Position numbers and translations under genes: made by a program. The notes beneath the pieces are model-generated. The model made no database searches. It was not told the DNA's origin and saw nothing but the letters and a program-made list of their open reading frames with translations. This document shows positions 1 through 64,000 of a stretch of 64,000 bases of DNA, piece after piece (the first letter of the stretch is position 1; each line of letters starts with the position of its first letter). Origin of the DNA: Candidatus Latescibacterota bacterium (GTDB lineage Bacteria > Latescibacterota > CBDEFO01); the NCBI GenBank assembly GCA_965248755.1, contig OZ252149.1:3680001-3744000 (forward strand), in the 5' to 3' direction.

Positions 1-1220
1 ATGTGTCCGATCTCAATAGTGGGCGTTACCTTTATGGGTTCTTTGCACTCTGGACAGCCTTCGCCGGTCTTGATATATCTTATGTCCTCGTATCTGTTGG
101 CCTTGAAGTCCCTTCCGGCCTCAAGTCCACTGAAGTGGTAGTCCTCTTGATTTGCTCCTGTGATAATCGCCTTTTGATCCTTAAGCGTGGGGTCGGCTAT
201 CGTCTCCACGCCCTCCAGCCCGACAGGACCGATGAACCCTGCGGGTGCTCCAGTTATCTCAAGGATTTCCTCCTCCGTGGCGGGACCGACCTCTGCGTCC
301 AGGATCTCTGATAGCTTGGCCTCGCTCAGGTTATGGTCGCCTCTAACAAGGGCCATTACAGGGCGGTCATCAGCCATAAAGAGGAGAGACTTCATAAGCT
401 GATGGGGCTCAACTTTCAGGAATTGACAGACCTGGGCTATTGTCTTTGTGCCGGGCGTGTGGACTTTTTCTGCAGGATGGCTTTCAAAGTCAAAGTCCCT
501 GGCGACGGAGCGGGCTACTTCCATATTGGATGCGTAGCCGCAGCTTTCGCAGAGGGCGATTTCGTCCTCCCCTGAGTCCGACAGGACCATAAACTCCTCA
601 GATTCGCTCCCGCCCATGATTCCGCTTGAGGCGGAGACGGTAAGGACATCCAGACCACAGCGCTTGCAGATACGAAGATATGCCTCCTTCTGGAGCTTGT
701 AGCTTACCTCCAGCCCCTCCCCGTCAACGTCGAAGCTGTAGGCGTCTTTCATCAGGAACTGCCTGCCTCTCAGCACTCCTGAGCGAGGTCTCGGTTCATC
801 GCGGAACTTGGTCTGTATCTGATACCATATCTGAGGGAGTTCCCGATACGATCTGATCTCCTTTTGGGCTATCTCTGTAAATATCTCCTCGTGCGTCGGA
901 GCCAGGCAGAGCTCAGATCCCTTTCGGTCCTTGAGTTTGAACATGTCGTCGCCTATCTCATCTTCTCTCCCTGTGGCCTTCCAGATTTCCATCCTGCTCA
1001 GCGACGGCAGCAAAAACTCCTGCCCTCCTATCCTGTCCATCTCCTCTTTTATGATTCGTCTGATATTCTGAAGAACCCTCCAGCCAAAGGGCAGATACGA
1101 ATAGACGCCGGCTGTATGGAGGCGTATCATCCCCGCCTTGAGCATAAGCTGATGGCTTTTAGCCACCACATCCTGGGGAATCTCCTTCAAAGTAGGTATA
1201 AACGCCCTGGAGAGTCTCAT
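1..1220 (-). CDS. proS: Proline--tRNA ligase (runs off window start)
   Basis: Manual translation from ATG at 1220: MRLSRAFIPTLKEIP...SHQLMLKAGMIR...LAPTHEE...YQIQTKFRDEPRPRSGVLRGRQFLMKDAYSF, the bacterial ProRS motifs. Confidence 0.95.
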   Translation of the reverse strand, partial: MRLSRAFIPTLKEIPQDVVAKSHQLMLKAGMIRLHTAGVYSYLPFGWRVLQNIRRIIKEEMDRIGGQEFLLPSLSRMEIWKATGREDEIGDDMFKLKDRKGSELCLAPTHEEIFTEIAQKEIRSYRELPQIWYQIQTKFRDEPRPRSGVLRGRQFLMKDAYSFDVDGEGLEVSYKLQKEAYLRICKRCGLDVLTVSASSGIMGGSESEEFMVLSDSGEDEIALCESCGYASNMEVARSVARDFDFESHPAEKVHTPGTKTIAQVCQFLKVEPHQLMKSLLFMADDRPVMALVRGDHNLSEAKLSEILDAEVGPATEEEILEITGAPAGFIGPVGLEGVETIADPTLKDQKAIITGANQEDYHFSGLEAGRDFKANRYEDIRYIKTGEGCPECKEPIKVTPTIEIGH

Positions 1221-1339
1221 AATACAACTTGCCCTTTACAGAACCTCTAATCTGTCTTTCCGTAGAGGCGAGGTCTGCTCGCCCCAAGGGGGACCACCGC
1301 CCCTACATTTATTTATCTGGGATTTATCTGGGAAAATTG

Positions 1340-1765
1340 TCACAGATCCTCGACCATAGCCAGAACCTCTTGCAGGTCTTTCCTTATTTCCAAAATAAGC
1401 TCATCGGAGGCGCTTGCCTCTGCGGCACGTTCTTCGGTTTCAATGGGCTCCTTTTTTTGCTTTAGATCGAGCATCGGCTGCGACAGCGCCTGTTCAAGAG
1501 GGATATCCAGAAACTGTTTTACAAACTCCTTATCATCTTTCAGCCTCTGCTTCGTGTGCTCTGTGGTATGTCCTTCCTGATTAAGGAGTCTGTGTAGCAG
1601 AAGTACTATCTTAATATCGCGCTCTTTGTAGGAGCGTTTGCCTCCCCTGTTCCTTCTGGGTTTGAGGATGGAGAAGTTGCTCTCCCAATGTCTCAGAGTG
1701 TGTTGTTCAACATCGGCAAGCTCTGATACTTCGCTTATGGAGTAGTATATCTTTTTTACCTGCAT
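1340..1765 (-). CDS. MerR-family transcriptional regulator
   Basis: YYSISEVSELADVEQHTLRHWE...RNRGGKRSY HTH; start placed at ATG 1765 because the upstream ORF extension is repeat DNA. Confidence 0.85.
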   Translation of the reverse strand: MQVKKIYYSISEVSELADVEQHTLRHWESNFSILKPRRNRGGKRSYKERDIKIVLLLHRLLNQEGHTTEHTKQRLKDDKEFVKQFLDIPLEQALSQPMLDLKQKKEPIETEERAAEASASDELILEIRKDLQEVLAMVEDL

Positions 1766-2002
1766 ATTACGATAGTCTTTCCTCCTCCCTGTCTTACGAG
1801 ATTGCTTCCCCCCGATAGATCCAATCGGGGGTCGCTCACAACGACGGTTTAGGAGGACGCACAAGGACGTGGCCCAGATATACTTTTAGTCAATGCCTGT
1901 TCTGGTCTTCAGCCATTGCAAGAGGTTCTGCCCTGAAGCAATCTCAAAGGAGACACGGTGCCCGAGTCTCCTGGGCGAGGAAACCTCGCCCCTGCTGGCT
2001 AC

Positions 2003-3001
2003 TTATGTTTCGGGTTTTGCCTCTCTGATCATCAGCTGTGATACTGCGTCTTTGGGATCCTTATCCTGAAAAAGCACAGAGTGCACCTGTTCTGTGATGG
2101 GCATTTCTACCTCGAATTTTTGTGATAGTTGAAGTGCAGATTTCGTGGTCTTGACCCCTTCTGCAACCATGGTCATTTCGGATAAGACGTCCTTAAGTAT
2201 TCTTCCTTTGCCCACCTGTTCGCCCACGTATCTGTTGCGGCTGTGGCGGCTTGCGCAGGTGGTGACGATGTCCCCTATGCCGGACAGTCCGTAGAAAGTG
2301 GCGGCGTCCGCTCCCATAGCCGTTCCGAGTCGGACGATCTCAAAGAGTCCCCTGGAAATCAGGGCTCCCTTGGTGTTATCTCCGAACCCGAGTCCGTCGC
2401 ACATGCCCGATGCCAGGGCTATAATATTCTTTAGTGCTCCGCCGAGTTCCACACCTAAAAGATCGCTATTTGTATAGACTCTAAACGATGGACTCATAAA
2501 GGCCTCTTGGACCGCTTGAGCGGCCTGTATCCTCTTGGAGGAGGCGACGACTGTTGTGGGTATGCACCTTACAACCTCCTCCGCGTGGCTGGGACCTGAA
2601 AGTGCGACTATATCCTCCAGACCTGATGGGGCAAGCTCCTCTTCGAGCACTTCCGACATCCTTTTGAGCATATCGTTTTCGATGCCTTTGACAACGCTGA
2701 CGGCGATCTTTCCTTCAAGATCAAAGCCCAAAAGTCTCCTGGCCACCTCCCTGAGAGAGTGGGAGGGGACGGCAAAGACGACCATCTCGTTTTCGTCCAG
2801 GACGGCATCCAGATCCGATGAGATGAAAACATCAGGGTCTATGACCACCCCTTCAAGACGGATCTTATTTTCGCGGGTGCGCGCCATCTTCTCTGCCGTC
2901 TGGGGAGTCCGTTCATAGAGCTTGACGCTGTTGCCGTTTTGAGAAAGGAGTACAGAAAGCGCTGTGCCCCAGCTTCCACCTCCGAGTACGGCAATGTTCA
3001 T
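2003..3001 (-). CDS. gpsA: NAD(P)H-dependent glycerol-3-phosphate dehydrogenase
   Basis: MNIAVLGGGSWGTAL, LSGPSHAEEV, GGALKNIIA, SRNR motifs; overlaps the plsY stop. Confidence 0.95.
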   Translation of the reverse strand: MNIAVLGGGSWGTALSVLLSQNGNSVKLYERTPQTAEKMARTRENKIRLEGVVIDPDVFISSDLDAVLDENEMVVFAVPSHSLREVARRLLGFDLEGKIAVSVVKGIENDMLKRMSEVLEEELAPSGLEDIVALSGPSHAEEVVRCIPTTVVASSKRIQAAQAVQEAFMSPSFRVYTNSDLLGVELGGALKNIIALASGMCDGLGFGDNTKGALISRGLFEIVRLGTAMGADAATFYGLSGIGDIVTTCASRHSRNRYVGEQVGKGRILKDVLSEMTMVAEGVKTTKSALQLSQKFEVEMPITEQVHSVLFQDKDPKDAVSQLMIREAKPET

Positions 3002-3636
3002 CTCTGCTCCCTTTTCCTTCCGAATCGGTTCTCTTGACCCTTTATAAGCCTCCCTATGTTGGACCTGTGAGCTGCTACGATCAAAAGAGCGGAAAGGCAG
3101 GTGAAGATAAAGAGTTCGTCCGACAACCCCATCTTTAGCGTGAACTTCTGTGTTGCTACGACCAATGGCAGCGATAAGGCGGCAGATATCGATCCGAGGG
3201 AGACATAGCGAGTGGAAAAGGTGACTACGATCCAGACCAGAAGGCATATAAGAGCCGATACCCAGGACAGAGCTAACATAACCCCAAGCGCAGTGTTGAC
3301 CGCTTTCCCTCCCTTAAAGCGGGCGAATATCGTCCATATATGCCCGCAGATGACCGCCACCCCTCCGATGATCTCCAGGAGGTCAGGATCCAGTGGAGAT
3401 AGATTAAGAGAGATCTTAGCGACCCAGAGGACACAGACAGCGCCTTTGGCTACGTCTATTAAGCTCACAAATACAGCCGGCCCGATGCCTAATGTCCTAT
3501 ATACATTGGTAGCCCCGGCGTTCTTGCTCCCGTAGTCTCTGATGTCTATACCTTTGAGGAGTTTTGAGACTATTATGCTTGTGGGAATAGAGCCTAGTAT
3601 GTAGCTTGTGATGGCTACTGTAAATATTGTGAGCAT
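2998..3636 (-). CDS. plsY: Glycerol-3-phosphate acyltransferase PlsY
   Basis: YILGSIP, GSKNAGATNVYR, FKGGKAV, HRSNIGRL motifs. Confidence 0.95.
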   Translation of the reverse strand: MLTIFTVAITSYILGSIPTSIIVSKLLKGIDIRDYGSKNAGATNVYRTLGIGPAVFVSLIDVAKGAVCVLWVAKISLNLSPLDPDLLEIIGGVAVICGHIWTIFARFKGGKAVNTALGVMLALSWVSALICLLVWIVVTFSTRYVSLGSISAALSLPLVVATQKFTLKMGLSDELFIFTCLSALLIVAAHRSNIGRLIKGQENRFGRKREQR

Positions 3637-3645
3637 GATGTGCTT

Positions 3646-4572
3646 TTATTCTACTATAACGGAACTTACCGCTTCTTCAATTTCCTCTCCTCTATTTCCT
3701 CCCTCAATCTTAAAAGCGATATTTCCATCCCTATCGAGTATGTATGCGCTAGGGATGTCATTTACATTGTAGAGCCTTACAACAGTGTCCTTCCAGCCTT
3801 TGCCTTCACATAGCTGAGGCCAGGTGAATTCCTCTTCTTTTATCGTGGCTCGGAGTGTCTCAAAATCCATATCCTCAGATATACCAATAAGGGCAACCTT
3901 ATCTTCCGGATACTCTTCAGCTATCTTCCGCAGATGAGGGTACACGTAACGGCAAAAACCGCAGCCTGTAGACCAAAAATGCAGGAGTACGACTTTCCCG
4001 CGATAGTCCGCAAGGTCTATAAGATTATCATCTATGTCGTTCAGGGCGAAGTGAGGCGCCGGCTGTCCTACATTCAAGCTCTGGATTTCATAGACGTATC
4101 CCTTTGCCTGTTCTACGTGCCATTCGGAGGAGTTCCACTCGATGATCTATTCGAAGGCTTGACGCGCTTTTTCCATTTCGCCTTTACTCAGCCAATTTTC
4201 GGCTAAGGTGTCCAGCAAAGCAGATCGGCTCTTCAGAGGAACGACTCTCTGCTCTAGATGCTCCAGCAGTTTCCGCCCTTCTTCAAAGCGATCGTCTCGG
4301 GAAAAGGCTCGCCGCAAACCATGTTCGACTTTATCCCATACGTCTTCCTGGTAGGAAATGTGAGTCAGGGCTTCTTGAACCTTTTCGCTGACTCCCTTCA
4401 AGTTGCCCCACATTCCAAAGGCACTGTCGAGGGCTTTCGTCGCCAACTCGGAAGGTCTCTTCTCCAGATAGATCTGGAAATAGTCGGGCGCGGGTAGATA
4501 TTGAGGGTTAGGCTTCTCGTCATAATTCTTAGCATCCCTCATCGTTTCCCAGAACCGCTTGATCTCATCCAA
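3646..4572 (-). pseudogene. TPR-like + TlpA/redoxin thioredoxin protein with one in-frame TAG (4147-4149)
   Basis: ORFs 4147-4572 and 3646-4077 are in the same frame, joined as ...RQAFE*IIEWNSSEWHVEQAKGYVYEIQSLNVGQPAPHF; redoxin motif HFWSTGCGFC. Confidence 0.7.
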
Positions 4573-4677
4573 GTCCGCCTTACGCTTGGCTTTGAACTCC
4601 TTCTCTTCCTGTGTGGGTGAACGATCCTGTGTAGTTATCTTCGAGTCACCTCTTTAATTCAGACACGAAAGTAGACC

Positions 4678-5985
4678 TCATTTCTTCCGTATATGTATCT
4701 TTATAGGGACGCCCTCAAATCCGTAGCTTTCTCTCAATTTTCTCACCAGAAAGCGACTGTATTCCTCAAGCACATCGTCCGGGTACTTTGAGAAAAAGAC
4801 GAATGTCGGAGGTTCTATCCTCTGCTGCGTGCAGTAAAAGAGTCTGGTATTCTTGCCCCTCCTGGCAGGAGGGGGAGTATGGAGCATCAGTTCCTGCAAG
4901 AATTTATTGAGTTTGGGTGTGGATATCCTGAGCCTTCGGTTTTCATAGATCTCAAATGCAAGGTCTAATGCCTTCTTCACACGCTGTCCGTCGAGTGCAG
5001 ATGTGAAGATCAAAGGGATATGACCTGCAAAGTGAAGCTTCTGTCTTATCTCCTTGACAAATCGATTGTAGGTATCGTTATCCTTTTCGACCAGATCCCA
5101 TTTGTTGACCACAAGGGCTGTCCCTTTGCCAAGTTCTTCGGCTGTAGATATGATTTTAGAGTCCTGTAGAGCGGGGCCTTCGAGGGCGTCTATGAGTACG
5201 AGGGCTACATCACACCTCTGGAGGCTCCTTTCCGTCCTGAGGGAGCTGTAGAACTCTATTTCGTCCTTGATCTTGGAGCGCTTGCGAAGTCCGGCTGTGT
5301 CGATAAGCACGTATTCTCTTCCGTTCTGATTCACACGGGTGTCTATCGAATCGCGCGTCGTGCCTGGTTTGGGGTCTGTTATTACGACTTCACGCCCGAC
5401 AACCATGTTGACAAACGTTGACTTGCCGACGTTGGTGCGTCCGACCACGCTGATTTTGGGTATGTCTTCTTCCTCTTCCGGCTCGATAGAGGGCAGTCGA
5501 GACACTATTTCGTCCAAGAGGTCGCCCGAGTACCTTCCGGTCAGAGCAGAGACAGGGATGGGGTCACCTAATCCGAGGCGATAGAAGTTTGAGACGTCAG
5601 GCTCTTCTCTTTCAGTATCCGTCTTGTTGGCTACAAGGATATATTTTGCAGAGCTTTTCTGCAATATACCTGCAAGATCTTCATCTAAGTCTGTGATCCC
5701 AGTGAGCGTGTCCACAAGGAAGACTATCAAATCCGCATCTTCCATCGCAAAGTCCGCCTGCGTCCTCACCGCCGCCTCTATGGAATCCCCGGGGCTAGGA
5801 ACGTAGCCGCCCGTATCGACTATCATAAACGAGCTTCCGTTCCACTCGGTCTCGGCATAGTTTCGGTCCCTTGTGACGCCGGGAGCTTCGTCTACTACTG
5901 CCCGCCTTTCCCTTATTATGCGGTTAAATAGCGTCGATTTTCCGACGTTCGGACGTCCGATTATGGCTACTACAGGCTTGTCCAT
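4678..5985 (-). CDS. der: Ribosome biogenesis GTPase Der/EngA
   Basis: Two tandem GTPase domains (GRPNVGKST, GRTNVGKST, DTAG, NKWD) plus KH-like C-terminus. Confidence 0.97.
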   Translation of the reverse strand: MDKPVVAIIGRPNVGKSTLFNRIIRERRAVVDEAPGVTRDRNYAETEWNGSSFMIVDTGGYVPSPGDSIEAAVRTQADFAMEDADLIVFLVDTLTGITDLDEDLAGILQKSSAKYILVANKTDTEREEPDVSNFYRLGLGDPIPVSALTGRYSGDLLDEIVSRLPSIEPEEEEDIPKISVVGRTNVGKSTFVNMVVGREVVITDPKPGTTRDSIDTRVNQNGREYVLIDTAGLRKRSKIKDEIEFYSSLRTERSLQRCDVALVLIDALEGPALQDSKIISTAEELGKGTALVVNKWDLVEKDNDTYNRFVKEIRQKLHFAGHIPLIFTSALDGQRVKKALDLAFEIYENRRLRISTPKLNKFLQELMLHTPPPARRGKNTRLFYCTQQRIEPPTFVFFSKYPDDVLEEYSRFLVRKLRESYGFEGVPIKIHIRKK

Positions 5986-6161
5986 TTTGGAATTACATCC
6001 TATATATAAGTAGACAGGCAGAGATTGCTTCGCAGAGCTCTGGGTTTCCCCGATAGATTCAATCGGGGACTCGCGAATGACGTAGCTTGTTTTTGCCTTC
6101 GGTCATTCCGAGGGGGTGAAACCCCGAAGCAATCTAGTGGGATGGGCGGCGGTGCCCCTGT

Positions 6162-7466
6162 CTACTGTCTGTTGTTCTTGAGGAGTGACGATATGATGTC
6201 GTAGTCCCCCACTATTACTTCCTTCTGGAGCTTTTGCGATATATCCTTGGGCGTCATGTCGTCCAGCAGTATTCCATCGTGATTGACGCAGTTGGGAGGG
6301 AGCACGATTGTGGACTTGAGGCTCTTATCTTTCAACTGATCCACGATGTCCCCTCCCGTCAGGAGCCCCGATACTGAGATATTTCCCCCGAAGAAGCGGT
6401 TTTCCACAGGGATAAGATCAGCCGAGATTCTATGATGACGATTTAATTCAGCCACAACCTCCTCCAGAAAAGAGACGCAAAGCTGCCCTGTCACCAGCGT
6501 TATGTCTATAGGATCGACAAGATTTTCCAGTTCATCTAAACCGGAGTAAAAATCATCCAAAAACCTCCTGGTCATCCCGACTCCGTTTTCGACCTGTGGA
6601 AAATCGTCGTAGTGCTGGTAAGCAGGGATGTTGTGCCCTGCAAGGAGGTAGAATTCATCGGCAAGGTAGACGAACTTGCATTCAAATTGCCTCCCGAATC
6701 TTTCGTGCCATTCTAATTCTCTGCGTATGTATTCTTTAGCTGTTGCAGAGTCCAGGGACACAAGTGGCGCAAGGTGTTCTCTGTATTTGGTAAGTCCGAC
6801 GGGGACTATGGCTATGGATTTTACACTAGGATAGAACTGGCTTAAGTCGTTTATGGTCCGCTCTAAGTGATGGCCGTCGTTGTAGCCCGGACACAGGACT
6901 ACTTGAGTATGGATCTCTATGTCGTGCTCTATGAGCTTTGAGATCGCTTCGATGACATCTGCGGACTTTTTCCTTCCCAGCATCTTTAACCTAAGCTCGG
7001 GATCTGTCGTGTGGACCGAGACGTAGATGGGATTGAGCCTCTGCTCTATTATCCTGTCGAAATCCTCTTCACTGAGGTTGGTAAGTGTGATGTACGCCCC
7101 GTGCAGAAAGGAGAGACGATAGTCGTCATCTTCAATGTACAGCGATTGGCGCATCCCGCGGGGCATCTGGTGGATGAAGCAGAAGACACACTTGTTCCTG
7201 CACTGTTTTATTTCAAGATCGTCAAAACTGATACCCAGATCGCTGTCGAATGGCTTATGTGCCTCCACTTCGATGAGTTGTCCGTCCCTTTGGAGCGTGA
7301 TCTCTAAAAGATCGTCGCTTGAATGAAACTTGTAGTCAATTATATCCCTCAGGGGTTCTCCGTTGATCTCTACTACAGTGTCGCCCTTTTTTATATTCAG
7401 GGATTCAGCTATACTTCTGGGCTCTACACTTACGACCTTTAACGATCCTTCCACTCTCTCAGGCAT
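6162..7466 (-). CDS. PDZ + radical-SAM-like DUF512 Fe-S protein
   Basis: N-terminal PDZ, CRNKCVFCF (CxxxCxxC), PQVENGVG; commonly adjacent to der. Confidence 0.85.
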   Translation of the reverse strand: MPERVEGSLKVVSVEPRSIAESLNIKKGDTVVEINGEPLRDIIDYKFHSSDDLLEITLQRDGQLIEVEAHKPFDSDLGISFDDLEIKQCRNKCVFCFIHQMPRGMRQSLYIEDDDYRLSFLHGAYITLTNLSEEDFDRIIEQRLNPIYVSVHTTDPELRLKMLGRKKSADVIEAISKLIEHDIEIHTQVVLCPGYNDGHHLERTINDLSQFYPSVKSIAIVPVGLTKYREHLAPLVSLDSATAKEYIRRELEWHERFGRQFECKFVYLADEFYLLAGHNIPAYQHYDDFPQVENGVGMTRRFLDDFYSGLDELENLVDPIDITLVTGQLCVSFLEEVVAELNRHHRISADLIPVENRFFGGNISVSGLLTGGDIVDQLKDKSLKSTIVLPPNCVNHDGILLDDMTPKDISQKLQKEVIVGDYDIISSLLKNNRQ

Positions 7467-7575
7467 AGGTTCTCAAATCCAATCTTATATATGTAAGCGC
7501 GGTCGAAGAACTTCTGTGACCGCGCTCATGCTATCTATCTTTTATATTGTCGCCCCTTGGCGTCCCTGGAAAAAA

Positions 7576-7650
7576 TGGAGCGGGAAACGGGGATCGAACC
7601 CGCGACATCGAGCTTGGGAAGCTCGCGCTCTACCACTGAGCTACTCCCGC
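7576..7650 (-). tRNA. tRNA-Gly(CCC)
   Basis: GCGGGAGTAGCTCAGTGGTAGAGCGCGAGCTTCCCAAGCTCGATGTCGCGGGTTCGATCCCCGTTTCCCGCTCCA: cloverleaf, CCC anticodon, encoded CCA. Confidence 0.97.
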
Positions 7651-7674
7651 TTTGGCTGTCATTCCTGGGGTGCT

Positions 7675-7836
7675 AAAACAAGCATCAACGAACTTTTCGT
7701 GGAACAAGTGGCCTACCACACGCCAAAGCTGTATAGTCTCCTGCTTCACAGACCGCCTTAAGGAAGATATCCAGAGGCTTAACTTCGGGCTGCCCAACCT
7801 TACTATTGTATCCACGTGGTTCTTGTGGACATGTCT
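7675..7836 (-). ncRNA. Putative rod-shaped structured RNA (6S-like?) upstream of tRNA-Gly
   Basis: Long-range pairings read by eye: GAAC/GTTC, CGTGGA/TCCACG, ACAA/TTGT, CCGAAGTT/AGCTTTGG; lies directly after a sigma70 promoter; no convincing ORF. Confidence 0.45.
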
Positions 7837-7837
7837 A

Positions 7838-7866
7838 ATACTAACGAATATTAGTTCGACTGTCAA
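7838..7866 (-). promoter_or_regulatory. Sigma70 promoter with LexA-box-like site
   Basis: TTGACA-17 bp-TAGTAT with CGAAC-TAAT-ATTCG in the spacer. Confidence 0.6.
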
Positions 7867-8065
7867 GTATTTTTTGTCGGCAGTATACTCCTGCTAAAAA
7901 CATCAGAGTTTCAGCTTGTATGTAGTAGCCGACCCGGATGGCAGTGGAGGGCAAGATGTGGCAACGAGCCATCCCCGCTCCCATATAGATTCAATAGGGG
8001 ATCACAATCGGGAAGTGATTCGCCCGATCTATCCATATTATCAGAGCAGACACGTGGTTCTGGGT

Positions 8066-9184
8066 CTACTGTCTACTTGCGGTCCTGACGATCTGCATCT
8101 CTTTCATCTTCTCCTGGGCCTCGGCGTAGTAATCCCCAGCGTCGGGCTGCTCCTTGATCCATTCGACGTACTCCTGGATTATCCCTTCCAATGGCATCTC
8201 CGCCTGCCAGCCAAGCTCCTGGAGCTTTTCCGAAGTCGAGACCGTGTGTCTGGTATCGCCGAATCGGAACTCTCCCGGCACCAGCGGTTCTAAGTCTTTT
8301 TTGCACTTTTTAGCGACGATGCGGGCAACTTCCAAAACGGTGGTCTCTTTCTGTCCTGCGATGTTGAAAGCCTCGTAGTTTGCTTCGTCTTTCTCCATCA
8401 CTAACACGTTGGCTTTTGCCGCGTCTTTGACATAGACATAGTCCCTCTTTTGCAATCCGTCTTCATAGGCTACGGGAGTGTTGTCGTGGAGGAGTCTTAG
8501 TGTGAATATGCGGCAAACTCCCGAATAGGCGTTATAGAAGGAATTTCGTGGACCCTGGACGATTGAGTATCTCATAGCTGTTGTGGGGATGTCGTATTTT
8601 CTGCCCAGACTGATACCCGCCATTTCAAGGGCGTATTTGGATATGCCGTATGCTGTGTGAGGATTGACGTTGTCTTCGGTGATGGGGAGATTGACCATGG
8701 GCTCCGAGCAGTGAGGGCATTTGATCTCCCATTCTCCCTTCTGCAATTGTTCAAGAGAACGGGGCCCAGGATATATCACGCCGTGTTCGTCGCATCTGTA
8801 CTTACCCTCGCCGTAGACGGCTTGTGAGGAGGCTAAGACTATCTTGCAGATGGGATATTTGTTCTCGACTATGAGTTCGTACAAGAGCGCTGTGCTGACC
8901 GTGTTGACACAAAAGAACGTGCTGAAGTCAGGCATGTAGTCCTGGTAGGCGGCCATGTGGAATACATATTCTACGCCATGGAGCGCTACCTTCAACGTCT
9001 CTTTATCCGTCACGTCGCCGTGTATGAACTCAACGTCATCGGGAATGTAGGCCGGTTTGCCTTTAGGATGGACTCTTTCCTGAAGGCTGTCCAGAATCTT
9101 TACATCGTATCCTCTTTCAAGGAGGAGGTCAACTGTATGGGAGCCGATAAAGCCGGCTCCGCCTGTTACCAGGACTTTGGGCAT
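8066..9184 (-). CDS. NAD-dependent epimerase/dehydratase (extended SDR)
   Basis: LVTGGAGFIGSH, YGISK (YxxxK), GDTRHT. Confidence 0.9.
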   Translation of the reverse strand: MPKVLVTGGAGFIGSHTVDLLLERGYDVKILDSLQERVHPKGKPAYIPDDVEFIHGDVTDKETLKVALHGVEYVFHMAAYQDYMPDFSTFFCVNTVSTALLYELIVENKYPICKIVLASSQAVYGEGKYRCDEHGVIYPGPRSLEQLQKGEWEIKCPHCSEPMVNLPITEDNVNPHTAYGISKYALEMAGISLGRKYDIPTTAMRYSIVQGPRNSFYNAYSGVCRIFTLRLLHDNTPVAYEDGLQKRDYVYVKDAAKANVLVMEKDEANYEAFNIAGQKETTVLEVARIVAKKCKKDLEPLVPGEFRFGDTRHTVSTSEKLQELGWQAEMPLEGIIQEYVEWIKEQPDAGDYYAEAQEKMKEMQIVRTASRQ

Positions 9185-9491
9185 CTGTTCTCCTTATTGT
9201 TGAGCGGCTTCAAACGCTACTTTGTAATAATTTCATATATCTGGCGTTGTCCGTCTTGGGGTCGTTGCGAGGGGTGTAACCCCGAAGCAATCTCGGAGGA
9301 TGGGAGGCAGTCTAAGTGAGATAGCTTCGCCCACTTTGTGGCTTGTTGCTGCCACCCCAGCAAAGCGGCCACGCCGCCTCGCAATGACATGCTTGCCCAG
9401 ACCTTTAGTAGGACAGACAAAAATATCTGTCCTACCAACCACGTTATCAACACACTCTTTGTAGCCTGGTGGGTCAGACATTTCCCGCGAT

Positions 9492-10432
9492 TTAATCGGG
9501 GGCTGACAAAGCAATTTCGAACAATTCAAGCTGACTTATCTCTGAGCCTAATTGCACATTTTGCGGTGGAACACTAGTATTGGATGCGTCAGGGTCGTAA
9601 ACTGACCTGCCCATCAGTCGGATGCGCAGCTCTCCCTTCTCTGCCATCCGAATACGTTCCTTTGCAATTTGCACGTACTCAGGCATAGTCTTGGAGCCAA
9701 TGGCCTTTCTCTTGTGCATCAAGGCAGCAATTGCAGTCGTTCCCACACCGATAAACGGATCCAACACCCAATCCCCCTTATTAGTCATCGACAGCACCAG
9801 ACGCTCGATCAATTCGACAGGGAACTGGCACGGGTGGATAGTCTTTTCCACATGGTTTGCCTTCACATTGGGGATCTCCCAGATATCACCGGGATTCTTG
9901 CCCAGTGGATTGCCCGAAGGCTGTCCCCTCTTTGGACCCATGAAGTGCTTCTTCTTGGGATACTTCTGGGGCACACGGACAGCGTCCAGATTGAAGGTAT
10001 ACTCGTCGCCTTTGGTAAACCACAGAATGACCTCATTTCGGCCGGAAAAGCGCTTTGAGGCGTGCAATCCGTGTCCAAAGTACCAGACGATGCGATTGCG
10101 AAGATGCAATCCTGACGAGGCGAAGATGGGGTACAGAACTATGTCAAGAGGGACGATTTTCCCTTATCGACGTAGTTGCCGACCTGCCAGCAGATGCTTC
10201 CGCGATCGTCTAAGGCTTGCACGCACTCCTTGATAACTCTGCGCTGCTGGGACAGGTATTCATCTACCTCCAGGCGACTTTCGTAGGATTTGCCCAGGTT
10301 GTACGGCGGCGAAGTGACGACCAGGTTCACGAACCCATTAGGTATCTGGGAAAGCAGGTTGAGGCAGTCACCTTGATATAGAACGAAGTCCGCCTTACTA
10401 TCACATCCTGAAGTGATTCTGACGCTGTCCAT
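9492..10432 (-). pseudogene. Beta-class N4-C/N6-A DNA methyltransferase, -1 frameshift at about 10160; no cognate nuclease nearby
   Basis: TSPPY motif IV in the 5' ORF; HPCQFP and VLDPFIGVGTT motif I in the 3' ORF; the -1 frame continues IVPLDIVLYPIF...LRNRIVWYFGHGLHASKRFSGR. Confidence 0.8.
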
Positions 10433-10533
10433 TGGATACTCCCGCTCAATCCCCTTGATCTGGCGGAAATCTGCCCTCTGCCAAAACCAATCTAAGTTAA
10501 CCCAGATACACCATGGTCCTCAAATAATAGCCC

Positions 10534-12093
10534 CTACCGCATGAAATCCGCGACCCGTTCTCCGATGACCATAGAAGTCACGTTGGTGTTGGCGCGGACG
10601 CAGTCGGGCATGATCGAAGCGTCGGCTACCCGCAGCCCCTCGACGCCGTAGACTTTACCGTACTGATCGACCACCGTCATCGGGTCTGAGCCCGGCCCCA
10701 TCTTGCAGGTCGATGAGACGTGGTGACTGGTTCCGACCTTTCGCATCATCCACTCGTTCAGTGCTTCGTCCGTCTCCAGATCGGCATCCGTCGGCCCGAT
10801 GCGTTCGGCGATGAGTTCTTTGAACGCCTCGTGTTCGATTAAACCGATTATTATGCGCACAGCCTCGCGCAGTCGCTCGCGGTCAAAGGACTCCGACAGG
10901 TAGTTGTAGTCCAGCGCGGGTTGTCGGTGCGGGTCGGAAGAGGTGAGCTTGATTTCGCCCGCGCCAACAGCAAGGTAGATACAGGCCCAGATGTAAAATC
11001 CCAGAGGCTTGGAGTCAGATGCGACCGTATACCCCTCCTCGGTGGCAAAAGAGCCCGGCAGGATAAACATATCATTGCGCAGGTCGGAACCCCGCGCCGT
11101 GTAGCGAAGCCCAACCTGCAACCGGGGCTCTGTGCCATCGGGCAGAAGAGCTTCCTTTACCCTTAAGGTCACGGGCAGTTGCGGATGGTCTCTCAGGTTC
11201 TGCCCGACGCCCGCCAAGTCGTGCACCACGGAGATTCCCACCTCTTTGAGATGATTGGCCGGCCCGATACCCGAAAGCATGAGAATATGCGGCGAGCCGA
11301 TGGCGCCCCCGCACAGAATGAGCTCCTCGCCGTAGACATTGAACATCTCGCCGCCGCTCTCCACCTCGACGCCAATCGCCTGGCGGCCTTCAAAGAGCAC
11401 GCGGTGTACCAGGCATTCCGCTTTGATGGTGAGGTTCAGGCGGTGGCGCGCCTGGCTCAGGTAACCGATCGCTGTGCTCCAGCGGATGCCGTCTGCATTA
11501 TTGAGCGCCAGCGGACCGCCCCCCGTAGAGTCGGGGGCGTTGTGGTCGGGACAAGCCTGATAGCCGGCGGCCCGACAGGCGTCGTAGAAGGCTCGGTGTT
11601 CGGGATTCAACGCCTCGTATTTGAAACGCCGAACGCGGATGGGACCGGCGTCGCCGTGGAAGGAATCGCGAAAGTCGGGGTCGGCTTCGTTTTTGCAAAA
11701 GTAAGGGAGTAGCTCCTGGAAGCTCCACTTGTCGTTGCCCAGCTTGGCCCAGGTATCGTAGTCTTCGGGGACCCCGCGGAGAAAGACCTGCGCATTCACG
11801 GCGCTTGAGCCGCCAACGATTTTCCCCCGGGGCACGAACATGTCGGGGATTTTGTCGGTAGCCCTGGCCGTATAGCCCCAGCCGAATTTCGTGTAGTGAC
11901 CGAAGGCCCGCGCCCAAATGTTGCGGTCTTTGCCGTAGGCAAACTTGATTTCCTCGGGGAGTTGCTCGAACTGCGGGAAGTCGGGCCCCGCATCCAACAA
12001 TAGCACCGACTTACCCGGGTCCTCGGTGAGACGGGTGGCGAGTACGGCTCCGGCAGAGCCTGCCCCTACAATTATTACGTCGTATTTCATCAC
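10534..12093 (-). CDS. GMC-family FAD oxidoreductase (choline dehydrogenase-like)
   Basis: IIVGAGSAG, RGKIVGGSSAVN, VGQNLRDH, GLRVADASIMP. Confidence 0.9.
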   Translation of the reverse strand: MMKYDVIIVGAGSAGAVLATRLTEDPGKSVLLLDAGPDFPQFEQLPEEIKFAYGKDRNIWARAFGHYTKFGWGYTARATDKIPDMFVPRGKIVGGSSAVNAQVFLRGVPEDYDTWAKLGNDKWSFQELLPYFCKNEADPDFRDSFHGDAGPIRVRRFKYEALNPEHRAFYDACRAAGYQACPDHNAPDSTGGGPLALNNADGIRWSTAIGYLSQARHRLNLTIKAECLVHRVLFEGRQAIGVEVESGGEMFNVYGEELILCGGAIGSPHILMLSGIGPANHLKEVGISVVHDLAGVGQNLRDHPQLPVTLRVKEALLPDGTEPRLQVGLRYTARGSDLRNDMFILPGSFATEEGYTVASDSKPLGFYIWACIYLAVGAGEIKLTSSDPHRQPALDYNYLSESFDRERLREAVRIIIGLIEHEAFKELIAERIGPTDADLETDEALNEWMMRKVGTSHHVSSTCKMGPGSDPMTVVDQYGKVYGVEGLRVADASIMPDCVRANTNVTSMVIGERVADFMR

Positions 12094-12242
12094 TATTTGA
12101 CCTCCGCAGCAGGGCCCGCAATACCTTCTCAGCTACACCGCCGCCTTTTACCATTTGCGGTGAGGCTCATATCTTCATTGCCCGATTTAGCGGGTCCGCT
12201 GGATCGCCTAGTTGGACTTACTGCTATCCACTACCGCGCTCT

Positions 12243-12482
12243 TCAAAGTCTGAATAGTAGAATTATTAACAGGGCAGATGCCAGGCTCGCAAAGGCCGCC
12301 CTGATTAAGTTGCATAGGTTCCAACGCGGTTCGAAGTCTTTACGAGCCGCGTTTTGCGTTGTTTCATTCATAGCGTCGACATCCAGAGTTTCTAGTTTCT
12401 TATTCAGCGGTATGTTAATAGTGACGGTCCGCCATGACCCGCTCGACAGCCGTCTCCATGGCGTTTGCCACGCGCAGGCCAT
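12243..12482 (-). pseudogene. C-terminal fragment of a DUF1772/anthrone oxygenase-like membrane protein (cassette remnant)
   Basis: TVTINIPLNKKL...ARKDFEPRWNLCNLIR; N-terminal helices missing. Confidence 0.6.
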
Positions 12483-12484
12483 TC

Positions 12485-12506
12485 GCCCAACGACCCGCCG
12501 TTATGC
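12485..12506 (-). other. Collapsed attC remnant
   Basis: GCATAAC (contains the upstream gene's stop) - 8 bp - GTTGGGC. Confidence 0.45.
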
Positions 12507-13076
12507 GTTATCATGTTTCTTGAGCTTACACTCAAATAGGTTGCGTTCCTCTTTGACAATCGCCCAACAGTCACTCCTCAATATCTTCTCCCTCGCGTCG
12601 TTAAACGGTTGGTGACCACACTCGACAAAGAGCGTGCCATTGGGCTTGAGTAAGCGGCGCAATTCTCTGAGAAACGGCTCGACGTCTTTCACATGATGGA
12701 ACATATCCAAAGCATAGATAACGTCCGCCGATTGACTCTTGATGTCGACCGGGTAGCCTGTTGAAAAGACTGGAATCACATTGTTGAGGCTCTTCTTTCG
12801 CACCTTTGCCTTGACTGACTTGATCGCCAATGGGTGAACATCTACAGCGTAGACTTTACCTGCGTCACTGACTGCTCTAGAGGCCCGTTCAATATAGCTT
12901 CCTGGCCCACACCCAAAATCTACAACAACAGAACCATTTTCGATGCCGAAACTATCTACCTGTTCACTTACAGGGGCAAAAACATCTCGAATTGAAAGGA
13001 AGAAAGACATCACACGAAATAGGATATTCGGGATGTTTTCCGTTTCGTATCCAAATATTGTTCTTAACAATCTCAT
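12501..13076 (-). CDS. Class I SAM-dependent methyltransferase (gene cassette)
   Basis: VVDFGCGPG, VYAVDV, ADVIY motifs; flanked by attC-like core sites. Confidence 0.85.
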   Translation of the reverse strand: MRLLRTIFGYETENIPNILFRVMSFFLSIRDVFAPVSEQVDSFGIENGSVVVDFGCGPGSYIERASRAVSDAGKVYAVDVHPLAIKSVKAKVRKKSLNNVIPVFSTGYPVDIKSQSADVIYALDMFHHVKDVEPFLRELRRLLKPNGTLFVECGHQPFNDAREKILRSDCWAIVKEERNLFECKLKKHDNA

Positions 13077-13102
13077 GCTGATTTTCGTTTCATTACCTAA
13101 GC

Positions 13103-13174
13103 GCCTAACGACCAAGCTCACCTGCCCCTATGAAGCGCAGCGGAATAGCGGTCGGGTTCAGCGCTTTGTTAGGT
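13103..13174 (-). other. Integron attC recombination site (72 bp)
   Basis: ACCTAAC-AAAGCGCTGAACCCGACCGCTATTCCGCTGCGCTTCATAGGGGCAGGTGAGCTTGGTC-GTTAGGC; RYYYAAC/GTTRRRY ends, imperfect hairpin, upstream stop inside the inverse core. Confidence 0.85.
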
Positions 13175-14146
13175 TTTGTTATTATGTTCCAAAGTTATGA
13201 CTACATTTCCCTTTTTGTGTCCTTTTTCGACATACCTGTGAGCCTCGGCAGTCTGTTCCAGCGGATAGCTTCTATCTATGACCGATTTTATCTTTCCCGC
13301 CTCAATAAGCTCTCTGAGGAAAACTAAATCCCCTCTCTCGCTTGCTATCCCCCATATTAGTTTCTTGCTGCTTGTCATTGAAGTCCATAGTGCTTGAAGA
13401 AGAGGCCAATCAACTGTAAGATAGATCCCTTTTTGCTTTAGCGAGCTTTTACAACGTGAAAACGAAGTCTTCATTACCGTGTCGAAAATGATATCGTAGG
13501 TCTGGCCGCTCTTGGTAAAATCCTCTTTGGTGTAATCAATGACCATATCGGCACCAAGAGATTTCACCATTTCTATATTTGTGGTACTGCATACCCCGGT
13601 CACTTCCGCCCCAAAGTACCTGGCAAGCTGTACTGCGAATGTACCTACACTTCCAGAAGCGCCAAAGATAAGAACTTTCTGTCCGCTCTGAATATCTCCT
13701 TTTCTAAGAAAATGCAATGCTGTCAGTCCCCCAATGGGAACGGCGGCGGCTTCCTCATAGGTCGTATTGGCCGGTTTTATTGCCGCCCCGTCTTCAGGCA
13801 GACATTTGTACTCGGCATTCCCACCACCAAAAGCTACCGTCCACATAATTCCAAAAACTTGGTTACCTTTCCTAAATAGTGTTACGTCTTTGCCTACTGA
13901 TTCAATTTCGCCGGCTAGCTCATTCCCTGGTATAGGTTTTCTTGGTGTTCTAAGACCAAACATTATTCGCGAGGGGAGCCAGAACCAGGGAGCCCATGTG
14001 GAACTTCGAAGCCTCACGTCCCCTGATGTTACTGTGGTTGCATGTATTCTTATCAGTACTTCATTGTCCTTCGGAGTAGGTTTTTCTACCTCTTTGAGCT
14101 GAAGAACATCCGGTGGTCCGTATTTTGTGGCTACAATCGCTTTCAT
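13169..14146 (-). CDS. NAD(P)-dependent MDR/quinone-oxidoreductase-like protein (gene cassette)
   Basis: [37 protein letters not shown]; preceded by core site GTTAAGT at 14228-14222. Confidence 0.9.
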
Positions 14147-14422
14147 GAGTCTCCTTCAAGATTGCTTTGATTCGGACATTTTTAATATAGTTCACTACAA
14201 TCTATCCTATAAGTTTGCAAAACTTAACATGAATTATGCGGGTCAGTATAATTCCCAAACATAGCTCATGCTCGCAGGATATCACCCCACGGTTTCATCT
14301 TGTTTGTGAGCACAACCCCTGTATCCAATGGACTTATGTGGAAGATCTGACAAAGTACCTCTGGGTTGATCAGTGCGACTGCTGCAGTATAGCAAAGCGC
14401 TGCTCTTCACTCTATGATGACC

Positions 14423-15190
14423 TCACATAGCCGACTCTCCGCCGTCCACAAACAGGCATGTTCCGGTGACGAACGACGCGTCGTCAGAAGCCAGGAACAG
14501 GACACCCGCGGCAATCTCTCGTGGTGTCCCCGGCCGCTTGAGCATGAGGGGCCGTCCAAATTCTTCCTTGAATACCTCGTGGGCTTTGCCGGCATCAGCG
14601 GCACGTTGCTCGTGAAAGGTGGTAAAGGTCGGTCCCGGACACAGTGCATTGGCCCGGATGCCATCCGCGGCATGAGCTCGGGCCAGGCCACGCGTCAAGC
14701 CGGTGACCGCTGCCTTTGTGGTATCGTACTGTACCGTGTTGTCGCCCGCTATAACTGCATTGTTAGAGGCTATGTTGACAATGCTCCCGTTTCCCGTACG
14801 ACGCAGGGCCGGAATGGCGGCTTTGGCGCAGAAGGCATAGCCTTTGACGTTCACCCCCAAAATGGTGTCCCAGCTCTCCTCGCTGGCTTCGGTCACGCTT
14901 TGGTAGAGACGGATGGCGGCATTATTCACCAGAATATTGAGCTGACCAAAGTGTTCTACTGTACGCCGGATAAAGGCCATAGCCTCGGCTTCGCGCTCCA
15001 CGTGGGTCTCCACAAATAGCACTTCTCCCCCACTCGCCTTGATCTCTTCCGCAACGCCGGCGCCGCGAGCGCTATCGCGATCGGCAAAGGACACCATTGC
15101 GCCCTCTTCCACGAAGAGCCGTACCGTGGCTTCGCCAATGCCCGATGCACCCCCGGTTACCGCCGCTACCTTGCCATGAAGCCTTCCCAT
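14423..15190 (-). CDS. Short-chain dehydrogenase/reductase
   Basis: TGGASGIG, LVNNAA, YDTTK, VDGG. Confidence 0.92.
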   Translation of the reverse strand: MGRLHGKVAAVTGGASGIGEATVRLFVEEGAMVSFADRDSARGAGVAEEIKASGGEVLFVETHVEREAEAMAFIRRTVEHFGQLNILVNNAAIRLYQSVTEASEESWDTILGVNVKGYAFCAKAAIPALRRTGNGSIVNIASNNAVIAGDNTVQYDTTKAAVTGLTRGLARAHAADGIRANALCPGPTFTTFHEQRAADAGKAHEVFKEEFGRPLMLKRPGTPREIAAGVLFLASDDASFVTGTCLFVDGGESAM

Positions 15191-15231
15191 CTGTCACCTC
15201 CCTGAAGGGGCGCACGCCCCCGCCCGATCCA

Positions 15232-15600
15232 TCAGCGTTGGGCGTCCTTGGACGGGACTTCCGCCGGCATACAGATCTCGATAACTTCGAAATCGTCGGA
15301 GTATTCCAGGACTTCGTGTTTGATGTTGGGCTCCTGGAGCCAACTGTCGCCGGCCTCGAAGCGGACCTCACCAGCGTCTTCGAATTCGACCCGAGTCCAG
15401 CCGTTCAGCACATAGTTCATCTGGAACTCAACATCGTGGGTGTGATAGCCACCGGGACCGCTGCAAGGTTCCTTGGCACGGATGACGTGCGCGAGGACCT
15501 TGCCCCTGGTGGCCTTTACGATGCCGAGATCCCGGTACTCAAAGTAGGTCCGGATACCGGTCTTCCAATCTGCGGACTTGCTAAACGACATATTAGTCAT
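15232..15600 (-). CDS. Cupin-domain protein
   Basis: [16 protein letters not shown]...[12 protein letters not shown]. Confidence 0.85.
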
Positions 15601-15639
15601 AGTGACTTATCCTCCTGGCTTGGAATCGATTGATCTGGG

Positions 15640-15960
15640 ATTTCCCAGATGGCCCTTGCCCGAAGACCATCTCGGGCGGACGAACACCCAAGCGGCCCTT
15701 GTTGATAACATGTGTGTAGATTATCGTGGTTTTGAGGTCTTTCTGTTCCAGAAGTTCCTGTACAGTCCTGATGTCGTAGCCATCCTCCAGCAGATGTGTC
15801 GCAAATCAATCTCGAAAGGTGTGGCAGGAGGCTTGCTTTGCCGCAGGAGGCTCGCTTTGCCAGTCCAGCGCGGCGAACAGCTTCCTTCACGGCTCTTTGA
15901 ACGACGGATTCGTGGAGGTGGTGCCGCCTCCTGTGTCCGGTGGCCTTATGGAAATAGGTG
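15640..15960 (-). pseudogene. intI: Integron integrase C-terminal fragment
   Basis: RRRHHLHESVVQRAVKEAVRRAGLAKRASC, then after a 19-bp tandem duplication (15824-15861) [42 protein letters not shown]. Confidence 0.85.
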
Positions 15961-16025
15961 CAGGTGGCGAGTACGGCTCCGGCAGAGCCTGCCCCTACGA
16001 TGATTGCGTCGTATTTCACTGCCAT
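15961..16025 (-). pseudogene. Duplicated N-terminus of the GMC oxidoreductase, fused in frame to the intI fragment
   Basis: MAVKYDAIIVGAGSAGAVLAT; DNA nearly identical to about 12034-12089. Confidence 0.75.
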
Positions 16026-16113
16026 TGTACCTCCTCAACAGGGCTCGCGAGCAGAAGGGAGCTTGCAGCGGAAATAATCAAATTGGACTCGTTTATCCGT
16101 CAGGCTCTACTTT

Positions 16114-16896
16114 CTAACCCTCAAACAACGATGGGAAGTGGCCATATGCATCAGCAGGCTCACGGAAAAGAATCTTCTGACGGGGTGTCAGTTCCACATT
16201 CACCGGTGGTCGAACGCGCTTTGAAGTCCAAGCCATGTGGGATACACAATATTTATACAATAGAGTCCGGCGTTCGTGCCTGCCCTGCCAGGCGGCCGTT
16301 CCATGCGTCAGCGCCTCGGTAAATAGAATCACTGAACCGGCCGGCGCACTTGGAATGACCACACACGATGCCTTTTCGCGGGCCTCATCTATCTGTTGCG
16401 GCAACTTAAAATTACTTTTGTGGCTGCCGGGAATACAACAAAAACCACCCAAGTCTGGCCCTGAGTCCGACATATTCCATGCCACGACAACGAACCCATT
16501 GTAAATCTGGTTATCGCGGAAGGGATAGTATTCCCCCGGCCGAGCGCCGGAGGTTGGGACAGTGGCACCGTAGTCGGCATGCAGGTGCCCGTTTGGCATC
16601 CCCTCATGCATATACATCCCGTAAATCCGATCCAGGCGAAAGCAGTCGCCCAACCGAAATTGCATGATCGGCATAATCTGAGGATGATCCAGTAACTCAC
16701 AAAAGGGGGCGCCCCATTCGAGAAAACCCGATCCCTCTGGTGCACTCCCAAATCTTTGTGTCTGCCCTGGTGCGGGTAGTTCTTGTTCGTCCAGTAGCTG
16801 GTTGAATGTTACGATTTGTTCTGGACTCAAAATATCTTCAATCACCAGGTAGCCTTGCACATCAAAGAGGTACTGCTGCATTTGAAGATCACTCAT
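16114..16896 (-). CDS. Phytanoyl-CoA dioxygenase-family 2OG-Fe(II) oxygenase
   Basis: FDVQGYLVI, HxD (LHAD), IPGSHK, EALTHG. Confidence 0.85.
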   Translation of the reverse strand: MSDLQMQQYLFDVQGYLVIEDILSPEQIVTFNQLLDEQELPAPGQTQRFGSAPEGSGFLEWGAPFCELLDHPQIMPIMQFRLGDCFRLDRIYGMYMHEGMPNGHLHADYGATVPTSGARPGEYYPFRDNQIYNGFVVVAWNMSDSGPDLGGFCCIPGSHKSNFKLPQQIDEAREKASCVVIPSAPAGSVILFTEALTHGTAAWQGRHERRTLLYKYCVSHMAWTSKRVRPPVNVELTPRQKILFREPADAYGHFPSLFEG

Positions 16897-16950
16897 GATG
16901 CTGCCCTTCTGTTGCCCCCTGAGTTTCAAACAGCTTCAAGAGAGGTTATT

Positions 16951-18221
16951 CCGACATTCCCCATATCACATTCATGAGGGATTGTATTTCGATACAATCT
17001 TGTTTGTGAATGAATATTACCACTTTTACATTTTTCAACAAGTATTTTTTTCAATTAATTATAGTATTTTCCTCTGAATTATCACTTTCTTTGTGTTTAA
17101 ATCCTCCAAATCGGAGACACCTCTCCATCGACTCACAAAAAAATGTGGCAGTTTAAACAGAGTAATATCGCAATCGTTCAATCCGGGATAATATTTCGGT
17201 AAATAAGCTCTTGTCTATCCCAACCTCAGCCATCTGAAACGTGATGTATCTGCTGTGCCTGACAAGCTTCGCGCCAATCTTGATCAATGTCACGAGGAGG
17301 CTGCCAAGAGACCCCGGGATAATATCAGTGTTTGATTCTCCCTGGAAGAACCAACCGCCTTAGCCCGATTAATTCATAAACTTGCTGGAGTTATTGCGAG
17401 GAGCAAAGCGGTCCCCGATTGAGTCTATCGGGGAAGCAATCTCAAGGTTTTATAGTGGTCTCCTATGAGAGTCGGAGAGTATTACATCTACCACAAGTAA
17501 CCCCCGATTAAATCTATCGGGGGGATTGCTTCGCCTTCGGCTTGCAATGACACCGAAGGTGGTTAAACGGCATAACTATAATATAATACAATCCCTTAAT
17601 TAATACACGGACTTTTTTTGTGAATTATTCGCCTCAGAAAGTTTCCAAGATTATAGGCCAGAAGAAATAACCAGAGCCTCACCTGATCCCTTTCTGAACC
17701 CACATAGCATTGATATCTGTCAGGTGATATCTGACAGGCTGTTGAGATTTTCCAACTGAGTCAGTATCTCCGTTTCAAAACGTCCTATCGTGTTGGCGCT
17801 GGCGGCGTGCTTGCCTTTGCCCTTCTTTCCGGTAATCGCTCGCATTACTGGGTCAACTGGTAAAGGATGAGCATTATTCACAGCTTCATATCCTGCAAGA
17901 CGACTGTAAATCGATTGACGCATCAGTGTGGGCATATCATGTTGGATATTAAGTCCTCTTCGTAGATCGTTAAAAAGACTAGATACTGAGTCGAATAATC
18001 CTAAAACGTCATCGAGGTCACGATACGCAAGAAGACCACCATCAGATGTCACCTTGGCACGATCAAATTCAAGCTTAATAGTTCCATCAAATCCCATATT
18101 CATCCTTTCACCCTCTGGATGATCAATACTTATCCGCCATTTCCGAGTCTTATTTATTGTAATCTAACATGTTCTGGTGACTTTGACAACCGTTTTTCGG
18201 GTCTAATATGAGGAATGGTGG
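16951..18221 (-). mobile_element. Degenerate IS1380-family element (internal deletions plus repeat-rich insert)
   Basis: Both ends homologous to the intact copies; partial transposase 17720-18103; no exact target duplication seen. Confidence 0.85.
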
Positions 18222-18349
18222 GTTAAGCAAGATTGAAGATAGGTGCAAGAAAAAAAATTGCATTTAGTCTCCTATGTAAGTATATTATCGACTCAGATAA
18301 ATCGGATTTTATCATGATGTTACACCAGTCAATTTCAAGGAGGTTAGAT

Positions 18350-18934
18350 ATGAAATTGATAAAAGCATCCTTGGTTTCAGTTCTATTCTTGTCGGGAATA
18401 GCAACTGATAGTTGGGCAAGGATGGGACCGGAGTTCTATGTCAGGTTCAGCGAGAAGTTAGATCTTTCAGATGATCAGTTGAAAAAGATAGAGTCCATCG
18501 GGGCAGCGGCAAGGAAAGAGGCTATAAAGAAAGAGGCGGCTCTGGAGATAGCCCGCGTGGAGCTGGATGAGCTGCTCCATCAGGACGACGTGGACCTATC
18601 CAGGGTCAAGGCCAAGCTTTCTGAGATAGCATCTCTGAGGGCCGAGATTGAGTTCAATTTTATCAAGACCTCAAAGGAGATCGAAAAGGCCTTAACGGAT
18701 GACCAGAGGAGAAGAGCCAGGGATATTTGGAGGGAAGTGGAGCATAGAGAAAGAGGGATGGAAGATGAAGGATGGGAGATAATGAAGAATATGGAAAGAA
18801 GAAAGATGGAATTAGAGGAAAGGATTGAAATGATAGCCAGAAGGGCAATGGAGAGGTTGGAGGAGACGTATCGAAGGTTGAAGGAGAATCTGGAGGATAT
18901 TGGCAAAGAAAAGATGATGCAGGAAAAGATATAG
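18350..18934 (+). CDS. Spy/CpxP-like periplasmic helical protein
   Basis: Signal peptide, LDLSDDQ and LTDDQ (LTxxQ) motifs; AGGAGG RBS. Confidence 0.75.
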   Translation: MKLIKASLVSVLFLSGIATDSWARMGPEFYVRFSEKLDLSDDQLKKIESIGAAARKEAIKKEAALEIARVELDELLHQDDVDLSRVKAKLSEIASLRAEIEFNFIKTSKEIEKALTDDQRRRARDIWREVEHRERGMEDEGWEIMKNMERRKMELEERIEMIARRAMERLEETYRRLKENLEDIGKEKMMQEKI

Positions 18935-18961
18935 GGAAAATAGACGACACTCAATAAGGAG

Positions 18962-20093
18962 ATGGATATGTACTGGAAGGAGAACGAGTCCACGGAAGTT
19001 GTGGATGTACAGGCCATTCACGGCGGCGACGGCGCCATCAAGACGCGGGGGTTCTTTGAGGGAATAAGCCAGCTTCCGATCAACTTTCAGGTTTGGGAGC
19101 TGGACCCGGGCGTCAGCCACGGGTGCCACACCCACGAGTGCGAGGGTTCGCTGGAGGAGATCTATTATTTCCTGGAGGGCAGGGGGACTATGTGGGTCGA
19201 AGGCCAGGATTTCCCTGTTGCCGCCGGAGACTCGGTGCTGGTGCCTCCCGGCGCCGGCCTCGCGCGGGAAGCAGGCCGCCTGCCAAAGCCCGTTCGCCCG
19301 ACATTCACAAGAGTGGGATTCCTTCAATGAATTCCGCCGGAAGGGCCGATTTGTTGGTGCCCGCCGGTGCTGTTCGCCTGATCGGGCTGGCCGGTGGCGC
19401 GGAGATCACACCGGAAAACGCGCGGTTCTTCGCGGCCCCCCTGCCCGCGGTGCTGCACATTCTCAGCGCCAGCGTCTACTGCGTTCTGGGTGCTTTCCAA
19501 TTCTCCCCCGGCATACGCCGCCGGAGACCCGGCTGGCACCGCGGTGCTGGACGGCTGCTGGTTCCCCTCGGACTTGTCGCCGCACTTTCGGGTCTGTGGC
19601 TGACCCAGTTCTATCCCCCTGTAGACCACGACGGCCCGCTTCTTTATGTCATCCGGATGGTGGTGGGCTCGGCGATGGTCTTGTTCATCTGCCTCGGTTT
19701 TGCCGCCATCCGCCGTCGGGACATCACCCGGCACCGCGGCTGGATGATGCGTGGCTATGCGATGGGCCTCGGGGCCGGCACACAGGTGCTGACCCATCTG
19801 CCCTACTTCCTGTTCGAAGGCATACAGGGTGAGCTTAGCAGGGCGCTGGTCATGGGGGCCGGCTGGGAGATAAACCTCGCCGTGGCCGAACGGATCATCC
19901 GGAGGCGACCGCCCCTTCCGACGCGGTCCCCCGCGACCGTCTGACAGGAAAAGGTTTCCGGCAGTTCGGCCAGGATCGCCCCGTTGCCGCCGGAGACTCG
20001 GTGCTGGTGCCTCCCGGTGCCGATCACGGATTTCGCAACTCGGGAGACAAGCCCCTTAAACTGGTGATAATCTGGGGTAAGCCTCAGGACTGA
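18962..20093 (+). pseudogene. Cupin gene split by a DUF2306-containing insertion
   Basis: 5' part ...HTHECEGSLEEIYYFLEG...VAAGDSVLVPPG; 3' part ADHGFRNSGDKPLKLVIIWGKPQD* follows a 40-bp direct repeat. Confidence 0.8.
19327..19944 (+). CDS. DUF2306 membrane protein (first helix may be deleted)
   Basis: ENARFFAAPLP, WHRGAGR, HRGWMMRGYA motifs; GC-rich. Confidence 0.7.
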   Translation: MNSAGRADLLVPAGAVRLIGLAGGAEITPENARFFAAPLPAVLHILSASVYCVLGAFQFSPGIRRRRPGWHRGAGRLLVPLGLVAALSGLWLTQFYPPVDHDGPLLYVIRMVVGSAMVLFICLGFAAIRRRDITRHRGWMMRGYAMGLGAGTQVLTHLPYFLFEGIQGELSRALVMGAGWEINLAVAERIIRRRPPLPTRSPATV

Positions 20094-20098
20094 ATCGT

Positions 20099-21460
20099 AT
20101 GGCACTTCTGTCTCTTTTTATGCTCATTGCCCTGCACTTTGAATCGGCTTCTGCAGAGAGTCCGATCGTCCTTTCAGAGGTCATGTTCAATCCGTCGGGG
20201 AATGAGAGCCTGAACGAGTACGTAGAGATATTCAACACCAGCAATGTAGATGCGGTCGATATGGAGGGATGGACTGTGGGAGATAGCCTAAGGGATGACG
20301 AGATTGTGGAGACACATGAGGGGACAGTTTTGGAACCGCGGCAGTTCGGTCTGATTCTGGATTCGAGCTATCTTTCAGATGAATCGAGGATCTATGATCC
20401 TCTTCCAGACGATGCTTTGATACTGACCATAGACGGTAGGGCTTTCGGGTCAAGGGGACTCGCCAATTCAAAAGGGACGGTGATACTTAAGGGTAGGGAT
20501 GGGGCAGTTGTGGCTTCGTATATTTACACTTCGGAGAATAGAGACGGTCACTCGGACGAGAAGATAGACCTTGAAGGGGAGGACAGTTCGGATAATTGGA
20601 GGGATTCGAGGATAAGCGGCGGGACGCCAGGGGCCACAAATAGTGTAGATATGGACTTTATCGTCGAGATCGTCAGACCGGGTCAGGTAGTAATAAATGA
20701 GATTATGTTCGTTCCGCCCGATGGCCAGAGCGAATGGGTGGAACTATTTAACAGGTCTGATGAAGGGGCTGACCTTTTATTGTGGACATTGGCGGATGAA
20801 AGGTCAAATTCCGATCTCATAATATCCGAAGAAACGCACATAGTTCCGCCTGGGGGATATGTAGTCGTCTATGAGAGCAAAGCGATCTTTGAAAAGATGG
20901 GCGAAATTGTGGCTCTTTCCCCTCCGGGAAGATGGCCGAGCCTTAATAACGATGGGGATTCTGCCGTTATTAGAGATCCCAGAGGTGTTACCATAGATAG
21001 CGTCTCCTACGACGGTGAAAGGGGGGTAGATGGAATATCCCTGGAGCGGATAGACCCAGATGGAGAAAGCTTAGATCCGTTCAACTGGTTTCCTTCTGCT
21101 TCAGATGACGGGAGTACGCCGGGAGAGGATAACAGTGTCTTTGCTGAGAGTCTTCCGTCCGAGGTGGATATAGAGGTCTCTCCAAATCCGTTTGTGGCCA
21201 CGACTACGATCTCATATACTATCCCGTCGTCTGCCACACAAGTCAACCTGTGGATCTATGACAGTCAGGGCAGGAGGGTCCGCAAAGTGCTTAACGCCCG
21301 TCCAAGCGGATCATCAAGATCGGTTGTGTGGGACGGAAAAGACGCAGACGGCGTCAGGCTTAAGATGGGAATTTACGTGATATATTTAGAGGCTATAGAT
21401 GCTCTACGGGGTGTGGTTCACAGGGGCAAGAAAGCTGTTGCTCTGGCGTCGAAGCTCTAA
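20099..21460 (+). CDS. Secreted lamin-tail-domain protein with FlgD-like C-terminal domain
   Basis: Two (L/I)(S/N)E(V/I)MF...EYVE/EWVEL lamin-tail repeats; SPNPF...VVWDGKD...GIY tail. Confidence 0.8.
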   Translation: MALLSLFMLIALHFESASAESPIVLSEVMFNPSGNESLNEYVEIFNTSNVDAVDMEGWTVGDSLRDDEIVETHEGTVLEPRQFGLILDSSYLSDESRIYDPLPDDALILTIDGRAFGSRGLANSKGTVILKGRDGAVVASYIYTSENRDGHSDEKIDLEGEDSSDNWRDSRISGGTPGATNSVDMDFIVEIVRPGQVVINEIMFVPPDGQSEWVELFNRSDEGADLLLWTLADERSNSDLIISEETHIVPPGGYVVVYESKAIFEKMGEIVALSPPGRWPSLNNDGDSAVIRDPRGVTIDSVSYDGERGVDGISLERIDPDGESLDPFNWFPSASDDGSTPGEDNSVFAESLPSEVDIEVSPNPFVATTTISYTIPSSATQVNLWIYDSQGRRVRKVLNARPSGSSRSVVWDGKDADGVRLKMGIYVIYLEAIDALRGVVHRGKKAVALASKL

Positions 21461-21470
21461 AACCGTCCCC

Positions 21471-21914
21471 TTACTTCTGAGCTTTAGCCTCCAATGACTC
21501 GTAGCTTACGCCTTCTCCGCTGTCGTCTGAAACGGGCAAGCCGAGTTCAGCCCATCCCTTCTGGACGATTCCGCCCATCGCATCCTTAGCTCCTCCGAAG
21601 CCACCTGCCATGTTGAGTACATCCTTGTAGCCCTCTCTCTCCAGCGTCTCTGCCGCGTAAGCCGAGCGCTGTCCTGCCTGACAGCCCAATATGAGTTTGC
21701 AGTCTTGGGGGAAATTTGCCTCGACGACTTTGAGGAAATCGTCGTTGGGTATCATCTGTCCTGTGGCCACATCCTTGTGAAGTAGCGGGATATTCAGGGC
21801 GTTCTGAGGATGACCCGATGTGAATTCGGGAATCGAACGCACATCTATGTAGCTGTAGTCCTCCTCATCCATAAGCCTTGACGCCTCTTCTGGATTTATG
21901 TTCTGCACACTCAT
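21471..21914 (-). CDS. Rhodanese-like domain protein
   Basis: IDVRSIPEFTSGHP, CQAGQRS, MAGG. Confidence 0.9.
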   Translation of the reverse strand: MSVQNINPEEASRLMDEEDYSYIDVRSIPEFTSGHPQNALNIPLLHKDVATGQMIPNDDFLKVVEANFPQDCKLILGCQAGQRSAYAAETLEREGYKDVLNMAGGFGGAKDAMGGIVQKGWAELGLPVSDDSGEGVSYESLEAKAQK

Positions 21915-21949
21915 TTTAGGCTCCTTATCAATACCTTAGGTGATGTATA

Positions 21950-23575
21950 CCCCCATTCGCCATATTAGACCCGAAAAATGGTTGTCAAAGTCGCCAGAAC
22001 ATGTTATATTACAATAAATAAGACTCATAAATGGCGGATAAATATTGATCATCCAGAGGGTGAAAGAATGAAAGTAGGTTTTGATGGAGGAATAAAGCTT
22101 GAATTTCATGGTGCAAAGGTGACATCAAACGGTGGACTTCTTGCGTATCGTGACCTTGATTACGCACTGGGATTATTTGATTCGGTATCAGCGGTTTTTA
22201 CCGATAAACGCACAGGCCGTAATATCCAACATGATATATCTACTCTCCTGCGTCAATCGATATACAGCCGTCTTGCAGGATATGAAGATGTAAATGACGC
22301 CGAGCGATTATCCGTTGATCCCGTCATGCGAGCGATTACCGGAAAGAAGGACAAAGGCAGGCAAGCTGCCAGCTCCAACACGATAGGACGTTTTGAAACT
22401 GATATACTGACTCAGCATGACAATCTCAGAAACTTGTCAGATATCAATGGCAAGTGGGTTCAAAAAGCGATGAGTAAAACACAGCATCAACGAATCATTC
22501 TGGACATGGACAGTTCGGAGAGTCCGGTACATGGCCAGCAGGAAGGATCAGCTTACAACGGTCATTTCGGATGTACCTGTTTTCATCCAGTGTTCTGCTT
22601 CAATCAGTTCGGGGATTGTGAAGGAGTCCTACTTCGCTCTGGTAATGTTCACAGTGCTGATCGTTGGAAGGAAGTTCTGGAACCGATCGTCAAGAGATAC
22701 GAGAGCAAGAAGAATAGGAAATACTTTCGAGGCGATGCTGCATTCGCAAAGCCTGAGATTTATGATTATCTGGAGGGAAACGGCTATTTGTATGCCATTC
22801 GGCTTCCCGCAAATGAGATACTCTATGAAAAGATACGATACCTGCTGACTCGGCCAGTTGGACGACCGCCGAGGAAACCGATTGTATCGTTATATGAATT
22901 TCAATATAAAGCGGCCAGTTGGGATCAATCGAGGCGAGTGGTCGCCAAGGTTGAATGGCACCAAGGGGAGTTATTCCCAAGAGTGGGATTTATCGTGACC
23001 AACATGAGCGCCAAGCCAGAAGGCGTGGTACACTTCTACAATGGCCGTGGCAGAGCTGAGCAGTGGATTAAGGAGGGCAAGTATGCTCTGAACTGGACCC
23101 GACTCTCATGCAAGCGTTTCGTCTCCAATCAGGTGAGGCTCTGGCTGTTTGTTCTGGCTTACAACTTGGGCAACTTCCTGCGACGTTTTGTTCTTCCGAA
23201 GAAAATCAAACACTGGTCACTACGCAGCCTCCTCGTGAAATTTATCAAAATCGGAGCGAAGATTGTCAGACACAGCGGATATATTACGTTTCAAATGGCT
23301 GAGGTTGGGATAGACAAGAGGTTATTTGCCGAAATATTATCCCGGATTGAACGATTGCGATGTTATTCTGTTTAAACTGCCACATTTTTTTGTGAGTCGA
23401 TGGAGAGGTGTCTCTAATTGGAGGATTTAAACACAAAGAAAGTGATAATTCAGAGGAAAATACTATTTTAATTGAAAAAAGTACTTGTTGAAAAATGTAA
23501 AAGTGGTAATATTAATTCAGAAACAAGAATGTATCGAAATATAATCCCTCATGAATGTGATATGGGGAATGTCGG
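21950..23575 (+). mobile_element. IS1380-family insertion sequence, intact, 1626 bp, 5-bp TSD GTATA
   Basis: Imperfect IRs CCCCCATTCGCCATAT / CCGACATTCCCCATAT; GTATA at 21945-21949 and 23576-23580. Confidence 0.93.
21978..23375 (+). CDS. IS1380-family DDE transposase (true start may be 22068)
   Basis: TSNGGLL, AGYEDVND, LDMDSS, RGDAAF, YNGRGRAEQWIKEGK. Confidence 0.93.
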   Translation: MVVKVARTCYITINKTHKWRINIDHPEGERMKVGFDGGIKLEFHGAKVTSNGGLLAYRDLDYALGLFDSVSAVFTDKRTGRNIQHDISTLLRQSIYSRLAGYEDVNDAERLSVDPVMRAITGKKDKGRQAASSNTIGRFETDILTQHDNLRNLSDINGKWVQKAMSKTQHQRIILDMDSSESPVHGQQEGSAYNGHFGCTCFHPVFCFNQFGDCEGVLLRSGNVHSADRWKEVLEPIVKRYESKKNRKYFRGDAAFAKPEIYDYLEGNGYLYAIRLPANEILYEKIRYLLTRPVGRPPRKPIVSLYEFQYKAASWDQSRRVVAKVEWHQGELFPRVGFIVTNMSAKPEGVVHFYNGRGRAEQWIKEGKYALNWTRLSCKRFVSNQVRLWLFVLAYNLGNFLRRFVLPKKIKHWSLRSLLVKFIKIGAKIVRHSGYITFQMAEVGIDKRLFAEILSRIERLRCYSV

Positions 23576-23606
23576 GTATAATGGCTCTTCTTATGATTTA
23601 AGAATA

Positions 23607-23635
23607 ATTATAACTTATAATTCGTTCTATGTCAA
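23607..23635 (-). promoter_or_regulatory. Consensus sigma70 promoter, probably the displaced rhodanese promoter
   Basis: TTGACA-17 bp-TATAAT pointing into the IS and toward the rhodanese gene. Confidence 0.7.
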
Positions 23636-24005
23636 GTGTCGTCATCTTGAAAAATTGTGATTCGGAAATTAAAGATTGAGATTGCTTCCCCCCGGCCCCC
23701 GATTGACTCTATCGGGGGTTGCTCGCAATGACCAAAAACAAAACAAGCAACCTCATTGCGAGAGGCCATACCCAGATCCCGAAGGAGTTGGCAAGGGGAA
23801 CCAATGTCAAGATTATCTAAAAATTTCTATGGGAAGGTCGACAAATTCTTGAGAAATGCAAAGTTTCCCCATCACAGCGTTCTGCTATAAAAGTTCTTGA
23901 CACAAAGGCAGTCTTCGATGTATTATGCAGGACGTATGTGTAAAGCTGCCTCAGTGGTCAGGCTATGCGCGTGTTACTTTGTGGTAGTGGCGAACGGAGA
24001 ATCGC

Positions 24006-25778
24006 ATGCCCCGGGAGAGATCAAGAGGATCTGAACCCATCTATAAGGTCAAAGTTCAAAAAGATGTGGTGGCGGCTATGCGGGATAGGACAAAGTTGTA
24101 CTCGGATGTATATCTTCCCGACGGGGAGGGTCCCTTCCCGGTGCTGATAGAACGGACTCCTTACAACAAAGAAGAGTGCGGGGAGGTGAGCATCGGATCC
24201 CCCGAGTTCTTCGCAGAAAGGGGATATGCCGTTGTAATCCAGGATGTCAGGGGGAGCTTCAAGTCCGAGGGGGAATTCTATCCGTTCCAGCACGAAGGAT
24301 GGAACGAAAATAGAGACGGATACGATACTGTTGAATGGGCGGCTCTCCAGCCCTGGTCAAACGCTAAGGTGGGAACCATAGGAGGATCCTACACGGGTGT
24401 TACTCAATACCGCTTGGCCCCGACGCGACCTCCTCATCTTGTTGCCATGTTCGCAAGGGAGTCGTCCTCGGACTATCACGAGGAATGGGCCTACAGAGGC
24501 GGAGCGTTTGAACTGGCTTTCAGTCTGAGTTGGGCTCTTGGGTCCCTCACTGTAAAGAATCTTGCGCACCTTGTGGAAAAAGACAAGTTCGAAGGCACGA
24601 AAAAGAGACTTGAAAAGGCCTTAGAGGAGATCGACAGTTGGTATAGTTTCCTGCCCCTGTGCTCGATGCCGCTTCTGGACGGCTTAAGCGACTGGTATAA
24701 GGAATGGTTGGAGCATCCCCATGACGGTCCCTACTGGCGGCAGTGGAACGTCGCTCTGAAGCACGACCAGGTAGATGTTCCCATCTACCATCTGGGCGCC
24801 TGGTACGACATCTTCCTGAGGGGTACTCTGGAGAACTTTAAGGGGATTAGAGAAAAGGGGATGTCCGAAAGAGCCAGAAAAGGCCAGAGGCTGATCGTGG
24901 GTCCCTGGGCCCACGGCCCGGGCGAGATGAGGAAGTCCCAACTTGCAGGCATGGACTTTGGTCCTGAGGCGGCCGTTGATCCGAATCCCTTCCGCTTGAG
25001 ATGGTTCGACTATTATCTCAAAGGAATCCAGAACGGCATTGACACAGAGCCGCCCGTAAAGATATTCGTTATGGGTAGGAACAAGTGGAGATATGAGGAC
25101 AACTGGCCCCCTATCGACGTGCAATACACCGAATACTACTTTGACAGCCGAAAGAGTGGATCGGTAGAATCGCTCAACGATGGGACTTTAAGTACCGTTC
25201 ATCCTTCGGACGACGAAAGTCCGGACAGATACATCTACGATCCCCGAAAGCCGCTGCCCACCAAGGGAGGAGGGACCCTTGGAATCCCTCCCGGTCCTTT
25301 TGATCAGAGGGATGTGGAAGTACTGAGCCTGACCTACACTACAGATCCGCTCAAAGAGGAAGTAGAGGTCACAGGGCCAGTTATCTGCGTCCTTTACGGC
25401 ATGTCATCCGCCCCTGACACGGATTGGGTCGTTAAACTTTGCGATGTCCATCCCCCCGATTTAATCGGGAGTGGAAGCTCCATCCTGATAGCCGACGGGA
25501 TCATTCGCGCCCGCTACAGAGAATCGAGACAACACCCATCGCTGATAACTCCCGAGGTGGTCTATCGCTACGAAGTAGATCTCTGGGCTACCAGCAATCT
25601 TTTTAGAGAGGGTCACAGGATAAGGGTATCGATCTCAAGCAGCAACTTCCCGCGTTGGGACCGCAACCTGAATACGGGGGGAGAGTTCGGAAAAGAAGCC
25701 GTAGGAAAAGTCGCACTGAACACTCTGTTTCACGATGCCGAGCGGCCGTCGCATATAGTGCTTCCTATTAGAAGATAA
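24006..25778 (+). CDS. CocE/NonD-family hydrolase
   Basis: ERTPY, QDVRG, GGSY nucleophile, GPWAH, SSSNFPRWDRN. Confidence 0.92.
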   Translation: MPRERSRGSEPIYKVKVQKDVVAAMRDRTKLYSDVYLPDGEGPFPVLIERTPYNKEECGEVSIGSPEFFAERGYAVVIQDVRGSFKSEGEFYPFQHEGWNENRDGYDTVEWAALQPWSNAKVGTIGGSYTGVTQYRLAPTRPPHLVAMFARESSSDYHEEWAYRGGAFELAFSLSWALGSLTVKNLAHLVEKDKFEGTKKRLEKALEEIDSWYSFLPLCSMPLLDGLSDWYKEWLEHPHDGPYWRQWNVALKHDQVDVPIYHLGAWYDIFLRGTLENFKGIREKGMSERARKGQRLIVGPWAHGPGEMRKSQLAGMDFGPEAAVDPNPFRLRWFDYYLKGIQNGIDTEPPVKIFVMGRNKWRYEDNWPPIDVQYTEYYFDSRKSGSVESLNDGTLSTVHPSDDESPDRYIYDPRKPLPTKGGGTLGIPPGPFDQRDVEVLSLTYTTDPLKEEVEVTGPVICVLYGMSSAPDTDWVVKLCDVHPPDLIGSGSSILIADGIIRARYRESRQHPSLITPEVVYRYEVDLWATSNLFREGHRIRVSISSSNFPRWDRNLNTGGEFGKEAVGKVALNTLFHDAERPSHIVLPIRR

Positions 25779-25809
25779 TAGCGAGCGCAGAGACCCTGGA
25801 GAGAAAAGC

Positions 25810-26610
25810 TTGGAGACGGAACGTTCATTATCCTACGCTGACTACAAAGAGCACTACAGACTTGACGCTCTAGAGATCGTCCCTCCTGAAGATCTTCCCG
25901 CGGGACAAAGAGAATCTGAACAGCGCAGACTCCAGACAATAGTCAAGATCCTCAAGCCACAAAAAGGTGACCTCGTACTCGAAGTGGGTTGCGGCTCAGG
26001 ATGGCTTTCTGATATGTTGACCGAGGCCGGAGCGTCCGTCTACGCCTGTGACATCTCCCACTTAGGGGTGAAGAAGGCCAAAAGGCTCTTTCCAAAGATC
26101 GCCTTTTTCACTGCAGGCGACATCTATAACCTCCCCTATATCGCCCGCGGTGGACAAGGAGGACCAGACGGTTGCGGCAAGACGGGAGGGGCCTTCGACT
26201 CTGTCGTCCTTTCTGAAGTTGTGGAGCACCTTGAAGACCTGGACACGGCGTTGGAAGAGGTTAGCCGACTTTTGAAACCGGGGGGGAGGCTCTTGGTCAG
26301 CACTCCTTATAGAGAAAAGCTGCGCTGGCATCTTTGCATCCACTGCAACAAGCTTACTCCCTCCAACGCTCATATTAGAACCTTCGATGAGAAGATCCTT
26401 GAAGATCATCTGAAAAGGCACGGCCTCACGGCCGTAAAGTGGGAGATCGTTTGCCACAAATTCTTGGAACTTATCCGTCTGCCAGAACGTTCCATTAAAG
26501 TTCCCTATATATTCTGGAGAATCCTCGATCGGCTCTTCAATAGCCTGTCCAGAAAAGGGGCCTTCATCTTTGTCGTAGCTACCAAACAAGTAGGCAGCAG
26601 TCCCCGATAG
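25810..26610 (+). CDS. Class I SAM-dependent methyltransferase
   Basis: LEVGCGSG, SEVVEHL, LKPGG, CIHC. Confidence 0.85.
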   Translation: METERSLSYADYKEHYRLDALEIVPPEDLPAGQRESEQRRLQTIVKILKPQKGDLVLEVGCGSGWLSDMLTEAGASVYACDISHLGVKKAKRLFPKIAFFTAGDIYNLPYIARGGQGGPDGCGKTGGAFDSVVLSEVVEHLEDLDTALEEVSRLLKPGGRLLVSTPYREKLRWHLCIHCNKLTPSNAHIRTFDEKILEDHLKRHGLTAVKWEIVCHKFLELIRLPERSIKVPYIFWRILDRLFNSLSRKGAFIFVVATKQVGSSPR

Positions 26611-26748
26611 ACTCAATCGGGGACTGGCAATGGCAGGTGCAGTTGATTGGAGTCGACCTTCAGTATTGTGACGGATCAAATCCCAGGACAATCTCGGCTG
26701 TCTTGCTGTCTTGGCTGGAATTGTTTTGCACTTAGTTAAAGATTTTAG

Positions 26749-26777
26749 TTGACAAATGAACGGGTGTTCACTATATT
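26749..26777 (+). promoter_or_regulatory. lexA promoter with GAAC-N4-GTTC operator (26758-26769)
   Basis: TTGACA-aat-GAACgggtGTTC-ac-TATATT; 17-bp spacer. Confidence 0.8.
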
Positions 26778-26852
26778 ATAAGTTGACAAGTCGAAGATAA
26801 GGTGTTCACAACTGTAGTATTCCAAGAAGCAACAAGGATAAGGGGGTCCTAA

Positions 26853-27488
26853 ATGCGAAAGGAACTTACTAAAAGACAAAAGCAGTTCTACGACTTCATA
26901 GTCGAGTCGATCAAGGTGAGGGGCTATCCTCCGACGATCCGCGACATGATGAAGCAATTTGGAATCTCCTCTACCAACGGCGTAAGATCAACCCTTTTTG
27001 CTATCGAAAAGAAGGGCTACATCAAGCGCAACCCCTTTCTTTCCAGGGGAATCGAACTTACCGACTACATACAAAGAGTTCCCCTGGAGGGTGTCAGGGA
27101 CGTCCCGATAGTTGGAAAGGTTGCCGCAGGAGAGCCCATACTTGCTGTCGAGAACATCGAAGGTACACTGGCTGTAGATAGGAGCTTTGTCTCCTCAGAT
27201 GGCGATAACGTCTTCGCTTTAACAGTTCAGGGAGACAGCATGGAGGACATCGGCATCTTCGATGGAGACTACGTCCTTACCCGACAGCAAGAATCCGCCG
27301 ACAAAGGCGACATAGTAGTCGCCATAGTGGGAGAAGAAGCCACAGTCAAGCGTTACCAGCCCGAAAAGTTCCTCATCCGGCTGCTGTCTGAAAACAAAAA
27401 GAAGAAATACGAACCCATAGTGGTCAACAAGAACTCCAGGGGGTTCAGGATAGCTGGAAAGGTCATCGGTCTTATGCGCAAGTTATGA
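26853..27488 (+). CDS. lexA: SOS repressor LexA
   Basis: LTKRQ...GYPPTIR HTH; VAAG cleavage site; GDSM Ser and TVK Lys. Confidence 0.96.
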   Translation: MRKELTKRQKQFYDFIVESIKVRGYPPTIRDMMKQFGISSTNGVRSTLFAIEKKGYIKRNPFLSRGIELTDYIQRVPLEGVRDVPIVGKVAAGEPILAVENIEGTLAVDRSFVSSDGDNVFALTVQGDSMEDIGIFDGDYVLTRQQESADKGDIVVAIVGEEATVKRYQPEKFLIRLLSENKKKKYEPIVVNKNSRGFRIAGKVIGLMRKL

Positions 27489-27610
27489 TTCTCAACTCGA
27501 CCGGGATGCTTTGAAGCTTTATCCTATTAGGTAAGAGGCATATATCGCGTAGAGGGGACGACTCTGCTTTCGTCCCCTCCTTCTTTTGAAAAACGAGTTC
27601 CAAAATACCA

Positions 27611-27639
27611 TTGACAAACCTACTGGCATAGCTTATAAT
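27611..27639 (+). promoter_or_regulatory. Consensus sigma70 promoter of nadE
   Basis: TTGACA-17 bp-TATAAT. Confidence 0.75.
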
Positions 27640-27708
27640 TTTGATACGACTAGTCAGTCGAACGTGCAATAGATTACACATGGCTTTGCAAATCTCTCTG
27701 TAGGTAAG

Positions 27709-29460
27709 ATGCGAACTTTAAGGCTTGCATTGGCCCAGATAAACCCCACTGTCGGGGATCTTGTCGGGAATAAGAAGAGGATATTGGACTATCTTGAGCG
27801 CTCAAGAAAGGTCGGCGCGGACATTGTAGCTTTTCCCGAACTTGCCATAGCTGGATATCCCCCTGAAGATCTTCTCTTCAAGCCTGAATTCATAGAAGCT
27901 AACCTGCGCTGTCTCGAGGAGATAGTCGAAGCCTCCAGTTCCATTATCTGCATAGTCGGATTCGCGGATGGGGCAGACGACGTATACAACGCCGCCGCCG
28001 TAATCTGTAACGGAAAGCTCTGTGGAGTATATCACAAATTCTACCTTCCCAATTACGGCGTCTTCGACGAGAACAGATACTTCCAGCCCGGCTCAGAGTC
28101 CGTCGTCTTTGCAGTTAACGATATGACTGTTGGAGTGAACATCTGTGAAGATATATGGTATCCGGGAGGTCCCACCAAGGTGCAGGCCCTTGCTGGAGAC
28201 GCAGAGATCATAATCAACATCTCATCCTCACCGTACCACGCTGGGAAGGGCTCACTCAGAGAGAGGATGCTCTCCACAAGAGCCTTTGACAACACGGCCA
28301 TAGTGGCAATGGTCAATGTAGTCGGCGGACAGGACGAGCTCGTCTTCGACGGAGGGAGCCTTATCTTCGACGAGAGTGGGGAACTCATCGCAAGGGGAAA
28401 GCAGTTTGAAGAGGATCTGATCGTAGCAGACCTGGATGCGGACGCTGTCTTCCGACAGAGGCTTCACGACCCTCGACGCAGAGGAGAAAAGGAATCCCTG
28501 AAGGACACTTTGAGGAGAATAGAACTTTGCCCCATAGAGCTCAGCCATAATAAGCCTCCGCTGCCCGAAAGGAATGTAGAGTCCAACAGCAGGCTTGAGG
28601 AGATATACAACGCCCTTGTGCTCGGTGTTAGAGACTATGTGAAGAAGAACAGGTGTGAAAGGGTCCTTGTAGGCTTGAGCGGCGGGATAGATTCATCGCT
28701 TGCGGCAGTCATAGCTGTGGACGCTCTTGGCCCCCCAAACGTGATCGGAGTGACTATGCCATCGGTCTACTCATCTGAGGGCACTAAATCTGACGCTGTC
28801 ATATTAGCCGAAAACCTCAAGATAAAGCTTATAACTTTCCCGATAAATGACATCTTTTCTGCTTACATAAAGACGCTTGAGGAAGAGTTCAGAGGCTTGG
28901 AACCCGGCGTTGCGGAGGAAAATATTCAAGCGCGGATACGCGGCAACCTACTTATGGCGCTCTCTAACAAATTCGGATGGCTCGTCCTTGTGACGGGTAA
29001 TAAGAGTGAAACCGGTGTCGGCTACGCGACGCTCTACGGGGATATGGCCGGTGGCTTTTCAGTCATAAAGGACATATATAAGACCCTCGTCTATGAACTT
29101 TCAGAATACAGAAACTCAAAAGAGGGGATAGAGATCATACCGAAAAGCGTAATAACAAGGGAGCCGTCCGCTGAGTTGAAACCGGACCAAAGGGATGTGG
29201 ATAGCCTGCCGCCTTATTCCACGCTCGACCCTATACTTGAGGCCTACGTGGAACAGGACAGGAGCCTTCAGGAGATAGTATCGCTCGGCTTCGATGAGGC
29301 GGTTGTACAGCGGGTTATCGAGATGGTGGACAGAAACGAGTACAAGCGCCGGCAGGCCCCGCCCGGCATAAAGATAACTCCGAGGGCGTTCGGAAAGGAC
29401 AGAAGGCTACCTATAACCAATAAAAATACAGTAGACAGTAGTCCCCGACCCCCGATTTAA
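27709..29460 (+). CDS. nadE: Glutamine-dependent NAD+ synthetase
   Basis: Nitrilase domain (FPEL, ICEDIW) plus GLSGGIDS, ENIQARIRG, PSAELKPDQ. Confidence 0.95.
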   Translation: MRTLRLALAQINPTVGDLVGNKKRILDYLERSRKVGADIVAFPELAIAGYPPEDLLFKPEFIEANLRCLEEIVEASSSIICIVGFADGADDVYNAAAVICNGKLCGVYHKFYLPNYGVFDENRYFQPGSESVVFAVNDMTVGVNICEDIWYPGGPTKVQALAGDAEIIINISSSPYHAGKGSLRERMLSTRAFDNTAIVAMVNVVGGQDELVFDGGSLIFDESGELIARGKQFEEDLIVADLDADAVFRQRLHDPRRRGEKESLKDTLRRIELCPIELSHNKPPLPERNVESNSRLEEIYNALVLGVRDYVKKNRCERVLVGLSGGIDSSLAAVIAVDALGPPNVIGVTMPSVYSSEGTKSDAVILAENLKIKLITFPINDIFSAYIKTLEEEFRGLEPGVAEENIQARIRGNLLMALSNKFGWLVLVTGNKSETGVGYATLYGDMAGGFSVIKDIYKTLVYELSEYRNSKEGIEIIPKSVITREPSAELKPDQRDVDSLPPYSTLDPILEAYVEQDRSLQEIVSLGFDEAVVQRVIEMVDRNEYKRRQAPPGIKITPRAFGKDRRLPITNKNTVDSSPRPPI

Positions 29461-29610
29461 TCGGGGCTTCAATCGGGGATCGCTTCGCTCTGGGCTTCGG
29501 CTCACCGCAATGACTTTGTTTGGCTTCGGCGCTTATTGATTGCGAGAGGCGCAACGCCCCGAAGCAATCTCCTTGCATGCTGTCTACTCGATTTTAACGG
29601 GAGAACAGTC

Positions 29611-30720
29611 GTGTTTAGATCTCCACTACAAAGCATACACGAACGACTTGGAGCAGTATTTGCCGATTACGAAGGCTGGGAGATGCCTTCCCACTACGGA
29701 GATCGCGTTGGGGAGCATCTTAAAGTCAGAAGTGGTGTAGGCATTGCGGACGTGGGGCACCGAGCCCAGATCAAAATGACGGGGGAGGACAGGAAGGTGT
29801 TCCTCAACAGGATGGTCACCAACGACGTGTACGTCCTTGAGGAAGGAATGGGGGCCTACGCCGCTATGCTCACGCACAACGGAAAGATGATATTCGACAT
29901 GAACGTCTATTGTTTCCGGGACTCTTTGCTTGTAGATGTCGAACCTCAAAACAGAGAGAAGGTGTATCAAAACCTGGATAAGTACATAATCGCAGACGAT
30001 GTGCAGATGGAGGACGTAACAGAACGATTGGGAACTATATCCGTGCAAGGTCCGCAATCCACAAGGCATATTAATGCAGTGCTTAACATGCAGCTTCCCG
30101 ACCTTGGGGAGAATCACTATGTAGCGGCCGAGTTTGAAGATTGGGAACTTACTATCGCGCGGACGATCTATACGGGGGAGATCGGCTACCACATCTTTGC
30201 TCCGGTAGATTCGCTGGAGCCGCTTTGGAATGCCCTCTGTAAAGAAGGCCATAGCGACGCAACGCCCGTCGGTCTGGAGGCCCTGGACGCTCTCAGAATA
30301 GAGGCGGGCATACCTAAATATGGCCCGGACATGGACGAGAACATAATGCCCCCTGAAGCCGGCCTTGAGGAAAGGGCCATAAACTACGAAAAGCAGCTCA
30401 CAAGTCCGGACGGAAGCGGCTGCTACGTCGGTCAGGAAACGATTGCTATGATCAAATATAGAGGCAGAGTCAACAAGCACATAGTAGGTCTGGAGATAGA
30501 GTGCGATCTGCCTCCTGTAAAGGGAGAACAGCTATTCAAAGACGACAAAAAGGTCGGCGTCATAACCAGCGCAATTTTCTCCCCTCTGCTCGAAAAGACC
30601 GTGGCCCTCGGCTACGTCCACAGGAACTACACCGATCCTGGAAATGAACTACTTATATCCATAGATGGGACAAAGAAAAGGGCGCAGGTGGTGGCACTCC
30701 CGTTCTACAGTAAATCGTAA
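29611..30720 (+). CDS. Folate-binding aminomethyltransferase-like protein (GcvT/YgfZ family)
   Basis: YTGEIGY, LRIEAGIP, GCYVGQE; GTG start. Confidence 0.85.
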   Translation: MFRSPLQSIHERLGAVFADYEGWEMPSHYGDRVGEHLKVRSGVGIADVGHRAQIKMTGEDRKVFLNRMVTNDVYVLEEGMGAYAAMLTHNGKMIFDMNVYCFRDSLLVDVEPQNREKVYQNLDKYIIADDVQMEDVTERLGTISVQGPQSTRHINAVLNMQLPDLGENHYVAAEFEDWELTIARTIYTGEIGYHIFAPVDSLEPLWNALCKEGHSDATPVGLEALDALRIEAGIPKYGPDMDENIMPPEAGLEERAINYEKQLTSPDGSGCYVGQETIAMIKYRGRVNKHIVGLEIECDLPPVKGEQLFKDDKKVGVITSAIFSPLLEKTVALGYVHRNYTDPGNELLISIDGTKKRAQVVALPFYSKS

Positions 30721-30838
30721 GTAGGGGCGAACAGATCCCGATTGATTCTATCGGGGACAGGCGTGTTCGCCAGGTTTATCCGTATTTTCAGGGCAGACAC
30801 ATGGGTCTGCCTCCTGCAGACCTTTAGGGATCTCGAAT

Positions 30839-31906
30839 GTGGAAGGCCCCACATACATAGGCGATATTCTGAAGGACGAAGAGATCACGGCCTCTGCTCC
30901 GTGCCGCGTTGACGTAAGCGGAACCTGGGATCTTAAGGCATTTGCTCTCCCATACGAAAGCATATCTCCCTCCACCACAAATATAGCTCTTTCGCTCAGG
31001 ACCACAGTCAGATTAAGGCCCTACAGACCGGGCTGGATACTCATAACGGACGTGGAGACATCAGAGGAATTTCCTCAAAGCTACGTTCGCTTCGACAGCC
31101 ACTTCGGGATGATATCCGCCATCGTCTCCCATTTTTCCTTCCACGGGGTGCAGATAGAGATTGACTATCAGGCTCCGCCCAAGAGTGGGCTTGGGGGGTC
31201 AGGGACGCTGGCTGTTGCAGTTATCGCTGCGCTTTCGAGGGTAAATGAAATCTTGGGGAAGACCCCACTATCTTCAGGAGCTATAGCCCAGCTTGCGCAC
31301 GATATAGAGGATGGACTGCGCTACAGCTACACGGGCCTTCAGGATCAATGCGCGGCCGTCTTCGGAGGCGTCAACAGGTGGACGTGGCGTTACTCCTCAT
31401 CCGGTGAGAAATTCATAAGAGAAGTGATAATCACCGATCATAATCACTACGAAGAACTGGAATCCAGAATCATGCTCTGCTATCTTGGAAGAATCCACGA
31501 TTCGAGGGAGGGAAACAAAAAATATGTCCTCGATTTTTTTGGCGGTCAGACAAAAGACAAATGGTTCAGAATAAATCAGATCGGGCACGACTTTGCCGAA
31601 GCTTTGAAATCTAAAGATTGGGAGGGCGCAACGGGGCTCTTAATGGAGGAAAATGAAATACGCTGTTCGATCTTTTCAGATAGAATCACGCCCTTTGGAC
31701 GTAAGCTCCAGAAGGAGGCCGAGGAGTTGGGGTTCGGATTCGGATCGGCAGGAGTCGGAGACGGAGGATGCGTCTGGGCTTTAGGGGACAACAATAACAA
31801 TATTGAAGAACTCAGGAGCTTGTGGGAGCCTATACTTGCCGCTGTTCAGACGGCGCACATACTTGACGACATAAAGATAGACAGGGATGGATTGATAGTG
31901 CGATGA
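30839..31906 (+). CDS. GHMP-family sugar kinase
   Basis: [31 protein letters not shown]. Confidence 0.85.
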
Positions 31907-34719
31907 AAGACAGGATTCTGGTAAAGGGCGCAAGGGAGCACAATCTCAAGAATATAGATGTGGAGATCCCCCGAGAGAAGTTCGTAGTAATTACGGGGCT
32001 TTCTGGCTCGGGAAAATCTTCGCTGGCCTTCGACACCATCTACGCAGAGGGTCAGAGGCGATATGTGGAATCTCTGTCTGCTTATGCCAGACAATTCCTG
32101 GGGCTTATGGAAAAGCCCGACGTGGACTATATAGAGGGACTATCCCCAGCGATATCGATAGAACAGCGCACGGCGGCTCGGAATCCACGATCTACGGTGG
32201 GAACCGTAACAGAGATATACGATTACCTGCGCCTTCTCTTTGCAAGGATCGGTGTCCCGCACTGCTACAACTGCAAAAAGCCCATCGCACAGCAGACAGT
32301 CCAGCAGATGGCCGATACAATCAAAAGCCTGCCCCAGGAGGCGAAGATACAGATACTTGCTCCGCTGGTTCGAGGGAGGAAGGGAGAATACAAAGAGGTC
32401 TTCCAAAAGGCCCGAAAAGAGGGCTACGTGAGGGTCAGGGTGAACGGTGAAGTTATGACATTGGATAAGGACATAAAACTGGACAGGTACAAAAACCACA
32501 ATATAGAAGTCGTGGTGGATAGACTCATAGTGAGCGAAAGGATCGCTTCCCGGCTTGCGGACTCACTCGAAACTGCCTTAAAGCTGGGAGAGGGCATTGT
32601 GATGGTGGACGTGATTGACAAAGAGGAACTCCTCTTCTCCGAGCACTTTGCCTGCATCGACTGCAGAATCAGCTACGAAGAGATAGAACCCAGAGCCTTC
32701 TCCTTCAACAGCCCTTATGGGGCGTGTACCGAGTGCGACGGCATCGGGACACAGATGAAAATTGACCCGGATCTTATTATACCTAACCCCAACCTTTCGA
32801 TAGCAGAAGGGGCGATCGCCTGCTGGGGGGTTCCCAACATGCAGTGGTTCCACGGCGTCCTCTTATCCCTCTCCCGACACTACAAATTCACCTTAAGGAC
32901 GCCCTTCTACAAGCTTCCAGAGCCGGCACAAAACGTCGTACTGTGGGGCACAGACGAAAGAATAGGGATGGCATACACCGACGATGAAGGAGTAGAGAGA
33001 AAGTACGAATCTAAATTTGAAGGCGTCATCCCGCGTCTTGAAAGGAGATACAAGCAGACCGAATCGCAGGAGGTCCGGGGATGGATAGAGAACTTTATGG
33101 GCACAAAGCCCTGCCCTGCCTGCAAAGGCGCAAGGCTCAAAAAGGAGAGCCTTGCTGTGGAGCTCAGAGACCTTAATATCACAGAACTTACCTCGATGTC
33201 GGTCAACGATACAGCCAGATTCTTTGACAAGTTGAATCCCACGAAAAGAGAAGAGGCCATCGCCCACCAGATCATCAAAGAGATAAAAGAAAGGCTCAGC
33301 TTCCTTGTGAACGTTGGCGTGGACTATCTAACGCTTGGCAGAAGGGCCTACACGCTTTCAGGCGGAGAGGCTCAGAGAATTCGCCTTGCCACGCAGATAG
33401 GCTCACAGTTAGTCGGCGTGCTCTACATCCTGGATGAACCCAGCATAGGATTGCATCAAAGGGACAACAGACGGCTTCTGGACATGCTCCTTGCCCTCCG
33501 AGACCTCGGAAACACAGTCCTGGTCGTCGAGCATGACAAGGAGACCATACTGACGGCGGATCACGTGATCGACATGGGGCCCAGAGCAGGGGCCGACGGC
33601 GGGAGGGTCGTCACCTTCGGCAGCCCTTCGGAGGTCGCAAAGAACGGATCGCTAACGGGGCAATATCTCTCAGGGGCAAAGAAGATCCCGGTTCCTTCAG
33701 ACAGGCGCCCCGGAAACGGAAGATATATAGAGATCGTCAAAGCCCAGGGTAATAATCTCAAATCGATCGATGTCAAGATCCCATTGGGGACGTTCACCTG
33801 CGTCACAGGAGTCTCTGGCTCAGGAAAATCCACGCTTATCAACGAGACGCTCTACAGATCTCTGGCTCAGAAGATATACAGATCCAGGGATGCTGCGTTG
33901 AGCCATGAAAAGATCGTAAACTGGGGAGAGATAGACAAGGTCATAAACATAGATCAATCGCCAATAGGTAAGACCCCGCGCTCGAATCCAGCCACATACA
34001 CGGGACTCTTCACGTACATAAGAGAACTCTTTGTACAGATACCCGAGTCGAAGATGAGGGGCTACAAGCCAGGCAGGTTCAGCTTCAACGTAAAGGGCGG
34101 GCGATGCGAGGCTTGTAGAGGCGATGGGATCGTGAAGATAGAGATGCACTTTCTTCCGGATGTATATATCCCCTGTGAGGTCTGCAAGGGCAATCGGTAC
34201 AACAGAGAGACATTGGAGGTAAGATATAAGGGCAAGTCGGTAGCCGATGTTCTGGATATGACGGTTGAGGAGGCGCTTGGGTTCTTCCAGAATATTCCCA
34301 AGACAAAGCGCAAGCTCCAGACCCTGTACGAAGTGGGCCTGGGCTATATACATTTAGGTCAACAGGCGACTACTCTCTCGGGAGGAGAGGCCCAAAGGGT
34401 CAAGCTTTCGACCGAGCTTTCAAAGTTGAGCACCGGCAGGACGCTCTACATATTAGACGAGCCTACGACGGGGCTCCACTTTGAGGACATCAAGATGCTC
34501 TTAAACATGCTCTATAAGCTAGTGGGCAAGGGGAATACGGTCGTTGTGATCGAACATAATTTAGATGTGATAAAGACTGCCGATTACATAATAGACCTTG
34601 GACCTGAGGGCGGAGACGAAGGAGGATGGATTGTCGCAGAGGGGACGCCTGAGGAGATAGCGCAGATAGAAAAATCGTATACGGGGAGGTTCTTGAAGAA
34701 GGAACTGGGGATACTATAG
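31903..34719 (+). CDS. uvrA: Excinuclease ABC subunit A
   Basis: Two ABC ATPase domains ([26 protein letters not shown]) and zinc fingers. Confidence 0.98.
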
Positions 34720-34893
34720 ATAAGCAGACAGAGGTACCGTCTCTATCGCAAGAACGAGATTGCTTTCCCCCGATCCCCGATTCACTCTTTCGGGTGTTCA
34801 ATCGGGTGCACTCGCAATGACAGTTCATCTGTTGCCGAGCTTTCAGTCATTGAGACGTGCTAAACGCTGAAGCAAGCTCAACGGATAGATAAC

Positions 34894-35520
34894 ATGCCCA
34901 CCAGGATATACCTCATAAGACACGGACAGACTGGCTTCAATGCTGAGGGTAGGATACAGGGACAGATGCACAATCCCTTGAGCCAGAAAGGACATAGACA
35001 GGCAAAAGCCTTAGCCCGACGCATCCAGAGCGAAGGGATAGAGTCGCTCCATGCGAGCGACCTGCTGAGAACCAGACAGACGGCAGAGCCTATATCTGAA
35101 GCCACAGGACTTCCAATAACGTTCCACACTGAATTCAGAGAGATATGCCTCGGAGACTTCCAGGGACTAACGTGGCCGGAAGCCGAATCAAAGTTTCCAA
35201 AGGAATGTGAACAGTATGTACAGGATTCCTTTGATTTTGTCTTTCCCAACGGGGAGAACTTCCTCCAGGTAAGAGATAGATCGTTCCGAAGGGTCTTGCA
35301 GATAGCCCATGAATATGAAGGTCAAAGGATAGCCGTGGTCACACACGGAGGTCCGATAGGACTTATGTTAGTTGAGTTCCTCATGGCGGACATAACTTTG
35401 TACAACCGCATCCTGACATACAATACATCCGTTAACATAGTGGAAAGGGGAGCGAACGGTTGGGAAATCGTCGCCTTAAACGATACCTGTCATCTGACGC
35501 CCGATTTGAAAGATGAATAG
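34894..35520 (+). CDS. Histidine phosphatase (phosphoglycerate mutase family)
   Basis: LIRHGQT, SDLLR, VTHGG. Confidence 0.9.
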   Translation: MPTRIYLIRHGQTGFNAEGRIQGQMHNPLSQKGHRQAKALARRIQSEGIESLHASDLLRTRQTAEPISEATGLPITFHTEFREICLGDFQGLTWPEAESKFPKECEQYVQDSFDFVFPNGENFLQVRDRSFRRVLQIAHEYEGQRIAVVTHGGPIGLMLVEFLMADITLYNRILTYNTSVNIVERGANGWEIVALNDTCHLTPDLKDE

Positions 35521-35634
35521 GAGGCACAGAGGCTATTTAGCTGAGTCGAAAGGATTTTCACACTGAGACTTAAAATCCGCAACATCTCTACAGACAGAGG
35601 GAAGGCGGTGTCCCTGTCTACTGAACAGACAAGA

Positions 35635-36894
35635 ATGTCTGTTCTACTGTCTACTTGTTTACTCCTAATAGTTGTTTTTCTCATTCCCCTCGACTCTCAG
35701 GCCGCTTTCGATCCCCAAATTCAAAGCCTTTTAGATCAGGTCTCAGTTGATAACCTGAGAAGGGATGTCCAGAGGCTGGAGGACTTTGGGACAAGATATG
35801 CCTTCTCAGACTCCATAGATGCAGTAAGCGATTGGCTGTTCAACCGATTTGTGGAACTGGGGTATGAGGAAGTCATTTTCGACCAGTTCAGCGCTTTTGG
35901 TAGGACGCACAGAAACGTCGTGGCGATCAAAAGGGGAACGAAAGACCCCGATAAGATAGTTGTCATAGGGGGACACTACGATTCTATAGTCACAGTGTCG
36001 GGAGGGAATCCGCTCCTATCTGCCCCTGGAGCTGACGACAACGCCACAGGGACATCGGCCACGCTTGAGATAGCCAGAATAGTTGGGGCTGTAGAGCTTC
36101 AATCCACCGTCTATTTCGTCCTCTTTGCAGTCGAAGAACTCGGCCTACTCGGAAGCAGACACTTTGCCGCAAGGGGCAAGGAGCAGGGTCTGGATATACA
36201 ACTGATGATCAACCTGGACGCGCTCGGCCACAACCCCGATTCTACAAAGGAGATACTCATAGTTTCAGACGAGATGTCCCTTCCATTTGCAGAGATCGCT
36301 GTCCAGATAGCCAAGGACTATACTGACCTTGTGCCGATAAGTCTGGACAGCAAAAAGGAAATAGAGCTCGTAAGGTGCGACTGCTCGGATCATCAGCCCT
36401 TCATAGATGCCGGCTACAGAGCCATTGCTCTTTCTGAGGCCAATCCCCTACGAAATCCCAATATTCATTTAAACACCGATCTGATAGGGACTCTACAGTT
36501 TCCCCTTTTTTTTGAGCTTACCCAGGTGGCGCTCGGGGTCCTAACCTCCACAGCCGGGATAGAGGTGATTACTGTCGTGCTTCAAGATCAGGATGAAGAG
36601 AACTTTCCTGAAGCTTTTGCCCTCCATCAAAATTATCCCAACCCTTTCAATGAAAAGACTCTGATAGCCTACACTCTTGCTCAGACCGCAGACGTAACTA
36701 TGACTATTTACAATCAGGTGGGACAGACCGTAGCCGTACTTGTTAAAGAGGTACAAGCCCCCGGCTATCACACCATAGCCTGGGATGCAAGAGACCAGAG
36801 CGGTTTTCCTCTATCCAGCGGGATATACTTCTACCACCTTGCGATAGGAGACTTCCAGCATACAGATGCAAAGAGGATGCTCCTCCTCAAGTGA
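35635..36894 (+). CDS. Secreted M28 metallopeptidase with FlgD/T9SS-like C-terminal domain (start uncertain)
   Basis: GGHYDS, GADDNATG, EELGL, SDHQPF; QNYPNPFN tail. Confidence 0.85.
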   Translation: MSVLLSTCLLLIVVFLIPLDSQAAFDPQIQSLLDQVSVDNLRRDVQRLEDFGTRYAFSDSIDAVSDWLFNRFVELGYEEVIFDQFSAFGRTHRNVVAIKRGTKDPDKIVVIGGHYDSIVTVSGGNPLLSAPGADDNATGTSATLEIARIVGAVELQSTVYFVLFAVEELGLLGSRHFAARGKEQGLDIQLMINLDALGHNPDSTKEILIVSDEMSLPFAEIAVQIAKDYTDLVPISLDSKKEIELVRCDCSDHQPFIDAGYRAIALSEANPLRNPNIHLNTDLIGTLQFPLFFELTQVALGVLTSTAGIEVITVVLQDQDEENFPEAFALHQNYPNPFNEKTLIAYTLAQTADVTMTIYNQVGQTVAVLVKEVQAPGYHTIAWDARDQSGFPLSSGIYFYHLAIGDFQHTDAKRMLLLK

Positions 36895-37009
36895 ACAGAT
36901 CCGTTTTGCCGAAAAACGAAAGGGGAAGCGCAAAGCTATGTCTTTGGATAGAACACAATCTTTGGCGCCTCCCCTCGCTACGACCGAAATTTTGTAGATC
37001 CAGACGATA

Positions 37010-37765
37010 CTACACCTTCAGAAAAGCCCCCGGCTTATCCCACTGTCCCTTCTCGTAGAGGAACTTCACGCTCCTGTCCACCAATAGCTGACCGTCCTGT
37101 GCAAGCGTTATCTTAACCCTTTCCAGAGGTCTTGGAGCAGGACCTTCGTAGTTTACGCCGCTCATTTTAAATCCGCTGCCGTGACAGGGGCACTTGAATT
37201 TATCCTCAATGGCGAACCACCTGGGCGTGCATCCTAAATGCGTGCAGATCGCTGAAAGAGCATAGAATCCTTCCTCTTTTCTCACGATCCAGACCCTGTA
37301 TTCCCCGACCCATCTTTCGCTTACGGTTCCGACCTGGTACTCCTCAGGATAGCCCGACTTAAACGAAGGCGATGGTTCAAAGAGCACCCTCGGAAACATA
37401 GCCCTGACTAAACTACCGGTAGCAGCCAGTATTGCAGCCACAAAGCCGCCCCAGCCCAATCTTGTGATAAACTTTCTCCGCGAGCTTTCAGGGCTTTCCT
37501 TACCTAACTTCCCAGCCCCCTTTGTCTTCCTGGGATCTCTACCGACAGGTTCAGCTTTTGCTCCCGCATCAGCGGCCCGTTTCGATACAGCCTTTTGCGG
37601 AACTGCCTTGGCCGTTTGCCCTTCTTCTGTGACTTTCCTTTTGCTTACAGCCTTCTGCCTGACCGGTTTGGGCCCTTCCTGAGACGCATCGGCCTCTTTA
37701 ATGTTTTCTGGGTTTTCTGGCGTTTCTGTCTGTTCCTCTGCAGGATCCTTTGCCTCTTGGCCCAT
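37010..37765 (-). CDS. Rieske iron-sulfur subunit (bc-complex type)
   Basis: Tat-like SRRKFI plus TM helix; CTHLGC and CPCHGS; GPAPRPL. Confidence 0.9.
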   Translation of the reverse strand: MGQEAKDPAEEQTETPENPENIKEADASQEGPKPVRQKAVSKRKVTEEGQTAKAVPQKAVSKRAADAGAKAEPVGRDPRKTKGAGKLGKESPESSRRKFITRLGWGGFVAAILAATGSLVRAMFPRVLFEPSPSFKSGYPEEYQVGTVSERWVGEYRVWIVRKEEGFYALSAICTHLGCTPRWFAIEDKFKCPCHGSGFKMSGVNYEGPAPRPLERVKITLAQDGQLLVDRSVKFLYEKGQWDKPGAFLKV

Positions 37766-37992
37766 GTAACTTCACTCCTTAGATTTTATTGGATGCTCTT
37801 GCTCAACTAACGTTATTGACACAATCTAAACAATAACATTTACCGCACGCCCTGTCAAGTCCTTTGCACGTGTTACGAAGAGATTTTTAATTTGGTTTCG
37901 GGTCAAAATAATAAACAGCATACCAGGGTTGCCCTGCCGCCTTGAATGTAGGGGCTGGGTTACCAAACCCTTGGGGCGAGGGAACCTCGCCC

Positions 37993-38874
37993 CTACATCT
38001 GTCTACTTAATTTTGGGTCAAGGGCGTCTCTCAATCCGTCCCCGAACAGATTGAATCCCAATACGACCGTAAATATCGCAAGCCCCGGAAAGACGCACAC
38101 CCAGGGCTGCGTGGTAAGATACCTCTGCCCCTCGGTTACCATGGTCCCCCAACTGGGGATAGGCGGCTGAGCCCCTAATCCTAAAAAGCTCAACCAGGCC
38201 TCCGTAAGTATGTTGCCCGCCACCCTTATGGTCGCCGCTACGATAAGAGGGGCCATAGCGTTCGGTAAGACGTGCCTTAATATGATCCTCCACGTCCTGG
38301 CACCCAGCGCCCTTGCGGCCTGAGTGTACTCCTCCTGTCTGACGGACAGTATCTTGGCTCTTACCAGCCGCGCTATCCCGGTCCAACCTATGAACCCCAA
38401 CACGAAGAAAATTTTGTCTACAGACGGATTTTCGAAGATCGCCATCACCGCGATCACAAGAAGCGGAGCCGGCATCGCAAAAAATATGTCAGTGATCCTC
38501 ATGATAAGATTATCTATCCATCCGCCGTAGTATCCCGCTGCAGTTCCAAGGACTACGCCTATCCACACGGAGATCAGCATGGCTATAAATCCGACCTGAA
38601 GCGAAATTCTTGAGCCGTATATGATCCTGCTGAATATGTCTCTTCCCAGGTCGTCTGTCCCGAACGGATGCTGAAGGCTTGGAGGAGCCACGATGTTGGA
38701 TATATCTGTCTCCCATATATCAGAGTCCGGATAAGGATCGTAAGGGGCAAGGATTGGAGCCGATGCGCCCATCAAGATCAACCCAATTACAATTGCTAGC
38801 CCCACCAGCGCCATTCTGCTTTTTTTGAACTGTCTCCACGTTAAAGATATGAAAGAGTCAGTCTTTTTGATCAT
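37993..38874 (-). CDS. Peptide ABC transporter permease (OppC/DppC)
   Basis: FGTDDLGRD, AARALGA, LRDALDP. Confidence 0.92.
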   Translation of the reverse strand: MIKKTDSFISLTWRQFKKSRMALVGLAIVIGLILMGASAPILAPYDPYPDSDIWETDISNIVAPPSLQHPFGTDDLGRDIFSRIIYGSRISLQVGFIAMLISVWIGVVLGTAAGYYGGWIDNLIMRITDIFFAMPAPLLVIAVMAIFENPSVDKIFFVLGFIGWTGIARLVRAKILSVRQEEYTQAARALGARTWRIILRHVLPNAMAPLIVAATIRVAGNILTEAWLSFLGLGAQPPIPSWGTMVTEGQRYLTTQPWVCVFPGLAIFTVVLGFNLFGDGLRDALDPKLSRQM

Positions 38875-39793
38875 ACGAGATCCTCGGATCTAAATAAGCA
38901 TAAGAAAGATCCACAATCAGATTCACAATTACAAATACAAAAGCCAGAAATATGACCACGCCTTCGACTACAGGCAGGTCCCTCATCCTGATGGCATCCA
39001 CAGCCGCCCTCCCAAGCCCGGGCCATGCAAAGACGGTCTCAGTGGCGACAGCCCCTCCCAAGAGACTTGCAAGGTCCACCCCGATAACTGTCACCACAGG
39101 GATAAGGGCGTTCTTCAAGGCGTGCTTTAAGATCACTTGCGCTTTTGAGAGCCCTTTAGCTCGGGCGGTCCTGACATAGTCCTGACCTATCACCTCCAGC
39201 ATGCTGGCTCTGGTCATCCTCGCAATATAGCCCACAGATACTGCCGAAAGAGACAGTGCCGGCAGGACAAGATAGGCCAGGCCACCATCTCCGTATCCTG
39301 CGACAGGGAACCACTCGAGATAAGATGCAAAGAGAACAATAAGCATCATCCCGAGCCAGAACACAGGCGTCGAGACGCCAATCATCGAGCCAGCCATGAC
39401 AATATCGTCCACTATAGAGCCTCTGTACATAGCCGCAAGGATGCCCGCGCTCATGCCCAGTATTACAGCTATAAAGAGAGATGCTAAAGTCAGCCTCAAT
39501 GTGGCGGGGAATCGCTCTCGTATTATCTTGGTCACCGCTCGCCTCTGCCTGTAGGACGTCCCCAGATCGCCCCTTGCGAGTTTCCCCAGGAACCTTGCGT
39601 ATTGCACGTAGACTGACCTGTCCAGACCCAATTCCGCCCGTATCCTCTTTACCACCGCAGGATCGCCGTGCTGTCCCAGGAGCAATCTTGCGGGATCGCC
39701 GGGCACTATAAACATAAGGACAAACACAATCGTGGCTATCCCCCACAGCACAGGGATAGTCATAAGCAGTCTCCTTATGGTATAGGCTATCAT
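38858..39793 (-). CDS. Peptide ABC transporter permease (OppB/DppB)
   Basis: GDLGTSY, DYVRTARAKGL, AYLDPRI. Confidence 0.92.
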   Translation of the reverse strand: MIAYTIRRLLMTIPVLWGIATIVFVLMFIVPGDPARLLLGQHGDPAVVKRIRAELGLDRSVYVQYARFLGKLARGDLGTSYRQRRAVTKIIRERFPATLRLTLASLFIAVILGMSAGILAAMYRGSIVDDIVMAGSMIGVSTPVFWLGMMLIVLFASYLEWFPVAGYGDGGLAYLVLPALSLSAVSVGYIARMTRASMLEVIGQDYVRTARAKGLSKAQVILKHALKNALIPVVTVIGVDLASLLGGAVATETVFAWPGLGRAAVDAIRMRDLPVVEGVVIFLAFVFVIVNLIVDLSYAYLDPRISYDQKD

Positions 39794-40168
39794 AGCCCCA
39801 GAAAGATAAAATGCCATAGCTTAAATGTCAACAACCAATTTCCGCTTGACTTACTGTATTTGACAGTTTATTATTCTCCAAGGAAGCCAGGACTATGAGG
39901 CTCGTCAAGTTATCGCTTTAGTGGCTGGTAAACCCATCCCTTCTGGCGACCACTGCGTGGCTTGTTGCCTCCACTCCCCAACAATGAACGCAGCGCCACG
40001 CCCCACTACTCTCGATAAGGTCAAGCACGGTAACGTTAGCCCCCATAATACCCACGGCAACTGAACACCTTGCTGACTTTCACATCAACTACCTCCATGG
40101 AAGTGAACCCGGCTTTGGAGCTGTGGGTTTTAAGCCGATCCCTGGGCGATAGCAAAAAAGAGGTTAGA

Positions 40169-40350
40169 CCCCCATTCCCATATTAGACCCAAAAAATGGT
40201 TGTCAAAGTGACCAGAACATGTTAGATTACAATAAATAAGACTCACAAATGGCGGATATATATTGATCATCCAGAGGGTGAAAGCATAAATATGGGATTT
40301 GATGGAAGTATTAAGCTTGAATTTCATGGTGCGAAGGTGACATCTGGCGG
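40169..40350 (+). mobile_element. IS1380-family left-end fragment
   Basis: CCCCCATTCCCATATTAGACCC...GFDGSIKLEFHGAKVTSGG matches the left end of the intact copies. Confidence 0.8.
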
Positions 40351-40415
40351 GATCTGCAGCAGCTCATACACTTTCGTTCTTTTCTTCCAAAGACTTCAAT
40401 TGGGGGTGAGGGTTT

Positions 40416-42074
40416 ATGAAGAAGCGATTTGTATATTTACTGGCTTTATCTGCTGTAACAGCACATTTGCTATGCCTGTCCGCAAGCGAACCAGAAGAGG
40501 GAAAGGTCAGTCTCGTCGTCCAGATAACAGTTGACCAGTTCCGGGGCGATATTCCCCTGCGCTTCAAGAACCACTTCGGTCCTAACGGGTTCAGGTATTT
40601 GATGGAACAAGGGGTGTACTACACCAACGTCCACTACCAGCATTCAACCACTGTTACAGCAGTCGGGCATGCGACCCTGTTCACCGGAGGTCACACGGCA
40701 CAACATGGTATAGTCGGAAATGACTGGATCGATCTTGAGACCGGGAGACGCGTCGCCTGTGTGGAAGATGACAGGCACACGGTCATCGGTGAGAAGGCCA
40801 AAGCCCATAAAGGAACTTCGCCACGTAACCTGACGTCCAGCACGATCGGGGATGAGTTGGTGTTGGCATCGGGGGGTAAGTCGAGGGTATTCAATGTCTC
40901 ATTCAAAGACAGGGCAGCTATCATTCAGGGCGGACACCTGGGCAAGGCATTTTGGTTCTCGAAGAGTTCGGGTGAATTCGTCAGCAGCACCTACTATTAT
41001 GATGACTATCCAGAGTGGGTGGTGGTTTGGAACAAGGCCAAGCGTGTGGATAAATTCAGAGATCAGCCATGGGTACTCATGGATGATAAGGAATCCTACT
41101 TCTACAGTAATGCAGACGACAGGCCTTTTGAAAAATCCTACAAGAAGTTAGGACGGACGTTTCCCCACGCTCTCAACAATGTGAAGGACGAGGTCTACTA
41201 TGGAACCTTGACGTTCACCCCATTCGGCGACGAATTGACGCAGGCTTTTGCCAAAGGGTTAATAAGGTGGGAAAGACTGGGGCAAGGCGATGCCATCGAT
41301 ATGTTGTCCATCAGCTTTTCCTCGACCGACCGTATCGGCCACGCTTTTGGACCGCAGAGCCTTGAATATGAAGACAATGTGTTGCGACTCGATGCCTTAC
41401 TAGCGGATCTATTCGCCTATATTGACGAGACCGTGGGGCTGGATCGGACTGTTATCGTGCTTTCCTCCGACCATGGCACCGACGAGATCCCGGAATTCAA
41501 GCAAAGTTTGGGGTTTGAGGCAGGACGTCACTATCCGAAGCAGTTTATCGAGTCAGCCAATGCTGCTTTGCAGAGACGTTTTAATAGTATTGAGGATTTT
41601 ATCCTGGCTTTTTGGAATCCCGGCCTCTACCTCAATCTCGAAACCGTCCAGAAGCTCGGCCTTGACCCGGTAACGATAGAAAAAGCCCTAGCTGAAGAAA
41701 TGCTCAAGGTTCCCGGGATCGCGTATGCCGTGACCCGGTCTGACCTGTTGACCGGGAACGTGGCAAATATCCCCATCATGCACAGGGTACAGCGGGCGTT
41801 TCATCCGAAGCGGTCCGGCAACGTGATCATCATCCAGGATCAGTTCTGGTATCTCCACCCAAAGGCAGAAACATACTCGGCGATGCACGGTTCGCCGTAT
41901 AGTTATGATACCTATGTCCCGATTATGTTGACCGGTCCGAGTATCAAACCGAAGATGGTCCATCGCCAGGTGGCGCCGTCGGATATCGCCCCGTCACTGG
42001 CCTCCTATCTGGGCATCAAACCACCATCCGGATCTGCCGGTACGCCCCTTGTTGAGATGCTCGATGACCGATAG
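40416..42074 (+). CDS. Alkaline phosphatase superfamily protein (PafA-like)
   Basis: TVDQFR, TVTAVGHA, GHAFGP, SSDHG, HGSPYSYD; signal peptide. Confidence 0.88.
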   Translation: MKKRFVYLLALSAVTAHLLCLSASEPEEGKVSLVVQITVDQFRGDIPLRFKNHFGPNGFRYLMEQGVYYTNVHYQHSTTVTAVGHATLFTGGHTAQHGIVGNDWIDLETGRRVACVEDDRHTVIGEKAKAHKGTSPRNLTSSTIGDELVLASGGKSRVFNVSFKDRAAIIQGGHLGKAFWFSKSSGEFVSSTYYYDDYPEWVVVWNKAKRVDKFRDQPWVLMDDKESYFYSNADDRPFEKSYKKLGRTFPHALNNVKDEVYYGTLTFTPFGDELTQAFAKGLIRWERLGQGDAIDMLSISFSSTDRIGHAFGPQSLEYEDNVLRLDALLADLFAYIDETVGLDRTVIVLSSDHGTDEIPEFKQSLGFEAGRHYPKQFIESANAALQRRFNSIEDFILAFWNPGLYLNLETVQKLGLDPVTIEKALAEEMLKVPGIAYAVTRSDLLTGNVANIPIMHRVQRAFHPKRSGNVIIIQDQFWYLHPKAETYSAMHGSPYSYDTYVPIMLTGPSIKPKMVHRQVAPSDIAPSLASYLGIKPPSGSAGTPLVEMLDDR

Positions 42075-42189
42075 ATGCTTGAAACAAGTACGTTGTGCTG
42101 ACAATCTCATTCGTTGAGTAGGTTCTGGGCAAGAGCAGCGCATTAGCCGTCGCCGCCAATGGTGACGCCTTCTGAAAGGAGAATGCAAC

Positions 42190-43317
42190 ATGGCCAGTGA
42201 ACACACGAATGAAAGTTCGTTTTTTGGCAATAAGCTCGGAGATAACCTGAAGAAGCTCTTCAGGTCTTGGCTCATTTACGGGCGGGAAGACGGGGCCAAA
42301 ATTCCGACAGCCGGGATCGTGCTGGTAGCTGGGATCGTACTGGTCACGATTTTCTATAACCTATTCTTGGTTTACGTGCAGCCCAATGAGTACGGGATCA
42401 AGGTGAACCGAGTTGGCCTGACCCGTGGCGTTCAAAAAGAGGTTTATCATGCGGGCCTGACTTTTGTTCTGCCTTTCGGATTGCAGCAAATGTACCGGCT
42501 ACCCAAAGTTATCCAGGTGCTGGAGTTGACCGACTCTCCCCGGACCGCCGCAAAGGGGGCGAGGCAAGAGCGGGCGGCCCATATTCAGACCTCTGACGGC
42601 TTTTTCGTGGACGTGGATGTCTCCATACTCTACCACATCACGGATCCCTACCTGGTTTTTACGACCATCGGCCCCGGAACCCTCTATGAGGACAATGGCA
42701 TCATTCCCAAGGCCGAAGCGGCCTTGAAAGAGACCCTGGGAAAGTTGACCACCGAAGAATTTTACAACAGCCCGATGCGGGTTCAAAAAACGGAAGAGGC
42801 CAAGGAGAGACTCAACAGAGAATTGAATTTAAAAGGCCTCGAAGTTGACCAGATGCTGGTGCGCTATTTTAAATACAGTCAGGAAATCCAGAAAAACATA
42901 GAGGAGAAGAAGCTTCAGGACCAGATGGTTTTCACGAACCAGGCGGCCGCCCGGGCGGCCAAGGAAGAGGCCGAGTTAAAGAAAATCATTCAGGAGGGGG
43001 TGGTCACTGTCGCCGTTGAGCTTGAAAAGGGCAAAGCCTATGTGACCCGGAAGACCGCCGAGAAGGATTTTTATGTTCGCAAGAAGAAAGCGGAGGCCGA
43101 CCTGCTGGTGAAGCTGGCGGAAGCAGAACGAGTGCGCCTGAAAAACAATGCGCTGAAAGGGATCGGCTCCGAGCGCATGGTGGCGCTGAAGATGGCCGAT
43201 GCTTACAAAGGTCTGGAGGTTATCATCCTGCCCAGCGATGGCCCGAACGGGGTCAACCCATTGGACTTGAACAAAACCTTGCGATTGTTCGACGTTCGCA
43301 AAGGAGGTGGCAAATGA
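42190..43317 (+). CDS. SPFH/band-7 domain membrane protein
   Basis: N-terminal TM, QTSDGFFVDVDVS, coiled-coil C-terminus. Confidence 0.8.
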   Translation: MASEHTNESSFFGNKLGDNLKKLFRSWLIYGREDGAKIPTAGIVLVAGIVLVTIFYNLFLVYVQPNEYGIKVNRVGLTRGVQKEVYHAGLTFVLPFGLQQMYRLPKVIQVLELTDSPRTAAKGARQERAAHIQTSDGFFVDVDVSILYHITDPYLVFTTIGPGTLYEDNGIIPKAEAALKETLGKLTTEEFYNSPMRVQKTEEAKERLNRELNLKGLEVDQMLVRYFKYSQEIQKNIEEKKLQDQMVFTNQAAARAAKEEAELKKIIQEGVVTVAVELEKGKAYVTRKTAEKDFYVRKKKAEADLLVKLAEAERVRLKNNALKGIGSERMVALKMADAYKGLEVIILPSDGPNGVNPLDLNKTLRLFDVRKGGGK

Positions 43318-44345
43318 AGCTCTTTTCTGTCTCGTCATTTGCAATGGTGGCCCTGCTCGCCTTGACCGGTTTTGTTATCACCCATACGACGGGAGAGACA
43401 GAGGTGGGTGTTCGAACCCACAAAGTCTCTTTTTTCGGCCAGAAGGGCGTTGAAGACCGGGTCTACGCTCCGGGCTCCACCTACTTTTTCCTTCCGTTTA
43501 TCAATGACTGGCATGTGTTTGACACCAAACTGCAGAACCTGGAGATGACGTATTTACCAATGAGAGGCGACCGCAGAACCAGAGACGACCTGCTGTTAAA
43601 AACAATTGACGGTAACGACATCCATCTCGACGTTATCATTGCCTATCGCATTGATGCGAACAAGGCCCACCATATTCTCCAGTACGTAGCTGATGACGAC
43701 CTCACCTTACGGGAGAAAATTGTTCGAACCGTTGCCCGAAGCAAACCACGAGACATCTTCGGTGAACTCAAAACGGAAGCGTTCTATGTGGCCGATGCTC
43801 GCGAGAGGCAAGCCAATAAAGCCAAAAAGGCGCTTCAGAACATCCTGGGCCCCATGGGCATTATAGTGGAAAAAGTGCTGACCAAGGACTATCGTTTCAA
43901 TCCTGCGTATCAGAAGGCCATCGAGGACAAGAAGGTGGCCGATCAGCAGGTGGAGAAGAACAGGTCTGCCCAGCACGCAGCCCTGGAAGAATACAAACGC
44001 AAACTGGAAGAGGCCCGGGGTAAGGTCAATCAGATGGTGGCCAACGCCGATGGTGACTACCTTAAGGCTAAGATTAAGGCCGATGTGTACGAAGAGCAGC
44101 AACAGCTCCTTGCCAAGGCCATTAAGGTCGAAGGGATTGCGGAAGCGAACGGTATACAGGAAATGAACAAGGCCCTTGCCGGATCGGGTGGCGAAGCGAT
44201 TGTGAAACTAAGAATCGCTGAAGCGATTCAAGGAAAGCGTATCGTGCTGCTGCCTGTGTCAGAGGGTGGGATGAATCTCAAGACCACAGATATCAACGGG
44301 CTAATCCAAATGTTAGGCATCAAAGCGCTCTCCAAAGCGCGATGA
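43314..44345 (+). CDS. SPFH/band-7 domain membrane protein (paralog, translationally coupled)
   Basis: KTIDGNDIHLDV, AIEDKKVA coiled coil; ATGA overlap. Confidence 0.8.
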   Translation: MKLFSVSSFAMVALLALTGFVITHTTGETEVGVRTHKVSFFGQKGVEDRVYAPGSTYFFLPFINDWHVFDTKLQNLEMTYLPMRGDRRTRDDLLLKTIDGNDIHLDVIIAYRIDANKAHHILQYVADDDLTLREKIVRTVARSKPRDIFGELKTEAFYVADARERQANKAKKALQNILGPMGIIVEKVLTKDYRFNPAYQKAIEDKKVADQQVEKNRSAQHAALEEYKRKLEEARGKVNQMVANADGDYLKAKIKADVYEEQQQLLAKAIKVEGIAEANGIQEMNKALAGSGGEAIVKLRIAEAIQGKRIVLLPVSEGGMNLKTTDINGLIQMLGIKALSKAR

Positions 44346-44572
44346 CGGTGGTGATTGTAGATTTAGCTCCAAACTTTACCAGCATATCCTTGAGCAGGTA
44401 GCGATGGCAGAACAAATCTGCCCGGCAATAGCAGGCAAGGATCATGTTGAGGACCTCATCCCACGTTTGCCTGTTATCATGATAGCTCTCCCGCATCATC
44501 TTATAATATTCATGTTAGAATATCTCGAGAGTGCTTTAGCCGTTTGTAGTCTCAATCCGAGGAGAATCACGA

Positions 44573-45724
44573 GTGCCAGATGTTCAAGTCATAGTCGAAG
44601 CTGGAGATCAAGATAGGGAATTCTGCCCAGTTATGGCGGAATTAGATAGCAAGCCAAACTTTGTTCAGCTTCAGTCGCTGGAGACCGGAGGCGTTATCCC
44701 CGCTCAGGTTCAAAGATCTAGCGACGGGGCGGCGACGGTTATCCGCTGGATAGTCGAAGACCTCAAAGCTGGAGAACGGGAAAACTATATCCTCCTAATG
44801 GATGTGCCCCCCGGAGGGAAAGAGGGCGTAAGTGTAAATTATATCCCCGACCAAAAGATCGAATTCCACATAGATGGAGAACTCTTTACGTCCTACTGCT
44901 TTGCAGAAGAGCTTTCAAGGCCCTATCTTTATCCTTTAATAGGGCCCTGTGGTGATCCTGTAACCAGGAGACTTGCCACGCCAGAGGACACAGACGACGA
45001 GGAGATGGACCATCATCACCATCGGGGCATCTGGGTGGCCTACGGCGATGCCGACGGCACGGACAACTGGGGAGAGGGGGAAGGATACGGTAAGACAGTA
45101 CACACGGAATTTGAATCCGTAGAAGAAGGGCCTGTCTTTTCTCGAATTTCCGCCAAGAGCGACTGGGTGTCAAAGGACGAAACTAAGATAATGGAGGAGA
45201 GAAGGGTTCATACAATCTACAGGCTCCCACAGGGCTTCAGAGCCATAGATATGGAGATCAGGTTCACAGCCACGGGGAAAGACATCCGCTTCGGAGATAC
45301 CGAAGAGGGAGGAATAGCCTCGATAAGGGTCGTGCCCAGCTTGGAAGTCAGACGCGGGGGAAAGATGCAAAACTCTCGTGGGGAGATAAACGAAAAAGAG
45401 ATGTGGGGAAAGGAGGCTGAATGGTGCGACTACTCCGGCCCTGTGGAAGGCAAAACAGTGGGAATTGCCATATTTGAATCACCCCAAAGTTTTCGGCATC
45501 CGACCCGCTGGCACGCAAGAGACTACGGCCTTTTGACGACAAATCCCTTTGCAGTTGGAACGTTTACGGGCGATCTCAATAAAAGAGGCGACTACATATT
45601 GAAGCAAGGGGAGTCTATAGATTTCTACTACCGCTTCTACATACACAAAGGGGATGCAACCGAAGGGAAGGTAGCGGAGAAATACAGAGACTTCGTCAAT
45701 CCACCCGAGGTATATGTGGGGTAA
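44573..45724 (+). CDS. PmoA/DUF6807-like beta-sandwich protein
   Basis: RPYLYPL, DHHHHRGIW, WCDYSG, WHARDYGL. Confidence 0.7.
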   Translation: MPDVQVIVEAGDQDREFCPVMAELDSKPNFVQLQSLETGGVIPAQVQRSSDGAATVIRWIVEDLKAGERENYILLMDVPPGGKEGVSVNYIPDQKIEFHIDGELFTSYCFAEELSRPYLYPLIGPCGDPVTRRLATPEDTDDEEMDHHHHRGIWVAYGDADGTDNWGEGEGYGKTVHTEFESVEEGPVFSRISAKSDWVSKDETKIMEERRVHTIYRLPQGFRAIDMEIRFTATGKDIRFGDTEEGGIASIRVVPSLEVRRGGKMQNSRGEINEKEMWGKEAEWCDYSGPVEGKTVGIAIFESPQSFRHPTRWHARDYGLLTTNPFAVGTFTGDLNKRGDYILKQGESIDFYYRFYIHKGDATEGKVAEKYRDFVNPPEVYVG

Positions 45725-45863
45725 GGAAAATATGCTTACCGATTCACAGGGTCGGAAACTATATGATCACACCAACGTCTAAGTAGAATAGATTGGAACG
45801 TCAGTCCAAAGAGCGTCCTTTGCCGGGAGGGACGATTAAGTTTCAAAGTTAAGGAGAAATAAT

Positions 45864-46892
45864 ATGCTTCAAGTTCTACTATCCCTCCGAGTAAAGTTCC
45901 TGTTGGCCCTTCTTCTGCTGATCTCAGGCGCTGCGAGCATATTGTTCGTCTCTCTATCTGAGGGCAGGAACAGAGATATAGTATATGTCCTCCCCAAGGA
46001 CGCAATCCCGGCTATCACAGATCCCGGATTTATCTCTGCCAAGGAGGCTGAGGTCGAAGGCGACTCACCCTTTATAGGAGTCACTTTCAACGACGAAAGC
46101 CACGCCTATTCTATGAACATCCTCAACCGCCACGAAATTGTAAATGACGTTGTAGGTGGAGAGGAAATAGCCACAACGTGGTGACCGCTCTGCGGCACGG
46201 CTATAGTCTATAGCCGAAGACTTGAGGGAGGTACATATACGTTTGGAGTCTCCGGAAAGCTCTACAAGAATGGTCTTGTTATGTACGATCATCAGACCGA
46301 AACTCTATGGTCCCAGCTCACAGGCCAAGCCATAGAGGGGCCTCTGGTGGGCAGACAGCTCAAGATGCTGGCCGCTATGCCCAAGATGAGATGGCAAGAC
46401 TGGATAAATGCGTACCCGGAAACGCAGGTGCTGGTCGTAAATGGGAGGTCAGATTCAAGGTACGATTCTTACGAGGACTACCATCGCTCCGGAAGGACAG
46501 GGCTTGGGTCGCCTCAAAATACAGATCGCCGCGTCGGATCCAAGGATATGGTGATAGGCGTCGTGGTTGACGGTCACTACAAGGCATATCCCTTTAAGGC
46601 CTTCAGAAAGACCACGACTATACGGGACGAGTTTGCCGGAAGGAGGCTCATCGTCTTTTACGACGAAGATTCAAACGCGACAGCGGTATATGACGGGGCG
46701 TTTGACGGGCAACTGTTGGCATTTGACGAAATCACAGAGGGTTCAACAGCCAGCGATAGTAACACCGGGAACCTCTGGAACCTCGTAACCGGCAGGAACA
46801 CAGCAGGCGAAAGCCTCGAACGGATTCCCCATATGAACGTCTATTGGTTCGCCTGGTACGACTTTCATCCAGAGACGCAGTTGTATAAATAG
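45864..46892 (+). CDS. DUF3179 protein, probable selenoprotein (UGA=Sec at 46182-46184)
   Basis: In-frame read-through TTW-U-PLCGTAIVY...FGVSGKLYKNGLVMYDHQTETLWSQ; hairpin 46198-46216 downstream of the UGA. Confidence 0.85.
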
Positions 46893-47121
46893 TAGAACAG
46901 TAGTCCCCGATAGATTCAATTGGGGGTGGACAGTAGACAGGGGCACTGCTTCCCCTCCCACCAGATTGCTTCGGGGTGCAGCTCCTCGCAATGACTAGGG
47001 GTCTGGACAAGTACTGTCATTGCAAGCGACAGCGAAGCGATCTCGTAGACAGTAGTTGTGGGTTGCGCACGGGGAGTCCCTGTCTACTGTTTGCTGATTA
47101 CTTACACAGGGAGATAAGGAA

Positions 47122-48276
47122 TTGAGAAGGGTCTATTTAGATCACAACGCTACAACACCTGTGCATCCGGAAGCTCTGGAGGCTATGCTCTTATACTACA
47201 GGGAGCACTACGGCAACGCCTCCAGCATACACGCCTTCGGGAGAGATGCCAGAGCCGCAGTAGATGAGTCTCGCGAGACCATAGCCAGTGCCATAAACGC
47301 TAACTTTGGGGAGATATACTTCACAAGCGGAGGTACCGAGTCCGACAACCTGGCCATAAAGGGCACAGCGTTATATAACAGAGATAGGGGAAAGCACATA
47401 ATCACAAGCTCAGTAGAACACCACGCCGTCCTTCACTCGTGCGAGTACCTCGAAAAGGAGGGCTTTGAGGTTACGTATCTCCCTGTGGACAGAGACGCTG
47501 TTGTGGACCCGGACGACTTCAAAAAAGCCATAAGAGTCGATACCGTCCTGATCACCTTAATGCACGCCAACAACGAAGTCGGGGCCATTCAGCCCGTAAG
47601 CCAGATAGGCCGGATAGCAAGAGAAAGGGGCATCCCGTTTCACACAGATGCTGTGCAGTCCTTTGCCAAACTCCCGATAGATGTGGAGCAAATGAACATA
47701 GACCTCCTCTCTCTTTCAGGGCACAAGATCTATGGCCCGAAGGGGATCGGTGTTCTCTATATCCGGGAGGGAATAAAGCTAACGCCCCTTTCGCACGGCG
47801 GAGAACATGAAGGTAACAAAAGGGCAGGCACGGAAAACGTGCCCGCTATAGCAGGACTCGGCAGGGCCGCCGAGCTATGTCTTAAAGGTATGGATGCGGA
47901 ATATAAGCGGCTGAAAGCTCTAAAAGAGAGGCTCTATAGACTAATAACCGATGAGATAGGAGATGTGATACTCAACGGGTCCCTTGAAAATTCTCTGCCT
48001 AATACGCTGAATCTCTCATTTACCGCCGCAGAGGGCGAATCTCTCATAATAAGCCTCGATCTGGAAGGCGTTGCTCTTTCCAGCGGATCGGCCTGCAGCG
48101 CGGGAGTCGAGCAACCCTCGCACGTCCTTTTAGCTATGGGCCTCGAACCTCGCCTTGCCGAGTGCTCCGTTCGTTTCAGCCTCGGAAGGGACAACACTCT
48201 TGAGGACATAGAATACACAGCAAGCGTGCTTTCTCCCATAGTCAAAAGACTCAGGGAGATCTCAGTGTTCGCCTGA
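47122..48276 (+). CDS. Cysteine desulfurase (IscS/NifS type)
   Basis: YLDHNATT, FTSGGTESDN, SGHKIYGPKG, SSGSAC. Confidence 0.93.
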   Translation: MRRVYLDHNATTPVHPEALEAMLLYYREHYGNASSIHAFGRDARAAVDESRETIASAINANFGEIYFTSGGTESDNLAIKGTALYNRDRGKHIITSSVEHHAVLHSCEYLEKEGFEVTYLPVDRDAVVDPDDFKKAIRVDTVLITLMHANNEVGAIQPVSQIGRIARERGIPFHTDAVQSFAKLPIDVEQMNIDLLSLSGHKIYGPKGIGVLYIREGIKLTPLSHGGEHEGNKRAGTENVPAIAGLGRAAELCLKGMDAEYKRLKALKERLYRLITDEIGDVILNGSLENSLPNTLNLSFTAAEGESLIISLDLEGVALSSGSACSAGVEQPSHVLLAMGLEPRLAECSVRFSLGRDNTLEDIEYTASVLSPIVKRLREISVFA

Positions 48277-48374
48277 GACTTGATCTTGCAGGAGTCGCCG
48301 CTTTCGTCATCTTATGACTATGTGTCAGTTGAGAAGGCGCTCTACATTTCATTTGAGAAGATGCTCTACAATGG

Positions 48375-48842
48375 CTATTTCAGACTCATAAGATAATCCA
48401 CTGTAGAATTCAGACGCTCCTGGGGAACAGTAAGGTAGCTCGGCATCTTTGCTTCGGGATTATCGAACTTGGGATCCTTCAGATACGTCAAGAACCATAG
48501 CCTTACCTTCTCCTTTCCCTGCTCTTGTCCAAGTCGAGCATAGGTGTCTTTATGCCTTTGATATATCCTGCTGTTACTCTCCTTTATCTTTTCTAGCCTG
48601 TCCCAGTATTCCTTCGAATTCAGGCGATTCTGTATCTTGGTGGCCACGTGCGTCAGAGCGGGAGCTCTTTTTCCGCCTCTTCCATTTACGCTGTGGCACG
48701 ACGTGCATCCCAGAGCCTTGAAGTTCCATGCTCCCTTCTCAAGTGGGGTTGTGTGCTCCGGCTCTCCTGATAGCTTTGCTAATACGAGGACAATAACCAC
48801 CAAGCCTGCGGATATCCCAGCAAATAACCATACTTTTTTCAT
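48375..48842 (-). CDS. Monoheme c-type cytochrome
   Basis: N-terminal anchor, CTSCH, AKMP distal Met. Confidence 0.8.
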   Translation of the reverse strand: MKKVWLFAGISAGLVVIVLVLAKLSGEPEHTTPLEKGAWNFKALGCTSCHSVNGRGGKRAPALTHVATKIQNRLNSKEYWDRLEKIKESNSRIYQRHKDTYARLGQEQGKEKVRLWFLTYLKDPKFDNPEAKMPSYLTVPQERLNSTVDYLMSLK

Positions 48843-48982
48843 AGAGATTTCACTTTCGAGAAGCTACTGTCAGGTCAAAATAGTACGTACAAACTATAGA
48901 AATGCACAATAGTAGGCACGTTCCCGATTGAGTCTATCGGGGATCGCCCCTACATTGGATCCCAACTTGAGGCGACCTATGA

Positions 48983-49882
48983 TCACAGTTGTCTAACAGG
49001 ATTGGAAAGGACGCCTATATTCTCTATCTCTATCTCCACACGGTCGCCCTCCTTGAGGGCAAGGTCGTTGGGAACCATTATCCCTGTGCCGGTCGATACG
49101 GCAGTCCCCACCGGTATATAGTTATCCCTTAGAAGATATTCGGTCAGCTCCTCCAATTTCCTGTCTAAGAGAGAGGAACTGACGGATTCCTCAAACGCCA
49201 TCTTCCCGCCTTTGAATATGCGGCATGAGATATTCAGATCGTAGGGATCTTCTATCTCAGACGAAGTTACAAGTACAGGCCCCAGGGCACAGCAGCCGAG
49301 ATATATCTTGGACTGAGGGAGATAGAGGGGATTGTCTCTTTCTATATCCCACGCGGAAACGTCGTTGCAGACGGTGTATCCGACAATTTGACCATCTTTT
49401 CCAAGGACGTATGCTAATTCAGCTTCTACGGCTGTGATACTGGAGTCGCTGCGTATGCAGATGCAGCCGTTGGGACCGACGCACCTTTCGGGGGTGGCTT
49501 TGAAGAAGAGTTCCGGCCTTTGGCTGTTATAGACCCTGGCGTATATGTCCTCTTGAGCATCTCTATCCCTTTCGTCGGCGCTCCTCTTGTACGTCACTCC
49601 AAAGGCCCAGACCTCAGGCGGATATAGCGGAATCTCAAGATAGGCTTTGGAACTATCGGGGGCGACGTTTAGTTCGGCGTAGGAGAATTCATCAGCGTCT
49701 TTTCCGTTCAGAGCACCCTCTACAATCTCCTCAATGGCCAGATCATCGTCACAGCTCTTTATCAATATATCGTTGACTGTGCTAAGCCCAGAATCAGCCG
49801 AGGTTATATCCTTTATAGTATCGCCTTCTAAGATGCCTGCTCTGACCCCGGAATCGGGCAGATGAAATTGAACTAGTTTCAT
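48983..49882 (-). CDS. Fumarylacetoacetate hydrolase family protein
   Basis: RPELFFKA, EAELA, CNDVSAWDIE, STGTG. Confidence 0.9.
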   Translation of the reverse strand: MKLVQFHLPDSGVRAGILEGDTIKDITSADSGLSTVNDILIKSCDDDLAIEEIVEGALNGKDADEFSYAELNVAPDSSKAYLEIPLYPPEVWAFGVTYKRSADERDRDAQEDIYARVYNSQRPELFFKATPERCVGPNGCICIRSDSSITAVEAELAYVLGKDGQIVGYTVCNDVSAWDIERDNPLYLPQSKIYLGCCALGPVLVTSSEIEDPYDLNISCRIFKGGKMAFEESVSSSLLDRKLEELTEYLLRDNYIPVGTAVSTGTGIMVPNDLALKEGDRVEIEIENIGVLSNPVRQL

Positions 49883-50047
49883 TGTGTTTGCTCCTATGCT
49901 CAAGCCGCATTTTCAAAAGCTCTGTGAATCCCTACCAAACGTGGAAGGATCTTAACAATTACACACTTACATGCATGACTAGCGAAAGTGAACAGAGGCA
50001 TGAAACACTTGGTGAGGAGTTCCTTGATGTTTCTGACAGTGCGTGAG

Positions 50048-52284
50048 TTAGGCAGAATGTGACTTGATCTTCAATCGCTCCCAGTAATTGCTCATGCTTA
50101 CATACGATTCCTTATCAACACTCTTCAAATACTTCAACCAACCACCTACAGAGTTTTCGCTTGTATACTTGCTGTCCTTGCTCAAGTCGAATAGGAGATG
50201 ATGCATAACAGCTCTCATTTGTCTTTTCTTCTTTCGCCCAATACCGATTTTGGGTTCAGAGCTATTCTTAACCAGCCCGGTGATCGAACTGTACTGCCCC
50301 CCAGAAAAGCGACATCAATTAAGCAACTTGGGGTAGCAGATAAAATTGTTTTCTCCACTCTTCCGGGGTCTTGTATCCCAGAGATGAATGAAGCCAGTTC
50401 TTGTTGTAATTATCGATCCACTGAGATATGATCTTCTCAGCTTGTTCAAAGGACTTGAAATTGTGAAGCCACACACACTCCTGCTTGAGGGTCCTGAAAA
50501 AACGTTCTATGACCCCGTTCCAATCGGCCTTTCCGCTCGGAATATATTCTTGACGAATGTCCCAATATTCGGTACTTGCCAAATAGGTCCGAGACAAAAA
50601 GATGGAGCCGTTGTCAGAGCGCAAAGTGAGACCCTGGGGGACAGCCTCCTTAGGAAGTGTATCGAGAGATCACGGCCCGATCCAGGGCATCTGTGGCCTC
50701 CAGTGCCCTCCCTTTTCGACTAAAACGATACCCGGGGAACCTCCCGACTCCCGTTGTCCACCACCGCAATAAGAGGACACCAACCATCTTCCCCACAATA
50801 GATCTTGGTCAAGTCAGCCGACCAGAGACTGTCAGGACGATCCATCACAGAACGCTTCTGGGCAACCTGTGGCCCCTTTCTCCCGGGGTCCCCGATTGAT
50901 TCTATCGGGGATTCCACAGCTTACACTGCCACCCCTTAAGCTTCATTATCCTATGAACCTTCTTGATGTTGACATATGCCCCTTCCTTGAAACGAAGATG
51001 CGCCCAAACCCGCCTGTGACCAAATGCCTCTTCTTGGTCGAGTATCCCTCGAATACGAAAAGCAAGCTGTTCATCTATCACAGACTCTTCGACAGAAGAA
51101 CTGACACCTCTATACCTAAGCCTACACAGAGTCGAACGATGCAAACCCAAAGCCAAAGCTACCACCTTCCGGGAATAGCCTCGACCCAAAAACCGCTCAC
51201 TCAAGGCAACCGCTTCGTTTTTTTTAGACGGGCTACCTCCTCGAGTATCTCCAACTGGAGGGTTAAGTGCCCTACCTTACGCTCCAACCGGCTGACCTCC
51301 CGCTCCTTCGCATCCTTGCGACCACGCCGAGACTTCAGACTCTCCTGGCCTCCTTCCAAGAAACTATCACGCCAAGCATACGCCTGTGACTGGCTAATTC
51401 CATTCTTCCAACACACCTCTGATACATTCGCTCCTTTCAAAACAGCCAACACCACCTCTACCTTACGGGTCGCCGTCCAGCGCTTACCATCTTTCACTTC
51501 GGGGCTTGACACCTTGACCTCCTTTCTCAAACCCCAATTTGCAAAATATTTGTCGCCCTGTCAAGGGGAGCGGTATGGAACATCTCTTTCTTGGGCCTAG
51601 GACCCTTAATTTATCAAGATTGAGTTTAAAGTGTTCCGACTTAATAATCTTCAAAACTATGGACAACGATTGGCAAAGCACTTTTGGATTATTTGAAGAG
51701 AAGGTTAAGTCATCTGCGTACCTAGTATATATAATATTTCTTCTCGATGTATAACCTGCAATTCTTCTATCAAGTTTCGCTGCAATTAGATTTGATAATG
51801 AGGGGGAAGTAACAGCACCCTGGGGTAAGTTGCCATCGCAAGTACAAAGATTGGCAAGAGTAGGGGCAGCCTTATTGGAATATCCAATGAGTGAGAACAC
51901 TTTTGCCACACGTCTTATCGAAATGGAAGGAAAAAAATCTTCTAGATCCAAACATATGAAGTATCTGTTGTTACTATGAGGAGATACATTCCCCAAAATG
52001 CCCCTTTGTAGAATGTAAGCCGTAGCATATGGGGAAGGACTTAGCTTATCTAGAATATTTCTGAGTATCCAAGCCTGTATTCCCTTCAAATCTTTTCTGG
52101 GTTGTCTGATTTCGCGCAAAGTACCATTCGATTTCGGTATCGAATACCTTTTGTAGTATCTGCGTGAAAACTCACTAAGCATTACAACCAGCCCTCTGTC
52201 AACGTGCATCAACTCTGCCAGTTCCTTTTGATCAGAGAACACAGGTAGATCCATTAGTCTCAACAGTGCGAAATTACTATTCAT
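50048..52284 (-). pseudogene. Retron reverse transcriptase interrupted by an IS3-family element (314 aa when reconstructed)
   Basis: LDLEDFFPSI, LPQGAVTSPSLSN, YTRYADDL; removing the IS and one GAAC restores RKRCSITGLVKN...GWLKYLKSVD...SHSA*. Confidence 0.92.
50290..51577 (-). mobile_element. IS3-family element, 1288 bp, 4-bp TSD GAAC; orfA 51201-51530, orfB broken
   Basis: Imperfect IRs TGTACTGCCCCCC...GCGACA / CATACCGCTCCCC...GCGACA; GAAC at 50286-50289 and 51578-51581; WSADLT, RSDNGS, IERFFRTLKQE DDE motifs in three frames. Confidence 0.88.
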
Positions 52285-52291
52285 TAGAATT

Positions 52292-52484
52292 TATGGGGCG
52301 AAACAAAAGTCACTTACTCAAAGCATCGCGCAGCGACATGAAATCACGACCTGATGTCGCCTTGAACGGTTTTCTTCAGAAAACCGTTCGAACAGTAATG
52401 GGTCAGTTTACATCCGGAGTGGCGAAACACCACTCAGCTCGTCAGATGACAAGCCTGACTAAGATCATTTTGTTTCACCCCATA
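52292..52484 (-). ncRNA. Retron msr-msd non-coding RNA
   Basis: 17-bp terminal inverted repeat (52292-52308 / 52468-52484, one G-U); CUUAG branch-G context (G at 52459); msr hairpins including GAGUGG-UGUUUCG-CCACUC; msd hairpins 52333-52360 and 52364-52389. Confidence 0.88.
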
Positions 52485-53370
52485 TTCTCCTATAATTCTT
52501 TCTGAGCGTTAAATTTAGAGCACCTAATCTGAGTTCGGTTAAGAATGACGAAAGTATTCGTGCGCTCTTCTGTGTCTTATTTGCGTACATCAGATTCTCT
52601 ATCCCTGCAAGGGTTGTGGACAGAACTCCTGAATTAAGCGATACTTTTCTTTCTCCGACTAAGCTGTTTATCGCCGTTTCTGCGGCAGTCGCTACAGTCT
52701 TTTCTTCAGTGTTCGCCAGTTTACTTGAGATCTCAATGATTGCAGCTCTTGGTATCGGCTCAAATACATAGATTAATGCCAAGTAGAATCTGTACGCAGA
52801 AATAGGATTCGATAAATCTCTTATTGGTGTAGCATGTTGCGCCACAGCACGTGAGGCATCCGCTATTTGCTTGACGACAGCCTCTAAATTGCTACTTTCC
52901 ATCGACAGATCAAGAACTCTGCTTTTGGTCTTCGTTCTCAGGTATCGAATTGGTCCAAGATTAATAAAGCTTTTCGCTCGAGCAAACTTTGGATTAATCA
53001 CAACAATCAGCTTGTCCCTTAACTTCTCGTGATTTGTAAACGCACCTAGTTCAGTGAAAGTTCCTGGACTTTGGAGTAGAATGACGACAGCATCTACACC
53101 ATTAGCTAGAAGATTTTCTAAAGTTAGCAAGTCGTGTTTTTGATGTCCAAGGATCAGCTCGATAAACATATCTTCCGGATAGTATATAGAATATCTGTAT
53201 TTAGAGACTATCCCGGATATTCCGTCACCAACATCTCTTCTAAATCTCGTTTCTTCTGAAGAACTGCCACCACAAAGAAAGATTGATACTTCCTTTCTGT
53301 CTTGGACTTCATCTAAGAAGAAGTTCCTTAACTGTTCTGCTACTTCCATAACCTTGGAATTCAAAATCAA
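52465..53370 (-). CDS. Retron effector, Ec86/St85-like (NDT-like domain plus probable winged helix)
   Basis: SIFLCGG, YPEDMF, LLTLENLLA, QSPGTFTELGAF, KSFINLGPIRYL; adjacent to msr-msd and RT. Confidence 0.85.
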   Translation of the reverse strand: MILNSKVMEVAEQLRNFFLDEVQDRKEVSIFLCGGSSSEETRFRRDVGDGISGIVSKYRYSIYYPEDMFIELILGHQKHDLLTLENLLANGVDAVVILLQSPGTFTELGAFTNHEKLRDKLIVVINPKFARAKSFINLGPIRYLRTKTKSRVLDLSMESSNLEAVVKQIADASRAVAQHATPIRDLSNPISAYRFYLALIYVFEPIPRAAIIEISSKLANTEEKTVATAAETAINSLVGERKVSLNSGVLSTTLAGIENLMYANKTQKSARILSSFLTELRLGALNLTLRKNYRRIWGETK

Positions 53371-53421
53371 AAATTCTCCGCTCTAATTGCAAAATGCCAG
53401 AGCACCGATAAGAATTGGTCT

Positions 53422-53553
53422 CTACTGAGCATACCCTGCATCAATATACGCGCTAACTTGCTTATTGTCAATCCAAAATACACCCTTAATCCCCCAAGGA
53501 TAAGCCACGTAACCATCAGGATGTTTTTCAACGATAATCTTGAATTGTCTCAT
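53422..53553 (-). pseudogene. Truncated HicB-like antitoxin N-terminus
   Basis: MRQFKIIVEKHPDGYVAYPWGIKGV then resemblance is lost; AGGAGG RBS. Confidence 0.55.
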
Positions 53554-53608
53554 AAGAATTCCCTCCTAACCTGTGATGACGTACTTGGCTTTGATCTTTA
53601 TCATTAGT

Positions 53609-54685
53609 TTAGATAGGTAAATGCACTAATCTCCCTTTTTCGCTCGACTCGTATGCGGCCTCCACAATCTCCATGACTCTTAGTGCGTCCTCTCCGCTGG
53701 AGGGAGATTCGACATCTCCCCTCATGGCAGCCCTTACAAACTGCCTCATAAACTCCAGTCCGTGCATGCTCCCATAAGCTTCACTATGGGCCATAGTATA
53801 GCTAAATTTCCGCACCGGAGCCGCTTTCCACTCATCTTTTGCGCTTTCTACTTTCAAGGACACCTCTGGGTTCTGGGGATCCCAGGATATGTTTCCCAAG
53901 TCTCCCTTGATAGTTATATATGTATCGTATGAGGCTCCGTAGTAGCCTGCTGCGCTGCTTGGGAGCATATATCCCGCCTGCATTGTCCCAAGTGCTCCAC
54001 TTCTGAACCTCATGGACACAGATGCCGTGTCCTCAACGTCTATATCTTGGCCGCCCAGGGTCGCCACGATGGCCGAGACGGCTTCAACTTCGTCCTGGAG
54101 CATAAACCTCATCTGATCGAACCAGTGGCAGCCAAGCCACGATAGTATCCCTCCTCCTGAGATGCTCTTTTTGAAGAGCCAGTGCGTGGGATCTCGAAAC
54201 TTGACCTGAGATGTGACCATTCTGGCCTCCATGGCCATAATCCTACCTAAATAGCCCTCCTCTACCAATCTCCTTATCTCTTTGCACAACGGATGAGATC
54301 GCCACGGATAGCACACGCCCATGCAGACTCCTGATTTATTGACCTCTTCAATATTTCGCCTTATGGTCCGGGAGTTATTAGCGGTTGGCTTTTCCGCCAT
54401 GATGTGCTTTTTTGCCTCTGCCGCTTTAAAGATAGCATCTCCGGCCACCTCATTCCTGAGGGCGACAAAGATCATATCAACGTCGTCTCTTTCCAGAAGG
54501 GAATCCAGATCGGTGTAGACATCCTCCACCTTTAATCCGAATTCATCTCGGAACTTAACCAAGTCCTTCTCGTTCTCATCGTAGAGGATGATGGACTCCA
54601 CCTCGTCCATAAGGTCGAGCGTCGTTTTGTGCCCGTGCGAATGCGGATGTGTAACGCCTAAGAGTCCGACCTTTATTCTGGACAA
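53609..54685 (-). CDS. Gfo/Idh/MocA oxidoreductase
   Basis: HIMAEKP, GGGILSWLGCHWFD, VEDTA, AAYESS. Confidence 0.9.
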   Translation of the reverse strand: MSRIKVGLLGVTHPHSHGHKTTLDLMDEVESIILYDENEKDLVKFRDEFGLKVEDVYTDLDSLLERDDVDMIFVALRNEVAGDAIFKAAEAKKHIMAEKPTANNSRTIRRNIEEVNKSGVCMGVCYPWRSHPLCKEIRRLVEEGYLGRIMAMEARMVTSQVKFRDPTHWLFKKSISGGGILSWLGCHWFDQMRFMLQDEVEAVSAIVATLGGQDIDVEDTASVSMRFRSGALGTMQAGYMLPSSAAGYYGASYDTYITIKGDLGNISWDPQNPEVSLKVESAKDEWKAAPVRKFSYTMAHSEAYGSMHGLEFMRQFVRAAMRGDVESPSSGEDALRVMEIVEAAYESSEKGRLVHLPI

Positions 54686-54796
54686 TTCTCCTTCCTTTCA
54701 GACAATTGTCAGATAGGAATGTCTGACCAACCAAGTGGTAGGGTAGGACAGACATTTTGTCTGTCCTTGTACTGACTCGGCACATGGGGTTCGCCC

Positions 54797-56038
54797 CTAG
54801 TTTAGCCTCTCTACCAAAATATCCTTTATCGTCTCATACTCGGCTTCCACCGGTTCTGTCTCTATATTTACAGGTTCGCTTTTGAGCCCTGTCTCGCTGA
54901 CTATGCATGCGACTGTGGAATCTTTGGGGATCGTGCCTTCGTCCAAGAGATTCTTCAGCACGGCTAAAGATACACAACCTGTGGGTCCCGCCCAGATGCC
55001 CTCGCTTTGGGCTAATGTCCTCTGCATCTTCAGTATCTCCTCATCTGAGGCATCCGCTGCAACGCCGCTTTCTGAGCGCAGTATTTCCAGCACGCGATCT
55101 CCCTTTCGCTCAGGGTCGCCCACAGCCATGCCCTCTGCGACTGTGTAGCCTATATCCTGCTTTATTATCTTCCCGCCCTCTGCAAACGCCCTCACGATGG
55201 GATTAGCCCTTTTTGCCTGAGCGCAGACCATCCTGGGCATCTTGTCTATCCAGCCTATGTCCAGCCACTCTTTGAGTCCTCTCCAGCTTGCGATGAAGGT
55301 CTCTCCGACTGCCACAGGGCACACTAAATAGTCGGGCATAGAGCCTTCCACCTGCTCGGCTATTTCGTATGCTATGGTCTTTTTACCCTCCTGCTTGTAA
55401 GGGTTTCGAGTGGCAGAACAGTCAAATATCGGGAGCTCCTCGACAATTCTGTCGTAAATCCTTATCATATTGTCGTAGCCTCCCCTGTAGATTATCATAT
55501 CTGTGGCGCAGGCGTCCATATGATTCATCTTGGGCATCGCGCTCTTCTCGTAGCAGAAGATAAAGGAGCTTATGCCTGCTCTGGATGAGTAGGAAGCGAC
55601 AGACGACCCGGCGTTGCCTGTGCTCACCACAGCCGCCGCTCCAAAGCCGAACTGGAGGGCGGCGGCTACTGCGGTTGCGGAGGATCTGTCTTTGACTGTT
55701 CCCGTGGGATTCGTGCCATCGAATTTTATTAAAAGTCTCTCAACTTCAAATGTCCTGGCCAGATGGGAACACTCCAGGAGGGGAGTTCTTCCCTCCCCTA
55801 AACTCACGAAGTTGGCAGGATCGTCTATCGGCAAGAATGCCGCATATCTCCAGATGCCTTCGCCGGAAAGTTGGAACTTAGATAGTCCGCTCAAGCCCTT
55901 AATATCGTAGGCTATCTCCAAAAGCCCGCCGCATCTCCCACACTCCAATATGTATTCCTTGGGGTAGGCCTTTCCACACTTGCTGCACTTCAGCTCCACT
56001 GCGTAAGAGACGCTGGAGCCTCCTTTGAACTCTGACAT
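54797..56038 (-). CDS. Threonine synthase-like PLP enzyme
   Basis: LGEGRTPL, NPTGTVKDR, STGNAG, EGKKTIAYE. Confidence 0.85.
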   Translation of the reverse strand: MSEFKGGSSVSYAVELKCSKCGKAYPKEYILECGRCGGLLEIAYDIKGLSGLSKFQLSGEGIWRYAAFLPIDDPANFVSLGEGRTPLLECSHLARTFEVERLLIKFDGTNPTGTVKDRSSATAVAAALQFGFGAAAVVSTGNAGSSVASYSSRAGISSFIFCYEKSAMPKMNHMDACATDMIIYRGGYDNMIRIYDRIVEELPIFDCSATRNPYKQEGKKTIAYEIAEQVEGSMPDYLVCPVAVGETFIASWRGLKEWLDIGWIDKMPRMVCAQAKRANPIVRAFAEGGKIIKQDIGYTVAEGMAVGDPERKGDRVLEILRSESGVAADASDEEILKMQRTLAQSEGIWAGPTGCVSLAVLKNLLDEGTIPKDSTVACIVSETGLKSEPVNIETEPVEAEYETIKDILVERLN

Positions 56039-56387
56039 AGCCTCTTCCGGATATTAAATCAGTAGACGGTAGCCCCCGAATGATTCTATCGGGGATCGGG
56101 GGTAGGGAGGGACTCCTCCGTCCTCCATCTATGCTACCCACTTTTTTTCACAGTGTCAAGACTTTTTTCACAGTTGGGCTTGGAAAGTGTAAATCTCACT
56201 GAAAAAATGACCTGAAGAGACAGCAACTCGGCTCTTTCGCGAACCGACAGTCACTCGCTTACACTTTTAGAACTTGACAGAAGGAAGGAAATTCATTGCA
56301 TTGTAAGGCAGTTATCTATACAGAGGAGCACTATCTTGCTTAGTGCAGACGCTCTGGTCTGCCCCCATACAAAAAAGGAGTGCAAAA

Positions 56388-57654
56388 ATGGCTGTCGAGT
56401 CCGCAGGGTCCAGTGCAGCAGGTGACCCCCATAATGGACGCAGCAAGAATGGTAAAGGTGAACAGTTCTCCAAGATGCCCATAGACTCAGTCTTGTCGCT
56501 GGATGGTCTGTCCGACAGGGCAAAGCTTGTGTATGCTGCTATCCAAAAGTGGGACTGGGGGCAAGGATGTTTTGCAGGGCACAAGAATATAGCCGAAGTC
56601 CTCAGAAGGTCTGAAAGCACTGTAAAAAGGGGAGTCAAGGAACTCAAAGACTCAGGACTTGTAACTATAAAATATGAAGGTCGCGGTCTCAATGCAGCGA
56701 TTTATGTCCTGCAAGATCAAGACAGGTCAGATGTGACCTCTCAAGATCAAGACAGGTCAGATGTGACCTCTCAAGATCAAGACAGGTCAGATGTGACCGC
56801 TCAAGATCAAGACAGGTCAGATGTGACCTCTCAAGATCAAGACAGATCAGATGTGACCCATCTAGACAGCTCAGATGTGACCTCTCTAAACAGGTTAGAT
56901 CTGACCTATCCTTACAATATAACAGACGACTTGGAAATAGACGACTTAGAAACAGACGACACACCTCATGCATGCGGTGATGCTGGCGGTGATAATGACT
57001 TCTCAAAAAGCAAAAGGGAAATAGTCATCCAGTTCTACAGAAAACTTGATCTGCCAGAGGTGTCCAAGAGCTATATAAAGCTTGGCATAAGGCTCATAAC
57101 TAGGCTTGAGAGGCAGGGATACAGTCTTGAGCAAATAGATCTATGCCGCAAGCTGGACACTGGATAATTGCCTTCCAAAGCACTTCGGGCTAGTTGCGCA
57201 TACGATCGGTGAGGCATTGGCGGAAAGGCACAGAAATATCGAACAGGAGCGCATAAGACAGGAACAAATAGTGCGAGAGGAGGAACGTAAGATAGCTCAA
57301 GACGCCAAGCTGCAGGAAGAAGCACAAGAAAGGAATAGAATAATTGACCGATCTCCATACAAAAAGGAGTGGGATCGCTACAGGGAGCTGATTAGAGCGG
57401 AGATTAAGCATCAGTCATACATGACGTGGTTTACTGGGCTTTACATAGATGAGTTATCCGACGGACAGGTAACTTTGAATGTCCCTCACAGGTTCATGGC
57501 TGACTTCATAGGAGAAAATTACGACAAATTGCTAAGGGATATATTCCAGAGAGACGTGAAGCTTCAATTAGAGAGTAGCCCCCGCTCCCCCCCGATAGAA
57601 TCATTCGGGGGCAGCGAAGCCTCTGAGATTGCTTCGTCAGACAGGAATGTCTGA
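56388..57654 (+). pseudogene. HTH + DnaA-N-domain replication initiator-like gene, frameshift at about 57141
   Basis: LSDRAKLVY...IAEVLRRSESTVKRGVKELKDSGLV HTH; removing one base gives EQIDYAASWTLDNCLPKHFGLV...; C-terminal SYMTWFTGLYI...VTLNVPHRFMADFIGENY resembles DnaA domain I. Confidence 0.65.
56712..56909 (+). repeat. Intragenic tandem array: five 30-bp and two 24-bp units with palindromic core AGGTCA-GATG-TGACCT
   Basis: CAAGATCAAGACAGGTCAGATGTGACCTCT units start at 56712, 56742, 56772, 56802, 56832; degenerate units at 56862 and 56886. Confidence 0.95.
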
Positions 57655-57850
57655 CCCACCACAAGAGTGTGTTGATAATGTGGTTGGTAGGACAGACATT
57701 TTTGTCTGTCCATTTGCGGAATGTCTGAAGGCCCAAGCCAAGCAACGTCATTGCAAACCCCTCTGTGTCATTGCGAGCTAAGCGAAGCAATCCCCGATTG
57801 AATCTATCGGGGACAAGGGATGGGAGGCGGTGCCCCTGTCTACTTGTCTA

Positions 57851-60028
57851 TCAGACCAACCCCTTTCTCCTCCTTATGCTCCACTCGACTGTCAAAAGCG
57901 CAATGAGGAGGATCAAAAGGTACGGTCTTCTGTAGAGTCTGCTTTCTTCCTTGCGCTCCTTATGGCGTTCTTTGAGTTGCAGATCGGTCTTTATCTCGTG
58001 GAAAGTTTCTCTTGTGTAGAACTTACCGCCGCTGGCATAGGCCACTCCTTCGAGGAGTTCTTTATTCATCCTTGTGCTCTGGAATTCGAGGCTGTACCTG
58101 TCCACTGTGAACTCTCCGGAATCTTCTCCTATCGTTCCAGTAGGTGTGGAGGCGGTTGCTTTGAATTCGTAGTTTCCTGGCCCAAGTCCGCTTATGACTC
58201 TGCGATATACGCCATCTTCGTCTTCATTGAAGGTACCTGGGAAGGTACCTGGCAGATCTATCAGCTGAGATTTCGGGCCTTCTATTTTGACCTGAACTTC
58301 TACCCCGACCTGGGGCTGTAAAGCCTCGTCGTAGACGTGGGCAGAGAAGGTCACCTCCTCTCCTCCTGTGTAGATTAAGCGGTCGGTCTCCACGCGCACG
58401 CGGCGGGATGAATTCTTCGCCATAAGCCATCTTACGGCGTTTCCATAGAGTCTTTGGAGGGGGGCGTTGGTGGCGCCGATCCCCCACATCATAAAGTCGA
58501 ATCGCCACAAGGAGGAGGCCGATATAAGACAGGTCTTCCCGAGGCCGTACTCTCCGACAGCAATAATGGGTATTTTTAGAGAGGGATGTACAGCAAGGGC
58601 TGTAGCCTTGGGCCTTAAGCCTGAATTGTTGTTCCACCCCAAAAGGGGAGGGAGGTCTCTCCATATCTCGTTGTTCTCCTCGGGATCGTCGGAGAACCTT
58701 GTAACTGCGTGGTTACTCCCGGCCGGTGTGATTTCAAGATGGAATTTGCCCTCCTGAAAGGACGGTGAAGCTGTGTACGTCACAACGGGCAGGAGAGCGT
58801 TCAGGGGAGATTGGAGAAAGTCCCTGTCCAGTGTCCTGTGCCCTCCGACAAAAAGGATACCTTTGCCCGATCTTACAAAGTCCTTAAGGAGCGTCTCTCT
58901 TTCTCCTTTTAGGGCCTCCCTCGGGACGTCCATAAGGATGGCAAGATCGAAGGCCGCCATCTCTCCTGTTGATTTTGGGAAGCCTCCCCGGTAGAAGGCT
59001 CTCTGATTCTTCAGGATCAGGACATAAAGGTCGAGGCTCTCGTCATTCTGGAGGAATCGCTTCAAAAAGGCGAGGTCAAAACTGGGTTCCCCGGCTATCA
59101 AGAGTATCTTTATTTTGCTTTTGAGGACTTCGACAGCTATCTCTAATGCGTTGTTTTCAAATGATATTTCACTATCCAGGAGTGGGAGTCCGACCGTGTA
59201 TCTGTGGAGGCCGGGCTTTTTAGGTTTGATCTTAAGCTCAACGGTCTGTTCCATCCCGCCTCCGGTAAGTTTGATGCTTTTTTCCCGAACGAGCACCCCG
59301 TCCTCCGATACGGTGACCGGGACTTCGAGGTCCTTGTAGCCTGATCCGCCCACAGTCACCACTATAGGCAGTTCTTTGCCTGTGTAGCTGAAGTCTCTGT
59401 AGGAGATTTTCTCTATCTTGATATCCTTTTGTTCTTCGGGGCTGCCTATCCCGAGGGTATACACGGGGACTTGGATCTTGTCGGCTGTTTTGACGGGATC
59501 CTCTCCGAGGTTGTGTCCTCCGTCTGAAAGGAGTATAATTGCCCTTGTGGGTTCTTCCATCTGCTGGAGATTCAGGGCCTTCGCGATGTCTGTGCCCCTC
59601 CCATCTGTCCTGATGGAGTCAAAGGGAGTTGTGGCCAGGGCATCCAGCCTGTTGGCAAAGGTAAAAAGTTTCATATCGGATCTGCTGCGCAGTTCTTCCA
59701 CAACCGGTCCTTTCAAGATTGAAAGGAGGGTCTCCAGGCGGTCGCCTGAGGCATCTTTGAGGCCCATGCTTTCGCTTGTGTCTATTAAGAGTACTGTCTC
59801 AGGCAGTTTCGTCTCCCTGAAGGTGAGGGATAGTATGGGCTCTGTAAGGAGGACAATGAGGATACAGAGCGTCGATGTCCTTATGATTCCTAAAGTCTTC
59901 CTCAAGCGTGAAGAAGTGGGGGGATTTGTCCTCTTGTAGAGCACATAGCCTCCCAAAGCGGCGATAGGCAGCAGGAGCAGGAACAGGTGATCGCCTAAGA
60001 GCTGGATGTCAAAAGATGAAATATCCAT
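57851..60028 (-). CDS. Membrane-anchored vWA + glutamine-amidotransferase-like domain protein
   Basis: IDTSESM MIDAS, GTDI, LSDGGHN, C-terminal EWSIRRRKGL. Confidence 0.8.
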   Translation of the reverse strand: MDISSFDIQLLGDHLFLLLLPIAALGGYVLYKRTNPPTSSRLRKTLGIIRTSTLCILIVLLTEPILSLTFRETKLPETVLLIDTSESMGLKDASGDRLETLLSILKGPVVEELRSRSDMKLFTFANRLDALATTPFDSIRTDGRGTDIAKALNLQQMEEPTRAIILLSDGGHNLGEDPVKTADKIQVPVYTLGIGSPEEQKDIKIEKISYRDFSYTGKELPIVVTVGGSGYKDLEVPVTVSEDGVLVREKSIKLTGGGMEQTVELKIKPKKPGLHRYTVGLPLLDSEISFENNALEIAVEVLKSKIKILLIAGEPSFDLAFLKRFLQNDESLDLYVLILKNQRAFYRGGFPKSTGEMAAFDLAILMDVPREALKGERETLLKDFVRSGKGILFVGGHRTLDRDFLQSPLNALLPVVTYTASPSFQEGKFHLEITPAGSNHAVTRFSDDPEENNEIWRDLPPLLGWNNNSGLRPKATALAVHPSLKIPIIAVGEYGLGKTCLISASSLWRFDFMMWGIGATNAPLQRLYGNAVRWLMAKNSSRRVRVETDRLIYTGGEEVTFSAHVYDEALQPQVGVEVQVKIEGPKSQLIDLPGTFPGTFNEDEDGVYRRVISGLGPGNYEFKATASTPTGTIGEDSGEFTVDRYSLEFQSTRMNKELLEGVAYASGGKFYTRETFHEIKTDLQLKERHKERKEESRLYRRPYLLILLIALLTVEWSIRRRKGLV

Positions 60029-60190
60029 AAGTATCGTAGACAGCAAACAGTAGACAGGGGGCACCGCCTCCCTTCCCTTGTCCCAGATAGAATCAATCGG
60101 GGGTAGCGAAGCAGTCTGGCCTGATACCACCTGGTGGGTCAGACATTCTTGTCTGACACTTACAAGATAAGATAAAATAGAGGTTCGGTC

Positions 60191-60251
60191 AAATAAAAGA
60201 GCCGAAACTCCTGATCCGCGATAGAATCAATCGGGGAGAAGCTTCGGCTCT
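60191..60251 (-). terminator. Intrinsic terminator with a palindrome copy in its loop
   Basis: AGAGCCGAAGCT...AGTTTCGGCTCT followed by TTTATTT. Confidence 0.55.
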
Positions 60252-61474
60252 CTTGTAACCGTTATTGAATGTAGGGACGAGCCTACGTGTTCGTCCAAAT
60301 GTTAAAGGGGCAGACCCATGTGTCTGCCCCTACGGATTGTGGTGAGGTCTACCGCATCAATATCAGCTTTCTCGTCTGCACGAATCCATCGGTCTCCATC
60401 CGATAGAGATAGACTCCGCTGGCGAGGCTCTCTCCGTTGCTATCTTTAGCGTTCCACACTACTGAGTGACTTCCCGCATCCATCTCTCCATCCACCAACG
60501 TCGCAACCTTCTGCCCCATCATATTAAAGACAGAGACATGAACTCGGCCTCGGACGGGGAGATCGTAGTGGATTACGGTCTCAGGGTTGAACGGATTGGG
60601 ATAGTTCTGAGAGAGGGAATGAGTCTCGGGCATGGCGTATTGATCCAGCGACAGCTCTGTCCGTTCTGTTACAGCAGGGATCAACCCCTCGTTGAGCTGG
60701 ACATCTGCAATCTTTATCAGGTCATCGCCCAGATTGTCACCCACACCAGGTAAGATCTCGAATTCGATGTAGACTATGTCTCCGCTGCCTTCTATTCCAT
60801 CTGCAGAGGCAAAGGCTATCCTAACCTCGTCCCCCTCAATGTTGCTCTGGAACATGAACGGGGACATCATCTCTGAAGGAGATACGCCTGTCACCTTCAG
60901 CTTCGATACGTCGTAGCTGATAGACATATACGCTCCGAGCACACCTGACATATCGTCAATGGAGACAGGGACCTTTATGCCCTTTTCCGATACTTCAGAG
61001 GCGTCTGAGATTGTGACCATGCGAGCTAAGACAGGTGCGGCCTTGGGAGCGCGAGGTTCTCCGAGGAACGGAAGTCCGGGGATTCTCCCGACCACTTTTT
61101 GGAGTATCCGAACGGCGTCAAAAGGTGACACTGTCCCATCGCGAGTCGCGTCGGCGATCGCCAAGAATAGGTCTACGTCTCCGCCGAAGAAGTCGCCTAT
61201 TATGTTCCTGTTCTGAACTGAATGCATCAGCGCTAAAGCGGCGTCAAAGGCCGCGATCCTGCCATTCTGGCTGATGTCACCTACAAGCGCTGTTGTGATA
61301 CCGCCGTCGAAGGTGACCACAGGGGGAAAGCCCTCGTTCAAGAATGTTCCACGTTGTGCCAGGATATCTATCCTTGTTCCCAGCTGTGCGTCGGGACTAA
61401 CCCCGAACAGTGCAAATGCCAGGATACCGTCCTCAGTATCAAAGATCGGAGTTGCCGAGGCAAAGAGCTATTAC

Positions 61475-61748
61475 GTCAGATATTTCATAAAGACGAGTAT
61501 AGTCTTTCTCTTTATAGGCCTGGTGTCGGGCGGCTATATGATTGTGGCTCGAGAGATATTAGCCCGGATTTACCCGGCCAGGAGTAGGACAAAAATGCCT
61601 GCATCACCTCTGACGATACCCCCTTAACCCTTCCACCTAACTCCTGATTGTATTTCTCAATAAAGTAATCGACAAGGAAAAAGGGAAGGTCCTCGATATG
61701 CTCGCGTAGCGGCGGCAGGACGATAGGAACGACGTTAAGGCATAAGAA
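61475..61748 (-). other. 274-bp passenger DNA containing a degenerate sigma54-activator (NtrC AAA+) fragment
   Basis: LNVVPIVLPPLREHIEDLPFFLVDYFIEKYNQELG...YSWPG; lies between the IS end and an ATTAC duplicate. Confidence 0.7.
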
Positions 61749-63374
61749 CCGACATTCCCCATATCACATTCATGAGGGATTATATTTCGATACATTCTTG
61801 TTTCTGAATTAATATTACCACTTTTACATTTTTCAACAAGTACTTTTTTCAATTAAAATAGTATTTTCCTCTGAATTATCACTTTCTTTGTGTTTAAATC
61901 CTCCAATTAGAGACACCTCTCCATCGACTCACAAAAAAATGTGGCAGTTTAAACAGAATAACATCGCAATCGTTCAATCCGGGATAATATTTCGGCAAAT
62001 AACCTCTTGTCTATCCCAACCTCAGCCATTTGAAACGTAATATATCCGCTGTGTCTGACAATCTTCGCTCCGATTTTGATAAATTTCACGAGGAGGCTGC
62101 GTAGTGACCAGTGTTTGATTTTCTTCGGAAGAACAAAACGTCGCAGGAAGTTGCCCAAGTTGTAAGCCAGAACAAACAGCCAGAGCCTCACCTGATTGGA
62201 GACGAAACGCTTGCATGAGAGTCGGGTCCAGTTCAGAGCATACTTGCCCTCCTTAATCCACTGCTCAGCTCTGCCACGGCCATTGTAGAAGTGTACCACG
62301 CCTTCTGGCTTGGCGCTCATGTTGGTCACGATAAATCCCACTCTTGGGAATAACTCCCCTTGGTGCCATTCAACCTTGGCGACCACTCGCCTCGATTGAT
62401 CCCAACTGGCCGCTTTATATTGAAATTCATATAACGATACAATCGGTTTCCTCGGCGGTCGTCCAACTGGCCGAGTCAGCAGGTATCGTATCTTTTCATA
62501 GAGTATCTCATTTGCGGGAAGCCGAATGGCATACAAATAGCCGTTTCCCTCCAGATAATCATAAATCTCAGGCTTTGCGAATGCAGCATCGCCTCGAAAG
62601 TATTTCCTATTCTTCTTGCTCTCGTATCTCTTGACGATCGGTTCCAGAACTTCCTTCCAACGATCAGCACTGTGAACATTACCAGAGCGAAGTAGGACTC
62701 CTTCACAATCCCCGAACTGATTGAAGCAGAACACTGGATGAAAACAGGTACATCCGAAATGACCGTTGTAAGCTGATCCTTCCTGCTGGCCATGTACCGG
62801 ACTCTCCGAACTGTCCATGTCCAGAATGATTCGTTGATGCTGTGTTTTACTCATCGCTTTTTGAACCCACTTGCCATTGATATCTGACAAGTTTCTGAGA
62901 TTGTCATGCTGAGTCAGTATATCAGTTTCAAAACGTCCTATCGTGTTGGAGCTGGCAGCTTGCCTGCCTTTGTCCTTCTTTCCGGTAATCGCTCGCATGA
63001 CGGGATCAACGGATAATCGCTCGGCGTCATTTACATCTTCATATCCTGCAAGACGGCTGTATATCGATTGACGCAGGAGAGTAGATATATCATGTTGGAT
63101 ATTACGGCCTGTGCGTTTATCGGTAAAAACCGCTGATACCGAATCAAATAATCCCAGTGCGTAATCAAGGTCACGATACGCAAGAAGTCCACCGTTTGAT
63201 GTCACCTTTGCACCATGAAATTCAAGCTTTATTCCTCCATCAAAACCTACTTTCATTCTTTCACCCTCTGGATGATCAATATTTATCCGCCATTTATGAG
63301 TCTTATTTATTGTAATATAACATGTTCTGGCGACTTTGACAACCATTTTTCGGGTCTAATATGGCGAATGGGGG
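61749..63374 (-). mobile_element. IS1380-family insertion sequence, intact, 1626 bp
   Basis: Same IRs and identical transposase protein to the 21950-23575 copy, opposite orientation. Confidence 0.93.
61949..63346 (-). CDS. IS1380-family DDE transposase
   Basis: Protein identical to 21978-23375. Confidence 0.93.
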   Translation of the reverse strand: MVVKVARTCYITINKTHKWRINIDHPEGERMKVGFDGGIKLEFHGAKVTSNGGLLAYRDLDYALGLFDSVSAVFTDKRTGRNIQHDISTLLRQSIYSRLAGYEDVNDAERLSVDPVMRAITGKKDKGRQAASSNTIGRFETDILTQHDNLRNLSDINGKWVQKAMSKTQHQRIILDMDSSESPVHGQQEGSAYNGHFGCTCFHPVFCFNQFGDCEGVLLRSGNVHSADRWKEVLEPIVKRYESKKNRKYFRGDAAFAKPEIYDYLEGNGYLYAIRLPANEILYEKIRYLLTRPVGRPPRKPIVSLYEFQYKAASWDQSRRVVAKVEWHQGELFPRVGFIVTNMSAKPEGVVHFYNGRGRAEQWIKEGKYALNWTRLSCKRFVSNQVRLWLFVLAYNLGNFLRRFVLPKKIKHWSLRSLLVKFIKIGAKIVRHSGYITFQMAEVGIDKRLFAEILSRIERLRCYSV

Positions 63375-64000
63375 ATTACGGCTTTTCCGGGTTCAGGGGA
63401 GAAAAAGTCGAAACCAGCGGGGAATTCCCGGCCCGGAGCTGGAAATGCCCGCAGGAATGTCACAGGGCCCGCGAAACGAAGGCGTATCTCGCCTGCTACC
63501 ACACCTTTGTCACCCTCAGTAGGGTTACCCAGATCACGAGCAAAGATAGGGACTACAGCCTGTCCTCCGGGACCTGCGATCTCCTCACCTGCTCCCACTT
63601 CGACAGGAAATGCTGTCTCGAACGAGACGATGAGCTCTTCATGAGTCTGCTGCCCCAGTTCGTCCCTTGCCGAGATGCTTACGTCGAAAAACCGTGGAAC
63701 ATCAGGGGGAGTAAAGAACAAGTCGCTGCCCCACAACCCGTCTCCGGGGAGCCCATCTTCGTGTGCCCCGTCGTCGAAGAGGGGGAACATCTCAGGGACA
63801 AAGAGCGAATCGTTCGGGTCCATCAGCATGGCATCCACGGAAATGACGCCGTCTGGATCGGTCACCTCAGCGAAGATCCGCACAGGTGCGCCTACAGGAA
63901 CGATGCGTCGGGATACGTTTACGTTGGCTATAGCAGGTCCCGGATTAAAGGGAGTGGTAAACTGGACCTGTCCTCTGATTTCTCCAGGCCCGTTCAAAGT

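Follow-up and report, generated by a model that had tools for sequence, protein, structure and literature searches.

We conclude that the 64,000-nt window (the whole stretch of DNA that was analysed) very likely carries a horizontally acquired type II-A3 retron of the Ec86 (Retron-Eco1) kind, an anti-phage system lately inactivated by an insertion sequence (IS). The parts of the locus, its family, its gene order, the covariation of its RNA and the insertion site are established, and the features are as follows:

53480..53553, minus strand: 5' remnant of a small gene, ~25 codons (95% match to the same-genus genome G001, ending at 53480)
53443..53471, minus strand: sigma-70-like promoter, TTGACA-17-TATATT (pattern match only; 11 of 12 consensus positions)
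52465..53370, minus strand: RcaT/Ec86-type effector, NDT-like domain plus winged helix, 301 aa, intact (NF038232, PDLC02930 and Ec86 effector matches)
52292..52484, minus strand: msr-msd ncRNA, 193 nt (fold, covariation, alignment)
52484-52468, minus strand: a1 arm
52463-52459, minus strand: CUUAG motif
52459, minus strand: predicted branching (priming) guanosine (G in all 25 aligned RNAs; role by homology)
52454-52437, minus strand: msr stem-loop 1
52435-52417, minus strand: msr stem-loop 2
52389-52364 and 52360-52333, minus strand: msd hairpins
52317-52313 and 52308-52292, minus strand: a2 arm
52318..52407, plus strand: predicted msDNA, ~90 nt, two hairpins (both ends by analogy with Ec86)
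51578..52284, minus strand: retron reverse transcriptase (RT), 5' part (start 52284; NVSPH at residue 99, YADD at 189)
50286-50289 and 51578-51581, on both sides of the IS: target duplication GAAC, 4 bp
50290..51577, minus strand: IS3-family element, 1,288 bp (NF033516, rve_3 and HTH_21 matched in pieces)
51201-51530, minus strand: IS orfA
50902-51204, 50720-50917 and 50319-50624, minus strand: IS orfB in three broken frames
50890..50909, no strand assigned: 20-bp palindrome inserted into IS orfB, belonging to a genome-wide repeat family
50048..50289, minus strand: retron RT, 3' part (region Y/thumb, ~78 codons), severed from the gene (NF038233 positions 225-287, PDLC02941 positions 234-301)

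Effector, msr-msd RNA and RT follow one another in this order on the minus strand, and the co-oriented arrangement, the 301-aa AT-rich ORF (40.3% GC vs 48.9% for the genome) and the YADD RT of the sequence-only reading were all recovered. That reading also described a structured spacer of 190 nt; the structure was borne out, but the spacer from the effector stop to the RT ATG measures 180 nt and the RNA is longer than the spacer because its 5' arm is contained in the effector gene's final 20 nt.

The effector starts at a TTG, and an alternative ATG seven codons in would give 294 aa. It scores 150.3 bits against NF038232 (cut-off 100), matches the PADLOC model PDLC02930 (E 5e-67) and is 31.6% identical to the Ec86 effector (E 2e-35), while a Pfam scan of it returned 0 families. 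In searches with its predicted structure (pLDDT 84.7), the top three Foldseek matches were the Eco1 effector each time (TM 0.71-0.74); profiles and Foldseek agree on an N-terminal NDT-like fold followed by a C-terminal winged helix, as had been proposed. In the residue map, E66, S101, E107 and S134 correspond to Ec86 E65, S100, E106 and S133, so that the catalytic Glu (E107) is kept, and two ligand-pocket residues of Ec86 are changed (D69 to I70, K131 to A132). Across the Ec86-side clade, the D69 position is variable. Because the effector exceeds the NF038232 cut-off and individual PADLOC II-A models match both proteins (E 4.8e-90 for the RT with PDLC02941), the retron is not hidden from automated annotation, which had been expected to see a truncated RT only.

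All the features of a retron RNA are present, namely a1/a2 inverted repeats, a branching G, msr stem-loops and an msd hairpin. Folding of the RNA gave z = -8.0, with 0 of 200 shuffles equally good, and 31 of 42 pairs are changed on both sides among related RNAs. Paired cells amount to 90.3% vs 79.0% in shuffled and 41-50% in slid controls, the latter being disfavoured because the tested structure was taken from the window's own fold. An Rfam search of the RNA found no retron family and a single chance match (E 0.63). Plain alignment with the Ec86 RNA scored 69, which is not significant (shuffles 58.8 ± 6.0, maximum 77); the msr motifs line up with those of Ec86, and the predicted branching G aligns with the column of the G in the Ec86 CUUAG. 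The predicted msDNA holds neither CCWGG nor GATC and, therefore, the trigger may differ from that of Ec86. Near its predicted 5' end, an 11-nt block with overlapping GCGC, CGCG and GCWGC sites recurs unchanged in 16 of 73 related RNAs, while the rest of their msd hairpins shows free variation. It is a tentative and rather doubtful idea, drawn from these sites, that the environmental II-A3 sub-clade might sense a phage enzyme that modifies DNA but is neither Dcm nor Dam.

The two parts of the RT gene are in frame with each other. Read across the insertion, they give 945 nt, i.e. 314 codons and one stop, as the sequence-only reading had reconstructed; with both GAAC copies counted, the frame has 949 nt and 5 stops. 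The hallmarks YADD, region X (NVSPH, in which V replaces the A of NAXXH) and region Y (ITG at 237) are found together in the pre-insertion frame only, and the V-to-I change in the region Y VTG is known from RT-Vch2 (PMC6868368). The IS lies within ITG and costs the RT 77 C-terminal residues from T238 onward, leaving a product of 266 aa (237 native and 29 IS-encoded residues). Thus, the retron was complete before the insertion, as had been claimed, but not as assembled. RT-Eco1 and RT-Eco3 no longer bind msr once region Y is deleted (PMC6868368); because the IS removes this region, msDNA is unlikely to be made, and the retron as assembled is most likely switched off. We also considered complementation of the broken RT in trans; this was rejected since tblastn found no second retron RT or effector in the genome, and the sole other RT found is of the DRT8 type.

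To which subtype the locus belongs matters because the effector-first order had been likened to that of Ec73. Ec73, however, has the order ncRNA-effector-RT, and Ec73, St85 and Vc81 carry the extra ORF between msr-msd and RT (PMC11701397; PMC6868368), whereas native Ec86 in BL21(DE3) is arranged effector-ncRNA-RT, as is the locus, so that the gene order is not a novelty. The best PADLOC models for both the locus and Ec86 are PDLC02941 (RT) and PDLC02930 (effector), while a St85-like Vibrio locus is best matched by PDLC02939 and PDLC02928 instead. The RT is 37.7% identical to that of Ec86 (212 bits) vs 30.4% to the St85-like RT (102 bits), and the effector scores 139 bits vs 53.5; in addition, the RT scores 170 bits to RT-Ec86 vs 69-80 to RT-Ec78/Ec83, which speaks against clade 1. 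Trees of 97 and 34 RTs, drawn up independently of Mestre's reference sets and with II-A1 represented not by Ec73 but by one St85-like locus and 12-21 effector-adjacent RTs, place the RT with Ec86; its split from the effector-adjacent RTs is supported at 100/99, although the trees contain long branches. Forcing the RT into the effector-adjacent group, which was chosen after the trees were seen, was rejected in an AU test (p-AU 0.00015), and the effector tree puts the effector on the Ec86 side. A II-A1 (Ec73/St85-like) retron with a rearranged gene order would also have its effector before the RT, and NCBIfam labels both proteins 'St85 family'. Ec86 carries the same NCBIfam names, however, and, therefore, these cannot separate the subtypes; because models, BLAST scores, trees and AU test all side with Ec86 and the Ec73 RNA lies upstream of the effector rather than between effector and RT, we regard this alternative as extremely improbable. 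Judged by these comparisons, the locus is a type II-A3 retron and groups with Ec86, and the earlier assignment to an RT-ncRNA-NDT-like effector system of the Ec86/Ec73/St85 kind is right for type II-A but not for the Ec73/St85 subtype.

The inserted element has the inverted ends, HTH orfA, integrase-core orfB and short target duplication of the IS3 family. Its left end starts with CA, while the usual IS3-family left end is TG. A REP-associated transposase was considered behind the 20-bp palindrome and rejected (no PF01797 match). The genome holds 69 full-length IS copies, 48 of which have a 4-bp duplication; the copy in the RT belongs to a set of 15 near-identical copies in which orfB is broken, and six copies, this one among them, are identical. 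So many copies could mislead an assembler, and the assembly (98% complete) comes from a mixed sample with 4.76% contamination, such that the IS could be a misjoin and the retron intact in the organism. Yet a 4-bp duplication of the length usual for the family flanks the copy, and because target duplications are not an expected product of misjoins, there is hardly any probability left for an artefact. Among the metagenome contigs listed for four runs of one sample, possibly the source of the assembly, no joint skips the IS; flank contigs from three runs end 22-26 bases within the IS ends, where 31 were needed to count as bridging, and assembled contigs lose rare variants, so that this search for an IS-free allele is given no weight as evidence. 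The same run listing holds no RNA runs carrying the locus.

We also considered that the system is still partly active: msDNA would be restored, or the effector held, by the 266-aa RT, by a 3' piece translated on its own or by excision of the IS in part of the cells, the IS acting as a reversible switch. No further lesion is indeed seen in the effector, the RNA, the promoter-like site or either half of the RT; but the six identical IS copies point to a recent insertion, which accounts for this lack of decay. Moreover, IS3 elements do not splice, and orfB of this copy is broken. A retron RT split by a group II intron still yields RT-DNA (PMC12548924), yet here the region Y needed for msr binding (PMC6868368) is cut off, and we find partial activity quite improbable. 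Alternatively, the orphan effector might be a live toxin that silence or the growth conditions keep in check, or it might serve an RT-independent role: E107 is retained, the promoter-like site is strong, and the RcaTs Sen2, Eco9 and Eco10 are toxic when free, with Sen2 forming tetramers (bioRxiv 10.64898/2026.10.13.758329). The effector groups, however, on the Ec86 side, a clade reported to be non-toxic; RcaT-Eco1, -Vch3, -Bth2 and -Cle1 are reported as dimeric or predicted to be dimeric and as non-toxic (bioRxiv 10.64898/2026.10.13.758329). Broken RTs recur among relatives (an IS1595 in the RT of L113, a missing RT 5' half in L101, an internal stop in L002), yet so do broken effectors (L126, L130). 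We consider a live toxin unlikely and, from the reported lack of toxicity of Eco1-clade effectors on their own, suggest that the host probably tolerates the intact orphan effector; with only 32% identity to RcaT-Eco1, its non-toxicity is an extrapolation.

In our working hypothesis of an inactivated II-A3 retron, we infer msDNA synthesis, defence and subsequent loss of function. Before the insertion, a single transcript would have comprised effector, msr-msd and RT and given the 314-aa RT, which would grip the msr stem via region Y, prime at the CUUAG guanosine and copy the msd into the ~90-nt two-hairpin msDNA. RT-msDNA would then bind effector dimers, probably in Eco1-type filaments, until a phage protein acting on the msDNA (a methyltransferase in Eco1) turned the effector on, and its N-glycosidase/NAD+-consuming activity would abort infection. 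While the IS was expanding, a non-autonomous IS3 copy would have been mobilised in trans, landing in ITG and severing region Y, after which there would be neither msDNA nor sensing and the intact effector would be tolerated. Autoimmunity via a host C5 methyltransferase was considered as the cause of the knock-out and is not supported, as the 98% complete genome has no PF00145 match.

At the upstream edge, the promoter-like site is the best among 9 found (5.4 expected) and sits just within the cassette. In G001, the intact counterpart of the small gene stands 5' of a hicA toxin gene (PF07927 HicA, E 2.5e-8); no HicB family matched the small gene, which may be hicB-like from its position beside hicA. 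The alignment with G001 indicates that the remnant is the upstream boundary of the retron cassette and that, in this genome, the cassette took the place of the hicA-containing module.

The locus had been described as a divergent member of its family, but many metagenome contigs carry RTs 68-77% identical to it. A search of genome contigs with an effector alignment returned 59 loci, a single effector query 0, and 51 of 62 close relatives have the same layout. In environmental II-A3 loci (such as L073, L075, L066, L069 and L004 of Atribacteria SCGC AAA255-G05), effectors are 60-64% and RTs 68-77% identical, gene order and RNA structure are the same and the spacer is ~170-210 nt; unlike at the locus, the RT is uninterrupted in most, and those of L069 and L073 score above the NF038233 cut-off.

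Type II-A3 retrons are already known and structurally solved, and a 2026 metagenome survey lists them as a 'known-type expansion' without novelty (PMC13712802). The locus, an ordinary retron related to the much-studied Ec86 of E. coli, thus matters little alone, although it settles the gene-order mix-up in favour of Ec86. A knocked-out RT beside a whole effector agrees with a view of Eco1-type retrons as non-addictive, and the locus, in which nature has disabled the RT but left the catalytic effector intact, could show whether a host survives the loss of an Eco1-clade retron. The sub-clade is a source of RT/ncRNA pairs for ssDNA tools, perhaps with a different trigger, and its intact members would serve experiments better than the broken copy. 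A literature search that covered few subscription papers listed no report of an IS-inactivated retron RT.

Among known systems, Retron-Eco1 (type II-A3, RT clade 9 of Mestre et al. 2020; PMC7736814) is closest. In both, the RNA 5' end overlaps the final codons of the effector, and they share the CUUAG branch motif, a stem with a UUCG-containing loop, the effector fold and the four conserved catalytic/pocket residues. They differ in that the locus has ITG and NVSPH where Eco1 has VTG and NATPH, an msd of two separate hairpins that lacks CCWGG, changes at Eco1 D69 and K131 and an RT broken by an IS3; moreover, Eco1 lies in a P2-like prophage, whereas the locus is chromosomal between two metabolic genes. 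Retron-Eco3 (Ec73) and Retron-Sen2 (St85), of type II-A1 and RT clade 1 (shared with type I-A), have the same NCBIfam NDT-like plus DNA-binding effector, encoded 5' of the RT gene, but in them the RNA precedes the effector and the RT falls in a different clade. Retron-Bth1 likewise has an RT gene split by a mobile element and is easy to miss; there, however, a group II intron does the splitting and RT-DNA production persists (PMC12548924), whereas here a DNA transposon truncates the RT.

The retron locus in the window is a real but ordinary member of type II-A3 that is probably dead in its present state; its parts, its family, its gene order, the covariation of its RNA and the break in its RT are directly observed. 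All components lie on the minus strand:

52465-53370 (-), 301-aa ORF encoding the effector
52292-52484 (-), msr-msd RNA, overlapping the end of the effector ORF
52284 (-), start of the RT gene, 180 nt from the effector ORF
50290-51577 (-), IS3-family element splitting the RT gene

GC content is 40.3% in the effector ORF and 39.3% in the 5' part of the RT gene vs 48.9% in the genome. The sequence-only reading had described a co-oriented ORF, structured spacer and RT, and each of these was borne out. Specifically, the gap together with the last 20 nt of the effector ORF makes up a 193-nt RNA whose long closing inverted repeat exceeds any other within 49500-54000. For a 206-nt segment the folding energy is -86.8 kcal/mol (z = -8.0), which 0 of 200 shuffles equalled. 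We aligned the window RNA with those of the closer 23 of 72 candidate relatives and of Ec86 (Retron-Eco1); the CUUAG G at 52459 is invariant in all 25 RNAs, and RNAalifold predicted 30 pairs, 22 of them with compensatory change. For the 42 pairs of the window fold, 90.3% of cells are paired vs 79.0% after shuffling (0 of 500 shuffles reached 90.3%) and 41-50% after sliding, and 31 pairs change on both sides; because the structure comes from one row, the sequences are related and the 3' half of Ec86 aligns poorly, these figures are supportive rather than p-values. The best inverted repeat, picked automatically, begins inside the effector gene in 64 of 73 loci. A plain alignment of the window RNA to the Ec86 RNA scored no better than shuffles, and the window RNA has no match in Rfam.

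By analogy with Ec86, the msDNA would be ~90 nt long and run from 52318 to ~52407. The predicted molecule contains neither CCWGG, methylation of which is the reported trigger of Ec86, nor GATC, reported as the trigger for Sen2 and implicated for Asa1 and Squ1. In 16 of 73 RNAs, a block of 11 nt close to the predicted 5' end is kept without any change. Among the fetched loci with effector homologues, the first msd hairpin is ~30 nt longer in the close relatives L065, L068, L071 and L096 and the second is expanded in L004, L063, L064, L066 and L070; msd length varies freely among relatives while the msr is conserved.

The proposed NDT-like nature of the effector held up as well: the protein scores 150.3 against NF038232 (cut-off 100), and matches PADLOC NDT_II-A and, at E 2e-35, the Ec86 effector of known structure. 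When a structure model built from 49 sequences (pLDDT 84.7) was searched with Foldseek, the three best hits were all the Eco1 effector (TM 0.71-0.74). Its residues E66, S101, E107 and S134 are the counterparts of Ec86 E65, S100, E106 and S133, described in the preprint 10.1101/2023.08.16.553469 as highly conserved and required for defence. Ec86 F128 and N136 are retained, while D69 and K131 are replaced; among 71 spacer-type relatives, in which 100-300 nt separate effector and RT, E106 and S133 are present in all, and the D69 column holds I (17), V (16), D (12), E (9) and L (5).

The sequence-only reading had also assigned the locus an Ec73-like gene order, and this did not stand. In E. coli BL21(DE3), Ec86 has a 307-aa effector first, followed by 162 nt and a 320-aa RT, with the CTTAG of the RNA ending at the last base of the effector stop codon, whereas Ec73 and St85 carry an extra ORF between msr-msd and RT (PMC11701397; PMC6868368); the order in the window is therefore that of Ec86 and not that of Ec73. 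According to Mestre et al. (PMC7736814), Ec73, St85 and Vc81 belong to type II-A1 (RT clade 1) and Ec86 to II-A3 (clade 9). That the window retron is instead an Ec73/St85-like member of II-A1 is very improbable, as PADLOC models, bit scores, RT trees and an AU test all side with Ec86. Ec86 and the window share the same best PADLOC models, whereas an St85-like Vibrio locus favours another pair; against Ec86 the window RT reaches 212 bits and the effector 139, compared with 102 and 53.5 bits against the St85-like proteins. The RT phylogeny suggested earlier was run, and the reconstructed RT groups with Ec86, a retron RT: in trees that lack Ec73 itself and contain long branches, the spacer-type RTs, including Ec86 and the window, split from effector-adjacent RTs, with support of 100 in a quick 97-RT tree and 100/99 in a careful tree of a hand-chosen subset of 34. 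Constraining the window RT to the effector-adjacent group, which was defined after the trees were inspected, was rejected (p-AU 0.00015). The window effector likewise falls on the Ec86 side of the effector tree (FastTree, support 92).

As for the insertion, a BLAST search of the genome with this region delimited a 1,288-bp repeat whose ORFs match IS3 transposase pieces and which has 69 full-length copies, ~1.9% of the genome. A 4-bp target duplication accompanies 48 of the 69, and the copy in the retron has GAAC on both sides. The orfB frame reaches at least 300 aa in 53 copies; 15, including that in the retron, form a 1,288-bp subfamily with broken orfB (≥99.8% alike; clean duplications retained in 13), which we infer must move in trans. 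Six copies are identical, suggesting that the insertion into the RT is recent. Two groups ~91% alike make up the IS3 expansion, one autonomous (1,266 bp) and one non-autonomous (1,288 bp); the element begins with CA at its left end, and the family also occurs in the same-genus genome G001. The 15-copy subfamily carries in orfB, without clear duplication, a 20-bp insertion (50890-50909 in the window), which is a copy of an imperfect palindrome of ~20 bp that recurs at 15 further sites in the window (e.g. 46906, 48923, 57591, 57793) and matches the genome 523 times (≤3 substitutions) vs 0-2 for five shuffled motifs; no Y1/RAYT transposase that could mobilise it was found in the genome.

Bridging the insertion restores, as the sequence-only reading had proposed, a 314-aa RT: the frame has 314 codons and one stop, with region X (NVSPH) at 99, YADD at 189 and the ITG that starts region Y at 237, and is broken if the target duplication is counted twice. 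As assembled, the gene encodes 237 residues of its own followed by 29 foreign ones; the 77 residues lost are the whole of region Y, deletion of which is reported to abolish msr binding in RT-Eco1 and RT-Eco3 (PMC6868368). With region Y missing and no other retron RT detected in the genome, the retron is expected to be off, and its residual activity or switching is improbable. We consider it similarly improbable that the insertion is a misassembly, since the IS copy is bounded by the GAAC duplication. Contigs containing the locus come from a single sample. There is also little likelihood that the orphan effector, although intact, is a live toxin. RcaT-Eco1, the effector of Ec86, and its clade are described as dimeric and non-toxic alone (10.64898/2026.10.13.758329), which would explain why the intact effector is tolerated; by analogy, the window effector would be dimeric and non-toxic too.

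Related loci are common. A word-index search returned 358 effector homologues; the matches listed, apart from the window effector itself, number 119 and show 48-72% identity. In 139 loci fetched by means of the effector alignment (not deduplicated), an RT lies downstream on the same strand in 114 and upstream in none, with spacers of 100-300 nt in 84, <100 nt in 27 and >300 nt in 3; 20 of the 25 loci without RT match have <1,300 nt of contig left. Narrowing the set to the 62 loci with 40% identity or more across 240 residues leaves 51 of the spacer type and 9 that stop too early, while one lacks the 5' half of the RT and one has no RT. Hosts span many phyla plus an archaeon. An ANME-1 archaeal genome bin (L018) has the same effector-ncRNA-RT layout, which could reflect real transfer or a binning error. 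Within the phylum, only two of 30 genomes have any match, both distant, and G001 lacks one. Broken RTs beside the effector recur in L113, L101 and L002 (internal stop), and L126 and L130 have broken effectors. An IS1595 transposase directly follows a 146-aa RT piece in L113 (926-1939), where the contig start cuts the effector, and IS630 follows the broken effector in L126 (674-2296). The frameshift in L004 may be a sequencing error, L069 and L078 being intact. L104 (189-1505) encodes an effector homologue (47%) lengthened to 438 aa; the 3.4 kb that follow contain no RT match, and the protein is possibly a stand-alone or fused form.

G001 is 94-95% identical to the window on both sides of the retron, with similarity ending at 53480 and 49895. 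Between these points lie, in G001, an ORF of 74 aa and a gene for HicA (PF07927, E 2.5e-8); hicA and its small upstream partner (L143, 1028-1491) occupy the retron's site. The window retains ~25 codons of the 74-aa ORF, its start only, at 53480-53553, followed by a cassette of 2,293 bp minus the IS (GC 40.9% vs 50-51% in the flanks) with a sigma-70-like site (11 of 12) just within its upstream edge. The simplest reading is that the cassette was gained in place of a toxin-antitoxin pair, although two genomes do not prove the direction. Outside the window, ~1.2 kb ahead of its start, L155 (1288-2829 (-)) contains an open frame of 513 aa that matches PADLOC's model for Drt8 (E 1e-140) and represents a second defence RT, unrelated to that of the retron. 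The stretch 56343-57654 (+) resembles a degenerate phage or plasmid replication module: it encodes an HTH_36 protein in which a 'SQDQDRSDVT'-like repeat occurs five times in tandem, followed by a DnaA_N-domain ORF.

If the intact ancestor worked as Eco1 does, the RT would synthesise msDNA, RT-msDNA and effector dimers would assemble into a filament, and a phage enzyme modifying the msDNA would activate the effector, which would then hydrolyse NAD+ with auto-ADP-ribosylation, an activity cited for Eco1 in 10.64898/2026.10.13.758329. Reference sets able to refine the placement are contained in the supplements to Mestre et al. and to 10.64898/2026.10.13.758329. No IS-inactivated retron RT was found in the literature listings searched or in passages of PMC8632793, which does not imply absence from print. 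Among known systems, II-A3 appears in a 2026 survey (PMC13712802) as an expansion of a known type, without novelty, and Retron-Bth1 (PMC12548924) is an already described case of a mobile element splitting a retron RT.
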